Virus record (IMG/VR): IMGVR_UViG_3300035208_001037
Span: 1,232-65,231 of that record
Source of the DNA: a virus
Taxonomy: Duplodnaviria; Caudoviricetes
DNA length: 64,000 nucleotides
Strand: one strand, 5' to 3'
Positions 1 to 64,000 of the stretch are shown piece after piece. A program made the position numbers and the translations under genes. The notes beneath the pieces are model-generated. The model saw nothing but the letters and a program-made list of their open reading frames with translations. It was not told the origin of the DNA and made no database searches. Position 1 is the stretch's first letter. The number at the start of each line of letters is the position of its first letter.

Positions 1-630
1 TATAAAATAGATATTGAAAAACTTCATAGAAAACTAGAATTTAAGAAAGGTGTTTTAATTAAAGCGGAATATTTTAAAAATATTTCTATATCAACAAACC
101 CTTATGGTATTGAAGTTTATACATATTCAACACCAGTACTTAAATGTGAATATGAATATCACGTTGATGAACAATCATATATACATCATAGATTTACAAG
201 ACGATATTGGGCCTATATTGATGGAGCTTATTCAACTGAATATAAAGAGGGTCCTAAATATTATACTAAATTAGATGCAAGAAATGAAGCAGTTAGACGT
301 AGAACTAATATAGTTAATGATATTTTAATGAGTACAACAGGATTAATATATACTTGTCCAACTATAACAACATTACTAGATGCTGAAAATGCTAGTAGGT
401 TATTGTTATTAGAAATTGATGGTGAAATAGATAAATTCACTAAAGGTATTTCAGAACCTATAATTACTAAAATAACAAATATTGATGAAACATTATACTT
501 AAACGGTTACAATATAGGACATTGGTTATCTAATTTAGTACCAAATGGTGGTGGTTTAACTATTAGACAATTAATATTATCAAAATTATCAGAAGGTATG
601 TTAGTACCAAATGAAATAATAACAATATAA
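1..630 (+). CDS. Hypothetical protein, 5'-partial; frame is open from base 1, so the 328 ATG is internal
   Basis: Frame 1 reads YKIDIEKLHRK...EAVRRRTNIVNDIL with no stop and runs directly into the 328..630 ORF. Confidence 0.8.
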   Translation, partial: YKIDIEKLHRKLEFKKGVLIKAEYFKNISISTNPYGIEVYTYSTPVLKCEYEYHVDEQSYIHHRFTRRYWAYIDGAYSTEYKEGPKYYTKLDARNEAVRRRTNIVNDILMSTTGLIYTCPTITTLLDAENASRLLLLEIDGEIDKFTKGISEPIITKITNIDETLYLNGYNIGHWLSNLVPNGGGLTIRQLILSKLSEGMLVPNEIITI

Positions 631-633
631 GAT

Positions 634-864
634 ATGAAAAAATTAATAAAATATTGGTTTAAAGATTTTTTTAAAAAACCAGTAAAAATTTTAATAACAT
701 TAGCTTTATTATTATTTATAACAGCTACGTTTAGTCAAGATAGTGATATAATATATGATATTGCAATTATTTTAGGTATAATAACCGGAGTATATACTTT
801 TGGATTATTTATTTTAGGTATTATAAATTACATTAAACTTAATAAATTAATGAATAAAAAATAA
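634..864 (+). CDS. Small two-TM membrane protein
   Basis: Two hydrophobic stretches (ILITLALLLFITATF; IAIILGIITGVYTFGLFILGII) flanked by Lys. Confidence 0.7.
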   Translation: MKKLIKYWFKDFFKKPVKILITLALLLFITATFSQDSDIIYDIAIILGIITGVYTFGLFILGIINYIKLNKLMNKK

Positions 865-1304
865 TGGAAATATATATAACACCAATAATTTTTTTAATAT
901 TAGCTAGTATAATGAAAGTTATTTCAGATACTATAAAATTTCATTGGTATTCATCTATTTTTGGTAAACTTAGTATTAATTCTAGGTTATATAAATGGTT
1001 AAACCCTGATATAGCTTGGATGAATATGTATAAAGAAGGTTATAAACCACTAGGTGAAAAATTTTGGGGGTCTTCTAGATGGTTTGCATTTATATCAGAT
1101 GGTTGGCATTTATTTGATTTATTAAAAACAATATTTTCAATATCTATATTAACCTTTTTTATATATTATATACCATTTACAAGTATACTAATAGGAGTTA
1201 ATATATTATCTAGATTAGTCGATACATTTATATTATTCACTATTTTTAGTTTAATATTCGAATATTTATTTGTATTCATGGAAAAAAAGGGTCCGAGAAA
1301 ATAA
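864..1304 (+). CDS. Membrane protein, Trp-rich loop (phage hypothetical)
   Basis: Hydrophobic N- and C-terminal helices; WLNPDIAWMNMYK...FISDGWHLF; translationally coupled to the upstream gene. Confidence 0.7.
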   Translation: MEIYITPIIFLILASIMKVISDTIKFHWYSSIFGKLSINSRLYKWLNPDIAWMNMYKEGYKPLGEKFWGSSRWFAFISDGWHLFDLLKTIFSISILTFFIYYIPFTSILIGVNILSRLVDTFILFTIFSLIFEYLFVFMEKKGPRK

Positions 1305-1370
1305 TAACAATAATTTTAAATATTATTTACATATTTATAATAAAATAAGCTTATAAAAAAAATCATAATA

Positions 1371-1988
1371 ATGAAAGAAAATATAATTAATCCAAATGGC
1401 CTTAAAGGTAAAGACGTGTTATCTCGTGTTAGAGAATTAATGGGTGAAAGTATTCAAAAAGATACTAAAAACTACGTTATAGAATTAACAAAAAAAGGTC
1501 CAGATGGTAAAGTTTACGCTATTGTTAGAGAAAACCATAGTTATTTTATAAAAGTAACTGACAAAACTAAAAATATTGTTGGTGAAGATTTTAAATACCT
1601 TGGTGGGTTACAAAATATAACTGAAGGTGTGTACACATCATATGCGAAAGCAATTAAACATTTAAATCTTAAATTTATAAATTTAAGTGAAGCGTATGGT
1701 AAAAATAATACAATCGATACTTTTAGTAATGATAATTTAGTAGAAGAAAATAATGCTATTGGTGCTGCTGGATGGGGTTTTGCTGAGACAACTGTATTCG
1801 AAGATGAAGAATCTATGAAAGAAGAAGTTGAAGTAGAGGATGCCGCTGTTGAAGATGCTTTAGAAGAAGCTTTAGACATTTCTGATGAGGAAAATATAAC
1901 ACCTAAAAACAGTAGAATGTCAATAGCTAACGCTATCCAAGATTGTGAAGATAAAAGCCTTCCAGAATCGATAAAAAAAAAAGTCTAA
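1371..1988 (+). CDS. Acidic putative head-associated protein, N-terminal part (ends IKKKV at an A10 run)
   Basis: ORF track; ATATTTAT motif at 1331; A run 1973-1982 just before the stop. Confidence 0.8.
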   Translation: MKENIINPNGLKGKDVLSRVRELMGESIQKDTKNYVIELTKKGPDGKVYAIVRENHSYFIKVTDKTKNIVGEDFKYLGGLQNITEGVYTSYAKAIKHLNLKFINLSEAYGKNNTIDTFSNDNLVEENNAIGAAGWGFAETTVFEDEESMKEEVEVEDAAVEDALEEALDISDEENITPKNSRMSIANAIQDCEDKSLPESIKKKV

Positions 1989-2974
1989 TAGAGACTAAAT
2001 TTAAACTTAAATTACAAAACACTACACCTGAACCACCTGTGGAACAACCACAAGGTGGTTTAAGTGCGTCTAATAACCAAGAAGATTTATCTGGGTTAAA
2101 TGAACCTACACAACCAACTGAACCAGAAAATAATGATAAACCTTTTAATGATGAACCATTCGATGCCGGGGTTGAAGCAACTGAACAGGATGAACCAAAA
2201 AAATTCATTCAACAATTATCAGGAAAGTTAGGGCAATCATTAAGAAAATATACTGATGAGTCTGGACAACCTGATTTTGATTTAGAAAAATTTGCTATTA
2301 ATTCAGTTATTTCAGCTACACACACATCGGAAATGGATGAAGAAGATAAAAAAGATATTATTAGCAAAATAAATAATTCAGGTAAAAACGATGACGTTGA
2401 CAACCAAGAAAATGGTACTGATAACAGTAATGACGATAGTACTGGTCTAGGTCAAAACGATAACTATAATTCTGGTGAATCTAATTTTAATAATAATCAA
2501 GAAAATAATTTAGGTGAATCGTTGAATATGTCAGAAAATAGTTGTAACTTTGTTGATAAAAATAAAGATATGATTACAGAAACTTATGATTGTGGTTGTG
2601 ATATTGATGAAGTAATTGAAGAAATTATGTCAGAACCAACAGTAAAACCGATTGTTAAACCTGATGTTAAACCTGAAATAACACCAAGTAGAAGAAGTAG
2701 ACCGTTTAAGGTACCTATTATTTTACCAGAACATTCACCTAAACCAAAAGCAAAATTAGTAACTGAAGGTCAAATAGAAATAAAACCACTAAAAATTTGG
2801 TGGGAAAATAATCCGGATGAATTATTAAAACTAGTTTATTGGACTAATAAACAAATACCACCAGTAGACATAGAAAAACGAAAAGAAGCTTTTATAAAAA
2901 TAGCTAATCAACTTGATGCTGAGTTTCCGGCACCAACAAATAGAAAAGCTGAAATGATTAATTCAATTTCGTAA
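1982..2974 (+). CDS. Probable -1 frame continuation of the 1371 protein (ORF track starts it at GTG 2039)
   Basis: Frame open from 1955 with no ATG; reads SLIETKFKLKLQNTTPEPPVEQ straight after the A run. Confidence 0.65.
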   Translation, partial: SLIETKFKLKLQNTTPEPPVEQPQGGLSASNNQEDLSGLNEPTQPTEPENNDKPFNDEPFDAGVEATEQDEPKKFIQQLSGKLGQSLRKYTDESGQPDFDLEKFAINSVISATHTSEMDEEDKKDIISKINNSGKNDDVDNQENGTDNSNDDSTGLGQNDNYNSGESNFNNNQENNLGESLNMSENSCNFVDKNKDMITETYDCGCDIDEVIEEIMSEPTVKPIVKPDVKPEITPSRRSRPFKVPIILPEHSPKPKAKLVTEGQIEIKPLKIWWENNPDELLKLVYWTNKQIPPVDIEKRKEAFIKIANQLDAEFPAPTNRKAEMINSIS

Positions 2975-3387
2975 TGAAAGATTTAAAATTAATATATGTT
3001 TTACCAGTTGGTAAAAATTGGAAAGAGGAATATATTTACGAATTCATTTTTTCAGATAATGTATCAAATGTTGATGGTGAAGATTGGGATGCTTACCCAG
3101 CATCTGGTAAACCATCATCGCCACATAAAACTTTAATTAAAGGTGTTGGTAGATTAACATCTGAAATTAGATTCGATGTAATACAAAATAGTGATACATT
3201 TTCAGTATACGATGCTGTTGATGGTGTAATAGCATTAGCTTGGGAAAATATTGAAGATTATGAACAATATCCTGATTTTAGACTTTGTTTTAGGTTCGGT
3301 GATGATGTTAATAAAGTTAAAGAAACTCTTTATAGTAAAGATATAACGTTAGAAATTAAAGAAATTAAAAATGAGCTTAAAAATTAA
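2974..3387 (+). CDS. Hypothetical protein
   Basis: 137-aa ORF in a tightly packed operon. Confidence 0.75.
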   Translation: MKDLKLIYVLPVGKNWKEEYIYEFIFSDNVSNVDGEDWDAYPASGKPSSPHKTLIKGVGRLTSEIRFDVIQNSDTFSVYDAVDGVIALAWENIEDYEQYPDFRLCFRFGDDVNKVKETLYSKDITLEIKEIKNELKN

Positions 3388-3781
3388 ATTAAGACAATCT
3401 CTTATAGAAGGTGATTATGTTGTTAACGTTAAAGATTTGACAAAATTAAAACCACAAATAGAAAAGAATGACCCACAAGCAATCATTAAGGTTGTTGACC
3501 CATCAAGTGCACCATCTTATAGTGGTAATAAAAATGTAAGTGAAAGTGAAAATGAAGAAGAAACTGATGAATCATATAATATTTATGCTATTTGCACAAA
3601 ATCAACCGGTGAGACTAAAGGTAATGAGAAATGGGAAAAATGTGTGAAAAGTCTTAAAAATAAAAAAGGTTATAAGTTAGGTGAATCAATAAACCCTAAA
3701 ATGACTAAACAAGAATTAATTGAAACTATCCTTAATAGCGATAAAAAAGTAATTACAAGGATTAAGGTTAAAAATATATAA
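3371..3781 (+). CDS. Hypothetical, putative head-associated protein
   Basis: 136-aa ORF with LIEG/LGES motifs. Confidence 0.7.
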   Translation: MSLKIKLRQSLIEGDYVVNVKDLTKLKPQIEKNDPQAIIKVVDPSSAPSYSGNKNVSESENEEETDESYNIYAICTKSTGETKGNEKWEKCVKSLKNKKGYKLGESINPKMTKQELIETILNSDKKVITRIKVKNI

Positions 3782-3786
3782 TTATT

Positions 3787-5040
3787 ATGGATAAAGATAA
3801 TGATAAAGCAAAAAGAATAATTCTTAAAGCTCTAGAAAAAGCTAAAAATAAGAATATTACTGAGAATAGAATTAAATATTCTGATACTATTAAAGAGCGT
3901 ATGCATCCTAAATTAGAAGAAGAATTAAGAGACCGTAAAACATCTCTAGGTAATCACCCAATTTTCCCCGAAAGTGACGAAAGTAATTTTGAAGAAAAAA
4001 TAATGGGTAAACGATTCGAAGAGGTTGTTAATCGAGTTAAACGTAATTTTGATATGGATACTGTTGATAACAATTTCATTAGACAAAATATGCTTGGTTT
4101 AGTTGGTGAATGTATTAAATTAGAATCAACACATAAAAAAGAACTTGAAGATTTAGCTGAAAAAATGATTCGAGAAGAATATGATATGTCAAAAGATGAT
4201 GTAGATATTATAGTAGAATTAACATCTAATATTAATATGGAAGGAACTCAAAAAAATTCTAAACCTATTGAAATTAATGAAATGAGTTTTGATAATCATA
4301 AAGGTATTGAAGATGCTAATGCTGAAGTTTATAAAAGACGATTTATTAACTCTATGATACAAGGTTCAGCTAAAAAAAGTTCTCATATGTTTCGCATGAA
4401 AGAAGATGAAATAATGGGTATGGACCCACGATTACCTAATAAATACGGTAAAATGATGTCTGCAGCCGATTATATGTATTATATAGAACCTAAAATGGCT
4501 GATGAAAGTGCTGGTAGTGTTAATGGTGGTGTTGTTAGGGTTACATTTCCAAAAAAAGAGGGTGATAAACCTCTAATTCATGCTCAAGCTATGGTATTCC
4601 CAGTGTTAATTCACGAATTAGTTAAAGGTGTTATGGAATTATTATCATCACATGGGTTACCAGAGGACAATAAAATGAAAGAGTATGTTATTGGTAAATC
4701 AGATTATTTAGCTGCAGAACCATGGGATATGAGAATAGGCCCAGCAGTATGGGAAAAATTTACTGAATCAATTGACTCAGAAGATTTCAATTTAAAACAC
4801 CATGTATATAGTGATTTAGTTAAATTACCTGTTAAAGAATTTAATAAAACTATGAGAGAAATTATGGCTGGTACTAAGGCCGGTAAGGATGTTATAGGTA
4901 AAATAATAAAAGAAGTTAAAGCTGATTTAAAAACTGAAGAATTTAATGAAGCTATAAATATTAAAAGAACTTCGTATAATGATTTCATAGAAAATCCAGA
5001 CGAATTAGATGATATAGATTTAAGTGATTTCGGAATATAA
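3787..5040 (+). CDS. Hypothetical, putative head-associated protein
   Basis: 417-aa ORF; ITEN and FNEA motifs; followed by a terminator. Confidence 0.8.
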   Translation: MDKDNDKAKRIILKALEKAKNKNITENRIKYSDTIKERMHPKLEEELRDRKTSLGNHPIFPESDESNFEEKIMGKRFEEVVNRVKRNFDMDTVDNNFIRQNMLGLVGECIKLESTHKKELEDLAEKMIREEYDMSKDDVDIIVELTSNINMEGTQKNSKPIEINEMSFDNHKGIEDANAEVYKRRFINSMIQGSAKKSSHMFRMKEDEIMGMDPRLPNKYGKMMSAADYMYYIEPKMADESAGSVNGGVVRVTFPKKEGDKPLIHAQAMVFPVLIHELVKGVMELLSSHGLPEDNKMKEYVIGKSDYLAAEPWDMRIGPAVWEKFTESIDSEDFNLKHHVYSDLVKLPVKEFNKTMREIMAGTKAGKDVIGKIIKEVKADLKTEEFNEAINIKRTSYNDFIENPDELDDIDLSDFGI

Positions 5041-5044
5041 AAAT

Positions 5045-5072
5045 AAAACCCACTTCGGTGGGTTTTTTTTTT
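5045..5072 (+). terminator. Rho-independent terminator
   Basis: AAAACCCAC-TTCG-GTGGGTTTT plus T run. Confidence 0.85.
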
Positions 5073-5098
5073 GACAAAACTGAAATATTCATTATATT
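5071..5098 (+). promoter_or_regulatory. Early-type promoter TTGACA-N16-TATATT
   Basis: TTGACA 5071-5076, TATATT 5093-5098; same spacing at four other sites. Confidence 0.6.
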
Positions 5099-5104
5099 AT
5101 ATCT

Positions 5105-5872
5105 ATGAGTTGGAATAATGAATATTTTAATAGTGATTGGAACAAACCTAAGTTTAGTTTTATAAACATACCTAAACATTATGAGTTATATACTACAATG
5201 GCTAATCATACTATTCATAGATTTAGTAGATTTGAACCTAATCAATTACTTTTAGCTAAAACATATGATAAGAATAGATTTGTTATAGTTAAAAAAGCCA
5301 GACAATGTGGTGAATCCACTATAACCTCAATGTATTTAGCTATTCAAGCACTAGAACCAAATAAGAAAATATTAATTTTAACGAGGTCTAAGCCAAGCGG
5401 TGCCTGTTTAATTGATATGATTAAAAAATATTACTTAGCTATCGGAATTACACCATTAAATAATTCATATAACAACATAATATTATCAAATGGTTCAAAT
5501 ATTATGTTTAAAATATTAACACCTGACGCTATGCGTGGATATGCCTGTGATGTCATATATATTACCGATATTGAATTGTTAAGAAATTTAAATAACATAA
5601 TAGATAGTGTTTTACCGTGTTTACATAATAGTAATTGTCAATTGATTATATCATCGACACCGGGTGGTAATGATTTTAAAATATTATATGATAAATCTAA
5701 AAAACCTGATTCAATATTTACATCATTTGATTTAGGGTTTTATGATAATCCAATGAATGATGAAAAAAAATATAATGCTATGGTTCACGCATTACATAAT
5801 GAAGATAGTATAAGGCAAGAACTTGATGGTGAATTTATAGTACAAGTAGATGGTCATATATTTACTATTTAG
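5105..5872 (+). CDS. Terminase-large-subunit ATPase-domain paralogue, degenerate, no nuclease domain
   Basis: KKARQCGEST, DAMRGYACDVIYITDIE, ISSTPGG and RQELDGEF align with the adjacent TerL motifs KPRQAGVST, DALRGFTPTYLIMDEAAF, LISTPNG and AQELDVSF. Confidence 0.85.
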   Translation: MSWNNEYFNSDWNKPKFSFINIPKHYELYTTMANHTIHRFSRFEPNQLLLAKTYDKNRFVIVKKARQCGESTITSMYLAIQALEPNKKILILTRSKPSGACLIDMIKKYYLAIGITPLNNSYNNIILSNGSNIMFKILTPDAMRGYACDVIYITDIELLRNLNNIIDSVLPCLHNSNCQLIISSTPGGNDFKILYDKSKKPDSIFTSFDLGFYDNPMNDEKKYNAMVHALHNEDSIRQELDGEFIVQVDGHIFTI

Positions 5873-5891
5873 CAATTATGTAGTTATCAGC

Positions 5892-5899
5892 ATATTTAT
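5892..5899 (+). promoter_or_regulatory. Putative late promoter motif ATATTTAT (representative of many copies)
   Basis: Same 8-mer on the sense strand shortly upstream of many structural genes. Confidence 0.6.
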
Positions 5900-5913
5900 T
5901 AATAAAAATAGAT

Positions 5914-7707
5914 ATGTTAACAAGATTAGAGATATTACAAGAATATACCAAGTGTATAGCCGACCCAAAATACGCTATAGAAAATTTTCTACAAACATTT
6001 GATAAAACTCAAGAAGGGTTTGTTCCATTTTTATTGTTTCCTAGACAAAAACAAATTGTTGATGCTTATGAGCAACACCGATTTAATATAATTGCAAAAC
6101 CAAGACAAGCTGGTGTATCAACAACTACTGCAGCTTATTTAGCTATTAAAACAGGTTTTGGTGACCCTAAAAACCCAGAAAAAATATTAATATTAGCCAA
6201 TAAACAGGTAATGGCCCAAGAATTCTTAAGTAAAGTAAAAGATTTCTTAGAACAATTACCTCGTTGGGTTTGGGGTGATGAATATTATGGTACACCAGAG
6301 AAAGAAAAGAAAACTATATTTGATACTAACAGTAAAGGTCATTTAGTATTACCTAATAAATGCCAAATTAAAGCCGTTGCAACATCTAAAGATGCTTTAC
6401 GTGGTTTTACACCAACTTATTTAATAATGGACGAGGCTGCGTTTATTGACAACGGAGAGGAAGTTTTCAATGCTGCACTTACAGCGTTAGGAACCGGTGG
6501 TCACGCAATGTTAATTTCAACACCAAATGGTATGGACAAGTTATACTATACAACCTATGAAGGTGCTAGAACTAAAGATAATGATTTTAATATCATTGAA
6601 ATGAGATGGTATGAGGATTTAAGATACAATAAAGACCTTCGATGGTTTAAAGAAGATAAAGAAACTAAAGAAACAACTGTAATTGGTGAATTAGAATTTA
6701 CATTTGAAAGTTATGATTCGAAAATAAAGGATGGTTTTAAACCAACATCTAGTTGGTATGAAGCTATGTGCAGAAACATGAACGGTAACGCTAGAATGAT
6801 TGCACAGGAATTAGATGTATCATTTATTGGTTCTGGTGGTAACGTTATTAATGACGAATATATTATGTATCATGAAAAACATTATGTTAAAGACCCTGTA
6901 TTTGTTGATGGATTTGAAAAAGAATTTTGGATTTGGGAACAACCTCAAGAAGGTCATCAATATATTATGGGTGTCGATGTTGCTAGAGGTGATGGTAATG
7001 ATTCATCAACAATAGTTATAATTGATTTCACGACTATGGAACAAGTAATGGAATATAAAGGTAAGGTACAACCAGATTTATTAGGTGAAATAGCTTACCA
7101 ATATGGTAATTTATATAAAGCATATACTGTAGTCGATATTACTGGTGGTATGGGTGTATCAACAGTACTTAAATTATTAGATATGGATTATAAGTATTTA
7201 CATTATGATGACCCAAGAACTAAAATACTTCTTAATAAAGCACAATTAGTTAAATTCGCAAAAGATGGTGACAAAATTCCGGGCTTTAATGTTGGTTCAA
7301 GTCGTTTAACATTAGTTGCTCATCTAGAACGTTCAATTAGAGAAAATTTAATTAAGATTAGGTCACGTAGATTAACATCTGAAATGAAAACATTTGTATA
7401 TAGAAATGGTAGACCAGACCATATGGATGGATTTCACGATGATTTACTTATGGCATTAGGTATGGCATTATGGGTATTAGAACATTCTTTTAAAAATTTA
7501 GAGAAATTAGAAAAACAAACTAAAGCTATTTTAGATAGTTGGGTTGTTGGTCTTCCATCAACAACAGATAATTCTGTTGGTGGTTTCGTGCCGAAGGGTA
7601 ATAAAGGTGTTGGTGCATTACCAAAACCAAATTTTAATACATTAAACTCAAGGAATATTCAAGACCCAAAAGGTGAATATTTATGGTTGTTTAGTGGTAT
7701 GAGATAA
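5914..7707 (+). CDS. terL: Terminase large subunit (T4 gp17-like)
   Basis: KPRQAGVST, LIMDEAAF Walker B, STPNG, RNase H-like nuclease MGVDVARGDG...HDDLLMA. Confidence 0.95.
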   Translation: MLTRLEILQEYTKCIADPKYAIENFLQTFDKTQEGFVPFLLFPRQKQIVDAYEQHRFNIIAKPRQAGVSTTTAAYLAIKTGFGDPKNPEKILILANKQVMAQEFLSKVKDFLEQLPRWVWGDEYYGTPEKEKKTIFDTNSKGHLVLPNKCQIKAVATSKDALRGFTPTYLIMDEAAFIDNGEEVFNAALTALGTGGHAMLISTPNGMDKLYYTTYEGARTKDNDFNIIEMRWYEDLRYNKDLRWFKEDKETKETTVIGELEFTFESYDSKIKDGFKPTSSWYEAMCRNMNGNARMIAQELDVSFIGSGGNVINDEYIMYHEKHYVKDPVFVDGFEKEFWIWEQPQEGHQYIMGVDVARGDGNDSSTIVIIDFTTMEQVMEYKGKVQPDLLGEIAYQYGNLYKAYTVVDITGGMGVSTVLKLLDMDYKYLHYDDPRTKILLNKAQLVKFAKDGDKIPGFNVGSSRLTLVAHLERSIRENLIKIRSRRLTSEMKTFVYRNGRPDHMDGFHDDLLMALGMALWVLEHSFKNLEKLEKQTKAILDSWVVGLPSTTDNSVGGFVPKGNKGVGALPKPNFNTLNSRNIQDPKGEYLWLFSGMR

Positions 7708-7728
7708 TATTTATAAAAAAAGGATAAA

Positions 7729-7971
7729 ATGAGTTTAGGAGGTAAAAAAATATTTATAAGAAAAACTGGTAATTCTAGTTTATATAAATGGTCACCACAA
7801 GGAGACATAACAGATAAAAAATCTAAAAACACTACTATTGTAGAAACGTGTACTGCACAGGCATACCAAATCAATGGTAATGACAGTGTAACAAAGTACG
7901 TTAGTAACCCAGAAAGAATAAACGATGTATTAATATATAATGCATATGTGGAATGTGACTATGTACAATAA
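7729..7971 (+). CDS. Small hypothetical protein between TerL and portal
   Basis: 80-aa ORF with upstream ATATTTAT at 7707. Confidence 0.7.
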   Translation: MSLGGKKIFIRKTGNSSLYKWSPQGDITDKKSKNTTIVETCTAQAYQINGNDSVTKYVSNPERINDVLIYNAYVECDYVQ

Positions 7972-8015
7972 TCTTTATTTTCTAAAAATATATATTATAA
8001 TATAAGAAAAAAACT

Positions 8016-10046
8016 ATGGATAAAAGAGCAAATAAAACAGTATTTACCAGATTAAATAATATATTTGGTCCTGAAGGTGTTAATGTACCTAAAAGTGATA
8101 CTAACAGATATAATATTAATAATAAAGAGTTATTAAGAACTACTGATAAAGGTGAATATGAGCAAGCTAAAAAATTAGCATTACAAAATGCCTATCTTAG
8201 TAATCAATGGCAAAAAGTTGATAATGAAATGTATCAACAATCAATACATTATGAAACAACTAGAATCGGTGCGTATTCAGATTTTGAGGCTATGGAGTTT
8301 TATCCTGAAATTGCAGCTGCATTAGATGTTATGATGGAAGAGGCTAGTACACCAAATGATAAAGGTAAATTAGTTAATGTTTATTCTGATAGTAAACGAG
8401 TTAAATCTGTTATCGAAGATTTATTATTTAATCGTTTAGATATTCACACCACATTACCTATGTGGACTAGAAACACATGTAAATATGGCGATAATTTTGT
8501 TTATTTAAATATTGATAGTAAAGCTGGTATTATAGGTGCTAGACAAATGCCTAACTTCGAAATGGAAAGACGAGAAGGTGATTTAATTGAAATGTTAAGA
8601 CGAACAAATGATGATAAGAGCAGCGAATACGATAATAAAGTTAAATTTTATTGGAAAGGTAAAAATGTCGAGTTTAATTCTTGGCAAATAGCCCATTTTA
8701 GATTATTGGGTGATACTAGAAAACTACCTTATGGTACATCAGTACTTGAAAAAGCTAGAAGAATTTGGAAACAATTATTACTTTCTGAAGATGCTATGTT
8801 GGTTTATCGTGTAACTAGAGCACCTGAGAGAAGAGTATATAGAGTATTCGTTGGTAATATTGATGATGCTGATGTTCCAGCATATGTAAACCAAATCGCT
8901 AATAAATTTAAAAGGGCCCCTGTTATTGACCCACAAACTGGACAAATGGATTTAAGGTATAATCAATTAGCTTACGACCAAGATTTCTTTATACCAGTAC
9001 GAAGTGAAGATTCGACAAACCCAATTGATACATTACCGGGTGCACAAAACTTAGACCAAATTGCTGATATTGAATATCTACAACGTAAATTATGTACAGC
9101 TTTAAGAGTACCTAAAACGTTCTTAGGTTTTGATGAACCAACCGGTGAAGGTAAAAACTTAGCATTACAAGATATTAGATTCTCTAGAACCGTTAATAGA
9201 ATTCAACAAGCTATTATAATGGAGTTAAATAAAATTGCGATAATACATTTACATTTATTAGGTTTTGAAGATGAATTAGATAACTTTACTATTACATTAA
9301 ATAATCCTTCAACTCAAGCTGAAATGCTTAAAATTGAACATTTACAAGCTAAAGTTAGTTTATACGCTGAAGCTGTTCGTGATGCTGGTAATGGTTTTGC
9401 TCCTATGTCAATGACTAGAGCTAAACGTGAAATTCTTGGAATGTCTAATGATGAAATAAAACAAGATTTATTAGAACAAAGAATTGAAAAAGCTGCAGCT
9501 GCAGAATTAGAAATGACCGCTAAAATTATTAAACACACCGGATTTTTTGACACTATTGATGATATATACGGTATACCAAAATCAGAACGTGAAAAAGCTA
9601 TGGCTCAAGGCGGTGCTGAAGGTGGTGAGGCACCGGGTGGACCAGATGGTGGTGGAGGTGGCTTCGGTGGTGGAGGCGGCTTCGGTGGTGAAGAATTAGA
9701 TTTAGGTATGGACGAAGAAGGTGGCGAAGAAGGTGCACCAGAAGATAATGAAACTGCACCAGAAGAATTTGGTGGTGAGGAACCAGAAGAATTTGGTGGT
9801 GAAACTAAAGCAGAGTCATTTAAATTAAAATCTAATAAAATTTTAACTGAACAAAAAGCATTATTACAAAAGAAACTTGAATCACGTTCTAAAAAATATA
9901 ATGAAATGTATACCAATAGATTAATGAATTCAATTGGTGGTGATATTAAACCGGTATTACCTATTAAAATGCAAGACAAAACCATGAAAGTAAATGAAAG
10001 TATCAACGGAATGATAAGTGATATAGATAAAATGATTGGTGAATAA
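8016..10046 (+). CDS. Portal protein (T4 gp20-like)
   Basis: YPEIAAALD, CKYGDNF, EDAMLVYRVTRAPERRVY, DFFIP, IDTLPGAQNL, ALRVPK; Gly/Glu-rich tail. Confidence 0.95.
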   Translation: MDKRANKTVFTRLNNIFGPEGVNVPKSDTNRYNINNKELLRTTDKGEYEQAKKLALQNAYLSNQWQKVDNEMYQQSIHYETTRIGAYSDFEAMEFYPEIAAALDVMMEEASTPNDKGKLVNVYSDSKRVKSVIEDLLFNRLDIHTTLPMWTRNTCKYGDNFVYLNIDSKAGIIGARQMPNFEMERREGDLIEMLRRTNDDKSSEYDNKVKFYWKGKNVEFNSWQIAHFRLLGDTRKLPYGTSVLEKARRIWKQLLLSEDAMLVYRVTRAPERRVYRVFVGNIDDADVPAYVNQIANKFKRAPVIDPQTGQMDLRYNQLAYDQDFFIPVRSEDSTNPIDTLPGAQNLDQIADIEYLQRKLCTALRVPKTFLGFDEPTGEGKNLALQDIRFSRTVNRIQQAIIMELNKIAIIHLHLLGFEDELDNFTITLNNPSTQAEMLKIEHLQAKVSLYAEAVRDAGNGFAPMSMTRAKREILGMSNDEIKQDLLEQRIEKAAAAELEMTAKIIKHTGFFDTIDDIYGIPKSEREKAMAQGGAEGGEAPGGPDGGGGGFGGGGGFGGEELDLGMDEEGGEEGAPEDNETAPEEFGGEEPEEFGGETKAESFKLKSNKILTEQKALLQKKLESRSKKYNEMYTNRLMNSIGGDIKPVLPIKMQDKTMKVNESINGMISDIDKMIGE

Positions 10047-10090
10047 CATTTTTTAATTAAAACCTAATATTTATAATTAAAGTAAAAGAT

Positions 10091-10858
10091 ATGCATAATT
10101 TCGGTAATATAAACAATGCGTTTAGTGAGGTTTTATTTGAATCATTCATTAAAAAAGATGCAGCTAAAAAAAAGTTATTTAACACTTATTTAGCAACAAT
10201 AAAAGAAAGTAAAATATTAAAGACACAATATTTAATTTATAAGAATATTTCCGAGAAATATGACATAAATGATTTAAAGATTGGTGAGTATATTAAAGAA
10301 TCGATTAGTTTAATGAATTCTTTTAAACTTAATGATATTGTTTCTGAAAATAAAAAATTAATTAAGTTAATTGGTGAAACATCTAAATTACTTGAATATG
10401 ACTATGATGTAAAAGAACTACATGAAAATATTAATAATTTAATCATACTTGGTAGAACTAAAAATCATAAAAATATTAATAAGATTGTTGAATCATTAGA
10501 TTACATTTTTAACTACATTAAAAATAATAAACCTGTTGACGAAGAACAATCAATTAATGAAGGTGTAGCTAATTTAGCTATTAGTAAATTTAATGAAAAA
10601 TATGGTAATCTTGAATCAGATGATTTTAACACCTTAAAAAGTATTATTGATTCAAGTAATGACGGTAAAGAAACTACATTCAAAAACACATTAGGTGAGT
10701 GTGTTAATTTAATAGATAGTAAATTAACTGAAAGTGATGGGGAAACCAAAGATAAGTTATTAAAAGTAAAAGATAAAATATCGAAAATGTCTTATAATGA
10801 AGAAACCTTTATTAAAGATATATCAAAAATTATTGAATTAAAAAGAAATTTAAACTAG
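10091..10858 (+). CDS. Hypothetical head-associated protein
   Basis: 255-aa helical ORF downstream of portal with many hydrophobic-x-E-S/N/G motifs. Confidence 0.75.
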   Translation: MHNFGNINNAFSEVLFESFIKKDAAKKKLFNTYLATIKESKILKTQYLIYKNISEKYDINDLKIGEYIKESISLMNSFKLNDIVSENKKLIKLIGETSKLLEYDYDVKELHENINNLIILGRTKNHKNINKIVESLDYIFNYIKNNKPVDEEQSINEGVANLAISKFNEKYGNLESDDFNTLKSIIDSSNDGKETTFKNTLGECVNLIDSKLTESDGETKDKLLKVKDKISKMSYNEETFIKDISKIIELKRNLN

Positions 10859-10867
10859 TATAAAGTT

Positions 10868-11248
10868 ATGATGAGTGAAGCAAATTGGGAGTTAATAGTT
10901 CATAGACTTGATGCTATAGTTCTAGGTCAATCAGATTTAAAATTAGATATCAAAGAAATAAATAAGAAATTAGCTATACTAGATACAATTAAACAAGATG
11001 TTGACGAGTTTAAAAAATGGAAAGATTTAGTTGAGAATACAATGCCTGTTACAGATATGAAAAGTATTACTGAATGGAGGGATAAAATGGATGAGGTAAT
11101 ATCACCAACTCAATTAAAAGAAAAAATTGATGAGATTGACAAATTAAAAACATTTAAAACTAAAGCTACTACTATATGGGTAGTAGTTCAAGCAATTGTT
11201 TTTCTACTATTATTCGGTATTGAAATTTCAAAAGCATTTAAACCATAA
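10868..11248 (+). CDS. Coiled-coil protein with C-terminal TM helix
   Basis: Heptad-like N-terminus, IWVVVQAIVFLLLFGI. Confidence 0.7.
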   Translation: MMSEANWELIVHRLDAIVLGQSDLKLDIKEINKKLAILDTIKQDVDEFKKWKDLVENTMPVTDMKSITEWRDKMDEVISPTQLKEKIDEIDKLKTFKTKATTIWVVVQAIVFLLLFGIEISKAFKP

Positions 11249-11250
11249 CA

Positions 11251-11274
11251 TAAAGCCCTTACTAAAGGGCTTTA
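11251..11274 (+). terminator. Terminator hairpin
   Basis: TAAAGCCCTT-ACTA-AAGGGCTTTA. Confidence 0.75.
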
Positions 11275-11287
11275 TTGTTTATACCCA

Positions 11288-11315
11288 TTGACTTTCTTAT
11301 TTTTTTTAGTATATT
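11288..11315 (+). promoter_or_regulatory. Early-type promoter TTGACT-N16-TATATT
   Basis: Direct reading upstream of 11324. Confidence 0.55.
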
Positions 11316-11323
11316 AAGTATAT

Positions 11324-11758
11324 ATGAAAAGAGGAAAAGAAATTAAATTAACCGTTTTAGAAAATTATAATCTAACAACTGGTACCGTAGATAATAAAAA
11401 TCCAAAATCAGTATTTATAACAATATCGGCATGGTGTAATCCTTTAATAGATACTGAAATTGATTATAATAAAATCATTAATAATTTAATGAGAACTATT
11501 AAAGGTACATTATATAATACACTAACTAATAAGTTTATTAAAGAACAAACTATCGTTGACTTAGATATGAGAGAATCTGGTATTAAGTTCGATAAACGTA
11601 GTTATATGTGCTGTGAAATAACACTCTTCCAACAAAATGAATTATTACCTATAACATCTGAGATATTATTAGAAAATATTAACAATATAACTAAACAAGT
11701 ATTATTAGATGCCTTCGAATCCAATCAATATTTTACATTCCATAAAGTAAAAAAATAA
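11324..11758 (+). CDS. Hypothetical protein
   Basis: 144-aa ORF with own promoter and terminator. Confidence 0.75.
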   Translation: MKRGKEIKLTVLENYNLTTGTVDNKNPKSVFITISAWCNPLIDTEIDYNKIINNLMRTIKGTLYNTLTNKFIKEQTIVDLDMRESGIKFDKRSYMCCEITLFQQNELLPITSEILLENINNITKQVLLDAFESNQYFTFHKVKK

Positions 11759-11780
11759 ATTTTTTTATAATATTAATTAT

Positions 11781-11815
11781 AAAACCCTTATTGGATATCT
11801 AATAAGGGTTTTTTT
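11781..11815 (+). terminator. Rho-independent terminator
   Basis: AAAACCCTTATTGG...CTAATAAGGGTTTT plus T run. Confidence 0.8.
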
Positions 11816-11849
11816 ATTTATCCGCATATATTTATTGTAAAACAATGAT

Positions 11850-12545
11850 ATGTCAGACGAAATTAAAATTATAAAACCGGGACAAACAGGATTTGGGTAT
11901 CTTATAGAACAAGATGCTGGCTATATCGACCCAAAAGATAAAAGAAATAATAATTTTATAACTGAAATAGCTAAATTAGGTGAAGGACAAAGTATAATAG
12001 CCGAACCATTAGTATTATATGTTATATTACAAAAATATGGTATTGAAAATCGTAATGGTCGTATATACCCAGAAGCAATCTTAAAAAGAGAAGCTAATTT
12101 ATATCAAAAACTTATAGATGAAAGACGTGCACTTGGTGAAAGTGACCATCCAGAATCATCTATTATCTCTGTTGATAGAGTTGCACATAATATTAATGAA
12201 ATATGGTGGGAAGGTCATACTTTAATGGGTAAGATTGAAATCATCATGTCACCGGGATTTGTTAAATATGGTATTATATCATGTGAGGGTGATAAAGTAG
12301 CTAACCTTATTAGATTAGGTTATAGAATAGGTGTATCATCTAGAGGTGTTGGTTCATTAAAAGAAATTGGTGGTAAAAATATAGTACAAGATGATTTCGA
12401 AATTATATGTTGGGATATTGTAACTAGTCCTAGTACTCCGGGTTCTTGGATGTTCGCAAAACGTGAGCAAGCTAGACCTTTTACTGAGTCTGTAGAAAAA
12501 AAACCATTATTATTAACAAAATTAGATAAATTTTTGAATGATTAG
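11850..12545 (+). CDS. Prohead core protease (T4 gp21-like, S77 family)
   Basis: NRNGRIYP, LGESDHP (His), GVSSRGVGS (Ser), WDIVTSPSTPG (Asp). Confidence 0.95.
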   Translation: MSDEIKIIKPGQTGFGYLIEQDAGYIDPKDKRNNNFITEIAKLGEGQSIIAEPLVLYVILQKYGIENRNGRIYPEAILKREANLYQKLIDERRALGESDHPESSIISVDRVAHNINEIWWEGHTLMGKIEIIMSPGFVKYGIISCEGDKVANLIRLGYRIGVSSRGVGSLKEIGGKNIVQDDFEIICWDIVTSPSTPGSWMFAKREQARPFTESVEKKPLLLTKLDKFLND

Positions 12546-12622
12546 TGTTTATATAAAAATAAGGTTTTTGGTATTAAAAACACAGATTTTATTATAAACC
12601 TATGATTTTAAGTGTAAAAACG

Positions 12623-12650
12623 AATTTATTTATTTTAAAATAAATAAATT
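12623..12650. repeat. Perfect 28-bp AT palindrome within a longer imperfect inverted repeat (12611-12663)
   Basis: AATTTATTTATTTT|AAAATAAATAAATT. Confidence 0.85.
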
Positions 12651-12711
12651 TTTGATTTTCACTATATATTTATTATTAAAGAATAAAAATTCATTTTAAA
12701 TAAAAAAGCAA

Positions 12712-14169
12712 ATGGCTGAAAAAAACAAAACGATTATTGAAGAAGCGTTACTTGATATGAAAATTATTGAGAATGCTCTTAAAGCCAATTCAAAAGAAAT
12801 ACTTCGTTCAATTATGAAAGAAGAAATTGAAGGTTATGTGAAAGAATCGATGTCAGAAGATGACTCAGATTATGAAGAAGAAGAAATCGGTGTTGACAAT
12901 GATGAAATTGCAACAGATGATGAATTACCAACTGATGAACTTCCTATGGATGTTGATGCTGGTGGTGAAGAAGAAGTTGCAGAACTACCTATTGGTGGTG
13001 AGGAAGAAGTTTCAGTTGACGATGAGTTACCTGTAGACTTAGATATGACAGGTGCATCTGATGATGACGTAATTGCAGTTTATAAAAAATTAAGCGGTGA
13101 TGATGAAATCGAAGTAGTATCTGATAGAGAAGTTAGAATTACTGACCCTGTAAGCGGTAGCCAATACATTGTAAAACTTGGTGGCGAAGGTGAAAGTACA
13201 AGTGATTTACCTATTGAAGCGGAACCAGAAATGGGTCTTGAACCAGAAGTTGGTGAGGAACCAGAAATTGATATTGATTTAGATGCTGAAGAACCAGAAA
13301 TTGGTGCTGAAGATGAAATCGGAGTTGATTCTGTTGAAACTGACGATGAAGATGAAGACAAAAATCCATTCGGTGAATCTGTAGTATATGAAATTGAACT
13401 TCAAGATGATGAAGAAAGTACTAATGAGGATATTGTAAGAGGTAAAGGTCATGACAAAGAAGTTATGTCTACTACTGCTCCTAATAAAGGTGATATCGAA
13501 GGACAAAAAGCTCCTAAAGATGCTGATTCTGGTGATAACCTAGATGGCGGTTTTGATGATGAACAATCATTCGCTGACGATGGTGGAACTGAAATTATGG
13601 CTGAAGAAGACGAAATTGAAGAATCGGAAGAACCAATTGAAGAAAAAATCCAAGTTGGAAAAGGTAGAAATGTTACTAACGGAAAAACAACAATTGTTGG
13701 TGCCGGTGGTAAAGCTAATAATGTTGGTGACGGTAAAGTTACTGCAGAAGCTATCACAAAAAAATATAACGCTCTTTTAAAAGAAGCTATACAACTTAAA
13801 AAAGAAAATGACGAATTCAAAACTTCTCTTACTAAATTTAGAGATATGTTATCTGAAACCGTAGTATTCAATTCTAATTTAGCACATGTGGTTAGATTGT
13901 TCACAGAACACTCAACTACTAAAGATGAGAAAAAACAAATTATCGCTAGATTTGACAGTGGTGTGGGTTCAATTAAAGAATCTCAGAAATTATACAAAAC
14001 TATTGTTTCTGAATTAAACACAAAAAAACCAGTTAGCGAATCTATTGAAGCAAAAATTAATAGAGAAAGTGGTTCATCAAGCAAAACTCAAATCACTGAA
14101 TCTACAGTTTATGTTGATAAATCTACTGCAAGAATTAAAGATTTAATTAATAGAGTCGAAAACAGATAA
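12712..14169 (+). CDS. Prohead core/scaffold protein (gp22-like position)
   Basis: Very acidic, C-terminal coiled coil, lies between protease and capsid genes. Confidence 0.75.
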   Translation: MAEKNKTIIEEALLDMKIIENALKANSKEILRSIMKEEIEGYVKESMSEDDSDYEEEEIGVDNDEIATDDELPTDELPMDVDAGGEEEVAELPIGGEEEVSVDDELPVDLDMTGASDDDVIAVYKKLSGDDEIEVVSDREVRITDPVSGSQYIVKLGGEGESTSDLPIEAEPEMGLEPEVGEEPEIDIDLDAEEPEIGAEDEIGVDSVETDDEDEDKNPFGESVVYEIELQDDEESTNEDIVRGKGHDKEVMSTTAPNKGDIEGQKAPKDADSGDNLDGGFDDEQSFADDGGTEIMAEEDEIEESEEPIEEKIQVGKGRNVTNGKTTIVGAGGKANNVGDGKVTAEAITKKYNALLKEAIQLKKENDEFKTSLTKFRDMLSETVVFNSNLAHVVRLFTEHSTTKDEKKQIIARFDSGVGSIKESQKLYKTIVSELNTKKPVSESIEAKINRESGSSSKTQITESTVYVDKSTARIKDLINRVENR

Positions 14170-14209
14170 AAATAAAAAAAATAATAATAAAAAATAAAAC
14201 ATAAAAAAT

Positions 14210-16003
14210 ATGTCACATTTATTAACATCAGGTGAAGTTGGAAACATCGGACTTAACCACATGAAACAAATCCGTAAAATGACCCAAGAAAAATGGGATG
14301 GTTTAGGATTTCTTGAAGGCCTTAAAGGTCACGTAAAAGAAAATATTGCTCAGTTATATGAAAACCAAGCAAGTTCTTTATTAACAGAATCTACAACTGC
14401 AGCTGACTCTTCTGGGTCATTCGAAACTGTTGTATTCCCTATCGTAAGAAGAGTTTTCTCTAAACTTTTAGCTAACGATATTGTATCAGTACAAGCGTTG
14501 AATATGCCTATTGGTAAATTATTCTTCTTCGTACCTATCACATCAAGTAGAGTTGACGCTAACGGTAATGCTGGTGACGTTTATGCAAACGGTGCTCAAT
14601 ATTCAGCTCACACTACAATCGCAAGTGGTATCCCTACATGTGTTCAAGATGTTGCTGGTTGTGCTGTAACTTCTTTTAAAGCAAAAAATCTTTATGATAT
14701 TTATTACAATGATGGATTATTTGATAATTCAAAAGGTACTATAACTATTGTAACTACTGACGCTAATGGTTGTACTCCGGGTCAATTAACAGCTGGTGGT
14801 GATTTCACTGCAACTACTGCTTTTGCAACTGCAACTGACGGTACTGTGAGAAATATTTTACTTCAAGTATCTGGTTTCTCTTCTTACAATAAAGGTAGAT
14901 TAACTGGTCCAGACGGAAACGAAATGGATGACGAAGCTTTCTTAGCATCTTTCAAAGTAACAACTGCTGGTGCTATTGCTGACCCTAACGGTGCTACTAT
15001 TATTGCTGCTGGTGCTGAAGTACCATTCAGATTAGTAACTCAAAAATATGGTAAAGGTATAGTAGACTATAGCGACATCTGTGATGCTGCTGGTGCAATC
15101 TATATTGAATTAGATTTAACACACCCAGTACCAGCAAATGGTACAAACACATATGATGGATATGTTGGTGCAACTGGTGCAACTGCAGCATTTACAGCTA
15201 ACACAACTTCATTTGATGCTTCTTGGGCACGTTATGCAACATTAGAACTTGAAACTGAAATGGGTGAAGTATCATTCAAATTAGATGAAGTTGTTGTATC
15301 TGTTGAAGAAAGAAAATTAAGAGCAACTTGGTCACCTGAGTTAGCACAAGACGTTTCTGCATTCCATAACTTGGACGCTGAAGCTGAATTAACAGCAATG
15401 TTATCAGAACAAGTAGCAGCAGAAATTGACCGTGAAATCTTAAGAGACTTAAGAAAAGCAGCTGCATGGCAAATGCGTTGGGATTACAATGGTTGGAGAA
15501 AAGCTTCTACATCAGCTAACCCATACACTCAAAAAGACTGGAACCAAACGTTAATTACAAAAATTAACCAAATTTCAGCTCAAATACATAAATCAACACT
15601 TCGTGGTGGTGCTAACTTTATCGTTGTATCATCTGAAATTTCTGCAATCTTCGATGATTTAGAATATTTCCACGTAAGTGATGCTTCTCCAGAGCAAGAT
15701 TCTTATAACATGGGTATCGAAAAAATCGGTACATTAAGTGGACGTTACCAAGTGTACCGTGACCCTTATGCACCAGCTTTCTTTATGATTTTAGGTCACA
15801 AAGGTAAATCATTATTGGATACTGGTTATATCTATGCACCATACGTGCCTCTACAATTAACACCAACAATGTATAACCCATTCAACTTTGCTCCGGTAAA
15901 AGGTATAATGACTCGTTACGCTAAAAAAGTTGTAAATAACCGCTTTTACGGGCATATTAAAACAGATGGTGTACCTACATTCAATATCGCTGAATTAAGA
16001 TAA
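14210..16003 (+). CDS. Major capsid protein (T4 gp23-like)
   Basis: IVSVQALNMPIGKLFF, WSPELAQD...DAEAELT..LSEQVAAEIDREIL, YAPYVPL, GIMTRYA. Confidence 0.97.
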   Translation: MSHLLTSGEVGNIGLNHMKQIRKMTQEKWDGLGFLEGLKGHVKENIAQLYENQASSLLTESTTAADSSGSFETVVFPIVRRVFSKLLANDIVSVQALNMPIGKLFFFVPITSSRVDANGNAGDVYANGAQYSAHTTIASGIPTCVQDVAGCAVTSFKAKNLYDIYYNDGLFDNSKGTITIVTTDANGCTPGQLTAGGDFTATTAFATATDGTVRNILLQVSGFSSYNKGRLTGPDGNEMDDEAFLASFKVTTAGAIADPNGATIIAAGAEVPFRLVTQKYGKGIVDYSDICDAAGAIYIELDLTHPVPANGTNTYDGYVGATGATAAFTANTTSFDASWARYATLELETEMGEVSFKLDEVVVSVEERKLRATWSPELAQDVSAFHNLDAEAELTAMLSEQVAAEIDREILRDLRKAAAWQMRWDYNGWRKASTSANPYTQKDWNQTLITKINQISAQIHKSTLRGGANFIVVSSEISAIFDDLEYFHVSDASPEQDSYNMGIEKIGTLSGRYQVYRDPYAPAFFMILGHKGKSLLDTGYIYAPYVPLQLTPTMYNPFNFAPVKGIMTRYAKKVVNNRFYGHIKTDGVPTFNIAELR

Positions 16004-16024
16004 TCTCTTATAAATCAATAAATT

Positions 16025-16055
16025 AAAAGCCTTAGATTTCTCTAAGGCTTTTTTT
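16025..16055 (+). terminator. Rho-independent terminator after capsid gene
   Basis: AAAAGCCTTAG...CTAAGGCTTTT plus T run. Confidence 0.85.
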
Positions 16056-16147
16056 ATGCCTAATAATTATTTATATTAATAATCGATTATATGGTCATGT
16101 GTTTGTTTTTATCGATATTTATTAGTATATTTGTATAAAATTATCTT

Positions 16148-16834
16148 ATGAGTAAAAAAATTATCTTAACTGACGAACAAGTTAAAGAATGTTTAAGAAT
16201 GTATAACGAAGAATTATTAGGTTCTTCAACTATTAGTGAATTTATGGGAATACATAAAACAATAATAATTAGAACACTAAAAGAAAATGGTGTTATATTT
16301 GGACCATCTGGTAGACGATTTATTGGTGGTAAGAAAGTAGCTGATAAAAAATGGGTTGATAAAAATAAAATCCACTTATCTGAATATTATAAGGGATGGT
16401 CTAAAAATAACCGTAAAGAATTAAAAAAATACCATACTGAATGGCGAGAAGAAAACCGTGAACAATTAAATGAATATTGTAGGAATTATGAACGTAATCG
16501 TAGACGAGAAGACCCAAAATATAGATTAGGTGCAAGAACACGTACAGCTCTTTGGACTTGTTTAAAGGAACGCAACGTATCTAAATATCGTTCTATATTT
16601 ACTTTATTAGGTTATACATTAGAAGAATTAATGATTCATTTAGAATCACTATTTACTGAAGGTATGACTTGGGATAATTATGGGGAGTGGCATGTGGACC
16701 ACAAGTTACCGATGGTTATATTTCAATTTGAATCAGTAGAAGATAGAGAGTTTAAGATATGTTGGTCATTAGATAATTTACAACCATTATGGGGTGAGGA
16801 TAATTTAATTAAAGGTTCTAAACTTTTTCAATAG
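16148..16834 (+). CDS. Free-standing HNH endonuclease
   Basis: GMTWDNYGEWHVDHKLP...WSLDNLQPLWGEDNLIKG. Confidence 0.85.
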   Translation: MSKKIILTDEQVKECLRMYNEELLGSSTISEFMGIHKTIIIRTLKENGVIFGPSGRRFIGGKKVADKKWVDKNKIHLSEYYKGWSKNNRKELKKYHTEWREENREQLNEYCRNYERNRRREDPKYRLGARTRTALWTCLKERNVSKYRSIFTLLGYTLEELMIHLESLFTEGMTWDNYGEWHVDHKLPMVIFQFESVEDREFKICWSLDNLQPLWGEDNLIKGSKLFQ

Positions 16835-17108
16835 TACTTATCATACCTAATTCGTATGGTCTATAACATACTATAATATAATCTTTAAGTTGGCCTTTAT
16901 TAAAAAATTTAGGTGTTACGGCAATATTATCCGGTGAATTAATATTTTTCTCACGTTTTACAACCTCAAGACCACAGTATAATCCATTTATAATAGGTAA
17001 TCTAACAATATCATTAACAACTACATTTTTATTCCCTTGTAAAATAAAATTTATTCTACTTTGAATTAGTTCAGAATGTCTATAAGCTAATTCATCACTA
17101 CTAAACAT
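16818..17108 (-). CDS. Hypothetical protein
   Basis: 96-aa ORF coupled to 17101..17334. Confidence 0.6.
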   Translation of the reverse strand: MFSSDELAYRHSELIQSRINFILQGNKNVVVNDIVRLPIINGLYCGLEVVKREKNINSPDNIAVTPKFFNKGQLKDYIIVCYRPYELGMISTIEKV

Positions 17109-17334
17109 TTTTAATATGACTTAAATATAAATTACTCATTTTAATGCGTTTTAAGATACTTTCATCAGTATCATAGAAGATATCTCTAAGATTATAGTTA
17201 GATGCCTCTGGAGTATCTTTATTTGCGAATTCTTGAATCCTAAGACCAGTTAATAGTTGTCCATATCTTAAACATGGGTTTGCTTTCCAAACGTTTGATA
17301 TTATATCAGCAATTTCTTGTTGTGTTTCACTCAT
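17101..17334 (-). CDS. Small phage hypothetical protein (WxxxPxLRxGQL type)
   Basis: VWKANPCLRYGQLL...DIFYDTD. Confidence 0.7.
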   Translation of the reverse strand: MSETQQEIADIISNVWKANPCLRYGQLLTGLRIQEFANKDTPEASNYNLRDIFYDTDESILKRIKMSNLYLSHIKNV

Positions 17335-17346
17335 ATTAAATTATTT

Positions 17347-18573
17347 TTAAAACCATACTTCTTCTTCATGATAAACGGCTAAATTTAAAATTTCGTTATT
17401 ATTTAGGATTTGTTTTGATTCTTTAACATCATCATAATTATTTGAGAAAAATTCCTGTGTGGACGGTAGTTTTAGCCACTCTAAAATAATATTTCTAGTT
17501 TCTTCAGTAACACTAGTATTAGAGTATTTATACATTTGACATAATATGAATTTAGCTGGTATAATCTCTTCAGTTTGATAATCTTTATATTCGGCTTGAT
17601 ATCTAATACCAATAGTACATCTCTCTGGTAGATGCATTCTAATAACAAAATATCTATTAATTTTAATTGATGACCAATAACTAGTATACACACAATGTTT
17701 TTGGATATAACCTTCCGTGAATACCTCTTTTTGAGTAGTTAATAATTCACAATCATTTGGTAGTACAATACTACCATTATAATTAATAATATAATTAATA
17801 ATATAATCCCCTAAATATTTTAATTCAATTTGAATTAATTCATTTGTTAATTTCTTATGTTCAACATCTAATCTTTTTTCAGACCAATTAAAGTTAATCT
17901 TCCTATTTAATATTAAACATTGGTTAACTAAATCAGGAAGATGTTTATATAGTGGTTCAAGTTTAGTTAATTTTTTCAATACATTATCTTGATTATCACA
18001 AATTTTAAAATATTCTTTTAAAAAATACAATGGGTCACAACCATTATTTTTAAAATCATAAATTTTAAGATAGCTATAAAAAAGTTTAGTCGATGCTTTA
18101 GACTTTAACGATGTTCTTAAATAATAATGAGATAGTTGTATTGGATTAGTTATTTTACCCGACATAACTTTCTCTAAATTACTTTTAGTTAATAATTTAA
18201 TTAAGTATGGTTCATTTGATAACCAGTCATAATTATATATTTTTAAAAATTCTAAAAAATGACTATCAGGTAAAAATCTTTGTATTTTAGCACCAAACCA
18301 TATTGAAACCTTTTTAGTCACTTTATTATAAGTAAAACCCTCTTTCTTACCATCTCTTATATAAAATTTACCATTAAATGATATAATTTTTGTGGTCTTA
18401 GAGTAACAAATTTTATCATCATACTCAGCTATGCTTACTGATTCAAAAGATTTACTTATTTTATTACTATGATAAAAAAATCGTTGTTCATCAATTGATA
18501 GGTTAAAAATTTTATCTAAGTATTCTTGTGTTATTGATTGATATAATTGATATCTTTTAATTAATTCACTCAT
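17347..18573 (-). CDS. PcfJ-like domain protein
   Basis: C-terminal ELLTTQKEVFTEGYIQKHCVYTSY resembles the PcfJ EGxxxxHCV motif. Confidence 0.6.
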   Translation of the reverse strand: MSELIKRYQLYQSITQEYLDKIFNLSIDEQRFFYHSNKISKSFESVSIAEYDDKICYSKTTKIISFNGKFYIRDGKKEGFTYNKVTKKVSIWFGAKIQRFLPDSHFLEFLKIYNYDWLSNEPYLIKLLTKSNLEKVMSGKITNPIQLSHYYLRTSLKSKASTKLFYSYLKIYDFKNNGCDPLYFLKEYFKICDNQDNVLKKLTKLEPLYKHLPDLVNQCLILNRKINFNWSEKRLDVEHKKLTNELIQIELKYLGDYIINYIINYNGSIVLPNDCELLTTQKEVFTEGYIQKHCVYTSYWSSIKINRYFVIRMHLPERCTIGIRYQAEYKDYQTEEIIPAKFILCQMYKYSNTSVTEETRNIILEWLKLPSTQEFFSNNYDDVKESKQILNNNEILNLAVYHEEEVWF

Positions 18574-18606
18574 AAATTATTTTTAAAATTATAAACAAAA
18601 TTACAT

Positions 18607-18640
18607 AAAAAAAACGAGACTATCAATATAATCTCGTTTT
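18607..18640 (-). terminator. Terminator after 18666..19484
   Basis: AAAACGAGA...TCTCGTTTT with T run on the minus strand. Confidence 0.65.
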
Positions 18641-18665
18641 ATTTTGTTATGGTTAACAATTTTAT

Positions 18666-19484
18666 TTATATTTTTTTACCGCATTTGGCACAGAACTTAT
18701 CTGTTTTATGTGTTTTACCACCACAATTGGTACAATACTTTGCTACTTGAATATCTTCTAGTGTATTAACTTTTTGTGATACTGGTAACATTTTATATTC
18801 AACTGTATGGAATGCTGTATATTCCCATTTCTTATCAACAGTTGTTAATTTTTGGTCGGAATCAGAGCCTTTTTCTACTCTACCGGTTTCAATACTTTTG
18901 TTAGATACTATTCTTCTTAATTTAGCACGATTTAAGTCTTTTTTAATAGGATTAAAATCATTAAATGAATCCATACAACACATACCTAAAGTCATATTAT
19001 TAACATCACTATTATATGTTATATTATTAGTTAATGTGGTATTAAAATCACCATATCTAACTACATTCCCTGTACTACCATCTGATAAATTTCCTGAAAA
19101 ACTACGATAAATTGGTGGTGTGTACCTATTTTCTCGGTAGAATTTTACTTTGAAATCACCATTTTGTTCAATAGCTTCTTTAACTTCTGCAGTATTAGCT
19201 ACTTCATAGGTATCAAATAAGAATTTTTTAGCTACATCGAGATATCTATCTAAGAAAACACGTTGTCCGGGATTTAATACTAAACCACCCTGAGAGATTT
19301 GTTTATTATTTAGATGGATTTCACAAAGAATAACATCAGTTGTTGGATTAAATAATTCGATTGAGAATTCTTGTCCTTTTTGAAGATATACTGATGGACA
19401 TTCAGTATTTTTATTGTATACTTTTATACGACTTTTATTTATAGCGATATGTGCCGTAGGTACCGCAAGTACTTGTTTGTTCAT
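18666..19484 (-). CDS. Hypothetical protein with C-terminal double zinc ribbon
   Basis: SIETGRVEKGS; CTNCG...FCAKCG. Confidence 0.8.
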   Translation of the reverse strand: MNKQVLAVPTAHIAINKSRIKVYNKNTECPSVYLQKGQEFSIELFNPTTDVILCEIHLNNKQISQGGLVLNPGQRVFLDRYLDVAKKFLFDTYEVANTAEVKEAIEQNGDFKVKFYRENRYTPPIYRSFSGNLSDGSTGNVVRYGDFNTTLTNNITYNSDVNNMTLGMCCMDSFNDFNPIKKDLNRAKLRRIVSNKSIETGRVEKGSDSDQKLTTVDKKWEYTAFHTVEYKMLPVSQKVNTLEDIQVAKYCTNCGGKTHKTDKFCAKCGKKI

Positions 19485-19518
19485 AATTTAAACTTTTTAA
19501 CAAATTATTATTTATTAA

Positions 19519-19580
19519 TTTGCTAATCTCTTTGTAACCTAAATTACTTAAAAGCCGATTTTCGACTCAAGACTAACAAA
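19519..19580 (-). ncRNA. Candidate structured 5' leader (three-way junction)
   Basis: Minus strand: UUUGUUAGUCUU/GAGAUUAGCAAA outer stem, GAGUCGA/UCGGCUU and GUAA/UUAC inner hairpins, several G-U pairs. Confidence 0.45.
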
Positions 19581-19614
19581 GTAGTTAACCATAACTGTAT
19601 ATAAATATATAGTA

Positions 19615-19986
19615 TTATGTTAATAAGTCAATATATTCCGGGTTTTTTTCGTAAATACATGCCCTAATAATTTTATATTTAATTGGTTCAAATGTATTAG
19701 GGTCATACATAGTAGGTGTCTCATTAATTGAATACAAAAATATCTTAATATTATCCTTTAAGCTTTTATCAAAGAACTCATAAAACTCACCATCATTTTT
19801 TACATTATAATATTCGACATTTTTCATAACACTAATGATTTGTAAATCTTGTGTTAATTCATAGAATTGAAATGCTGGCAAATTTACTTGTCTTACATTA
19901 GGGTATATAGATAATATTGATTCAATTGTTAAATCTATATGTAAAAATGAAAATTTCCGTTTTGATTTATAATTAGTAAAGTCCAT
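19615..19986 (-). CDS. Small protein resembling the C-terminus of the major capsid protein
   Basis: TPTMYDPNTFEPIKYKIIR vs capsid TPTMYNPFNFAPVKGIMTR; IISVMKNVEYYNV vs ISAIFDDLEYFHV. Confidence 0.7.
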   Translation of the reverse strand: MDFTNYKSKRKFSFLHIDLTIESILSIYPNVRQVNLPAFQFYELTQDLQIISVMKNVEYYNVKNDGEFYEFFDKSLKDNIKIFLYSINETPTMYDPNTFEPIKYKIIRACIYEKNPEYIDLLT

Positions 19987-20008
19987 AAATTTTAAAATAT
20001 TTATAACT

Positions 20009-20036
20009 AATATAAATATTTTAAAATTTATGTCAA
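20009..20036 (-). promoter_or_regulatory. Early-type promoter TTGACA-N16-TATATT (overlaps an ATATTTAT motif)
   Basis: Plus-strand TGTCAA 20031-20036 and AATATA 20009-20014. Confidence 0.55.
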
Positions 20037-20043
20037 TAGGTCA

Positions 20044-21447
20044 TTATTTATATTTTACAACACTTACAATATCAAAATTAATGGTTCCTTTAGAAATTGT
20101 AACCTCATTATTTGATATCGCTTTAATATCTAAATAATATGTTTGTGGTATTAAACTATCGGTATCTAATAAAAAATAATTACCGTAAGGTGTTCTATGC
20201 ACATCAGCGTAATCAATAACAGTTACCTCACCTTTACCTTCTTTAACATATAATCTATATTGTAATGTATCTAATAATTGTTGTTGGTCTATAGTGTATG
20301 GTATTCTAGCAGATATTCCAATTCTTCTAATATCACCACGGACAATTCTTTCATCTTTTTTAACACCAGTTATAGAAAAACCAAATCTAGTAGGTAATTC
20401 GTCATTATCACCAATATTATAATAACAACTACTATCTTTTAATATAAAATCCAATTCTACATCTGGTCTATTAAGACCATTAATAGTTAATCCGGTCCAC
20501 GTATCTGTAAACATTAAATCAGGTGTAATAGCATTTGTTTCAGATAATAATAAATCAACACAATAAACACCTTTAGTTACATGGGTTGTACTTGTTATAG
20601 CTGATACAATATTACCATCACCATCACTTATAATAACACCCGGATTACTATCTAAATTTGTTGGCTTACCACCTAAATTAACATAAAGATATAATTTATT
20701 TGGTTTATCCAAATAGAATTTGTTTCTATCATCAAGAATTTGTTCGTTATATCTGGTTTCAATATAAGGCTCAAAAAATGTTTGCGTGTGCCTAGTAAAA
20801 AAACCAACGTATTGATAATTGTCTGAAGGAGTTTCTTCGAATATTCTAGAGAATGCTAGACCTAAACCATAATTAATAGAGCCACCACTTAAATAATCAT
20901 TTACAACATCTGTGATATCTAATTCAATATGTTCATTACCTTTATCAAAATGAATTGTTTGGATTGTAACACCAGAAGCCGTTCCCGAATATGTTCCACT
21001 ACCATCACTCCAATTGGTGTTATTTTGAGCCTCAAACCAATTAGATGCTCTAATTGAAGATGTGTTTGAAACACCACCAATAAATTTAGCTTGTAAATAA
21101 TCATAACCAGTGCCCTCATCCCAACTTTGGTTAACTCGAAATAAACTCAAATCAAATGAACTGGCCCTATCTTTACCATCAGATGTTTCTTGATTTAATA
21201 GTTCTTTATCAAACGCACTAGTATTTGTTATATTTAAAGTATGTGTCATTTTACTTAAATCGGGCATTGTACCACCCGTATAGAAATTTTTCATTCTAGA
21301 TTCATCAAAATAGAATAACAGTCTACTATATTTAGTGTTTTCAGCATCACCACCATAAAATAATTCAGCAACTGGGTTTAAACCAGTATTTGTAAAATCA
21401 TTATATTGGATAGTATTATTTTTATCGAAGAAGGTTCTAATTATCAT
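20044..21447 (-). CDS. Putative virion structural protein (beta-rich, Ig-like C-terminus)
   Basis: 467 aa, beta-rich; ELDITDVVNDY..G..NYGLGL; late motif upstream. Confidence 0.65.
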   Translation of the reverse strand: MIIRTFFDKNNTIQYNDFTNTGLNPVAELFYGGDAENTKYSRLLFYFDESRMKNFYTGGTMPDLSKMTHTLNITNTSAFDKELLNQETSDGKDRASSFDLSLFRVNQSWDEGTGYDYLQAKFIGGVSNTSSIRASNWFEAQNNTNWSDGSGTYSGTASGVTIQTIHFDKGNEHIELDITDVVNDYLSGGSINYGLGLAFSRIFEETPSDNYQYVGFFTRHTQTFFEPYIETRYNEQILDDRNKFYLDKPNKLYLYVNLGGKPTNLDSNPGVIISDGDGNIVSAITSTTHVTKGVYCVDLLLSETNAITPDLMFTDTWTGLTINGLNRPDVELDFILKDSSCYYNIGDNDELPTRFGFSITGVKKDERIVRGDIRRIGISARIPYTIDQQQLLDTLQYRLYVKEGKGEVTVIDYADVHRTPYGNYFLLDTDSLIPQTYYLDIKAISNNEVTISKGTINFDIVSVVKYK

Positions 21448-21482
21448 AATATTCTTTTTATTATAAATATCAAATTATTTTA

Positions 21483-22385
21483 TTAATTAATACGTATATA
21501 CTGAGATAATAAACTATTTAGATTAAATCTCTGAATATCTTGTAAATTTTGGTCTTGTACTGGAGGTAACCCATGGTATGGGTGTGAGTGGTTAATTATA
21601 AAATTCTTAATCAAACTAATTAACTCAACTAATAATTCACCATAAACCATTGATTGTGTATTTTTTATTATTTTTTCTAATTCAGTATCAGTAATTAAAT
21701 CTGTTTGGTCATCTAATATAAATCTAGGTGTTCCATTATGTGTTAATAAATGAATTCTATCACTAACAACATTTGTAACAGTACCAACAGATTTTTTATC
21801 GGTTGTAAAATTTGCATCATGTTTAATTTGAATATACCCAATATTTTTCTTATTAAATTTAAGGTTATTATTAGTTTCAAATTTACCAGCCCTAAGTAGA
21901 ATTTCACGTTCTTTAAATATAATATCAGAATTATCACGGCCTTGTATAGCAAAATATTTTTTATCTGGGTAAACACCCTTAGCATCAGGTAATGTAGATG
22001 GAGCTTTTTCTGGTGATAACACACCAGAGCTCAATAATGATGCGGATGAATAATAATGTGGGTCAAACTTAAGTTTTTGTGGTTGTGAAATAATAGGCCC
22101 GATATACATCCTATTATCATATTTATTATCCTCTGTAACTAGAAAAACAAAAACAGATTCACCAACCGCTGGTATTAAATTAATAAATTTTGGCAATAAT
22201 GGAAACGCATATGGTAAATCAGTATCAGAAATTTTATCATCGATACCTTTTATACGAACTTTAATTCTATTACCATCATATTCATCAGTAATACTAACAA
22301 CTTTACCGGTTGGTATGTTGTCAAATTTAGTACTACCATCGAATGGATTAGAACCACCGTAATTATGTTTATTAGCTATAGTCAT
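21483..22385 (-). CDS. Baseplate hub/spike protein with gp5-like N-terminal OB fold
   Basis: GKVVSITDEYDGNRIKVRI...LPYAFPL...PAVGESVFV; C-terminal HSHPYHG. Confidence 0.8.
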   Translation of the reverse strand: MTIANKHNYGGSNPFDGSTKFDNIPTGKVVSITDEYDGNRIKVRIKGIDDKISDTDLPYAFPLLPKFINLIPAVGESVFVFLVTEDNKYDNRMYIGPIISQPQKLKFDPHYYSSASLLSSGVLSPEKAPSTLPDAKGVYPDKKYFAIQGRDNSDIIFKEREILLRAGKFETNNNLKFNKKNIGYIQIKHDANFTTDKKSVGTVTNVVSDRIHLLTHNGTPRFILDDQTDLITDTELEKIIKNTQSMVYGELLVELISLIKNFIINHSHPYHGLPPVQDQNLQDIQRFNLNSLLSQYIRIN

Positions 22386-22387
22386 TA

Positions 22388-22567
22388 TTATAATTCACCA
22401 TTTAATCGTTTATTTAAAATAGTATGTACTTCATCAAAACGTTTTTCAATCGCTTCTAAAATATCATAATGTTTTAATATCATAGTTTTGGTAGCTTCAT
22501 GGTCTAATTCCATTTGTTTAATTTCCAATAGAAGCTCATTGTTTGTTTTTTCGTTAAAGTTTTCCAT
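22388..22567 (-). CDS. 59-aa coiled-coil protein missed by the ORF track
   Basis: MENFNEKTNNELLLEIKQMELDHEATKTMILKHYDILEAIEKRFDEVHTILNKRLNGEL* exactly fills the gap between neighbours. Confidence 0.75.
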   Translation of the reverse strand: MENFNEKTNNELLLEIKQMELDHEATKTMILKHYDILEAIEKRFDEVHTILNKRLNGEL

Positions 22568-22571
22568 ATAT

Positions 22572-22961
22572 TTATCTTATTACACCAGCACCTTGTCCAT
22601 ATGATGTTGTAGCACCTTGAACTACTACCGGCCCACCAGCGTTTCCACCAACACCAACAATTGGAACACCGGGTGGAACTATTATTTCTATTTTAGCTTC
22701 AGTTATTAACGCATTTACTATTTCTTCAATACGAATCACTTCCATAGCTTCTGATATATTTTTACTACCATCAATCATAGCACCAACAGGTGCACCAGCC
22801 TCACTTTGTCTACTAATAATCCTAGATGCTATATTTCTAGCACTTAAACCTGACCTACTATTTCCACCACTTAATAATAAAGGTGGTGGAAGTGGTGTTA
22901 ATGGTGTGCTAGGCATATTAAAAGCAGACATTACAATATCTATTATTTTTTTAATCTCCAT
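22572..22961 (-). CDS. Hypothetical, probable baseplate-region protein
   Basis: Pro/Gly-rich; PPGVPIVGVGGNAGGPVVVQG. Confidence 0.7.
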   Translation of the reverse strand: MEIKKIIDIVMSAFNMPSTPLTPLPPPLLLSGGNSRSGLSARNIASRIISRQSEAGAPVGAMIDGSKNISEAMEVIRIEEIVNALITEAKIEIIVPPGVPIVGVGGNAGGPVVVQGATTSYGQGAGVIR

Positions 22962-24349
22962 TATAACCCCCTTATAGTTGTTAATAATTGTTGTGGTACA
23001 CCTAGTAAACTTAACATTGATATTACCTTATTTTTGGCAGCTTCTTTTTCTTTATTTACAACTTGTGCTGACGCTAATTTAATTATTTCTTTCACCACAA
23101 TACTTAATAATACATTAGTTAATTCGTTTTTACACTCATTAACGATTGATTTAATTAATACTTTATTATCTTTAATTATTTTTAAAGCATCAGTTGTAGT
23201 ATTCGTATTATCAATTATTTTAGTGTTAATTAATATAATTATAATTAATTTAGGTGTTATAATTGAACTAACTAATGTTTCAGTTAATTCTTTTATAAAA
23301 TTTTTGAAGAAAGATAATTTAACATTTGTTTTATCATTGTCACTAGCATTTACACTTGAAGCATCTGCAATAGTTGTTAACCCATTAGTTATAGCAACTT
23401 TCTTACTTGATTCGGTATTAGCTAACGCAATATTTTCAGAAACACCACTAAGAATGTCTACAGATACTGAACTAACATAATTATTACAATCATATAATAC
23501 TGCAATACCATTACCTCTATTTTTAGCAATTTCTTCAATTTCCCTAACCTTTTCATTGGTGAACGTAAAATAACTATCATCTATGAATGCATCATCGTCA
23601 GAATTAATTAAATTATCAATTACTGATTTAATTTTACCTTCAGTAATTAATTGTTCATCTGTTTTAGATATCGATACTGATATAGAACCGAATAATTTAT
23701 CAACAATATTATTAATAACTTTATGTGCATCGTATAATTTAATACTATCTAAATAATCATTATTTAAATCACCTAACGTTTTATTATTATAATATTGGTT
23801 TATTTTTATTATTAAATCATTGTTATTTGGCGTGATATCTAAGATATCATGATTGGTCATTTGGTTCCCCCAAGATTCTTCATTAGTATCTTGTAATAAT
23901 TCAAATAAAAATGTATCGAAATCACTACTACTTAAACCACTATCAACATCGTCATACATTAATTTACCATTCCTACTTCTTGGGTCAACCTTTAACTTAT
24001 CATAAAAGTCTAAACTTTTAATAGGTATCGTTGTACCAACACTTAAAAATGATGGTATTGTAGGATTTGTACATAAACAAATATTAACATTTAAAATATT
24101 CTTTAAATTGTTTCTAAGTTTAACTTCTAAAACATCCATTTTAGTTGTTAGGAAATCAATTGCAATAGTTTTTAATGATTCAGAACCAATTAATGATGTT
24201 ATAAGTTCAGTTAAAAATTCAACACCATCATTTTTATTATTAATGGCCGGGAATGAATTTTTAAGATTGAATTTAGGGTAACCCTCATTTAATGTTCTTA
24301 AAGCACCTATTTTTCCAAAAATCTTTTGTTTTTCATCTTTGATTGCCAT
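22961..24349 (-). CDS. Hypothetical protein
   Basis: 462-aa ORF coupled to neighbours. Confidence 0.8.
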   Translation of the reverse strand: MAIKDEKQKIFGKIGALRTLNEGYPKFNLKNSFPAINNKNDGVEFLTELITSLIGSESLKTIAIDFLTTKMDVLEVKLRNNLKNILNVNICLCTNPTIPSFLSVGTTIPIKSLDFYDKLKVDPRSRNGKLMYDDVDSGLSSSDFDTFLFELLQDTNEESWGNQMTNHDILDITPNNNDLIIKINQYYNNKTLGDLNNDYLDSIKLYDAHKVINNIVDKLFGSISVSISKTDEQLITEGKIKSVIDNLINSDDDAFIDDSYFTFTNEKVREIEEIAKNRGNGIAVLYDCNNYVSSVSVDILSGVSENIALANTESSKKVAITNGLTTIADASSVNASDNDKTNVKLSFFKNFIKELTETLVSSIITPKLIIIILINTKIIDNTNTTTDALKIIKDNKVLIKSIVNECKNELTNVLLSIVVKEIIKLASAQVVNKEKEAAKNKVISMLSLLGVPQQLLTTIRGL

Positions 24350-24351
24350 TA

Positions 24352-24738
24352 TTACTCTAATTTATAACCAGTGTCAGCTTCTTTTGATTTTTTTAACATA
24401 TCCCTAACGATATCAAAATCTGATATACTCGCACCACCAGAGTTTCCACTAATTGTTTTAGAGACATCACCATTATTTTTCAATATATCGTTTTGTAATT
24501 TAGCTAATTCTAGCTTTATTTTAATAGCTGAGTCTTTAATTTTTAGTGCATTAGTACGTTGATTAGCTAAATTAGTATAATCAACAACATCTTCTGGCTC
24601 CGCAGCATTAGACATTTCATTAATAGTTTTTTGAGCATCTAGTATTTGACCACATGCATCATTATATGTTTCTTGCATTAATGATTCCAAACTACTGGAA
24701 TCATTAACCCTTATCTCTTGTTTTTTCTTACGACTCAT
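24352..24738 (-). CDS. Hypothetical helical protein
   Basis: 128-aa ORF. Confidence 0.75.
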   Translation of the reverse strand: MSRKKKQEIRVNDSSSLESLMQETYNDACGQILDAQKTINEMSNAAEPEDVVDYTNLANQRTNALKIKDSAIKIKLELAKLQNDILKNNGDVSKTISGNSGGASISDFDIVRDMLKKSKEADTGYKLE

Positions 24739-25399
24739 AATATTTATTACCTTTATTTATATTACCTTCATATAACACACCATTAATTTCTCTAGTGGTT
24801 GACCATAATGGTTGTAAATTACTCAAAGCATTTACAATAAATATCGGGGAATTTAAATTAAATTTACTTAATGGTTTAATATGGTCAATATGCCATTCAC
24901 CATAATTATCCCAATTCATTCCTTCAGTAAATAATGATTCTAAATGTTGTTTTAAGTCCAACGCTGAATAACCTAATTCATCAATTGTATGCCCTTCTTT
25001 AGATTTACCCATTCGTTTTAAAGTATGATAAAGAAATAACCACCATTTTAATTCTAATGACTTACTATTATATAATTTTCTATATTCACGTCTTTTATTT
25101 GTTTTTTCAAGATTAGAATAATATTCTAAATTATTTAAATACCACTCTCTTTTCTTATCTTTAACATAATTTATTTTATTATATTCTTTTTGATATTCAG
25201 CTAAAGACTCTTTATTTTCAGACCTATATACTTTAGAATAAATTTTATTTGTGTCATTATTTACTTTACGATATTCTTTCTGTTTTTCTTTATAACAAAT
25301 AATACATTCATTCCTATGACCATATTTAGAACATTTATTTTTAGTAAATAAATTTAATGGTTTAATTTCACCACATTTAATACAGGTTTTAAAAGACAT
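24728..25399 (-). CDS. Free-standing HNH endonuclease with N-terminal Cys4 zinc finger
   Basis: CIKC...CIIC; GMNWDNYGEWHIDHIKP...ALSNLQPLW. Confidence 0.85.
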   Translation of the reverse strand: MSFKTCIKCGEIKPLNLFTKNKCSKYGHRNECIICYKEKQKEYRKVNNDTNKIYSKVYRSENKESLAEYQKEYNKINYVKDKKREWYLNNLEYYSNLEKTNKRREYRKLYNSKSLELKWWLFLYHTLKRMGKSKEGHTIDELGYSALDLKQHLESLFTEGMNWDNYGEWHIDHIKPLSKFNLNSPIFIVNALSNLQPLWSTTREINGVLYEGNINKGNKYYES

Positions 25400-25458
25400 A
25401 TGTGTAAAATTTATTTAATGTTATTACCTTTATAATAAATATTTAGAAAGATAAAAAC

Positions 25459-26232
25459 TTATAATAAACTTTCACCAAGTAAATCTTCCTTCAATAGTAG
25501 ATATAGTTCTTTATATCGTTTCATGGCTGACCTAATATCTTTCGTTGATAAATTCGTACCTTCTCTTAAACTCGATAAAATAGAAATCTTATTGAATTTA
25601 TTACCACCTTCCATATCATTAAAAGTAACTTCCCAACTATTTAAAATCTCAACTAACATTTCACCAACTTTACGTTCATTTTCAGTTAGTTTCTTTTTAT
25701 CAACAGACCTTTTTTTACCTGATATATTATCATCAAATTCACCTTCATCTAATACATCACGTATTGAATCTAAAATCTTTTTAATAAAACTATTTTCACC
25801 TTCCTCTTCAATAGTCATATTATATGACATATCAAGTCTATTGTCAATAGTATCACTTATCTCATCGTAACTAGTTACTTGACGAATATATTTTTCATCT
25901 TTCATTAGTAAACCAAGAATGTAGTGTTTACATATAGTACCGTAATAACTGTAAGCTTTTTTACCCTGTGAGTTATCGAATTTATGGGCCTTTGTCATTA
26001 AAAATGATAAAGTATCATGGTGTAACTCTTCAAATGATATATCTTTGCGGTATAGTTTGTACCTCCTGATAATTGATTCAATCATCTTATCAAGAGGTCC
26101 TTGTAACCACTTATTATATAATTCATTTCTTTCTTTTTGGTCATTAGATTCTAGATAATTAATTACGGCTTGTTCTTCGTCTGGACCGAAATACATCTCT
26201 GTCGTTCTTTTACGTCCTCTTTTTTTAGCCAT
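25459..26232 (-). CDS. Phage sigma factor (T4 gp55-like late sigma)
   Basis: Region-2-like FLMTKAHKFDNSQGKKAYSYYGTICKHY. Confidence 0.75.
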   Translation of the reverse strand: MAKKRGRKRTTEMYFGPDEEQAVINYLESNDQKERNELYNKWLQGPLDKMIESIIRRYKLYRKDISFEELHHDTLSFLMTKAHKFDNSQGKKAYSYYGTICKHYILGLLMKDEKYIRQVTSYDEISDTIDNRLDMSYNMTIEEEGENSFIKKILDSIRDVLDEGEFDDNISGKKRSVDKKKLTENERKVGEMLVEILNSWEVTFNDMEGGNKFNKISILSSLREGTNLSTKDIRSAMKRYKELYLLLKEDLLGESLL

Positions 26233-26240
26233 CGTATTAT

Positions 26241-27053
26241 CTATTTATCATATGTTATAGCTCTATCATAATCAAAATAGTATTCTTTTTTAGCTTGAGC
26301 TAACCACCATTTTGATTCGTCAGGTGTTAAAGTATTTTTATAATCATAAAATAATGAACCTTCTCGTTGGTTTATATGTTTGTAACCAAATTTAGGTAAT
26401 GTCATAATTTTAATATCATTATGGGCTAACCTTAATAAAAACTCGTATATGAAGGTTAATTGTATTTTAGATTTTAAACCACCTAACTCTTTATATGTTT
26501 CAGTGTTCATAACCATACCATCAATATTAAAATTTTGGTATGTTAATAATGAGTTTAAATCTAAGAAACCTAATTCATCACTAAATTGGTTTGCCCAAAC
26601 AGTTTCATTGGTAAAACCAATAAAAGCACCCTCAGCTGTAACGTCAACGATTAAAGGTAAAAATACACCAACTTCAGGGTATGCTGTAATGTATTCAACT
26701 GCATTTTTAAGCCAAATTTTAGAGTATTCGTCATCGATTTCTAAAAAAGAAAAATATTTTGTTGTAACACTGTCAACACCAAAATTCATTTGACTACAAA
26801 AATCAGTCTCAGATGTATTATAAATTATTCTATAAACTAATGTTTGGTCTGGTGTTAATAACGCCATAGTTTCTTTAATACTATCGTTTATAGCAGCCTC
26901 AACGTCAGTTTTATCAATTGGGATGACAAATAGTAATTCGTCAGGTCTAACAATTTGTTGTCCAACACTTTTTATTGCGTTAGTTAATAAATTTTTTGTA
27001 ATATCAGTTATCTCGTGGATAGGAATTATTACCGTTATTTCATTTTTTTTCAT
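26241..27053 (-). CDS. Glycosyltransferase, GT-A/GT2-like
   Basis: ITVIIPIH, FCSQMNFG, FSFLEIDDEY (DxD). Confidence 0.8.
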   Translation of the reverse strand: MKKNEITVIIPIHEITDITKNLLTNAIKSVGQQIVRPDELLFVIPIDKTDVEAAINDSIKETMALLTPDQTLVYRIIYNTSETDFCSQMNFGVDSVTTKYFSFLEIDDEYSKIWLKNAVEYITAYPEVGVFLPLIVDVTAEGAFIGFTNETVWANQFSDELGFLDLNSLLTYQNFNIDGMVMNTETYKELGGLKSKIQLTFIYEFLLRLAHNDIKIMTLPKFGYKHINQREGSLFYDYKNTLTPDESKWWLAQAKKEYYFDYDRAITYDK

Positions 27054-27054
27054 A

Positions 27055-28146
27055 TTATTCTTTATTTTGTGTATTTATTTGCTCTATAATAGCGTTTATT
27101 TCTGCTTTTTTATTATCAATGAATTGAGAATAAACTAACTCTATTTTTTCTTTTTGGATTTCAGTTGTGTATTTACCTTTAGTATCTTCCATACTAGTTA
27201 ATATATTTACTGGTACCGAATCTTCTAACCATACTTTTAAGTATTGTGCTATTAATTCTGGAATATTTAATGTACTGTTAGTCCAAACACCATTATTTTT
27301 AATTGTTAAACTACCATCCTCTTGATTACTACCCATTAACCATTCTGGTATCATTTTAGGAATAACACCAATTACTGGTGTATCACACTCAATTGATTCA
27401 AGTGGGAATGTACCAAACCCAGCTATTTCATCAACCCAAATACTTAAACATGATTCACTTAAAGCTGTGGCAAATTGTTTTTTTGGCATACCTCTTAAAT
27501 CTCTAAAAGTAACCCATTTATACATTGGGTATTGTAGATAAAATGATTTAACGATTTTAATAGCTTCTTTTTGGTCTCTAGTTAATATAGACACAATTGG
27601 TTTTTTAGGTTTATCACTATTTTTAAAATATTCCGGTATTGATACTGGTACAACATGAGTTCTAAGATTTGGAAATAATGACCTAATATATTTAGCTTGT
27701 ACTTCAGATGTTGTTATTACATCTTGAATTCCAAACTGGCCCCATGTAGCACCAATATTTAATAATTCAAAGATATAGTCATATGATTGTGAAAGTACTA
27801 TTTTTTTAGCTGGTAGTTTAGCCCATGATTCCATTACATTAGCAAATACTTCAGGGATAATAATAAAATCATTACGAGTGATTTCATGATTTTGTGCACT
27901 AATAGCGATATGTGGTAATTCAGCATATTCTTTACCTAACCATTCACCAACACCAACATAATCAACATTCTCATGTAATATATAAGCTTTGTAACCTAAA
28001 TCATTCAACACTTTAACATGTTCATATATGTTTGCAATACCACCAGTCGGATTTCCTTTAGTGTCTAAAGTGAAAAAATAAAACCCACATTCTTTGTTGT
28101 TTAATTTTTCAATAGCTTTAGCTGCGTTTTCTTTAATGTTTTCCAT
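27055..28146 (-). CDS. Glycosyltransferase, GT-B-like
   Basis: GGIANIYEHVKVLNDLG; IWVDEIAGFGTFPLESIECDTPVIG. Confidence 0.75.
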   Translation of the reverse strand: MENIKENAAKAIEKLNNKECGFYFFTLDTKGNPTGGIANIYEHVKVLNDLGYKAYILHENVDYVGVGEWLGKEYAELPHIAISAQNHEITRNDFIIIPEVFANVMESWAKLPAKKIVLSQSYDYIFELLNIGATWGQFGIQDVITTSEVQAKYIRSLFPNLRTHVVPVSIPEYFKNSDKPKKPIVSILTRDQKEAIKIVKSFYLQYPMYKWVTFRDLRGMPKKQFATALSESCLSIWVDEIAGFGTFPLESIECDTPVIGVIPKMIPEWLMGSNQEDGSLTIKNNGVWTNSTLNIPELIAQYLKVWLEDSVPVNILTSMEDTKGKYTTEIQKEKIELVYSQFIDNKKAEINAIIEQINTQNKE

Positions 28147-28169
28147 TATTTTTATATTTATTTTTATTA

Positions 28170-28529
28170 TTATAATTCTTTTATTATACCATAAAAGGTT
28201 AGTGTGTTAAACGCTAATTTAAATGGTGTTGATTGTTTTTCAAATCCTTTTTGAGCACCCATACTTTCATCCATTTCTTCATCTGGTGGACCCATTAACA
28301 CTTGTAACATACTATTAATTTGGTCGTATTTCGTAACATCAATTTCTCTAGGTTTATTAAGAACCCTAGTAATTATTTGTGTTGAAGTTATTTTACCGTT
28401 CTCATCTAAAAACTGTATTGTTTCAGTATTAGTTTCAACCCCAGCTTTAAACTCATCTTTATCACCACCAATAGCTTTTTCTATTGCCGATAAATCGATA
28501 TAATAAATTATTTTACCTATTTTTATCAT
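28170..28529 (-). CDS. Hypothetical protein
   Basis: 119-aa ORF. Confidence 0.7.
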   Translation of the reverse strand: MIKIGKIIYYIDLSAIEKAIGGDKDEFKAGVETNTETIQFLDENGKITSTQIITRVLNKPREIDVTKYDQINSMLQVLMGPPDEEMDESMGAQKGFEKQSTPFKLAFNTLTFYGIIKEL

Positions 28530-28533
28530 AGTT

Positions 28534-29130
28534 TTATTTATTAATTTTACTTGTTATTATCTTATTTCTTAATTGGTTATCTAACATAAATTCAAACAAC
28601 GATTTAATTTCAAAATCACTACTTACATTTTCATTATAAGTCGTTTTTACTTTAACTGATACCTTATTTTCCGGTTTACTATTTAAAGCATCTGGATTTG
28701 CTGTTATTAAAATATCCACATCATTCCACTCATCAGCATATGTTTGGACAAATTTAATTGTTTCACACTTACAGGCTGTTTTACTTAAAAAGAAAAGTGT
28801 TGCTGGTATTGCAGTCATAACTTCTCTAGTTATAATAATAATTTCATTACCTTCTAAATCCTTCATATCCATGATGAAAAGATTTAATTGGTTGATTAGA
28901 TTATGTTCTAATTCATCTGCATGACCAAATATCTCCAAAGCGGCATCACGATAAAGAAATTTATTCAACTCTTCCGTAGTTTTAAAAGGGAAATGTTCAA
29001 TTAAATTAAATGATGTTACTGGATTTGATTCAATATCAATGTCATCACCTTCAACATATTTATTATATGTGTATTCAATTTGTCCTATGAAGTCTCTCAA
29101 TACTTCGTTTAATGCTATTCCTACGACCAT
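28534..29130 (-). CDS. 5'(3')-nucleotidase/HAD-fold protein with degenerate motifs
   Basis: GIALNEVLRD in place of IDxDxVL; DILITANP in place of a DD motif. Confidence 0.55.
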   Translation of the reverse strand: MVVGIALNEVLRDFIGQIEYTYNKYVEGDDIDIESNPVTSFNLIEHFPFKTTEELNKFLYRDAALEIFGHADELEHNLINQLNLFIMDMKDLEGNEIIIITREVMTAIPATLFFLSKTACKCETIKFVQTYADEWNDVDILITANPDALNSKPENKVSVKVKTTYNENVSSDFEIKSLFEFMLDNQLRNKIITSKINK

Positions 29131-29255
29131 CTATTCTTATTATTTTTATGATTATTTAATATAAAATAATCATTTATTTCATAAGGTAAATATTGTTATT
29201 AAAGTATTTATCTTTTTATAAATATGTGTATATTTATAAATAAAAATAGAGATTT

Positions 29256-30410
29256 ATGTGGACAAGTAGAGAAGTGCAAAAACTAAAAGAGTTATATTGT
29301 AATAATACCAATATTGATATCAGTATTATATTAAATAAAAGTAAAAGTTCAATCGATAATAAAGGACATTTATTAAACCTTAAAAAGTCGAAAGAACATT
29401 TAACTAACGTATCAAATATTGGTAACAACAATAGAATTAAAAAAGGTGGTAGGGATTTATCTTATAGTGTATTGTTTGAAATAGCTAAACAATATAAAAC
29501 TAAAATAGAATTTATAAATAATGATGGTCCAGCTTATAGTGCGGCTATTAGAAAAGGTATATTAAATGATATATGTTCACATATGTTACCATTGAAATTT
29601 AGCACACCACAATTAATTTTAAGAGAAATATTAGATATAGTATTGAAATCTAATTCATCATATAATAATAGAAAAATAATAAAGCCTTATGAAATAGATA
29701 TATATTACCCTGAATTTAATTTAGGTTTTGAATATCAAGGTGAATATTGGCATAATAATACTGATAAAGATATAAAAAAAAATAATTTATTAAAAGAACG
29801 TGGTATAAACATAATTTATATTTACGAAATTAGTCGGGCCTACGAATCAGATATTAAAAAGCAATTAATAAATTTATTACCAAGTATAAATAAATTAACA
29901 AATAAAAACATAATATCTAACGATATAAATAATTGTTTTATTAATAATGTATATGATAGAATCTATTCAAAAACAGAATTAATTGCGATTGCTAGAGAAT
30001 ATGAATCATTCGTTGAATTTAAGAAATTCGAACTACCTATATATCGTAAATTATTATCTTTGAAATTAGTCGATATTGCAACATCTCATATGTCAGATAA
30101 AATAAAAAGGTCTACATTAACAATTAACGAATTAAAAGAAATAATAAATAAATATAATAATTTAACTGATTTTAGAGTAAATGAATTAAAAAATTATAAA
30201 CATATCTTAAGATTAAAATTAGATTATTTACTTGATGGTTTAAATCGTAAACAAAGTTTTGATATCAAAACCATTGGTGATGAAATAAAAAACTTTACTA
30301 AAAAATGCGATTTTATCAATAATAATAAAAAAATGTATAAATATATTAGAAAAAATGGTTTAACATATATGTTAAACCATTTAATAGATTGTCGTACTAA
30401 AAATTTTTAA
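29256..30410 (+). CDS. Free-standing endonuclease (Vsr/DUF559-like PD-(D/E)xK) with HTH and helical repeats
   Basis: WTSREVQKLKELY; YEIDIYYPEFNLGFEYQGEYWH; repeated AKQYKTKIEF/AREYESFVEF/INKYNNLTDF/IKNFTKKCDF units. Confidence 0.75.
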   Translation: MWTSREVQKLKELYCNNTNIDISIILNKSKSSIDNKGHLLNLKKSKEHLTNVSNIGNNNRIKKGGRDLSYSVLFEIAKQYKTKIEFINNDGPAYSAAIRKGILNDICSHMLPLKFSTPQLILREILDIVLKSNSSYNNRKIIKPYEIDIYYPEFNLGFEYQGEYWHNNTDKDIKKNNLLKERGINIIYIYEISRAYESDIKKQLINLLPSINKLTNKNIISNDINNCFINNVYDRIYSKTELIAIAREYESFVEFKKFELPIYRKLLSLKLVDIATSHMSDKIKRSTLTINELKEIINKYNNLTDFRVNELKNYKHILRLKLDYLLDGLNRKQSFDIKTIGDEIKNFTKKCDFINNNKKMYKYIRKNGLTYMLNHLIDCRTKNF

Positions 30411-31014
30411 TATAATATTCAAAAACAACTTCTAATTGTTTTGGGTCTTTTAAAATTGTGTAATAACATTCGTTAAACCCATCTTCAATATAATGTAGGT
30501 CTCGTTTTTCAGCTTCTTCTTTTGAGATTGGAACACGAACTACATCAATGTAAAATGTTTTTGGTTTAAATGGGAATTTTACAAACTGACTACTTCCAAT
30601 TAATTTATAATCTTTATCGTCAATGTAAACTCTACCAGTAAAAGTGTCATATTCTTCTTCACCTTGCCAAACAATAGCATCTAAATAATGTGCTTTACTT
30701 TCAACCCCATCTTTGAACAAACCACCACATCTACTGTTTTGGTACATAATTGAACCACCACCAATTTCACTCACATCAACCCATTCATTTTCGTATCCAG
30801 TTACATCACAAATTGGTTCTTGTAGTAAAAGTTTTTTAACCGCTTGTGAAATAGCAGAAGCCGTGTAAGGTGCTGAACCACCACTTTGCCCACTATTACC
30901 AAATGCTTCACATAAGGCTAAAATTTCCTTTGCGAAAGGTGTTATAATTGCATCAGGTGTTGTTGCAGCAAGAATATTTAACTCTTGTTCTGCAAATTTT
31001 TGTGTGTTTGTCAT
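30397..31014 (-). CDS. Hypothetical phage protein
   Basis: GQSGGSAPY...EPICDVTGYENEW...YQNSRCGGLFKD. Confidence 0.75.
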   Translation of the reverse strand: MTNTQKFAEQELNILAATTPDAIITPFAKEILALCEAFGNSGQSGGSAPYTASAISQAVKKLLLQEPICDVTGYENEWVDVSEIGGGSIMYQNSRCGGLFKDGVESKAHYLDAIVWQGEEEYDTFTGRVYIDDKDYKLIGSSQFVKFPFKPKTFYIDVVRVPISKEEAEKRDLHYIEDGFNECYYTILKDPKQLEVVFEYYIKNF

Positions 31015-31072
31015 AATGCTATTCCTATTTTCATGTTTTAATTATAATCTATATATTATTCAAAGTAAATAA

Positions 31073-31993
31073 TTACCATGTAAATAATTTTTTGAAAAAA
31101 ACTTCTTTCTTAGAAATAGTTTTTTTTGATGGGAAAGTAATATCTAAATTATGTTTAAAATTAACCTCACCAGTTTCTTCATTAATACCAACTCCGTTTA
31201 CCGGACCAATACCTTCTTTTATAATTCGTGATTGTAGTGGTGTTGGTTTTTTATGTAAATCTTCTAACTTACGGTCAGGTTCATTGTAATATTTAAGAAT
31301 TTTACCAATAATTGGGTTTCTAACAATATCGGAATTAGTAAATTCAAAAAAACCTATTTCATTAACTCGTCTTAATCTAGTCATAGCATCGTATAAACCA
31401 GATTGTTTACCACTTTTATATTTATCTGATTGTTCTAAATCACCAGATATTATAAATTTACTATCCTCACCAATTCTCGTTAATAAAGTTTTCATTTGAT
31501 TTTGTGTCATGTTTTGACTTTCTTCACAAACTAATACCGTATTATCAATATTAACACCACGAAGATATCCTAACGCTTGAATTTCAATAATACCTTGTGT
31601 CATTAATCGTTCTCTAACACCTTTAGTTACAATTTTATCAATTAATGCTAAACTTGATGCAATATAAGGTTCTAATTTTTCATTAATTGTACCGGGTAAA
31701 AAACCAATTTTCTCATCTGCTTCAACTGCTGGAGTACAAATAATTAATTTACGAAACTTACTAGTTTTATCTTGTACTAATTCAAGACCAATCGCTAGTG
31801 AAACATATGACTTACCAGTACCGGCTGGGCCAGAACAAATGATAACTTCATGTTCAGTTATTAATCTAGAGTATTCTTTTTGTGTTTGATTTTTGGCTTT
31901 AAATTTATTTTGTTTAGCCATTGACGTTGGTGATGAAATTATATCATTAAAAACCTCATCTTCATTTTGAATCCTTTTCTTTCTGTTAGCCAT
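31073..31993 (-). CDS. phoH: PhoH-family ATPase
   Basis: GPAGTGKS, GFLPG, YLRG, EESQN, LLTRIG, GDLEQSD, DIVRNP. Confidence 0.93.
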   Translation of the reverse strand: MANRKKRIQNEDEVFNDIISSPTSMAKQNKFKAKNQTQKEYSRLITEHEVIICSGPAGTGKSYVSLAIGLELVQDKTSKFRKLIICTPAVEADEKIGFLPGTINEKLEPYIASSLALIDKIVTKGVRERLMTQGIIEIQALGYLRGVNIDNTVLVCEESQNMTQNQMKTLLTRIGEDSKFIISGDLEQSDKYKSGKQSGLYDAMTRLRRVNEIGFFEFTNSDIVRNPIIGKILKYYNEPDRKLEDLHKKPTPLQSRIIKEGIGPVNGVGINEETGEVNFKHNLDITFPSKKTISKKEVFFKKLFTW

Positions 31994-32003
31994 AAATTAA
32001 TAC

Positions 32004-32825
32004 TTATTTTTTTTCATTATTATTATATTTTTCATTTAATTTTTCATTCGAATATTTTTCAATTATACTATCACCATTTATAATAGGTTCACATATAAAT
32101 TTTGCCACGTAATGTTCACCAAATTCAACTATTTTAGTTGTTTCTAACACTTTATATTTATATTCTAAAAAATCTTTTACACCGGCTGTGTTATGTGTGA
32201 TAAAACCTATTTCATCTATATCTAAAAAATCAGATGTTTTTGGTTTTTCCATAGCTCTAGTAATATCATTAATTAAGAATGATGTTTTTTTATCATAAAT
32301 GTTTATATATTTACTTATGAAAAATTCTATTAACTTAGTATTACCATCAATATCTTTAATGAATAATTTTTCAGTATAGTCTTCAATATTAAATTTTGGT
32401 AGGATTGACCGACCAATCATAATTGGTGTAATTGGTTTAGTATCTATGTTGTCCATAGAATCTGAAATATCTTTAGATATCTTGTCATTTTGGACAATCA
32501 TCTCAACAATATACTCGTCAGATGGTTCACCCTTGATTTTTCGACTTATTTTTTTAATAGTTTTAAACCCTCTATCACCGGTTTCGTATGAATACCCATC
32601 AGAAGCATCTAATACTTTATATAATCTAGCTCTTAAAGTTATAACTTCTTCACTTATTTTACCTTGTAACAAATCATCTGACAACATCCCTTGTCTTTGC
32701 CTTTGTGTTGTGGAAAAACCATTCGAAATTGTATCACCACCTTGACCAAGAGAGATTTTTTCAACATTTGATAATGCTAGAGATATAACTAACATTTGTT
32801 TCCGACACCATTTTTTTATATTCAT
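32004..32825 (-). CDS. Hypothetical protein
   Basis: 273-aa ORF. Confidence 0.75.
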   Translation of the reverse strand: MNIKKWCRKQMLVISLALSNVEKISLGQGGDTISNGFSTTQRQRQGMLSDDLLQGKISEEVITLRARLYKVLDASDGYSYETGDRGFKTIKKISRKIKGEPSDEYIVEMIVQNDKISKDISDSMDNIDTKPITPIMIGRSILPKFNIEDYTEKLFIKDIDGNTKLIEFFISKYINIYDKKTSFLINDITRAMEKPKTSDFLDIDEIGFITHNTAGVKDFLEYKYKVLETTKIVEFGEHYVAKFICEPIINGDSIIEKYSNEKLNEKYNNNEKK

Positions 32826-32888
32826 ATTTATAATTTATATAAAACAAATATATTAGAACTATGGCTTAAGTAAAGGGTTTAATATGTA

Positions 32889-32924
32889 TAAAAAAAAATA
32901 TCCTAACATTTCTATTAGGATATT
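32889..32924 (-). terminator. Terminator after gmd
   Basis: AATATCCTAA...TTAGGATATT with minus-strand T run. Confidence 0.7.
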
Positions 32925-32930
32925 CATTAT

Positions 32931-33908
32931 TTATTTTTTTGTTAATGTTTGGAGCCAACCATCAATCATATCATCCATTAATGTCTCAAATGTGTATTCC
33001 GGTTTCCAACCTAACATAGTTCTAATTTTAGTTGAATCACCCTTCAAATATTTTAATTCTTCTGCTCTCATAAATTTTTCATTTTGTGTTACGTATTTAG
33101 TATAATCTAAATCTAATTTTTTAAATACGTATTCAACCATTTCTCTAACCGAATGTGTTGTCATTGTTGAAACTACAAAATCATCAGGTACATCATGATT
33201 AATAATTAAATGCATTGCTCTAACATAATCTTTTGAGTGACCCCAATCTCTATAAGAATCTATATTACCTAATTCCAAATTATCAGCTAGACCTAATTTA
33301 ATCTCAACAGCTCGTTTAACTACTTTATTTGTTACAAAATTTGATGCTCTTCTTGGTGATTCATGATTAAAAAGTATACCATTACACGCATGTAATTTAT
33401 ATGCATTACGATAATTTCTAACTATATTATACCCAAATACTTTTGAACAACCATAAGGGCTTACTGGTGTCATACGAGTCGTTTCTCGTTGAAACCCATC
33501 TTCATCGATTGTATTACCAAACATTTCAGAAGAGCTAGCTTGGTAAAATTTAGCTTTTGGACATGAACGTCTATAAGCTTCTAGGATATTTAAAACACCT
33601 AACGCATTAGTTTGTACCGTGAATTGTGGGATATCAAAACTAATTCTAACATGACTTTGTGCCGCTAAATTATATATTTCGTCAGGTTTAACCATATCTA
33701 ATATTTTTTCCAACCCACCTTGGTCCAACAAATCACCGTAATGAACTGTAATTTTGGCCCTTAATTCATCTGAGAATCTACTTTGTTGTGATTCAACAGT
33801 TGAATTTCTTCTAATAATACCATGTACTTCATACCCTAAAGATACTAAATATTCTGCTAGATAACTTCCATCTTGACCGTTTATTCCTGTTATAAATGCT
33901 TTTTTCAT
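32931..33908 (-). CDS. gmd: GDP-mannose 4,6-dehydratase
   Basis: AFITGINGQDGSYLAE, IYNLAAQSHV, FYQASSSEMFG, SPYGCSK, GILFNHESPRR, RDWGH. Confidence 0.96.
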   Translation of the reverse strand: MKKAFITGINGQDGSYLAEYLVSLGYEVHGIIRRNSTVESQQSRFSDELRAKITVHYGDLLDQGGLEKILDMVKPDEIYNLAAQSHVRISFDIPQFTVQTNALGVLNILEAYRRSCPKAKFYQASSSEMFGNTIDEDGFQRETTRMTPVSPYGCSKVFGYNIVRNYRNAYKLHACNGILFNHESPRRASNFVTNKVVKRAVEIKLGLADNLELGNIDSYRDWGHSKDYVRAMHLIINHDVPDDFVVSTMTTHSVREMVEYVFKKLDLDYTKYVTQNEKFMRAEELKYLKGDSTKIRTMLGWKPEYTFETLMDDMIDGWLQTLTKK

Positions 33909-33911
33909 TAA

Positions 33912-34643
33912 TTAATATTTTATTTTTTTCATTATTTCTTCTACATTAACATATGTTGTATAATTACCAGTATCTTCATTTTGTTCTGGTGTTTGGTCTA
34001 TAAGAATTATCCCTCTGGCCGCATCCTCCGGTGTCATATACATATGATAACCAAGTATACTTATATGATTTTCATCAGTATATGGTGTATTTAAATCTCT
34101 ACCATCATACGATGCTAATTTAAGCCATTTATAAGCTTCTTCACTATCGGTTAATATAATACCACCCTTACCTATCGGTACCCTTTTTTTAATTTGAAAT
34201 GATATAACTTGAAGAGCATTATCACCGATATACATATTTTTATTCCATCTAACAGCTGAATCCCATACTCGACTACCTTTTAACTGATATAACCCGGTCC
34301 ACTCTAGGTCTTCAAAAGCAACTTGATTACCAGCATGCATAATTTGCATTGGTGCTGATATGTAAGTCATTTTAGGTATTGTAAGTACAGTATCTTTAGT
34401 TAATTCACCAATAGATTGTAGATATTTTAATGATAAAAAGATACCATTCGAACAACAATCAACAGCTACAGCGTATTTACTACCAGAAAATGTAGCTACT
34501 TTTTGTTCGAACATACCCATAACATCTCTAGGGTCATTCCAATTATAACCTAATTCTTTTAATTGGTCTAGTTCTTGACGTTGTAAATGTTTTGGTACTT
34601 TACCTATTGGCCAAGGGTTGTAATGTGTTTTATTTTCACTCAT
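33912..34643 (-). CDS. Short DegT/DnrJ/EryC1/StrS-type PLP aminotransferase
   Basis: FEQKVATFSGSKYAVAV, DSAV, SFQIKK..IGKGG, GYHMYM. Confidence 0.75.
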   Translation of the reverse strand: MSENKTHYNPWPIGKVPKHLQRQELDQLKELGYNWNDPRDVMGMFEQKVATFSGSKYAVAVDCCSNGIFLSLKYLQSIGELTKDTVLTIPKMTYISAPMQIMHAGNQVAFEDLEWTGLYQLKGSRVWDSAVRWNKNMYIGDNALQVISFQIKKRVPIGKGGIILTDSEEAYKWLKLASYDGRDLNTPYTDENHISILGYHMYMTPEDAARGIILIDQTPEQNEDTGNYTTYVNVEEIMKKIKY

Positions 34644-35439
34644 AAGGTTCGATATATTTTTTATAAATGTAATCCTCAGCTACTAATAAGTCAAGCGATA
34701 ACTCTAGATTTTTTTTAATCGAAACCATTTTGCTATTATATAATTCAAATGTTAAATCCCCAATTTTAAAATTATTATCTAATATTATAATACCGTTAAT
34801 ATCGAAAAATTCGTCAATATTAGGTATACCATGATATATTGGGATAGTCCCAGTCATGAAACAATCAGTTAATTTTTCGGTGAACATATTTGAATAAGTT
34901 CCGTTTTCAATTGCTATTGAGAAGCAATAATCTTTTAGTCCACCCTCTTTATTAACAATTTCATTAAAGCCCCTCCCAAAATGGTCGCATTTACCAGAAT
35001 ATTTTTGTATTATCTTTTGACGATATAAATGGTCTGGACACATGGTTTTATTTGATGCTATCATTGAAACCAATTTAGATTTGTGATATATTTCACCATG
35101 TTCAATAAAAGATTTACCACTGGATTGGGTAAGTTGGAATATGTCAGAATAAGATGCTAATTCTTTATCATGAGTGAAAACTTTATTGAATTTAAGTTTT
35201 AGTATGTCAGTATTGTTGTAACACCAGTGATATAAACTAGGCAATATGGTTTTAGATTCGCATAACCACCCATAATTTTTTAATTCTGGGTTAACGTTAC
35301 CTAATATCCCACTATCAACATATATCGATATATCAGATTCTAGATTACCTTTAACCCACTCAATATATTTAGGCTCCATATCATTAGTTGATACAGTATG
35401 TTGGAACCCACCACCAATTAAATTAATCCGTTTTCTCAC
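34636..35439 (-). CDS. GT10 (alpha-1,3-fucosyltransferase-like) glycosyltransferase
   Basis: YCFSIAIENG...FTEKLTDCFMTGTIPIYHG. Confidence 0.8.
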   Translation of the reverse strand: MRKRINLIGGGFQHTVSTNDMEPKYIEWVKGNLESDISIYVDSGILGNVNPELKNYGWLCESKTILPSLYHWCYNNTDILKLKFNKVFTHDKELASYSDIFQLTQSSGKSFIEHGEIYHKSKLVSMIASNKTMCPDHLYRQKIIQKYSGKCDHFGRGFNEIVNKEGGLKDYCFSIAIENGTYSNMFTEKLTDCFMTGTIPIYHGIPNIDEFFDINGIIILDNNFKIGDLTFELYNSKMVSIKKNLELSLDLLVAEDYIYKKYIEPYE

Positions 35440-35959
35440 GATAACCTAATTTTTTAGCGTTTTCTAAGATTTTACTTGGATTTATTTTTTTAATTAATTT
35501 TGCTGGGTTACCTTTATAGATACCCCACTCTTCTGTATCACCGATTAATAAACTTCCGGCTGTTAATAAAACACCTCTTCTAAGGGTTGAACCCGGTAAA
35601 ACAATTGCATTTGTACCAATATTAGAAAACTCTTCCATAATTACAGGTTTTATTATTTCAGTACCTTTTAGTTCTTTTGGTATCATAGCACCAAATAACC
35701 CACTATCATCAAATCTATCAGAGCCACAAACTATTCTAGCACCAACCATTATATTGTTAAAACCCTTTGCGGTAAAATTACCATCTTTACCACCAATAAT
35801 CGTAACGTATGGTCCTATATGTGTATAACTACCTAAATTTACATTGGTTGAACAATATAATCCCTTATCTATTGCTATATGGGACCCATTAATATTTAAA
35901 TTCCTTTTTGAAATTATATCATCATCAAGAAATATGTCTTCACCATTTTTAATTATCAT
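35423..35959 (-). CDS. Left-handed beta-helix acyltransferase
   Basis: Hexapeptide repeats; IGTNAIVLPG...YKGNPAK. Confidence 0.85.
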   Translation of the reverse strand: MIIKNGEDIFLDDDIISKRNLNINGSHIAIDKGLYCSTNVNLGSYTHIGPYVTIIGGKDGNFTAKGFNNIMVGARIVCGSDRFDDSGLFGAMIPKELKGTEIIKPVIMEEFSNIGTNAIVLPGSTLRRGVLLTAGSLLIGDTEEWGIYKGNPAKLIKKINPSKILENAKKLGYREKTD

Positions 35960-35970
35960 GTATAAACGTA

Positions 35971-36591
35971 TTAAATGTTTTTAGTCCATGACTCCCAAAC
36001 GAATGGGTAATTGAATTTTAATTTAAAACCATTTGATTTTAAACCACCAAGTATTTTATCACGTCTTTCAATTGCATTATCAATACCAAGATGGAATTGA
36101 ATTTGGATGTTTTTAAATTTATTAATATTACCAGTTTTTAACATATGTTCTAATACTGGGTATTCATCACCTTCTATATTCATTTGAAGCAAATCAACTT
36201 CATCTAAACCCCAATTTTCTAAAATAGTTTCAACTGTATTAAATTTAACTGTAATGCTTTCACCATCGGTTAAGTTTGATGATGTACCATCATTACTTAA
36301 ATATATAACACCATTTTCATTTTTAGTACTAATACCAATATTCATTAGATGTACTTTATTATTATCAGAAAATTTAGATACCATACCATCATAAAATTTA
36401 GTAACTGGTTCTAATATATAAACATTGGGGTTATATTTCTCTATCATTTGTTGAGCCCAAACCCCGGTATATCCACCTAAATCAATAATACAAGAATTTT
36501 CATTAAGATTATAATTTATATTATGTGTGTAATCACCATTGTCTCTAAACCACCTAGCTAACGATTCTCGATTTAATGTTATATTATTCAT
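35971..36591 (-). CDS. FkbM-family methyltransferase
   Basis: IIDLGGYTG, YILEPV, LLQMNIEGDEY, IQIQFH. Confidence 0.85.
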   Translation of the reverse strand: MNNITLNRESLARWFRDNGDYTHNINYNLNENSCIIDLGGYTGVWAQQMIEKYNPNVYILEPVTKFYDGMVSKFSDNNKVHLMNIGISTKNENGVIYLSNDGTSSNLTDGESITVKFNTVETILENWGLDEVDLLQMNIEGDEYPVLEHMLKTGNINKFKNIQIQFHLGIDNAIERRDKILGGLKSNGFKLKFNYPFVWESWTKNI

Positions 36592-37003
36592 TATCTAAAA
36601 ATGTTTTATCTAATGCTTGTCCTTCATAAGGACCGGTTTTATATTCATATACTATAGTATTATCCTCTAATATTTCGTATGTGTGACCACCATATAATGT
36701 AAAACTAGCATCACCGGCTTCTAATATTGGTGTAGCTATAATAGTATCATCAATATCATAAAATATACATTTAACACGTCCTCTAATAACAACCCAAGAT
36801 TCTTGAGCTATTTGTTTTGTATGGTGTCTGTCTTTGGTGATATGTTTATGTGGTCTAAACGTTTTACCGTTTTCCATTCTCAATGTAGCACATTGAATGA
36901 AGTTATTTTCTGGTACCATTTCTGTTCTACCAAATATTTCATCTAATCTATTAATTACATGTAGTAATTTACCATTTTCTATTTTCGAATATATTTTTTC
37001 CAT
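36584..37003 (-). CDS. WbuC-like cupin
   Basis: FRPHKH...QESWVVIRG...GGHTY...EYKTGPY. Confidence 0.8.
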   Translation of the reverse strand: MEKIYSKIENGKLLHVINRLDEIFGRTEMVPENNFIQCATLRMENGKTFRPHKHITKDRHHTKQIAQESWVVIRGRVKCIFYDIDDTIIATPILEAGDASFTLYGGHTYEILEDNTIVYEYKTGPYEGQALDKTFLDNE

Positions 37004-37006
37004 TTA

Positions 37007-37810
37007 TTAACGTTTAAACCAAGTTTCAGGTAGTATATCACCTGAATTATTTTTTATTGCTTTACCAAACCACTTGTTAGGTCCAATAACGATTTTATTT
37101 TTATTAGTATTTAACCAAGCACCCCACCAAGAGAATGAAGAATTTGATATTATATTATTATCACATAACGACATTAAAAACAATTCAATATAATCTTTTT
37201 CATTTTCTATGTAAACTATATTAGTAATATTTTTAAAGTTTTCTTTACACCATTCAATATCATCACTAAAAATAACATATAAATCAGTTTTATCACTTAA
37301 TATTTTAGCTGAATCTAAATAATAATCTATGGTCTGTACTGGATGGTGGTCTGGTAATCTAACGTAATCGCCTCTTCTTACATGAATTGATGTTAATCGT
37401 TTATCTAATAAAACCCCATATTTTTCTTTTATGATAAATTCTATTGTTTTAGGTATCTCAAAGGCTTTTAAAATTTCATTTCTATGTTTTACAAAATATT
37501 TTTCATTTTGGAAAAACCCATCAATAAAAAAATTATCTGTTTCTATATTCGATTCTACAAAATAAAATGGGAAATTATATACTGGTATAACAACGTTAGG
37601 TTGGATACATTTAAAACCTTTAAAAATTTCTTTATATTCAAATGTATGTTTTAATGTTGGGTTATAATAATTGTCATCATTTAAATAGGTTAATTGTCTA
37701 TCTAGATTAGGAAAACTAAAATCAATACCCTTTTCAATAGAGAAAGATATTGTTGCCGCTATTTGAAACATCATATTACCTAACCCACCTTTTAAATTAC
37801 AATATATCAT
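37007..37810 (-). CDS. GT11 (alpha-1,2-fucosyltransferase-like) glycosyltransferase
   Basis: GGLGNMMFQ, SIHVRRGDY, FSDDIEWC, IISNSSFSWWGAWL. Confidence 0.9.
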   Translation of the reverse strand: MIYCNLKGGLGNMMFQIAATISFSIEKGIDFSFPNLDRQLTYLNDDNYYNPTLKHTFEYKEIFKGFKCIQPNVVIPVYNFPFYFVESNIETDNFFIDGFFQNEKYFVKHRNEILKAFEIPKTIEFIIKEKYGVLLDKRLTSIHVRRGDYVRLPDHHPVQTIDYYLDSAKILSDKTDLYVIFSDDIEWCKENFKNITNIVYIENEKDYIELFLMSLCDNNIISNSSFSWWGAWLNTNKNKIVIGPNKWFGKAIKNNSGDILPETWFKR

Positions 37811-37813
37811 ATT

Positions 37814-38533
37814 TTAACGTATTAATTTATTGTATTTAGGTTGATTTCTAAGTTTAATAACTAAATCATTAACCGCATTTGAATTAACCTTATGGTCATT
37901 AAGTGGATTCTCACCATTATAAATGTAATTAATTTCAGGCATAAATTTATAGTGTTCTTCACCGGCCATCTCAATCATTGGGTACATAAAAGCTAAATCA
38001 CCAGCAACTCGCCAATATTCACCATTTTCATCCTTTAAATAATTTTCATCGATAGCTCGCCATAGAAAAGCTCGCCACGTTCTTAAATGTGATGCTGTAA
38101 ATGTTTCATTACGTATATTATCAATATTTTTTGGTGCTGCGGCAAAACCAATTTGCCCACTAGAATATCTAAAACTACCATTTGCTATCCATATATCTTG
38201 ATTTGTATATATTTCATTAATTCTTCCTAATACATCAGATTTAGCTAACCAATCATCACCATCTACTTCAATAATAATTTCATTATCGTCAATATTTTGG
38301 TTATATCTAATAACTTGGTCGTAATTACCGGGTTGATATAATTTAGTGTTATTTTCAATTAATATAAATCTTTCATCACCTTCAATTAATTTTTTTGTTT
38401 TTTCAACCGAATTATCAGTTGAAATATCATCCGTGATATAACATTTAAAATCTTTAAACTTTTGATTTACCAATGAGTTTATACATAAATCAATATAATT
38501 TTCACAATTATATAGTGTTGTTACTATTACCAT
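37814..38533 (-). CDS. GT2 glycosyltransferase
   Basis: YNCENYI..CINS, DDISTDNS, VDGDDWL, HLRTW. Confidence 0.85.
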   Translation of the reverse strand: MVIVTTLYNCENYIDLCINSLVNQKFKDFKCYITDDISTDNSVEKTKKLIEGDERFILIENNTKLYQPGNYDQVIRYNQNIDDNEIIIEVDGDDWLAKSDVLGRINEIYTNQDIWIANGSFRYSSGQIGFAAAPKNIDNIRNETFTASHLRTWRAFLWRAIDENYLKDENGEYWRVAGDLAFMYPMIEMAGEEHYKFMPEINYIYNGENPLNDHKVNSNAVNDLVIKLRNQPKYNKLIR

Positions 38534-38537
38534 ATTA

Positions 38538-39404
38538 TTATTTAAAGTTAAATTTTATTTTTTTTAATAAATTATCCATAATCGAATCACCAAGGTTTGT
38601 TAAGTCTAAATTATTACAATATTGTTTAGCTTGACTATCGGCATTATACCAGTGTATTCCAATTGTGTCAGGTAGTATTAAATCTTGGGTGCTATTAAAA
38701 AATAACCAAGACAAATCTCTATAATCATATGGATATATAACTGGTAATGTTAATTGAGCAATTGATAAATCACTATGTAAACATTCAATGTCAAAAATAT
38801 CAGGGTATAATTTTCGTATTAATTTATTACCTATAGATTGATATTCATTGGTATCAAACGATTTAATTGAATTATCCATTATTCGCTTATAGAATGAATT
38901 ATTAGGGGATGCTAATAAAAAACCAATTAAATAATTTGCATAATCATTAGAACGTTCTTCAACAATTGTTAAATCCAAATCAACGGCATTACCTGATATC
39001 ATATATTTCGAATAATTTAAAGTTGACATTGGTTTTAAATATAAAACGTCCATATCCGACCATAAACCACCTTCAGTTGATAATAAATACCATCGTAAAA
39101 AATCTGATTTATAAACCTCTGAAACAGTATTATAAAAGCCAATATCTTCAAAATCAATTTCAATTATATTATCACAATACTCTTTAATATAAGGTAAATA
39201 ATTGGTGTTAGTATACATATCTTTTTGATTAGTACCTGACCATGAAATAGTCTCATACTTAAATTTAGGAGTATAAAGATTTACAACCCAATCAGGATTT
39301 AAGTCTTTAAAACTCCTTAACGTAAGTAAATTTAATAATGATAACGGACTTAAATCCCAATAAAAATTTGCTATCTTAGGTATTTTAGTACATTCCCATC
39401 CCAT
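38538..39404 (-). CDS. GT32-like DxD glycosyltransferase
   Basis: IPKIANFYW, SDFLRW.LL..EGGLWSDMD. Confidence 0.8.
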   Translation of the reverse strand: MGWECTKIPKIANFYWDLSPLSLLNLLTLRSFKDLNPDWVVNLYTPKFKYETISWSGTNQKDMYTNTNYLPYIKEYCDNIIEIDFEDIGFYNTVSEVYKSDFLRWYLLSTEGGLWSDMDVLYLKPMSTLNYSKYMISGNAVDLDLTIVEERSNDYANYLIGFLLASPNNSFYKRIMDNSIKSFDTNEYQSIGNKLIRKLYPDIFDIECLHSDLSIAQLTLPVIYPYDYRDLSWLFFNSTQDLILPDTIGIHWYNADSQAKQYCNNLDLTNLGDSIMDNLLKKIKFNFK

Positions 39405-39406
39405 AT

Positions 39407-41053
39407 CTAATCCATTATAACTTTATATAATTCAATAACTTTACTACCGATTTTATCAGCTTTAAATTCATCTAAGTTGTCCGGTACTTTATGTAGTTTT
39501 TTATCAATTATATTTCCATCACTATCTACATTATATATAATTGATGGTTTACCACAAAACCAACTTTCGATAGTTGTTCTACCTAATAATATACCAGCTG
39601 TTTCATCACAGTCTTGTATGTATTTTTCTATGTTCCATGTTGGTTGGAAATATGTCACATGCTCTTGGCCGGACAACATTTCGTCCATATTAATACCATT
39701 ATTTTTACCAACTAAAACTAATTCAGCATCCCATGTTTTGGTTCGCTCTATTAAATCTTTTATGGTTTTTTCTCTAAGATAATCCATTGTTCCAACGAAT
39801 AATATTCGTTTTTTATCTGATTTCTTTTTTTGTACTGTCGTAAACCTTGTGTTATCAATTGGATTATAAATAACATCTATTATATCTTCAGAAATATTAA
39901 ATTTATCAATTAAAAATTGTTTAATTTCTGGCCGAATAGCTATATAACGTTTAATTCGTTCATCAATAATTGGGTGCTCTAGTTCAATAACTTCAGAGTG
40001 AATTGTTGATATTACTGGTATTTCTGGATATAATTGCATGATAAACTCAGTAATTGGTTTATGGCTTAAATGTAATACATCAAAATCAACTCTACTTATT
40101 GCATATAATGTACCATCAACCGATGGTACTTGACCAGTAGGTGTATTTAAAACCCATTTACCATCACCACGTTTATAACCCGGAGGTTCATTCAAATTGT
40201 ACATTTTAATCCCAAACGAAGAAGCTTTTTTAGCTAAATCACCACCAATTAAATTAGAACATATTGTTACATCACAACCTTGTTTAACTAATTGTTTTGC
40301 TAATTCATAAAAATGTATTTCCGAACCAGTATAACTATTAAAATTTAAACACCCGATAAGAACTTTTAATTTATCACCTTTTCGCAATACTTTAGGTATG
40401 TTTATAGGTAAATTTTCTTTATATTTTTCTGCAAATTGTATTCTATTAGCTTCCCAAACATCGTTAGTTTGACCTATAGAATAGTGATTAATTTTAATAT
40501 CGTAATGAACACCAACTTTAACACCATTAATATGATTTTTAAAACAAAAATCTATATCATAAAAATGGAATCCTTCAAAATCTTCACCAAAATTTTCTTT
40601 AAGTCTAGTTTTATTAACTGATAAAAAAACGCCATCAACAATTACTGTTTCATCTATTAAATTACCGATATGTTTACTATATGCTGATAACCAAGTTTTA
40701 CCTTCGTGTGTATGATAAACTTGACCATACATTTTTCTTCCATGTTCCCACCATTTACCAGATGTTGGCATTTCTTTACTACCAGCAACACCTAGAATAC
40801 CAAATTCTGGGTTACGTTTATAATGCTTAATTAGTTTATCACCCCAATTGTTTGTTTTAATTTCAATATCATCATGACAAAATACAACAATATCATATTT
40901 AGTTTCTGTTAAAAACTTATTATAAACCTTAGTTAACCCCTCACCATTATTTATATATTCAATAACTTCAGCTTTAGGTAAACCACAAGTTTTTTTAAGA
41001 TGTTCAATATGTTGAGGTTTATGTTCTCTTGTACAATATACTATACTTATCAT
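39407..41053 (-). CDS. Fused GT-A plus GT-B glycosyltransferase
   Basis: N-half VFCHDD...GILGVAG...FHFYDIDFC; C-half TGSEIHFYELAKQL...GRTTIESWFCGKP. Confidence 0.8.
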   Translation of the reverse strand: MISIVYCTREHKPQHIEHLKKTCGLPKAEVIEYINNGEGLTKVYNKFLTETKYDIVVFCHDDIEIKTNNWGDKLIKHYKRNPEFGILGVAGSKEMPTSGKWWEHGRKMYGQVYHTHEGKTWLSAYSKHIGNLIDETVIVDGVFLSVNKTRLKENFGEDFEGFHFYDIDFCFKNHINGVKVGVHYDIKINHYSIGQTNDVWEANRIQFAEKYKENLPINIPKVLRKGDKLKVLIGCLNFNSYTGSEIHFYELAKQLVKQGCDVTICSNLIGGDLAKKASSFGIKMYNLNEPPGYKRGDGKWVLNTPTGQVPSVDGTLYAISRVDFDVLHLSHKPITEFIMQLYPEIPVISTIHSEVIELEHPIIDERIKRYIAIRPEIKQFLIDKFNISEDIIDVIYNPIDNTRFTTVQKKKSDKKRILFVGTMDYLREKTIKDLIERTKTWDAELVLVGKNNGINMDEMLSGQEHVTYFQPTWNIEKYIQDCDETAGILLGRTTIESWFCGKPSIIYNVDSDGNIIDKKLHKVPDNLDEFKADKIGSKVIELYKVIMD

Positions 41054-41062
41054 ATTTTTATT

Positions 41063-41653
41063 TTATTTAATACCAGATGAACCAAATCCAGATTCGTTTC
41101 TGATAGTGTCTTTATTAATTTCTTCAATTTTAACTAATGAAACAATTCGTTGTCCACTAACATTAGCTAGTACACCTTGTGCTATTCTATCACCATGGTT
41201 AACAATAAATTCTTCCTTACTAAGGTTAACTAATATAATTTTAACTTCACCACGATATTGTTCATCAACAGTTCCCGGTGTATTTAAAACTGTTATACCA
41301 TTTTTAGCTGCTAAACCACTTCTAGGTCTAATTTGTAATTCAAAACCTTGTGGTAATTCAAAGAATAACCCTGTTGATATAATAACTCTTTCTAATGAAC
41401 CTAATTTAATTGCTGCAAACATACCATCTTCTAATTCTAAATTAGCTCTAATATCAAACCCTGAATCACCTATATTAGCATATTCAGGGTTTGGGTTATT
41501 AGATTTATTAGAGAATTGTAATGGTATTTTACCAATCTGAGTCCCTTGATTTAATTCGTTAGTTATTTCAGATAAGACTTGCTCGTATGTTCCATTTTCA
41601 ATAGATTCAAGTAATCTTGTTTGGTAATCAAACACATTTATTCTATTACCCAT
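41063..41653 (-). CDS. dut: Trimeric dUTPase
   Basis: SGFDIRA, QIRPRSGLA, GTVDEQYRGEV, GDRIAQG, RNESGFGSSG. Confidence 0.95.
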   Translation of the reverse strand: MGNRINVFDYQTRLLESIENGTYEQVLSEITNELNQGTQIGKIPLQFSNKSNNPNPEYANIGDSGFDIRANLELEDGMFAAIKLGSLERVIISTGLFFELPQGFELQIRPRSGLAAKNGITVLNTPGTVDEQYRGEVKIILVNLSKEEFIVNHGDRIAQGVLANVSGQRIVSLVKIEEINKDTIRNESGFGSSGIK

Positions 41654-42212
41654 TTAATTTTTCTTCTTTAATTGCAAGTTCGTTAGCTTGTTTTAATATA
41701 GTAGCCAACATAGTTGAATGCCATTTAGCCATTTTATCATCATCTTCTTTATCAAAATTAACGATAGCTTGATATTCTTCTTCAGTTAAAGAAACACCAT
41801 TTGATAATGCATACATTGCAGAACGTTCACCAATTCTCATTGAGATTAATTCTTCGTTAAATTTATACATTTTACCTTGATTTTCTTTATGCCATTCAGA
41901 TGTTTCAGGAATATAAAGTTTAGCTTTACCTATTTGGTGTAAGCAACAAACTTTAATTAACGACTCTTGATTAACTTTTAAGGCATCTGGGAGGATTCCA
42001 TTGATTGATACAGCGTATTTAGTCACTGTTAGTGTATGGTCGATTAAACCACCTTCAAATGCGTTATGAAGGCTTATCATTGTAGATGCTGGAGCTGTTA
42101 ATATATCAACACCTAAAAATTCTTTTAATGTTTCTGTAAGAAAACCATATTTTTCACCTGTTGCACAGAATTTTTGGAAATTCTTACCTACTTTTTCTTT
42201 TGTTAAACTCAT
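41646..42212 (-). CDS. HD-domain protein (HQ variant)
   Basis: HNAFEGGLIDHTL...CLHQIGK. Confidence 0.65.
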   Translation of the reverse strand: MSLTKEKVGKNFQKFCATGEKYGFLTETLKEFLGVDILTAPASTMISLHNAFEGGLIDHTLTVTKYAVSINGILPDALKVNQESLIKVCCLHQIGKAKLYIPETSEWHKENQGKMYKFNEELISMRIGERSAMYALSNGVSLTEEEYQAIVNFDKEDDDKMAKWHSTMLATILKQANELAIKEEKLNG

Positions 42213-42296
42213 TTTGTGTAATATTAAAATTTAATTTATTAATTTAAACAAAAATACTACACAAAATTACGTTTATCAAGTTAAAATAAAAATATT

Positions 42297-42926
42297 TTAA
42301 TCTTTATTAAGTCTTTTTACTTTTTGTCCTAATGATTCACCTTCAAAATATTTTTGATTAACTCTTCTAGCTTGTTTCTTTAAAGTATATCTACTTTCTA
42401 TGTTATCATTTCCAATAATTTCTTTTAATGTTGGGTTATTAGGATTTAATGATTTATTATGTTCATCAATAACATCAAAATTTGGCATTATAATATTCAA
42501 CCCACCCGGACTAGTACCATTATATTTATTATCTGATTTATCAACATTACATACAGCACTATACATAATATCGTGTATTCTATCAACACTAACCTTATTT
42601 TTTTCCTCTAAATCAGATTTTAATTGTTTTTTCTTTTCTAAAAATAATGCTTGTTCAAGTATATATAATTTTTTACGTTTACGTTCTTTAAGTTTACTAA
42701 GGATAAAATTATATAATTTTTTTATAATATTAATTTTATCAATGAAATTAGTTTCTTTAGTTTCAAGTATAATAGGTGTATTAATTTTGAAACCTTCTAA
42801 ACGTTTTACTATTTCCAAACTCCTATCAATGTTTTCAAAATTACATTTTTTAATACGTTTTTTATTTTTAAAACAAGAAGATATTCTTGTAAAAAAATTA
42901 GCTTTTTTTATTGTTATTTTATTCAT
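42297..42926 (-). CDS. Basic hypothetical protein
   Basis: 209-aa Lys-rich ORF in the operon. Confidence 0.6.
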   Translation of the reverse strand: MNKITIKKANFFTRISSCFKNKKRIKKCNFENIDRSLEIVKRLEGFKINTPIILETKETNFIDKINIIKKLYNFILSKLKERKRKKLYILEQALFLEKKKQLKSDLEEKNKVSVDRIHDIMYSAVCNVDKSDNKYNGTSPGGLNIIMPNFDVIDEHNKSLNPNNPTLKEIIGNDNIESRYTLKKQARRVNQKYFEGESLGQKVKRLNKD

Positions 42927-42933
42927 AATTTAA

Positions 42934-44233
42934 TTATTTTTTAATAATTGATTTATACCAATCTCGTCTCTTTTCAGTTACTGCGTTAATACTATACGTA
43001 TCTTTAATGGTATTATTTAAGTTAATTGATAATTGTTTTACTAATTCTGGGTTCTCAATTAAATTTTTAATATATTGATACCATAATTTATGGTTTTTAT
43101 CACTTGGTATTAATAAACTATTACCGTTTGAATTAATTGCACCACCTTTTTCACGAGCATTTACTAAATCAATTTGATAAGGACCAAAATCTTGTGCTAT
43201 AATAGCTTTTTTATGGAACCCGGCTTCAATAACTTTTAATTGACTTTTTACTTTATTGAAAATGTGTTCAGATAATGGGGCTAATGAAACATCGAATAAA
43301 TTATAATTACTTGCGTAAGTACTAATTGGTTTAGTCCAAACACGTCTATACGGTTCATTTGACACATTAGAGTATTCATTTTTAGTAAATGATAATAAAT
43401 GTTCTTTATATTCTGGTGAAATGGTTGTGTAATTATCTGTAAATATTTGCTCATAATTATACCAAACACTTTCTTTTGGTTGAATAGGTCGTTGAGTTTT
43501 TTGACCTGTTTGTTCATCAATCGTTGTAATAAACCCACGTAAGTCAAATCCACATAATACAAATTGAACTTTATCTAATAACCCATCAGTTTTAAGTTTA
43601 CTAACAACACCATTTAAAATTTCTAAATCTTTTAAATGTGATGACCCACCTAACCAACCAATACGAAGTCGTTCAGATTGTTCTGGGTTTGGTATATATT
43701 GTTTTTCTTTTGGGTCAATAGCGTTAGGTAAAACAAAAGTATTTTTATTATATTTTTTAATTTCATTTGCAAATATATCTGTTGTTGTACAAACATAATC
43801 AGCTAACTGAAGATTATTTAATATTTTTTTATCTATACCACTTTGTTTAATTAATAAATAAGCTGGGTGATGTTGTCCCGGTGACCAATAATCATCTAAA
43901 TCCATAATGGTTGGAATACCTAATCTACGTAATCTAGGTATTGTACCTTCTTGTTTAACACCTTGGCTATCTAGATAATCACCCATTTTATCATAATCAC
44001 CAATAGTTCTATGAAAATGAATTAAATCATATTGTTTTAACCATTCATCATTATCAATTTGTGGTTCATAATCAATATCTATATGGAATTCATCACGATA
44101 TAGTTCTTCTAATGTGATATGTGGTTTTGTACTTCTAAAATAACCTAATTCAGCCAACCCCTGTACGGTCACTAGGTACTATTAGTACACTAATTTTACG
44201 ACCAACAGGGGTTGTTTTTTTAATATTCTCCAT
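42934..44233 (-). CDS. GT-B glycosyltransferase whose 5' end is split between two frames (44233-44153 and 44142-42934)
   Basis: Frame A MENIKKTTPVGRKISVLIVPSDRTGVG*; frame B continues YFRSTKPH...DLDDYW, RIGWLGGSSH.KD, KSQLKVIEAG. Confidence 0.8.
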
Positions 44234-44243
44234 ATTGTTTGTT

Positions 44244-44918
44244 TTATTTATTATATTTATCTATTATTTGTAATATTATATTTTTATCTTTTTTATAATC
44301 GTGTTCCCAAATTACTTCTATAATATATCCATTATTTTTTGCTAAGTAAAGTTTATTTTTATCATAATCCCAAATTTCTTTAGCTGTTTTATTTTTTTTT
44401 GTGTGAAAAAAAGTTTCACCATATTTTATTGGGTTACAATGCCAGTAATCGCCATTATATTCTATAATTAAATTAAATTTTGGTATGTATAAATCATAAA
44501 TTTTGGAACCTATTATTAAATTTGGTATACATTCAATATTTTTGCTTAATAAAAAAGAAATAAGTTCATTTTCTGCTTTAGACCTATTATAAGATTTTAA
44601 TTCACCATTTTTAATCCTTTCTTTCATTAAATTACTCATTTTAATTCTAACATTTTCCATTTTACCACTTTCCCATAAATCAATTTTTATTTTACGAAGT
44701 AACTCCCTGTTTTTTGGGTCATTCATTGAATTATCTACACCCATTGCTTTACCAACCCTATTTTTAGATATTTTTTCAATAGTTTCTTTTTTATGTTTTT
44801 TACCATAAAATGGGTTACCATTACCTTGTTGATTTATTAATGAACAAGATTTACATATATTTTTATTTTTTAAATTTCTTAAAGATAATATTTGGTTGAT
44901 GCTGATATTTCTATACAT
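44244..44918 (-). CDS. Free-standing NUMOD3 plus Vsr/DUF559-like endonuclease; natural start probably 45004 across a 1-nt frameshift
   Basis: GNGNPFYGKKHKKETIEKIS; YDLYIPKFNLIIEYNGDYWH; upstream frame MREENP...CNQC...KYYL* pairs with CKSC. Confidence 0.8.
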   Translation of the reverse strand: MYRNISINQILSLRNLKNKNICKSCSLINQQGNGNPFYGKKHKKETIEKISKNRVGKAMGVDNSMNDPKNRELLRKIKIDLWESGKMENVRIKMSNLMKERIKNGELKSYNRSKAENELISFLLSKNIECIPNLIIGSKIYDLYIPKFNLIIEYNGDYWHCNPIKYGETFFHTKKNKTAKEIWDYDKNKLYLAKNNGYIIEVIWEHDYKKDKNIILQIIDKYNK

Positions 44919-45064
44919 TTATAACATTGGTTACAAATATAATTTGTTACCCACATATTATTTATATTTACAAACGTACTATATAATGGATTTTCTTCTC
45001 TCATAAATATAAATATAATTTAAAAATCTAAAAACCCTACATCTGTTTTATCTTTATTAAAATA

Positions 45065-45092
45065 AAAAAAAGCTTACCGAAGTAAGCTTTTT
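45065..45092 (-). terminator. Rho-independent terminator
   Basis: AAAAAGCTTAC-TTCG-GTAAGCTTTTTTT on the minus strand. Confidence 0.85.
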
Positions 45093-45100
45093 AAATATTT

Positions 45101-45667
45101 TTATTTAGTAGTTGTTTTTTTCTTTATAATCCCACTATCCAATAGATTTTTTATTGTTTGTTTTTGAATAGTTTCAGTTATTTGTTTCATAAAATAACCA
45201 GAAAAGAATTTTGTCATTTCTTCTTGAACAATTAACCTTATATTATTTTCACTAAGACTATTTGATTGTTCATATATTGGTGGTTGGATATTTTCTCTTA
45301 CAACTTGTTTTTGTTTACTACTAGGTATAGGTAACTTTTTTTCAACTAAGCCTTGTACATCATCTAATGTAAATGTATGTGTTGGTCCAGTTGCTTGAGG
45401 GATTGGTGAATTCTTCATAGCTTGTTTAATAGCATCAGGAAGTTTTGAATTATCAATCATTGACTCAGTTATTTGATGAGCATTATTAGAATGTCTTGAA
45501 GCTGTTGGTGCTTGACCAGATGGTAAGGTATCAACAGTTTCTTGAACTAATGCATTCCCATCTACATTACCTGTTTCATAAGAACCGCTTTCAACAGTTT
45601 TCATTACAGCTCTAGATTTAGCTAAAATTGACATCAATTTATTAACATCTACTGGTGGTTTTTCCAT
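45101..45667 (-). CDS. Hypothetical, putative head-associated protein
   Basis: 188 aa; ITES, VREN and ITET motifs. Confidence 0.75.
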   Translation of the reverse strand: MEKPPVDVNKLMSILAKSRAVMKTVESGSYETGNVDGNALVQETVDTLPSGQAPTASRHSNNAHQITESMIDNSKLPDAIKQAMKNSPIPQATGPTHTFTLDDVQGLVEKKLPIPSSKQKQVVRENIQPPIYEQSNSLSENNIRLIVQEEMTKFFSGYFMKQITETIQKQTIKNLLDSGIIKKKTTTK

Positions 45668-45678
45668 TTTAAAATATT

Positions 45679-46314
45679 TTAGTATTCATATCTACTAGGT
45701 TCTAACTCAGTAGATTGTTTTTTATTATTAGGTTCACTTTTAACTTGTGCATTTGCAACTTTAGGCTCGATACTTTGTTTTTGTTGTATTTGAGTATTAG
45801 CTTTAGGTTCAGATTTCACTTTATTAATTGGTTTATTTTGTTGTATTGTTTGAATATCTCTATCTTGTTTATTTATAGGAACATTAACATCATTATTAGT
45901 ATTACTATCATTATTAAATCTAGCTACTTTATATATAGTTGCCATAGAATTATCACCACTTTGATTACGAGTTGGGATAGATGGGTCACTATCTAACGCT
46001 TTTTCGCTAAACCTAAACCCAGTTGGTTCCCACCCACTAATTCTATCAGTTCGTAATAATTTCCAACCAATATTACTAGTAGTCGTACCAAATGCTTGAT
46101 ATACTCTTAACACTTCATTACCAGCTGTTGATACACCATATGCGTAAACATCAATATACCTAACTTCTGGTCTTGTTTCTTTAGCACCTTGATAATAAAT
46201 CCTAACCCTTTTATGTGAGTCCAAGGAATCATTAATTTGTGATTTAGAAACAATTTCAGTTAATAGTCTCTTATCTTCAAATATAATATCTTCTAAAAGA
46301 TTGTAAAGCTTCAT
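45679..46314 (-). CDS. WYL-like (SH3-fold) domain protein
   Basis: VRIYYQG...RYIDVYAYG...LRVYQ...WKLLRTDRI. Confidence 0.6.
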   Translation of the reverse strand: MKLYNLLEDIIFEDKRLLTEIVSKSQINDSLDSHKRVRIYYQGAKETRPEVRYIDVYAYGVSTAGNEVLRVYQAFGTTTSNIGWKLLRTDRISGWEPTGFRFSEKALDSDPSIPTRNQSGDNSMATIYKVARFNNDSNTNNDVNVPINKQDRDIQTIQQNKPINKVKSEPKANTQIQQKQSIEPKVANAQVKSEPNNKKQSTELEPSRYEY

Positions 46315-46326
46315 ACTAAATTTATT

Positions 46327-46653
46327 TTATATATCGATTTGTCCTGTATTAAGAGACATATCAGGAGCAGTATATGCCGCTACTGAATTATATTCGTTAA
46401 CAGATACACTATGTATTCTACCAGAACCGGGATATTCTGGATGACCATGTATATCATATGAACCACCACCATTTGTACTATCTAATGGTATACCAGTACC
46501 TTTACCTTGAACTGGTGTTATATCATCACTTAATGCTCTTGTGTGATTTACAGAATATTGGTTAGTTGGACTAACATAATTAAATGTATTTCCAGCTATT
46601 AATTCATTTCTTTTTTGGATACCTACTTGTTCCAATTTACTTTGTCCAGCCAT
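46327..46653 (-). CDS. Hypothetical protein
   Basis: 108-aa ORF. Confidence 0.75.
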   Translation of the reverse strand: MAGQSKLEQVGIQKRNELIAGNTFNYVSPTNQYSVNHTRALSDDITPVQGKGTGIPLDSTNGGGSYDIHGHPEYPGSGRIHSVSVNEYNSVAAYTAPDMSLNTGQIDI

Positions 46654-46655
46654 AA

Positions 46656-47195
46656 TTATATTATATTTATTTTGCCGTTATTATTCATGTATTCTATTAA
46701 ATATTTAGATTTTTGTATTTCAGCTTCTAAATTTTCATATTGTACTCTATTATTCATAATATTATCAAATTGAGAACCTTTATGAATTTTAGGTAGATTA
46801 ACATTAGTCGGTTTAGTGTTATCTCTATCCTTAGTATGTGTTTTCTTAAACATATTTTCAGCACCGGCATTCATTCTAGTTTTTTTATAATCGTGAACAT
46901 TGTCTCTAGAATTACCTAATGTTTTATCAACCCAGAATTTCATGGTATCACCACCATTTAATATATATTCTGCATCAGTAGCTTTATTATTATTTTCATA
47001 ATCATAATTATCAAAATAATTTTTAATTCTTTTCATTTGTTGATAAGATACTCTTTTATTATTTACAATACCTTTAGCTCTACTATAACCACTAGTATCA
47101 CCGCCATGTTCATATTTAATAATAGCACTATTTAACTTATGAATTACATCATCAGGACAGTTAAAATATTTATCTTGTAAATCTTTATTAGCCAT
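46656..47195 (-). CDS. Hypothetical protein
   Basis: 179-aa ORF. Confidence 0.75.
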   Translation of the reverse strand: MANKDLQDKYFNCPDDVIHKLNSAIIKYEHGGDTSGYSRAKGIVNNKRVSYQQMKRIKNYFDNYDYENNNKATDAEYILNGGDTMKFWVDKTLGNSRDNVHDYKKTRMNAGAENMFKKTHTKDRDNTKPTNVNLPKIHKGSQFDNIMNNRVQYENLEAEIQKSKYLIEYMNNNGKINII

Positions 47196-47812
47196 TATAT
47201 TTTTTTTCTTAATAAGTTTTTATAATCATTTGAAACATCACTTAAATTCATATTACTTAAAATATAATTTAAAATGATAGCTTTTTCATCACCAATTAAC
47301 GGTGTTTTATTAATATCATAAATAAATATTTGAGCATGTCTAGCTGCAGCTGGTTTACCTATATTATTAGCTAATTCTTCAATATCTGGTATACCATCTC
47401 TATCAACGTCAGGGCTAATAACCCTTTTAACCATACCACTATCCTCATTGCTTAACCTTTTATTAACTATATCTTCAACCATTTTTCTCATTTTATCTTT
47501 AGCAACTTCATCAAGTTCTTCTTTTTCAGTTGATTTTACATTTTCTTTTTGAGAACCACTTCTATCACCATGACTATATGGTGAACCGCCAGAACTAAAA
47601 TAAAATCTAGATGGTTGAATAGCTAATTGAGCTAAATCATCTGATGTTTGTTGTGGTGCTGTCATAATTTCAGAATTATTCACTATACCACCATTGTTAC
47701 TATCAATAAGGTCACCTTCAATTGGTGAACCATCTGCATCAACTAATTCTTCAAGCTCTTGTTTAGGTTTAACATTGAATTTCTTAAAGTCTTTCTTTTT
47801 AATCGTTGTCAT
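47195..47812 (-). CDS. Hypothetical protein
   Basis: 205-aa ORF with ATATTTAT upstream (47830-47837). Confidence 0.75.
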   Translation of the reverse strand: MTTIKKKDFKKFNVKPKQELEELVDADGSPIEGDLIDSNNGGIVNNSEIMTAPQQTSDDLAQLAIQPSRFYFSSGGSPYSHGDRSGSQKENVKSTEKEELDEVAKDKMRKMVEDIVNKRLSNEDSGMVKRVISPDVDRDGIPDIEELANNIGKPAAARHAQIFIYDINKTPLIGDEKAIILNYILSNMNLSDVSNDYKNLLRKKI

Positions 47813-47875
47813 AAATATTTCTTTTACTTATAAATATACTCAAGCTACGTAATATTTATTAAAAAACAATCAAAT

Positions 47876-48559
47876 ATGACAAATGGATTTATAACTAAAA
47901 TAGATTATTCCAATAATAGACAAGTAAAACAGAGGGTTTTAACTAATACTAGTTTATCTGGTAGTACTATATTAGGTACAACATTCTCTGATTTACCATA
48001 TGGACCTAACCCAAATTTATCTGGTGTTAGTGAAACTATTACAAATATATTAGGTACTTTCTCAGGAAATACAGGTACCACTATTTTTATTTTTAATGAT
48101 AATAGATTAAATTTAGGGTCTTCATCATTATCAGCTATTACACCAACAACATCAGGTATTTCACAAACAACTGGTAATATTTTTACAGCATCTACAAACA
48201 CTATAATCGATGACAACGTAGTTAATTTAGAATATACTGGCGTTTCATATACTTTTAATGTAAGTGGTATGACAAATATTGGTGGTAGTAATTATTCAGG
48301 TACTTCAATTTGTACTAATGTTAAAATTTTAAGTGCTAGTACATTAGATTATACAGGAAGAACAATTTGGTGTTCAATTCCCGGTATATTGAATGTAGAT
48401 AACAAAATTGAAACTAAAAAAATAAGTATAACTAATGATTTTACACCAAGTGGTACAACAGATACTAATGGTACTATAGGTAGTATTGTCTGGGATGATG
48501 ATTATTTATACGTAAAAACTAATAATGGTTGGGGTAGAACTACTTTAAGCGGATTTTAA
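47876..48559 (+). CDS. Ser/Thr/Gly-rich putative fibre or structural protein
   Basis: Many (S/T)GxT motifs; C-terminal GTIGSIVWDDDYLYVKTNNGWGR. Confidence 0.7.
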   Translation: MTNGFITKIDYSNNRQVKQRVLTNTSLSGSTILGTTFSDLPYGPNPNLSGVSETITNILGTFSGNTGTTIFIFNDNRLNLGSSSLSAITPTTSGISQTTGNIFTASTNTIIDDNVVNLEYTGVSYTFNVSGMTNIGGSNYSGTSICTNVKILSASTLDYTGRTIWCSIPGILNVDNKIETKKISITNDFTPSGTTDTNGTIGSIVWDDDYLYVKTNNGWGRTTLSGF

Positions 48560-48561
48560 CT

Positions 48562-50181
48562 ATGGGAAATATACGAAACGATTATTATTTTAATAATCAT
48601 GATTTAAGATTATCTAAACATAAATATTATGATTTATATTTATCACCAGACCATGTTTATTTACCACCAGTTACAGAAATTTTATCTGGTGATACATTAG
48701 TGACGTATTTTGATTTTAATAACCAAGATATATTTTCAAGTGGTTCAACATCTGCTGATACTATATATAGTTTAGCTAAATGGAAATACGGTGTTAATAG
48801 TGGTGAAACATTATACGATATTGGTCTAACTGGTATAGATAATGGGTTAATTACTTACAATTATTCAAGTGGTGACACAGCTAACACTCAGTTAGTTTCA
48901 GCAATGACTACTTCAATTCTAACATTAGTTACTGGTGATACTAGATTACAATTAGACAGTGTTACAGGTAATTCTAGTAATTATATATACCCTATTAATA
49001 TATTATCTGGTTCTACTGGTAATTATGCTCAACTATGTGGTGGGTTTTATCAAGGTTATTATAAATTAGATGGGTATGACTATGAGGTTTTACCAAATAG
49101 AGTTGAAAAAGGTTGGGTTGCAGAATTTTGGTTAAATAAAAATAATGGTTGTAGTGGATATACTGGAACCACATTAAATGATACTTACCCAGATAATAAA
49201 GGTTTTTTCTTTTATTTAGGTGCAAGAGCTGAAAATAAATTTTGGAATACCTTTGAAGGGTTAAATTCTGGTTGTACATCTGGTTGTACATCAGTAAACT
49301 GTAGTGGTGAAACTGTTACTAGTGGTTGTACAATACCAAAAGAAACAAATACGACTACTAGTACTGGGGTTCCAATTAGTCCTTCATCATTCCATGTTAC
49401 TGAAATATGTAATCAATTTTTAATTTATAGTAGAAGTAAAAGTGGATACACAGCTTGTAATATAGACCAAGGTGATTGTATATCTGTTACAGCAACAACA
49501 TATCCAAATCCAAATATGGAAAATTTATTCTTAAAATTAAGTAGAGAAACTTCAGGTACTACAGCGTGTAATTTTACTGGTAGAACAATAGATTTAAGTG
49601 GTGGTAATACTGATAAAGATGCTGATATTATTGATAATGCTTTAGGTTTTAGAATTAAAGATGATGGTAGTATTGGTTATAGATTATTAACTTATTCAGG
49701 TGTTTGTTCTGGTGAAACAACTATTACTGGTGCCACAATAGAAGAAGGGTACTCTCAAAGTGGTATGGTATCTAACGATATATGGTCTCATATAGCAATA
49801 CGATTTATTGCTGATATAACTTATGATATATGTGATTTAAAATATAAACCAAAGCGAACAGGAAAATTAATGTTTTATGTTAATAGTAAATTAAAATATG
49901 TCGTTAATGATTTTGATGAATTTATTGCTAGAAGATTATTCGATGATAAAACAAAACAACAAGGTGTACCATTTAATATTAGTATTGGTGGTGGTTCACA
50001 AGGTTTAATAGATAGTCAAACATTTGATGGTAGAGACCCTAATGATTCTCAATTATTAATTGAAAAATATTTTGGTGGTTCTTTTATTGGTGGTATATCA
50101 AAATTTAGATTTTATGATGATAAATTATGTTATTGTACAATTCAAGATAATTTTAATATAGAACGTAATATTTATAATTAA
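48562..50181 (+). CDS. Structural protein with LamG/concanavalin-like C-terminal region, Cys/Thr-rich middle
   Basis: WSHIAIRF, LMFYVNSKL, FIGGISKFRFYD. Confidence 0.65.
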   Translation: MGNIRNDYYFNNHDLRLSKHKYYDLYLSPDHVYLPPVTEILSGDTLVTYFDFNNQDIFSSGSTSADTIYSLAKWKYGVNSGETLYDIGLTGIDNGLITYNYSSGDTANTQLVSAMTTSILTLVTGDTRLQLDSVTGNSSNYIYPINILSGSTGNYAQLCGGFYQGYYKLDGYDYEVLPNRVEKGWVAEFWLNKNNGCSGYTGTTLNDTYPDNKGFFFYLGARAENKFWNTFEGLNSGCTSGCTSVNCSGETVTSGCTIPKETNTTTSTGVPISPSSFHVTEICNQFLIYSRSKSGYTACNIDQGDCISVTATTYPNPNMENLFLKLSRETSGTTACNFTGRTIDLSGGNTDKDADIIDNALGFRIKDDGSIGYRLLTYSGVCSGETTITGATIEEGYSQSGMVSNDIWSHIAIRFIADITYDICDLKYKPKRTGKLMFYVNSKLKYVVNDFDEFIARRLFDDKTKQQGVPFNISIGGGSQGLIDSQTFDGRDPNDSQLLIEKYFGGSFIGGISKFRFYDDKLCYCTIQDNFNIERNIYN

Positions 50182-50212
50182 TAATAATAATAATAAAAAT
50201 AAATAGAATAAA

Positions 50213-50503
50213 ATGGGATTAAAAAATTCAAATGGTAATTACTTAAAAATACTATCAATAGATGATAGTTATTTAGGTAGAAAATCAGAAATAGTATCAT
50301 GGGAAATATGGGTAAGTCAAGATGTTAGAAATATACCAACTAATTTCGATAAACCTCAAAATGGTAATACAAGATTAGATACTTTACAAGATAAATTAGA
50401 TTTAGTTGCTGATGTAACACAAAGTATTAAAAATAATAGAATTATTGCAGCTTACAGTGCATTAAAAGAGAATAGTGAATTCTCATCATGGGAAGATTGT
50501 TAA
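50213..50503 (+). CDS. Small hypothetical protein, possible fibre chaperone
   Basis: 96 aa among fibre genes; ends AYSALKENSEFSSWEDC. Confidence 0.6.
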   Translation: MGLKNSNGNYLKILSIDDSYLGRKSEIVSWEIWVSQDVRNIPTNFDKPQNGNTRLDTLQDKLDLVADVTQSIKNNRIIAAYSALKENSEFSSWEDC

Positions 50504-50537
50504 TGGATTATTTAAAATAATAGTCATATTTTAAAAT

Positions 50538-50562
50538 AAAGGGGTGTTAACACCCCTTTTTT
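50538..50562 (+). terminator. Palindromic terminator
   Basis: AAAGGGGTGTTAACACCCCTTTTTT. Confidence 0.8.
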
Positions 50563-50602
50563 ATTAATCTTAAATATTTATTGTTAAATATATGTATTCA
50601 AG

Positions 50603-53026
50603 ATGGGAAATAATAAATTAATTTTAAGAACTTTAAATAGTCCATACCTTAACGATATAACTAGAAGTAAAATCCTAAGTTGGGACGATGTAGATAATAA
50701 CTTCATATATCTTAAAGGTTTAGGTGTATTATCTGGTTCAACAAGTGGAAATACTTTAACATTAACTAAATATGATGGTACTCAAATATTAACAGATTTA
50801 TCTAGTTTAGTACCTCAAAAAACTTTAGAATATTGGACATCAGGTTCTACTGGTGTTGGTTCTATTAAAACATCTTCTGGTGAAACAATATCTTTAGGTG
50901 ATTATTCAGTCGCTGAAGGTTATCAAACAACTGCTAGTGGTTCATCATCACATGCCGAAGGTAATTCAACACATGCGGTAGGTATAAATTCACACGCAGA
51001 AAATTATCAAACAACCGCAGTAGGTACAAATTCACATGCTGAAGGTAACAGTTCTTTAGCATCAGGCTCAAATGCACATGCTGAAGGTTATAATACAATT
51101 GCTAGTGGTAGTAATTCACACGCTGAAGGTAGTAATTCAACGGCTACTGGTGGTTATTCACATGCGGAAGGACAATCTATTGCAACGGGACAGGCATCAC
51201 ACTCTGAAGGTGCTTCTTACGCAATTGGTATAACATCACACTCTGAAGGTTATTATAGTAAAGCAACTGGTGATAATTCCCATGCTGAAGGTAATAATTC
51301 AACTAGTCTAGGTACTTCATCTCATGCTGAGGGTTCTTCAACTACAGCTAGTGGTCAAACTTCACACGCTGAAGGTACTTCAACAACAGCAATAGGTGAT
51401 AATTCACATGCTGAAGGTAATAGTAGTAAAGCCTATGGTTCAGCTTCGCATGCTGAAGGTTACCAAACAACTGCCAGTGGTAGTTTTTCACATAGTGAGG
51501 GTCAATACACAACAGCAAGTGGTGGTTTTTCACATGTAGAAGGACAATATACAAAAGCTAGTGGTAACACATCACATGCTGAAGGTTATATAACTACTGC
51601 TAGTGGTAATCAATCACATGCCGAAGGTACTCTATCAACAGCTAGTGGTTCTGAATCACATGCCGAAGGTAATGGTACAACTGCAAGTGGTAATCAATCA
51701 CATGCTGAGGGTAATCAAACAACTGCAAGTGGTGAATATTCACATGCCGAAGGGTTATATACATTAGCAAGTGGTTCCGCATCACATGCAGAAGGTTATA
51801 GTACAACAGCAAGTGGTACTAATTCTCATGCTGGTGGTACTAATTCACAATCATTAAGTAGTAATTCATTTGTGTTTGGTAATTCATTAATTATATATAA
51901 TGAAGGTTGTGATAATTCAGGCTTATTAGGTGGTCATGATTCATTCATACGTGGTGGTTCACAATCAGATATTATATTAGGTGGTTATAACCATAATATT
52001 AATATTTTAGTAGCTAATAGCTCAATTATTGGTGGTTATTATAATACAATGGGCGGTAGTACAACCGAAAGTTCAATTATTGGTGGTAATAATAATACAG
52101 TAAGAAATAGTAGTAGTAATTCTAGTATTTTAGGTGGTTATAATAATACTGTAAGTAATGGTTCACCAAATTCAAGTATTATTGGTGGTTATTATAATAC
52201 AATTCTTAATAGTTCTAATCAATGTTCAATTATTGGTGGTAATTATAATGTAATTAGTGGTGGTGGAATACAAAACACAATAATTTTAGGTGGTCAAAAT
52301 ATTAATGGTGTTAATAGTAATACTGTTTATGGTGTTAATGCTAATTTTACCACATATTATGGTGATGGTAGTAATTTAACTGGTATAAGTGGTGGTACTG
52401 GTGGTAGTGGTGAAACTAATACAGCATCTAATGTTGGTTCAGGTGTTGGTATCTATAAACAAAAAACTGGTGCTAATTTAGAATTTAGAAGTTTATCTGG
52501 TTGTAGTAACATAGATATTGTATCGGGTGATACAATAGGTATTAACACTAGATTAGGTATTAAAACTTACGCTATTTTTAATTCTAACCAAACACCCGGA
52601 ACATTATCTAATAGTGGTAGAACTTTTTGTACAGCAATAACCCCAGAGTTTAACTGTACAATTAATAACTTACAATTTTACAAAATCGGTGTTGGTACAT
52701 CAGCTTATGAATTAGGTGTTTATAATAGTTCGAAAGTGTTGCTTGGTAGAACTGGTGTTAATACCGTTTCAACAACTGGTTTAACAACATTTAATATTAC
52801 TGGTAATACAGTTAGTATGAGTGCTGGTGGGTTATATTATTATGGTATTTATGAAAGTGGTAGTACAATGCAAGCTTTAGTATATAATAGTAATATATTT
52901 AACTATGATGCAACTTTCACATTCCAAGACAGTAGTGGTAGTCCATCTAATACGGGTGTAATCCCAACAATAACAACATTTGCCACGTCAAATATTGCAA
53001 TTTGGATTAACGGGTTTTATAGGTAA
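50603..53026 (+). CDS. Tail fibre/adhesin with YadA-head-like SHAEG repeats and SSIIGG beta-helix repeats
   Basis: About 23 mostly 14-aa SHAEGxxTxAxG units, then about 7 17-aa NSSIIGGxxN units; YYGDGSNLTGI motif. Confidence 0.85.
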   Translation: MGNNKLILRTLNSPYLNDITRSKILSWDDVDNNFIYLKGLGVLSGSTSGNTLTLTKYDGTQILTDLSSLVPQKTLEYWTSGSTGVGSIKTSSGETISLGDYSVAEGYQTTASGSSSHAEGNSTHAVGINSHAENYQTTAVGTNSHAEGNSSLASGSNAHAEGYNTIASGSNSHAEGSNSTATGGYSHAEGQSIATGQASHSEGASYAIGITSHSEGYYSKATGDNSHAEGNNSTSLGTSSHAEGSSTTASGQTSHAEGTSTTAIGDNSHAEGNSSKAYGSASHAEGYQTTASGSFSHSEGQYTTASGGFSHVEGQYTKASGNTSHAEGYITTASGNQSHAEGTLSTASGSESHAEGNGTTASGNQSHAEGNQTTASGEYSHAEGLYTLASGSASHAEGYSTTASGTNSHAGGTNSQSLSSNSFVFGNSLIIYNEGCDNSGLLGGHDSFIRGGSQSDIILGGYNHNINILVANSSIIGGYYNTMGGSTTESSIIGGNNNTVRNSSSNSSILGGYNNTVSNGSPNSSIIGGYYNTILNSSNQCSIIGGNYNVISGGGIQNTIILGGQNINGVNSNTVYGVNANFTTYYGDGSNLTGISGGTGGSGETNTASNVGSGVGIYKQKTGANLEFRSLSGCSNIDIVSGDTIGINTRLGIKTYAIFNSNQTPGTLSNSGRTFCTAITPEFNCTINNLQFYKIGVGTSAYELGVYNSSKVLLGRTGVNTVSTTGLTTFNITGNTVSMSAGGLYYYGIYESGSTMQALVYNSNIFNYDATFTFQDSSGSPSNTGVIPTITTFATSNIAIWINGFYR
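50900..51860 (+). repeat. Tandem 42-nt coding repeats (SHAEG)
   Basis: Recurrent TCACATGCTGAAGGT-like units. Confidence 0.9.
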
Positions 53027-53049
53027 TAACAATGATTAATATATAAGAT

Positions 53050-53424
53050 ATGGATTTTTTTATAAACAAAAACTCAACATTACCAATATTAGTAATGGAA
53101 CTTATTCAAGATGGAAGAAATGATTATAAAGTATTTAATGAATTAATTCAAAATGCTAATATAACATTCTCCATGGTTGATGTTGAAACTGGTATTAGAA
53201 AAGTATCTAGACAAACCGCATCATGTGAATTAAAAGACGCATGTGTGGATTGTCCAGAAGAATACTATGTTATTTACCAATGGAAACCTAAAGATGTTAA
53301 TAGAGTGGGTACATATAAAGCTGAATTCACTTTTGAATTTCTAGATGGTTCAGGTACACTAATAGCACCGATTAGAGAGGATTTACTCATACATATTAGA
53401 GATGGTGCGATAAGTAGTTGTTAA
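53050..53424 (+). CDS. BppU-like baseplate/fibre attachment protein
   Basis: ITFSMVD...VIYQWKPKDVNRVGTYKAEFTF. Confidence 0.65.
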   Translation: MDFFINKNSTLPILVMELIQDGRNDYKVFNELIQNANITFSMVDVETGIRKVSRQTASCELKDACVDCPEEYYVIYQWKPKDVNRVGTYKAEFTFEFLDGSGTLIAPIREDLLIHIRDGAISSC

Positions 53425-53471
53425 AAATAATTACGATTTTACTTGATTTATGCTAAAATATTTAGTATTTT

Positions 53472-53500
53472 TAAGCTTTATGCGATTAGCATAAAGCTTA
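53472..53500 (+). terminator. Hairpin between 53424 and polB
   Basis: TAAGCTTTATGC-GATTA-GCATAAAGCTTA. Confidence 0.65.
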
Positions 53501-53567
53501 TTTTATTTTCGGGATTTTACTTGATTTTCTAAAATTTATTCTATAATTTTGTTAAAAATATGAAAAT

Positions 53568-56500
53568 ATGGAAATTGATGTAAGTAAAGAAGCAATTGGT
53601 AAATTTTTAGAGGGTAGAAACCCCCAAAAATACATAGTTGGTGTTGAGGCAACTTATTATAGTAATAAAGTTGATTTAATTATTAATGACCCAAAACGAG
53701 GTAAATATATCGTGACTGATACATTTAAACCTTTTATTTGGATGAAGCATGATGCCGGTAAACTATTATACGGTGGTGATAGAAATTTAACGAGACAAAA
53801 ACTAACTGAGTCTAAAATATTCTTAGAAATATTAAGAGTTAAAAATGATGCTGGTAGTACACCAAAAAGATTAGAAGACGGTTATAAATATTTATTAACT
53901 GGTAGTGGTTCTTACCAACAATTATTAAAATTTTTCGAAGATGGTGGTGTAGATGTTTTTGGCGAACATAAAGAATACTTTATGACATTACCACCAACTG
54001 AACAATTTCTTATCCAATCAGGTAAACGTTTATTTAAAGGGTTTGAAGATTATAACGATATTCATAGATTACAATTCGATATTGAAACCACTGGTTTAGA
54101 CGCAAATAAAGAAAAAACATTTTTAATTGGTATTAAAGATAATCGTGGTTACGAAAGAGTTTTAAATGTTAAAGGTAATACACCACAAGAATTAAAATTA
54201 TCTGAAATTAAAGCAATTGCTGATTTTTTTAAAATTGTAGATGAACTTAAACCAGATATCATAGCTGGATATAATTCAGAAAACTTTGACTTTAGTTTTT
54301 TAAATACTAGATGTGAGAGATTAGGTTATGAAATGAAGAATTTTTCAAAAACCTTAAATGAGGATAAAAAACTATATTTCAAAAAAGATTCAACACTTAA
54401 ATTAGGTGCTGAAACAGAATATTATAATCAAACGATTATGTGGGGTTATAATGTTATAGATATCGCACATGCTGTTAGAAAAGCTCAAGCTATTAACTCA
54501 TCTATTAAAAAATGGGGCCTTAAATACATTACTAAATTTTCTGGTATCGCTAAACCTAATCGTGTTTATGTTCCCGGTGATATAATTTATAAAACTTGGG
54601 CAGATAAAGAAAATCAATATGCTATTAATAAAGAAAATGGTGAGTGGTATAAAATAACAGAAAAAAAACCATTGAGTGATGGTTATGAAATAACAACCGG
54701 TGATTTAATAGTAAACCAATATTTATTAGATGACCTTTGGGAAACAGAACAAATAGATTATATCTATAATCAAGCATCATTCTTATTATCTAAAATTTTA
54801 CCAACTACATATGCTAAGAGTTCTACTATGGGTACTGCATCCATTTGGAAATTAATTATGTGTGCTTGGTCATACGAAAAAAAATTAGGTGTTCCAGCTT
54901 TAGAGCCTAAAAGAGAATTTACTGGTGGTTTATCTAGATTATTAGAAGTTGGGTTTGCTAAAAATGTTGGTAAACTCGATTATGCTGCACTATATCCTAA
55001 TACAGAGATAACACATAACATATCACCGGAGTTAGATATTACTAATGCAATGATTAATATGTTATTATATATTGCTGAAAGTCGTGATGAATTCAAAGAA
55101 TTAAAGAATATCAACGCTGAATTAGCTGCGATGGAAAAGGACCCAACTAAGAAAAAAGAGTATGATGCTCTTAAGAGTCTTTATGATAAAAAACAATTAC
55201 CGCTTAAAATTCTTGCTAACTCATTCTTTGGTTCATTTGGTGCACCATATCTATTTCCATGGGGTGATACTGATTGTGCTGAAGAAACAACATGTAGAGG
55301 TAGACAATATCTACGTTTAATGGTAAAATTCTTTACCGATAGAGGTTTTAGAGCGTTGGTAATGGATACTGATGGTGTTAACTTTGCTATACCAGAAGAT
55401 ATAGATACTATAACATATGTTTCAGATGGTACACATAGATTTAATAAAGCCGGTCAAGAATATACTGGATTATCAGCTGTGGTAGCCGAATTTAATGATT
55501 TGTATATGGAAGGTCGTATGGGTCTAGATGTTGATGAGGTTGCGTTAGCTACAATAAACTTCGCTAGAAAGAACTATGCTGATTTACTAGTAGATAAAAA
55601 AGGTAAAACAACTGTTAAGTTAGTTGGTAATACAATTAAATCTAAAAAAATGCCGGGTTATATCGAAGATTTCTTAGATGTAGCTGTTGAATTATTATTA
55701 AATAATAACGGTTATGAGTTTATAGAAAAATATTACGAACATGTTGAAAAAATCTATACTTATCAAATACCATTAGTTAAAATAGCATCTAAAGGTAGGG
55801 TTAAATATACTATGGCTGCTTATAATGCTAGAACACTTAAAAAGAATAAAGCTGGTAATCCATTACCAAAACAAGCACACATGGAATTATTACTTAATGC
55901 TGGTTTATCACCAGATTTAGGTGAAATGGTTTACTATGTTAATACTGGTACTATAAAATCTGATGGTGATTTAAAAACAGTTACGATTGGTAAATTATCT
56001 AAAAAGGAAGAAAAAGAATATTTCATTAAAAATGGTCATTACCCTAAATACGAAAAGGAAATTATTTTGAATTGTAAATTAATTCCTAAAGACCAAATAG
56101 AAAATGACCCAGATTTAACTACTGACGAATATAATGTTCCAAAATATCTATCAGCATTTAATAAAAGAATCGAACCACTATTAGTTTGTTTTCATCCTGA
56201 CATTAGAGAGAAAATCATGATTGATATGATTAAAGATAAACAAACAAAAAAATTAGTGTTACAAGAAAGACAATATTTCACTAAAAAACAAGCTGAATTG
56301 TGTGCTGGTATGCCTTATGAAACTAAGGACCAAGATACATACGAGGATTTGATGAGAATGGAAGATAAAGAAATTTATTTCTGGACTAAAATGGAACCTA
56401 GAGGTATTGTACCAAATCATATTTCTAAAGAAGATTGGGAATCATTAAAATTAGATTATCTAAAAAGAATGAGGGAAAAACGTATTAATGATTCTAAAAT

Positions 56501-57137
56501 AGAATTAATTAATTTAGATAAAGCTCTTAGAAAATTAGAAGTTGCTGATTTAGATAAAATAAAAGAAACTGGTAAAATACCGGATGATATTAAAAATATT
56601 GTTACACCTAAAATGGCTGATAATGAAATATATTTCATGTCTAAAACTCTAACAGATGATTTAGTTACTTGTCTCACAGCTGTTAATTATGGTTTAATTG
56701 GTGATGTGTTATTCAAATTCGAAGAAGAATCTATTAAACGTGCTGAATATTATAAAACATTAGATTTAGAAAAATATTCTAAAGAAAACCTTTCATTATA
56801 TGAAATGTGGTTAGAATATTTAGGTGAAAAAGTTGAAATTGAAGAAGAAATTAAAGCAACTGTAAAAAGAAATAAAAAGAAAACTGATGATGATAACTCT
56901 GAAGAAGAATTAATAGAAGAAGATGATGATAACCCAGATGATTTAGAACCTAACGAACCAGAAGTAGAAATTATTATACCGTTAGAAATTTTAAACCGTA
57001 AGGGTTCTCCAATTAAAATTCACGAAAGAACTGAAGATTTAAATGAATCTGATTTAATAACTAATGAAACTTCTAATGAAACTTCTAATGATATTATTGA
57101 AGTTCAAGAAGAAGAAGATGATGAATGGAATTTTTAA
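53568..57137 (+). CDS. polB: Family-B DNA polymerase with 3'-5' exonuclease and acidic C-terminal tail
   Basis: FDIETTG, GYNSENFD, YLLDD; DYAALYP, KILANSFFG, MDTDG. Confidence 0.95.
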   Translation: MEIDVSKEAIGKFLEGRNPQKYIVGVEATYYSNKVDLIINDPKRGKYIVTDTFKPFIWMKHDAGKLLYGGDRNLTRQKLTESKIFLEILRVKNDAGSTPKRLEDGYKYLLTGSGSYQQLLKFFEDGGVDVFGEHKEYFMTLPPTEQFLIQSGKRLFKGFEDYNDIHRLQFDIETTGLDANKEKTFLIGIKDNRGYERVLNVKGNTPQELKLSEIKAIADFFKIVDELKPDIIAGYNSENFDFSFLNTRCERLGYEMKNFSKTLNEDKKLYFKKDSTLKLGAETEYYNQTIMWGYNVIDIAHAVRKAQAINSSIKKWGLKYITKFSGIAKPNRVYVPGDIIYKTWADKENQYAINKENGEWYKITEKKPLSDGYEITTGDLIVNQYLLDDLWETEQIDYIYNQASFLLSKILPTTYAKSSTMGTASIWKLIMCAWSYEKKLGVPALEPKREFTGGLSRLLEVGFAKNVGKLDYAALYPNTEITHNISPELDITNAMINMLLYIAESRDEFKELKNINAELAAMEKDPTKKKEYDALKSLYDKKQLPLKILANSFFGSFGAPYLFPWGDTDCAEETTCRGRQYLRLMVKFFTDRGFRALVMDTDGVNFAIPEDIDTITYVSDGTHRFNKAGQEYTGLSAVVAEFNDLYMEGRMGLDVDEVALATINFARKNYADLLVDKKGKTTVKLVGNTIKSKKMPGYIEDFLDVAVELLLNNNGYEFIEKYYEHVEKIYTYQIPLVKIASKGRVKYTMAAYNARTLKKNKAGNPLPKQAHMELLLNAGLSPDLGEMVYYVNTGTIKSDGDLKTVTIGKLSKKEEKEYFIKNGHYPKYEKEIILNCKLIPKDQIENDPDLTTDEYNVPKYLSAFNKRIEPLLVCFHPDIREKIMIDMIKDKQTKKLVLQERQYFTKKQAELCAGMPYETKDQDTYEDLMRMEDKEIYFWTKMEPRGIVPNHISKEDWESLKLDYLKRMREKRINDSKIELINLDKALRKLEVADLDKIKETGKIPDDIKNIVTPKMADNEIYFMSKTLTDDLVTCLTAVNYGLIGDVLFKFEEESIKRAEYYKTLDLEKYSKENLSLYEMWLEYLGEKVEIEEEIKATVKRNKKKTDDDNSEEELIEEDDDNPDDLEPNEPEVEIIIPLEILNRKGSPIKIHERTEDLNESDLITNETSNETSNDIIEVQEEEDDEWNF

Positions 57138-57141
57138 AAAT

Positions 57142-57170
57142 AAAAAAGGGAGTTTAAACTCCCTTTTTTT
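57142..57170. terminator. Bidirectional terminator between convergent polB and neck gene
   Basis: AAAAAAGGGAGTTTAAACTCCCTTTTTTT. Confidence 0.88.
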
Positions 57171-57177
57171 ATATTAT

Positions 57178-58347
57178 TTAATATGTAAACATACCTAACG
57201 GTCTATAAAACATAGCTTTATTTATGTTTTCAGCTTTAATAGCAGCTTTTTCTAATTGTGCATCGGCAGATAAACGTAATAATCTTGCGTCTAATCTTTC
57301 AAGAACAGCTTTCCTTTCTTCATTACCTTCACTTAATAATGATTCATATTCCATAGTTAAATCAGCTTCAGGTACTTTAAGAGTACCGCTATATTTACCT
57401 CTAATTCTACCTAACGTTCTTTTACATTCAGCAACTAATAATTGTCTAACCAATGTTTTAGTTGGTTCATTTAAATCATCAAAATTTAATCTATCAAGTG
57501 GTACCTCATTAGGTAATTTAATAATATCTTTATTAGCTTTTCTACATTCATCTATATTTCCGGGATTAGTATCATAATAAAAATACCATACTTTAGAACC
57601 AGCGATACCTATACCACTACCCATACCACCTGTTTGGCTAGCACCACCCATACCAAATGTTAATTTTGACCCCGGTGTTGACATTAAATGTAATAACCTA
57701 GTACCATCAGGTCCGGCTGTTACTTTATATGTTAAATCACTTCTTAATAATCTATTTTTTAAATTAATATCTGATGCTGTTAATAAAACATCAAATGCTG
57801 GTGCAATATAATAACCTTGTTTACTACCATTACCATACCCACCTTGATTACCACCATACCCAGTTCCCATTTGTGCTGAACCACCACCAAAACCACCATC
57901 AGTACCAACACCACCATAATTTGCAAATAATGCTTGTGCTGTTGATGACGGGGTAAACCATAAAACTTCATTCATTTCTCTACCAGCTGGTATTTGATAA
58001 ACTTGTCTACCGGGTTCTATTTCAACATAATCCTTTTTAAGTTCCCATGGACCTCTTTGTTGTAGACCTACTTGTTTAGAATACGCATATGTGAATTGAC
58101 TTTCATAATCAATAGACCTCGTTGTTAAGGCGAATGCAATATCTGTATTAGTTGCACTATGACCTAATAAAGATGTCCATTGATGTTCAATTAACCATTC
58201 TTGTACGTATTGAGCATAATCTTCAATAGCTATCTCTAATAAAGTACACATAATATCTTCAGTTAATTCTATTTGTCTAATTGGTGAACCTAACGAATGT
58301 TTTACATGTCTAAATAATCTATCTTGTTCTGTTTTACTTGCTCCCAT
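57178..58347 (-). CDS. Neck protein (T4 gp13-like)
   Basis: SLGSPIRQIEL...AIEDY; CKRTLGRIRGKYSG...LLSEGNEE. Confidence 0.8.
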   Translation of the reverse strand: MGASKTEQDRLFRHVKHSLGSPIRQIELTEDIMCTLLEIAIEDYAQYVQEWLIEHQWTSLLGHSATNTDIAFALTTRSIDYESQFTYAYSKQVGLQQRGPWELKKDYVEIEPGRQVYQIPAGREMNEVLWFTPSSTAQALFANYGGVGTDGGFGGGSAQMGTGYGGNQGGYGNGSKQGYYIAPAFDVLLTASDINLKNRLLRSDLTYKVTAGPDGTRLLHLMSTPGSKLTFGMGGASQTGGMGSGIGIAGSKVWYFYYDTNPGNIDECRKANKDIIKLPNEVPLDRLNFDDLNEPTKTLVRQLLVAECKRTLGRIRGKYSGTLKVPEADLTMEYESLLSEGNEERKAVLERLDARLLRLSADAQLEKAAIKAENINKAMFYRPLGMFTY

Positions 58348-58385
58348 ATTATTTTATTTAATTTTTTTATAATTTTACTTCATAT

Positions 58386-58397
58386 ATAAATATTTAT
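58386..58397. promoter_or_regulatory. Palindromic ATAAATATTTAT: late motif on both strands between divergent genes
   Basis: Perfect 12-bp palindrome made of two overlapping ATATTTAT motifs. Confidence 0.6.
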
Positions 58398-58402
58398 AAA
58401 TA

Positions 58403-58717
58403 ATGGAAACAAAAAAAGATATAAAACAAAAAATGCGTGAAGGTTTAGGTTCTCACGATAGAAGTATTGTAGTTACCGGTATTTTAAATTCTGCAGCTGA
58501 ACATATTAATAATGCTTTTAGAGATTTAGCTAACGCAATACAATATATTGAGGATGATAAATTAAAAAAAGCTGTTGAAGAAGTAAAAGAATTAATTAGT
58601 CATGAAATTCAGACAAATAAAGTATTTGCTGATGATAAACAAACTATACTGAGTAAAATTAAAGTTATATTAAACTATTTAAAACCAGATAAAGGTAGTG
58701 ATATGTATACCGAATAA
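58403..58717 (+). CDS. Hypothetical helical protein
   Basis: 104-aa ORF. Confidence 0.7.
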   Translation: METKKDIKQKMREGLGSHDRSIVVTGILNSAAEHINNAFRDLANAIQYIEDDKLKKAVEEVKELISHEIQTNKVFADDKQTILSKIKVILNYLKPDKGSDMYTE

Positions 58718-58721
58718 TTAG

Positions 58722-58973
58722 TTACAGTAATTTTTTAATTAAATCAAAAGCCTCTTCAATTTTATTAAACGATATTTCGGGAACTAAAATATTTTTACCT
58801 ACAACTATTGTAGGAACATTTAATGAGTTAGTTACTTTTGATAATGCTCTAAATTTATCGTCATTTTCAGTCGAATCACCGTTAATTTCGTGATATTCTA
58901 TATTAGCATCATCTAATAATTTTTTAATCTTATTACAATACGGGCAACTACTTAATGTATAAATTTTAATCAT
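58722..58973 (-). CDS. Glutaredoxin
   Basis: IYTLSSCPYC, NVPTIVVG. Confidence 0.9.
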   Translation of the reverse strand: MIKIYTLSSCPYCNKIKKLLDDANIEYHEINGDSTENDDKFRALSKVTNSLNVPTIVVGKNILVPEISFNKIEEAFDLIKKLL

Positions 58974-59014
58974 ATTTTACAAAATAATAAATTTTAATTA
59001 TTTGTCAAGTTTAT

Positions 59015-59042
59015 TTGACTTTTTAAATATTATCAATATATT
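59015..59042 (+). promoter_or_regulatory. Early-type promoter TTGACT-N16-TATATT (overlaps ATATTTAT)
   Basis: TTGACT 59015-59020, TATATT 59037-59042. Confidence 0.55.
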
Positions 59043-59093
59043 TATATATGGGAACAATGTTACCACAAATAATACAAAAATAAGTAAATAATT

Positions 59094-59651
59094 ATGAAAG
59101 AAGATGAAATTAAAATTAGAATAAACACAAATATAAAAATGGATTTTCAATATATATGTGAAAAAGAGTGTGTTACAATGTCTAATAAAATAAATGAATT
59201 TATTATTAAAGAAGTTAATTTAAATAAAATTAAAACACTTGAAAATAGAGTTATAACACAAAAACTAATTAAATTTGGTGTTATGAATGGTAATGGTAGA
59301 TTATACTTAAAATATTCTTTTACCGATATTAAACTTGATGATGATGGTTTAGAAATTACTGAGCTTGAAAGATTAAATTGTAAAGTATTATATGGTCAAT
59401 ATGGGCATCCAGATGGTGATATTGTTATACATAAATATAATGCAACACATTCAATTAATAATATAAGAATTGATGGTGAATGGTTAATAGGAGATATAAC
59501 AATAATAAATGATTCTATTATACCAATATTAGATAAATTAGTTTTCAGGCCAAGGTCATATGGTACCGTAGATGAAAATGGTACTGTAAAAGATTTAGAA
59601 ATAATAAGTTTTGACGCAATATTAATATCTGAAGATAAATTTATTATTTAA
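59094..59651 (+). CDS. Ribbon-helix-helix domain fused to a degenerate prohead-protease paralogue
   Basis: EIKIRI...F...C......MS..IN.FI (RHH-like); NGNGRLY, GQYGHPD, THSINNI, RPRSYG, EIISFDAI align with the 11850 protease. Confidence 0.75.
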   Translation: MKEDEIKIRINTNIKMDFQYICEKECVTMSNKINEFIIKEVNLNKIKTLENRVITQKLIKFGVMNGNGRLYLKYSFTDIKLDDDGLEITELERLNCKVLYGQYGHPDGDIVIHKYNATHSINNIRIDGEWLIGDITIINDSIIPILDKLVFRPRSYGTVDENGTVKDLEIISFDAILISEDKFII

Positions 59652-59652
59652 T

Positions 59653-60267
59653 ATGGAATATAAAATATGTGGTAAATGTGGAATTGAAAAGGTTTTATGT
59701 GATTTTCATAAAAATAAATATGGTCAATATGGTGTACATAGTGTGTGTAAAAAATGTAAAAACCAATATAAAAAAGAATATCGTGAAAAAAATAAAAACG
59801 AAATTAATATTAAGAATAAAGAATATGAAAAGAAAAATAGTGAAAAAATTAAAATTAGAAAGAAGAAATATCATTCTAGGGAAAATGTTAAATATATGGA
59901 TAATGAACGAATGAAGAAATTTTATAAAGATAATCCACATATTAGGGTTTGGAGGGACTTAATATACATGACACTTAAAAGTTTTGGTAAGTCTAAAGAA
60001 GGTCATACTATCGATTTATTAGGTTATTCAGCTTTAGAACTTAAAGAACACATTGAAAAACAATTTACAGAAGGTATGAGTTGGAATAATCATGGCGAAT
60101 GGCATATTGACCATATAAAACAAATTATTTCATTTAATAAAGGTACAGAACCAAGGATTGTTAATGCTTTATCAAATTTAAGACCTTTATGGGCAACTAC
60201 AAGAGAAATTAATGGTATAGTATATGAAGGTAATTTAAATAGACCTAAGTATCAAAAGAGTTTATAA
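59653..60267 (+). CDS. Free-standing HNH endonuclease with N-terminal Cys4 zinc finger
   Basis: CGKC...CKKC; GMSWNNHGEWHIDHIK...ALSNLRPLWATTREING. Confidence 0.85.
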   Translation: MEYKICGKCGIEKVLCDFHKNKYGQYGVHSVCKKCKNQYKKEYREKNKNEINIKNKEYEKKNSEKIKIRKKKYHSRENVKYMDNERMKKFYKDNPHIRVWRDLIYMTLKSFGKSKEGHTIDLLGYSALELKEHIEKQFTEGMSWNNHGEWHIDHIKQIISFNKGTEPRIVNALSNLRPLWATTREINGIVYEGNLNRPKYQKSL

Positions 60268-62068
60268 TTTCATCAATTAATACTTTATCTTCACCAAGTA
60301 TTATATTAATAATTTCTTTCTTTTTCTTTAATACACCCCATATTCTTATTGAAATAGTATCTTCGAATAATTGATAATACACAGTTACATTATTTTTTTG
60401 ACCTATACGATAGGCTCTGTCTTCACATTGTTCGTTGTTACCAGTTACCCAATCATAGGAATTAAATATAACTATATTACCAGCAGTTAATGTGATACCA
60501 ACACCAGCAGATTTAATATTACCTATGAAAACCTTAATCTTATCATCATCTTGGAACCTATCAACCGACCTTTGTTTTTCAGTATTACTCATTAACCCAT
60601 TATGAATAACTGAAATTTTAGCAAAATGTTGATGTAATTCCATTAATTCATCAGTAAAATTAGTGAATATAATAACTTTTTGACCTTGTTCAATAGCAGA
60701 TTCAGCTAATTCAATAGTATCTTTAATTGCTTCCATTGCAATATGTTTACGTAAAAGAATTAATTCAACTAAATCACGTTGTAATTTACCGTGTTTACCT
60801 TCAGCTTTACGTTTAACTAAATAATCATCCCATAAGTTATTATATTCCCTTCTACCATAGTTTGATAATTCATGATATACCGGAATAATAGTTTTATCTG
60901 GCATATCTAAAACATCCTCTTTTTTTCTTCGAAGAATTATATTTTTTGTTTTACTAGCTAATTCATCTAAATTTGATGCACCATCAGTTATCCATATTTG
61001 CTTTTTAATACCACTTTTAAGCGTTTTAAAGAACTTTCTACCTTCACAGTAACGAATGGCAAAGTATTGCCAATTTTTTGCTATAGGTGACTTAATCATG
61101 TTTAATAAATTGAAATAATCCATAGGTCTATTTGCTACTGGTGTACCAGTCAATAACCAAACCTTTTCAACACCATGTTTAACACAAACTTCTGTCATGA
61201 TTTTTCCTCGTATACTATCATGATTTTTTAATAAGTGTGCTTCATCAATAATAGCTAAATCAAATTTAGTGTTAACTATTTGACGATTAAATTCAACAAC
61301 TAAATCTTCCGGGTCATTTTTTTTAGGAGTTTTTAATGTGTGAAAATTTTTAAGGATATCATAGTTAATTATAACAAACCTATCTTTAGACCATTTTCTA
61401 CCATTAACAATAACAGTATTTTTACAAAAAGTATTAATCTCCCGTTCCCAATTTATTTTAAGTGATGATGGGCAAACAATAAGTATTTTTTCTAATCCTG
61501 TTTCTAAAGCTGCGATAATACTCGACATAGTTTTACCTAAACCCATATCGTCAGCTAATATACAACCTTTTCTAGATAATAAAAATTTAATAGCTTCTTC
61601 CTGATGTTTATATAATTTTTTACCTGTTTTACCTAAAATTTTATTATATTTTTCGAAATCTACATCAACATCTATGTCTTCAAAATAAGGGTCATCTAAT
61701 ACTTGTGTTTTAGGTAACCAATATAATTTACCATTTTTTTGGTTTTGTTTAACTTTTCCATAAACGTGAAATGTTTTATCGTTATCAGCTAAAATATACT
61801 CTACTAACATTTTTTCCGGTGTAAATGATAATTCTTCACTTTTTTTAAGTTCTTCACCTAAATATGTTGAAATTCTAAGTACTCTATTTATTTTTATAGA
61901 GGTCTTATCATGGTTATCAACAATATATTTTGATTGGTTAGCTGTAAGGGTAATTTTACCATTTTTAATAAGTTCTTTTTGGAATCTTAAAATATATGGG
62001 TTTTTACCTTTATAACTTTCTAATAAGCTTAAAGCTGATATTTCTTTTAAATCTTCTAGTCTAATCAT
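60245..62068 (-). CDS. SNF2/SF2 helicase-like ATPase
   Basis: ILADDMGLGKT, IIDEAH, LLTGTP, GVGITLTAG, QCEDRAYRIGQ. Confidence 0.93.
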   Translation of the reverse strand: MIRLEDLKEISALSLLESYKGKNPYILRFQKELIKNGKITLTANQSKYIVDNHDKTSIKINRVLRISTYLGEELKKSEELSFTPEKMLVEYILADNDKTFHVYGKVKQNQKNGKLYWLPKTQVLDDPYFEDIDVDVDFEKYNKILGKTGKKLYKHQEEAIKFLLSRKGCILADDMGLGKTMSSIIAALETGLEKILIVCPSSLKINWEREINTFCKNTVIVNGRKWSKDRFVIINYDILKNFHTLKTPKKNDPEDLVVEFNRQIVNTKFDLAIIDEAHLLKNHDSIRGKIMTEVCVKHGVEKVWLLTGTPVANRPMDYFNLLNMIKSPIAKNWQYFAIRYCEGRKFFKTLKSGIKKQIWITDGASNLDELASKTKNIILRRKKEDVLDMPDKTIIPVYHELSNYGRREYNNLWDDYLVKRKAEGKHGKLQRDLVELILLRKHIAMEAIKDTIELAESAIEQGQKVIIFTNFTDELMELHQHFAKISVIHNGLMSNTEKQRSVDRFQDDDKIKVFIGNIKSAGVGITLTAGNIVIFNSYDWVTGNNEQCEDRAYRIGQKNNVTVYYQLFEDTISIRIWGVLKKKKEIINIILGEDKVLIDEIINSFDT

Positions 62069-62074
62069 ACATTA

Positions 62075-62102
62075 AATATAGTTATATTATAATAAAAATC
62101 AA
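62075..62102 (-). promoter_or_regulatory. Early-type promoter TTGATT-N16-TATATT for the helicase
   Basis: Plus-strand AATCAA 62097-62102 and AATATA 62075-62080. Confidence 0.5.
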
Positions 62103-62159
62103 TAGAATTACATATATTTAAATAAACCTAAATATTTATCTAAAAACAACTTTGAAAAC

Positions 62160-62681
62160 ATGACAAAAAAGATAATACCAATAAATAGAGTTAGCAAATT
62201 TTTCTCAGCAGAAGATTTTAATCTTGAAATAGAATTAGGTAGAGAATATATTGAAGGTGATATTAATATGAGAGTCATTATTTATCAAGTTGATAGAACA
62301 ACTAGTGTTACTGATGATTTATATGGTGAAGCTGGTAAAGACGAAATTAGATTTAAACTACCTATTGAAGTACCTGTTTTACCTCTATTAAATACACCGG
62401 AAAATAAAACATATAATGAAAACAGTGGTAGCTTAAGATATTTACAAGATGGTCAATTAAAATTTGGTATTTATGATTCACAATTATCTGAATTAGATGC
62501 TGATATTAGTTTTGGTGACTATATAGGTTATCCAGTTAGTGAAACTGAAATAAGATATTATACAGTTGTAAATGATGGTAAAAAAAATTATGATAATGCA
62601 CATACAATGGTTGGATTTAAAGGATTTTTTAGAACTGTGTTGTGTGCACCAGTTGATGAATCAGAATTCAGGGCTTTTTAA
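62160..62681 (+). CDS. Neck/head-closure protein (T4 gp14-like)
   Basis: DDLYGE; ISFGDYIGY...YYTV; position before the terminator-like gene. Confidence 0.7.
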   Translation: MTKKIIPINRVSKFFSAEDFNLEIELGREYIEGDINMRVIIYQVDRTTSVTDDLYGEAGKDEIRFKLPIEVPVLPLLNTPENKTYNENSGSLRYLQDGQLKFGIYDSQLSELDADISFGDYIGYPVSETEIRYYTVVNDGKKNYDNAHTMVGFKGFFRTVLCAPVDESEFRAF

Positions 62682-62692
62682 TAATAAAAGAT

Positions 62693-63727
62693 ATGGCATT
62701 ACCAAGTAATTACAAGAAAAATATTAGTATCCTACCAAAAAAATTTGGTCCGGAGCAAAGAGAAGAACTATTAAACCAAATTATGGATAATGGCACTTAT
62801 CTACCTAGAGGTGTCATGGCTGAAGATTTAGATTCATCATTTATTGAATTTATAAAAAAAGATTTAGAGATTATAATTGATGGTGAAAAAATACCAGTTA
62901 TATTTTTAACATTACAACGATGGATGGAATTTAGTCGAACTTGGGAATTTACTGATAAACATAAAGATATTAAAATACCTTTTATTACTATTGTTAGAAA
63001 ACCAGATATACAACCGGGTACAGACCAACAAGGTTTATGGAATACGGCTACTAGACTAACATATAATTATTTTCAAGTACCAACATTTGATGGTATAAGA
63101 AAAGGTGTTGATGTGTATAAAATACCTCAACCAACAGCAATTGATTTAAGTTATGAGGTTAGAATATTTTGTAATAAAATGAGAGATTTGAATAAAATGC
63201 AAGTAAAAGTTCATCAAGCATTTAGGTCTAGACAATTTTATATATCACCTAATGGACATCCAATGCCAATAGTTTTAGATAGTATTGGTGATGAAAGTCC
63301 TATAAGTGATTTCGAAAATAGAAGATTTTATGTACAATTGTTTGATATGAGATTACAAGGTTATATATTGGATTCTGATGAATTTCAAATTATACCAGCT
63401 AAGAATAGAAGTTTATTAACTTATGAAATTAATAATAAAATTAGTAAACCAATTATTAGAATTAAAGCTGAAAAAGATACTAGTTTAATAACATATAATT
63501 TAATATTTAAACCATTATCAGATACTGTATTTACAACAACAGCAACATTTGATATGAAGTTTACAACATTAGTTGGTTTAATTAATATAACATCATTAAT
63601 TATAACAGTTAATAATAATATTGTTACAACACCATTTATTGTTTCTATTGGTGATGAAATAACATTCACAATAACTAAACCGGGCCAATTAGAAGGAAGA
63701 TTTACATTAAACGGAAATTTATTATAA
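62693..63727 (+). CDS. Tail terminator/sheath-stabiliser protein (gp15-like)
   Basis: IPFITIVR, PQPTAIDLSYEVRIF...DLNKM, FDMRLQGYI. Confidence 0.65.
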   Translation: MALPSNYKKNISILPKKFGPEQREELLNQIMDNGTYLPRGVMAEDLDSSFIEFIKKDLEIIIDGEKIPVIFLTLQRWMEFSRTWEFTDKHKDIKIPFITIVRKPDIQPGTDQQGLWNTATRLTYNYFQVPTFDGIRKGVDVYKIPQPTAIDLSYEVRIFCNKMRDLNKMQVKVHQAFRSRQFYISPNGHPMPIVLDSIGDESPISDFENRRFYVQLFDMRLQGYILDSDEFQIIPAKNRSLLTYEINNKISKPIIRIKAEKDTSLITYNLIFKPLSDTVFTTTATFDMKFTTLVGLINITSLIITVNNNIVTTPFIVSIGDEITFTITKPGQLEGRFTLNGNLL

Positions 63728-63728
63728 A

Positions 63729-64000
63729 ATGACAATACAAAAAAATAGTTCAAATATAACACAAACATTTATTATTGGTGATAACGTAGCTAGTGATGAA
63801 TGTTCAAGTTATTACACAAATTTAATCGAACCTTGTACTGGTGATACGATTAATTTTAATAGTAATATATTAATATCTAATTCATTAAGTGCAACAACAT
63901 TTTATGGTGATGGTAGTAATTTAAGCGGTATTGAAACTGCTATTAACGGTAAATTTATACATGTGTCTGGTGACACAATGACTGGTAATTTAATTGTACC
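63729..64000 (+). CDS. Fibre-like structural protein, 3'-partial (not in ORF track)
   Basis: MTIQKNSSNITQ...SATTFYGDGSNLSGI...VSGDTMTGNL; shares the YGDGSNL motif with 50603. Confidence 0.75.
   Translation, partial: MTIQKNSSNITQTFIIGDNVASDECSSYYTNLIEPCTGDTINFNSNILISNSLSATTFYGDGSNLSGIETAINGKFIHVSGDTMTGNLIV

Follow-up and report, generated by a model that had tools for sequence, protein, structure and literature searches.

The glycosyltransferase (GT) gene analyzed here raises the question of how an intact enzyme can be produced from a phage gene in which the first codons are separated from all the others by a stop codon and a change of reading frame. The gene is located on the minus strand of a 64,000-nucleotide stretch of a Caudoviricetes genome (IMG/VR record IMGVR_UViG_3300035208_001037, positions 1,232 to 65,231; hereinafter, the window). 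An ATG codon (44233-44231), which lies 10 nt past the stop codon of an endonuclease gene, opens a 27-codon leader encoding MENIKKTTPVGRKISVLIVPSDRTGVG. The leader ends with GGC and is followed by TGA, ATTA, GGT and TAT (44142-44140), and the remaining 402 GT codons are in the +1 frame relative to it (Table 1). This arrangement was described in an earlier note on the same DNA, and all the respective sequence statements proved correct on re-reading. Gene callers give the version of the gene that starts at GTG 44172 (412 aa; P0001, P0002). The genome uses TAA as the stop codon 58 times, TAG 8 times and TGA once, and tryptophan is encoded by TGG (206 occurrences); therefore, the code is standard and TGA is a genuine, if rare, stop, and an alternative genetic code is ruled out for the window. 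There is no tRNA gene in the window that could aid translation across this site, and no second copy of the GT within the 65-kb record.

Table 1. Features of the interrupted glycosyltransferase gene and its upstream neighborhood (window coordinates)
Feature	Position	Strand	Basis or remark
Intrinsic terminator of the upstream 188-aa gene	45067..45092	-	terminator-like hairpin and T run
Mobile cassette, ~914 nt	44146..45059	-	blastn against L262
Endonuclease N-terminal zinc-ribbon fragment, out of frame in the window	44882..45004	-	tblastn with full-length homologs
Endonuclease ORF, 224 aa, NUMOD3 and putative Vsr-like PD-(D/E)xK domain, motif IEYNGDYWHCNP	44244..44918	-	Pfam, PHROG, alignment, Foldseek
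Leader ORF, 27 codons	44153..44233	-	codons 1-10 are a cassette-specific N-terminal extension
Leader codons 11-27	within 44153..44233	-	re-encode GT beta-strand 1 and the PSDRTGVG loop
Hairpin 5' arm CAACCCCUGUUGGUC	44200..44214	-	inside the N-terminal extension
Hairpin 3' arm GACCGUACAGGGGUUG	44155..44170	-	codons D22-V26 and first base of the proposed take-off codon
Proposed take-off codon GGC (Gly27)	44153..44155	-	final sense codon ahead of TGA
Proposed coding gap, 10 nt	44143..44152	-	TGA 44152-44150, ATTA, landing codon GGT 44145-44143
GT-B (GT4-like) body, from the TAT (Tyr) resume codon to the stop, 402 codons	42934..44142	-	homologs, model, Foldseek

Structural modeling indicates that the enzyme is a GT-B glycosyltransferase of the GT4-like type, with two Rossmann-like domains, the first of which begins with beta1, a Gly loop and alpha1. 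The model was made for P0003, which is 80% identical (pLDDT 80, pTM 0.78), and places beta1 at residues 4-9 and the start of alpha1 at residue 16; a Foldseek search with this model retrieved MshA, BshA and PimA (E values from 1e-10 to 7e-13), along with GlgM. The Pfam match is weak, and the PHROG glycosyltransferase family is matched with E = 3e-41.

Among the 120 homologs listed (of more than 7,000 matches), nearly all read through the junction TGV(G/S)-(Y/K)FRS without a break, as the earlier note had expected of relatives. The loop length at the junction is constant, with no extra residues, and the invariant G15 and R20/S21 flank the site of the gap, one on each side. Since the homologs are continuous at DRTGV(G/S)(Y/K)FRS, the window contains a 10-nt insertion relative to them. 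The stretch that precedes the junction also differs, being 17-22 residues long in 106 of 111 uninterrupted homologs and 23-29 residues, mostly 27-28, in all 47 interrupted alleles described below. The window comes from a single metagenomic contig, and the surroundings of the site are rich in homopolymers, so a sequencing or assembly error had to be considered; this explanation is effectively refuted. A 228-kb contig from an ENA assembly (L003) matches the window over 7.2 kb, with a single difference, a 1-nt indel in the endonuclease gene, and contains the same 10 nt. Moreover, there are 46 further junction variants, many of them present on several contigs from different samples. Judging by these comparisons and those presented below, the 10 nt are neither an assembly error nor a repair scar, two possibilities that the earlier note had left standing.

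Altogether, we identified 47 distinct interrupted GT junctions in related uncultured phages. The gaps are 5, 6, 7, 8, 9, 10, 11, 12, 13 or 15 nt long; 15 are in frame, 13 need a +1 shift and 19 a +2 shift. All three frame classes being present, no single frameshift or read-through event accounts for the gaps. Every gap opens with a stop codon, which immediately follows the take-off codon (TGA in 28 alleles, TAA in 19; a search for TAG at this position gave 0 matches). GGY or AGY serves as the take-off codon in all 47 alleles, and the landing codon, the last codon of the gap, is always RGN. TCN never occurs at the landing position and is found at the corresponding codon in 25 of the 54 uninterrupted alleles (P ~2e-13 in a naive calculation that takes the junctions as independent). 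The take-off and landing codons are served by one tRNA in 30 alleles, including the window (GGC to GGT); in the other 17, they agree at only two of the three positions (GGY to GGA, AGY to GGC, AGC to AGA, GGY to AGC).

Under an explanation without a hop, tRNA-Gly would slip by +1 on GGG-G in the window, yielding TG-LAELG-YFR, the in-frame alleles would be read through and the others would undergo a -1 or +2 shift. For the window alone, such a slip is compatible with the sequence: the GGGG run is present and the +1 frame is open from 44178; furthermore, the Gly codon ahead is GGG in 35 of the 47 alleles. For the family as a whole, however, three different mechanisms would be needed at one site. 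The Gly codon is GGA in 9 alleles and GGC in 3, the frames overlap by only 5 nt in 7 out-of-frame alleles, and the +2 class has no slippery site. The slip or read-through would also add 1-5 residues to the most conserved loop, which is length-invariant in the homologs, and would leave the constant RGN at the end of the gap unexplained. We regard frameshifting and read-through as unlikely, even if they are the least unlikely of the alternatives.

Comparison of the alleles further suggests that the interrupted genes are functional. Of 43 alleles, 42 retain an intact downstream GT ORF, in DNA with a GC content of 28%, and dN/dS is 0.05-0.13 (about 0.1) for most pairs of alleles with a cassette type in common, the endonucleases of the same pairs having diverged to dS of 0.3-1.7. 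The GT body is also intact in alleles in which the endonuclease has decayed or is gone (19 of 41), several gap-bearing alleles additionally keep an intact intein, and the leader retains PSDRTGV(G/S) despite switches between AGY and TCN and between CGN and AGR codons. By these measures, the downstream genes are under purifying selection, although part of the low dN/dS may predate the insertion because the cassette moves between alleles. All these observations speak against a disabled gene, that is, an endonuclease scar in a GT pseudogene, with the cassette persisting by invading fresh alleles. Invasion as such does occur: the interrupted alleles are scattered across the GT tree, requiring at least 9 gains or losses, and there are near-identical filled and empty twins, with flanks about 96% identical, so some insertions are recent. 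Scars, however, would not be expected always to open with a stop and close with a matching codon, and the 65-kb record has no second copy of this GT. We therefore consider gene inactivation very unlikely.

Only slightly less probability can be assigned to a synthesis of two separate products, in which the leader would be a terminating upstream ORF and the enzyme, devoid of beta1, would be made from GTG 44172 or TTG 44157 by coupling or re-initiation. Both codons are in the downstream frame shortly before the stop in the window, and the first is the start annotated by the gene callers. Across the family, no ATG, GTG or TTG able to start the downstream part is present in 38 of the 47 alleles. 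From the N-terminal Rossmann domain of the resulting enzyme, the core beta1 strand and the invariant S-D-x-x-G loop would be missing, and a separate leader peptide would have no cause to retain the GT N-terminal sequence. Removal of the gap from the nucleic acid, either by RNA processing and ligation or through a DNA subpopulation without the 10 nt, appears extremely improbable: the hairpin described below could in principle act as a processing signal, with nothing more direct in favor of this route, but at 5-15 nt the gaps are far shorter than any self-splicing intron, Rfam gives no match, and the gap is present in every one of several independent assemblies of several alleles.

On the strength of these comparisons, we consider it probable that the 10 nt act as a coding gap which translation is programmed to skip. 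The earlier note had proposed a short bypass within an endonuclease cassette, in parallel to gene 60 and mobA of phage T4; the core of that reading is strongly supported by the comparison of alleles, and the pairing it invoked at take-off was wrong. The suggested CCUAGU:AUUAGG interaction does not appear in the fold of minimum energy, nor is it conserved; it is another helix, located upstream, that is conserved. In the window, the duplex has an energy of -27.5 kcal/mol (z -8.3 against shuffles), and the minimum free energy of the leader is -34.1 kcal/mol (z -3.9). The 15-bp hairpin is found in all 46 interrupted alleles that could be scored and in none of the 54 uninterrupted ones, with duplex energies from -15.6 to -31.4 kcal/mol and from -2.3 to -12.0 kcal/mol, respectively (Mann-Whitney p 9e-18). 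The helix shows covariation among 42 alleles: six pairs are altered on both sides and G-U pairs occur as well, all four Watson-Crick combinations are represented at the wobble pair of the Thr codon, and none of 500 shuffles attained the observed score. No Rfam family matches the hairpin.

The co-occurrence of hairpin and gap may in part reflect linkage because the two arms, the extension and the gap travel in one cassette. The helix is weak (-7 to -10) in three alleles that carry a cassette with no gap (L264, L266, L267), and a fourth gap-less allele with a long N-terminus (L265) scores -14.8; the weakening argues against pure linkage, on the evidence of these four alleles only. The length of the leader is nearly constant (mostly 27-28 aa) and its extension is conserved. 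The 5' arm of the hairpin accounts for this conservation, and any role of the nascent peptide is therefore inseparable from it.

The following course of events is proposed. The ribosome would read the 27-codon leader until GGC (Gly27) is in the P site and UGA in the A site. Termination would be avoided and the peptidyl-tRNA-Gly would let go of GGC; the mRNA would then move by 10 nt, the tRNA would re-pair with GGU (44145-44143) and decoding would restart at UAU. This would yield a glycosyltransferase of 429 aa that contains the canonical motif ...VPSDRTGVG-YFRSTKPH... The hairpin is likely to be a stimulator, and its re-zipping behind the ribosome could draw the mRNA forward; given that the 3' arm sits inside the ribosome at take-off, this action is a model rather than an observation. 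A Shine-Dalgarno-like GGGG or GGAG, 2-3 nt ahead of the take-off codon, may contribute, as in prfB. A more specific proposal is that a 15-bp hairpin with a 3' arm running into the take-off codon, plus a stop and, 5-15 nt further on, a near-cognate codon, are all that is required for a minimal bypass module that is portable and self-sufficient, in which hairpin re-zipping at the mRNA exit is the motor of the hop; we put this forward tentatively, as a possibility with somewhat less than even chances.

The gap itself is the 3' terminus of a homing-endonuclease cassette, which supplanted the 5' end of the gene. When the window is compared with the nearest uninterrupted allele for which DNA is available (L262, the blastn reference for the cassette ends), homology extends from 45740 to 45060 and resumes at 44145, so that 914 nt stand in place of 94 nt. 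In one pair of twins (L031 and L113), 1033 nt stand in place of 146 nt and homology resumes 3 nt ahead of the resume codon. The 3' boundary of the cassette lies at the landing codon, and at the other end, the terminator of the 188-aa gene is the last feature shared with gap-less relatives ahead of the cassette. The cassette contains the endonuclease gene, a new start codon with the N-terminal extension, replacement first codons of the GT and the non-landing part of the gap. The same order of endonuclease, extension, homologous replacement and gap is seen in the window compared with L262 and in two twin pairs (L031/L113 and L010/L045). In 12 of the 14 relatives that have an intact upstream ORF, the endonuclease ORF and the new start share an overlap of 14-29 nt. 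A promoter scan of the cassette gave matches no more frequent than in shuffles.

The endonuclease matches NUMOD3 in Pfam and homing/HNH endonuclease families in PHROG, and the alignment includes a conserved D...EYNGDYWH block. A sequence search of the PDB gave no match. In a Foldseek search with the AlphaFold model of a full-length homolog (L005), the top match was the catalytic domain of I-Bth0305I (3r3p), a borderline hit (TM 0.74 on target, E 1e-3, 23% identity), and Vsr (1cw0/1vsr) was among the other top matches (E values from 1e-3 to 1e-2). The earlier note had called this a free-standing endonuclease. An endonuclease gene is indeed encoded upstream, but the window copy is decaying: it lacks the N-terminal helix-turn-helix of the full-length relatives and has a 1-nt deletion at about 44879, close to where the two tblastn frames meet (about 44880). 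The deletion is absent from L003, in which the ORF is intact (253 aa). Of 41 interrupted alleles, 27 are preceded by an endonuclease or its remnant, as against none of the 54 uninterrupted ones (Fisher p 9e-14), in agreement with the anticipated co-occurrence of gap and nuclease. In two alleles, L266 and L264, the endonuclease and the new N-terminus are present and the gap is missing, which argues against a strict need for the gap in the putative immunity to the endonuclease; any benefit of the gap to the endonuclease is an inference.

The closest parallel is gene 60 of phage T4, in which the coding gap lies within the element of the MobA homing endonuclease (Manning and Atkins, bioRxiv 10.1101/2022.08.31.505936). 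Both systems share the order of endonuclease, new N-terminal extension, replacement host codons and gap, and the insert ends at or just past the landing codon. The take-off and landing codons are matched, often Gly GGY, with a stop right after take-off. Twin genomes exist, one filled and the other empty, insertion has recurred at a single codon, the gap often outlasts an endonuclease that has decayed or disappeared, and inteins occur in the same host gene. The differences are equally clear. The host gene encodes a GT-B glycosyltransferase rather than a topoisomerase, the insertion is at the extreme 5' end and does not split the gene in two, and the gap is 5-15 nt long, compared to 20-50 nt, and is too short to contain an internal take-off stem-loop or Shine-Dalgarno element. 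A stem-loop of the gene 60 type, formed from the 5' part of the gap, was not found at the GT site, where the helix is wholly upstream. Members of the gene 60 family do not share a conserved 5' stem-loop (10.1101/2022.08.31.505936), whereas in the GT family the conserved structure is a hairpin located upstream, the end of which falls within the take-off codon. At the sequence level, no homology is detectable between the GT cassette and T4 gene 60/MobA. MobA is an HNH enzyme and the endonuclease of the GT cassette is probably Vsr-like, with NUMOD3; therefore, the cassette is an analog and not a member of that family. I-Bth0305I and its Vsr-like (EDxHD) relatives are free-standing or intein-associated phage homing endonucleases (Dassa et al. 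2009, PMC2677866). The cassette enzyme resembles I-Bth0305I in the predicted fold of the nuclease domain and differs by the additional helix-turn-helix, zinc-ribbon and NUMOD3 modules.

Among shorter gaps, the terminase gene of Streptomyces phage phiHau3 has 10-nt inserts after UUA, and in E. coli a bypass junction peptide was detected by mass spectrometry (Antonov et al., RNA Biol 2023, PMC10732093). As in the GT genes, the coding gap measures about 10 nt, lies in a phage gene and opens with a slow-to-decode codon, and a 5' stem-loop and a Shine-Dalgarno-like element have been proposed as stimulators (PMC10732093). Unlike the GT site, the trigger is UUA, a sense codon that is rare and linked to host development, in a proposed regulatory switch, there is no endonuclease cassette, and about three genes are involved, compared to dozens with covariation here. 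Laboratory hops of +5, +6 and 9 nt across a stop or hungry codon (Weiss et al. 1987, cited by PMC10732093, and the introduction of 10.1101/2022.08.31.505936) have the geometry of the 5- and 6-nt GT alleles, such as AGU-UGAGC and GGU-UAA-GGC. In the account given by these citing papers, the peptidyl-tRNA re-pairs at a matching codon a few nucleotides downstream, irrespective of frame, when the A-site codon is slow. Those hops are low-level, unprogrammed and synthetic, in contrast to the natural, conserved GT site that is tied to a dedicated hairpin. The GT hop would have to be efficient enough to maintain an enzyme under purifying selection. The +1 frameshift site of prfB (RF2), AGGGGGUAU-CUU-UGA, involves a one-base shift on a slippery codon. 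Its likeness to the GT site, GGGGUN-GGC-UGA, consists in a G-rich Shine-Dalgarno-like element 2-3 nt ahead of the P-site codon with UGA in the A site; at the GT site, by contrast, the shift would span 5-15 nt and end on a separate codon, and the stop may also be UAA.

A literature search found no description of bypassing in a glycosyltransferase gene. Sequence searches turned up no cultured phage with the gap element: a DNA search returned only short endonuclease-like matches, and the best tblastn match of the GT among 50,697 phage records, in an uncultured huge phage, was 32% identical. The TerL protein is about 30% identical to T4-like cyanophage and Flavobacterium myophage terminases. With no cultured carrier found, there is no ready bench system.

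Efficient natural bypassing has so far mainly meant T4 gene 60 and its homologs among topoisomerase genes, other cases being the yeast mitochondrial inserts and one candidate in phiHau3. The GT gaps would be an independent and much simpler family, in another gene and with another endonuclease, with natural variants by the dozen and gaps of only 5-15 nt. Together, the variants form a ready mutational series that covers the length of the gap, the identity of the stop, the match of the landing codon and the sequence of the helix, and they open to a short reporter the questions of what drives the forward movement, how much codon-anticodon pairing is needed at landing and whether the stop codon is necessary. 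In genome annotation, such GT genes are misrepresented by gene callers, either as N-truncated genes or, when the gap is in frame, as two ORFs. For phage biology, the implication is that homing endonucleases can settle in a gene's most conserved motif when they carry a recoding signal of their own. Should the proposed portable module be real, it would provide a natural, covariation-supported case of exit-side pairing driving bypassing and a second, independently evolved route for homing endonucleases into essential motifs without death of the gene.

The interrupted glycosyltransferase (GT) gene, which has a short coding gap near its 5' end, lies in a 65-kb IMG/VR viral contig with a G+C content of 28%, and the layout of leader, TGA, ATTA and landing GGT that an earlier note described at 44233-44143 is reproduced in the window sequence. 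Gene callers give here a sole ORF of 412 aa that starts at GTG 44172. The stop codon usage in the window (58 TAA, 8 TAG and 1 TGA), together with TGG for Trp, shows that the standard genetic code is used. A protein search identified more than 7,000 relatives of this GT, and nearly all of the 120 listed begin with an unbroken M-x-K-I-K-V-L-V-V-P-S-D-R-T-G-V-(G/S)-(Y/K)-F-R-S, in agreement with the uninterrupted DRTGVG(Y/K)FRS expected in the earlier note. The window gene thus contains 10 extra bases between the Gly and Tyr codons, and the gap is flanked by invariant residues on both sides. The predicted structure of P0003, an uninterrupted homologue (80% identity), is a GT-B, GT4-like fold with beta1 at residues 4-9 and alpha1 from residue 16, so that the gap splits the beta1-loop-alpha1 motif, and the annotated 412-aa ORF is without one core strand.

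Features of the interrupted GT gene in the window
Feature	Position	Strand	Remarks
Leader ORF, 27 codons	start ATG 44233	-	end reads ...ACA GGG GTT GGC TGA
Hairpin 5' arm CAACCCCUGUUGGUC	44214-44200	-	pairs with 3' arm
Hairpin 3' arm GACCGUACAGGGGUUG	44170-44155	-	pairing runs as far as base 1 of the take-off codon
Take-off codon GGC	44155-53	-	followed by TGA 44152-50
Landing codon GGT, after ATTA	44145-43	-	next codons TAT TTT AGA AGT
GT body frame, 402 codons	TAT onward to 42934	-	

An assembly error, one of the alternatives raised in the earlier note, can be set aside, the same 10-nt gap being present in an ENA sister assembly (L003, a 228-kb contig) that is identical to the window over 7.2 kb except for one 1-nt indel. 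This lone difference, in the endonuclease gene (window 44879-44880 vs L003:2293), reflects a polymorphism or else a slip in the assembly; the endonuclease is an intact 253-aa ORF in L003, and the window copy is frameshifted relative to it and has no helix-turn-helix. The interrupted GT closes a large glycosylation island (surrounding 26-44 kb), in which a 548-aa GT-A/GT-B fusion protein (window 39407-41053, minus strand) is encoded shortly after it, separated by a dUTPase and an HD-like gene. The gene order GT, ~200-aa gene, 188-aa gene, dUTPase is common to distant relatives.

The DNA of viral and metagenome collections was scanned with the degenerate pattern P-S-D-R-T-G-V-x followed by a stop codon, and the matches, pooled with further loci fetched by protein identity, comprise 47 distinct interrupted junctions. 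Counted through the landing codon, the gaps are 5, 6, 7, 8, 9, 10, 11, 12, 13 or 15 nt long; 15 preserve the frame, whereas 13 require +1 and 19 require +2. The first gap codon is TGA (28/47) or TAA (19/47), and the pattern scan of these collections yielded no matches with TAG as the gap stop. The longest gap (L193:1259-1333, minus strand; 15 nt, TGAAAAAATTAAGGA) has a TAA as a further in-frame stop. The take-off codon, the last sense codon before the stop, is GGY or AGY in all junctions, and the landing codon, the last of the gap, is GGT, GGC, GGA, AGT, AGC or AGA. No TCN landing codon is present among the 47 junctions; TCN codes for the landing-position residue in 25 of the 54 uninterrupted alleles. 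Take-off and landing codons are readable by one tRNA in 30 of the 47 pairs, whereas two positions match in the other 17, six of which permit G-U at the first codon position. These two-position landings fit a cassette-borne take-off codon that met a recipient-borne landing codon after homing; they include landings on AGA (L013, L156), from GGY to AGC (L034, L240) and from AGY to GGC (L175, L179, L192, L207, L254, L130). Removal of the gap in silico regains the family consensus in all junctions. No codon able to start the downstream part is found in 38 interrupted alleles, and in seven out-of-frame alleles just 5 nt lie between the frames. Re-pairing of the peptidyl-tRNA at the landing codon fits all junctions as one mechanism.

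The co-occurrence of gap and nuclease proposed in the earlier note is borne out: an endonuclease homologue or remnant is encoded directly upstream in 27 of 41 interrupted alleles vs 0 of 54 distinct uninterrupted alleles in an unbiased sample (Fisher p 9e-14). The interrupted alleles are scattered in the GT-body tree, forcing at least nine changes, and near-identical filled and empty twin alleles exist. Between L031 and L113, 146 nt are replaced by 1033 nt, with homology returning 3 nt before the resume codon, and in the window 94 nt relative to L262 are replaced by 45059-44146, with homology returning at the landing GGT (44145). L010 differs from L045 by a mini-cassette without an endonuclease, made up of nothing more than a new start codon with 10 added codons, codons 1-17 in diverged form, and the gap. 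Full-length cassette endonucleases (291-305 aa) combine a helix-turn-helix, a zinc ribbon and NUMOD3 with a nuclease domain; the overlap of their ORFs with the new GT start is 14-29 nt. The closest structural matches of the modelled nuclease domain, with borderline scores, are I-Bth0305I and Vsr.

The N-terminal extension contributed by the cassette is the reverse complement of the D-R-T-G-V-G codons. The resulting hairpin has a duplex energy of -15.6 to -31.4 kcal/mol in 46 of 46 scorable interrupted alleles, compared with -2.3 to -12.0 kcal/mol in 54 uninterrupted alleles, and no shuffle or slid register approached its score. When 42 alleles were aligned, six pairs showed changes on both sides, with A-U, U-A, G-C and C-G all represented at the Thr wobble pair; G-U pairs are present as well, which points to structure at the RNA level. 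The pairing of CCUAGU with AUUAGG suggested previously is missing from the predicted fold. Four uninterrupted alleles have long N-termini, two of them with an endonuclease upstream; the helix is weak in L264, L266 and L267 (-7 to -10) and reaches -14.8 in L265. The weak helices suggest that the helix tracks the gap and not merely the cassette. A terminator-like match at window 44198-44215 (plus strand), the complement of the hairpin 5' arm beside the leader A-run, is unlikely to be a genuine terminator. For the Gly of T-G-V, 44/47 interrupted vs 29/54 uninterrupted alleles use GGG or GGA, which places a Shine-Dalgarno-like GGGG/GGAG 2-3 nt upstream of the take-off codon, comparable to the element before the prfB shift codon; its conservation cannot be told apart from the constraint that the helix imposes.

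Judging from their sequences, the GT genes of gap-bearing alleles appear to be alive. The downstream ORF is intact in 42 of the 43 interrupted alleles whose sequence extends far enough, the exception being a contig containing Ns. For most allele pairs of the same cassette type, dN/dS is 0.05-0.13 at dS about 0.4-2.4, although part of this divergence may predate insertion because the cassette moves between alleles. The endonuclease genes of such pairs are themselves under purifying selection and have reached dS 0.3-1.7, indicating that the cassettes are old, and 19 of 41 interrupted alleles, with an endonuclease remnant or none, have kept the gap and an intact GT. In seven interrupted alleles the ORF is twice as long (570-780 aa) owing to an in-frame insert, and the inspected inserts are intact inteins at one of two conserved sites. 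These lie after RIGWLGGS (C...HN|S; L007:628-2931, L012, L014, L017/L025, L116, L207) and after FNKMK (C...HN|S; L008/L018); the inteins contain LAGLIDADG-type endonuclease domains, and every allele named is also gap-bearing. Selfish inserts of three kinds share this GT gene as a hotspot.

Taken together, the cassette-borne coding gap is real and recurrent, and we consider it probable that ribosomes cross it by a short programmed hop. At take-off, the hairpin 3' arm would be inside the ribosome, and re-zipping of the hairpin at the mRNA exit could favour forward movement of the mRNA, consistent with the exit-side pairing discussed for gene 60 (Manning and Atkins, 10.1101/2022.08.31.505936); for every gap, the peptidyl-tRNA is proposed to leave the take-off codon and re-pair at the landing codon. 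The layout agrees point for point with the one described by Manning and Atkins for the MobA/gene 60 element; the two share no sequence homology, and their nucleases belong to different families. The gene 60 family of bypass (10.1101/2022.08.31.505936), a 10-nt coding-gap candidate in phiHau3 (PMC10732093) and short unprogrammed ribosome hops (cited in passages of PMC10732093) are already known; no publication on a GT bypass element was found in the literature searched. The alleles with two-position matches are natural test cases for the minimal pairing sufficient at landing. L266 (217-2356) and L264 (3-2212) encode an endonuclease (full-length, 295 aa, in L266; cut off by the contig end in L264) and the N-terminal extension, with no gap and no strong hairpin, and could be ancestral to the gap-bearing cassettes or derived from them by loss of the gap. 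With an endonuclease gene next to a GT that has no gap, these two alleles speak against a strict need for the gap in the proposed protection from the nuclease.
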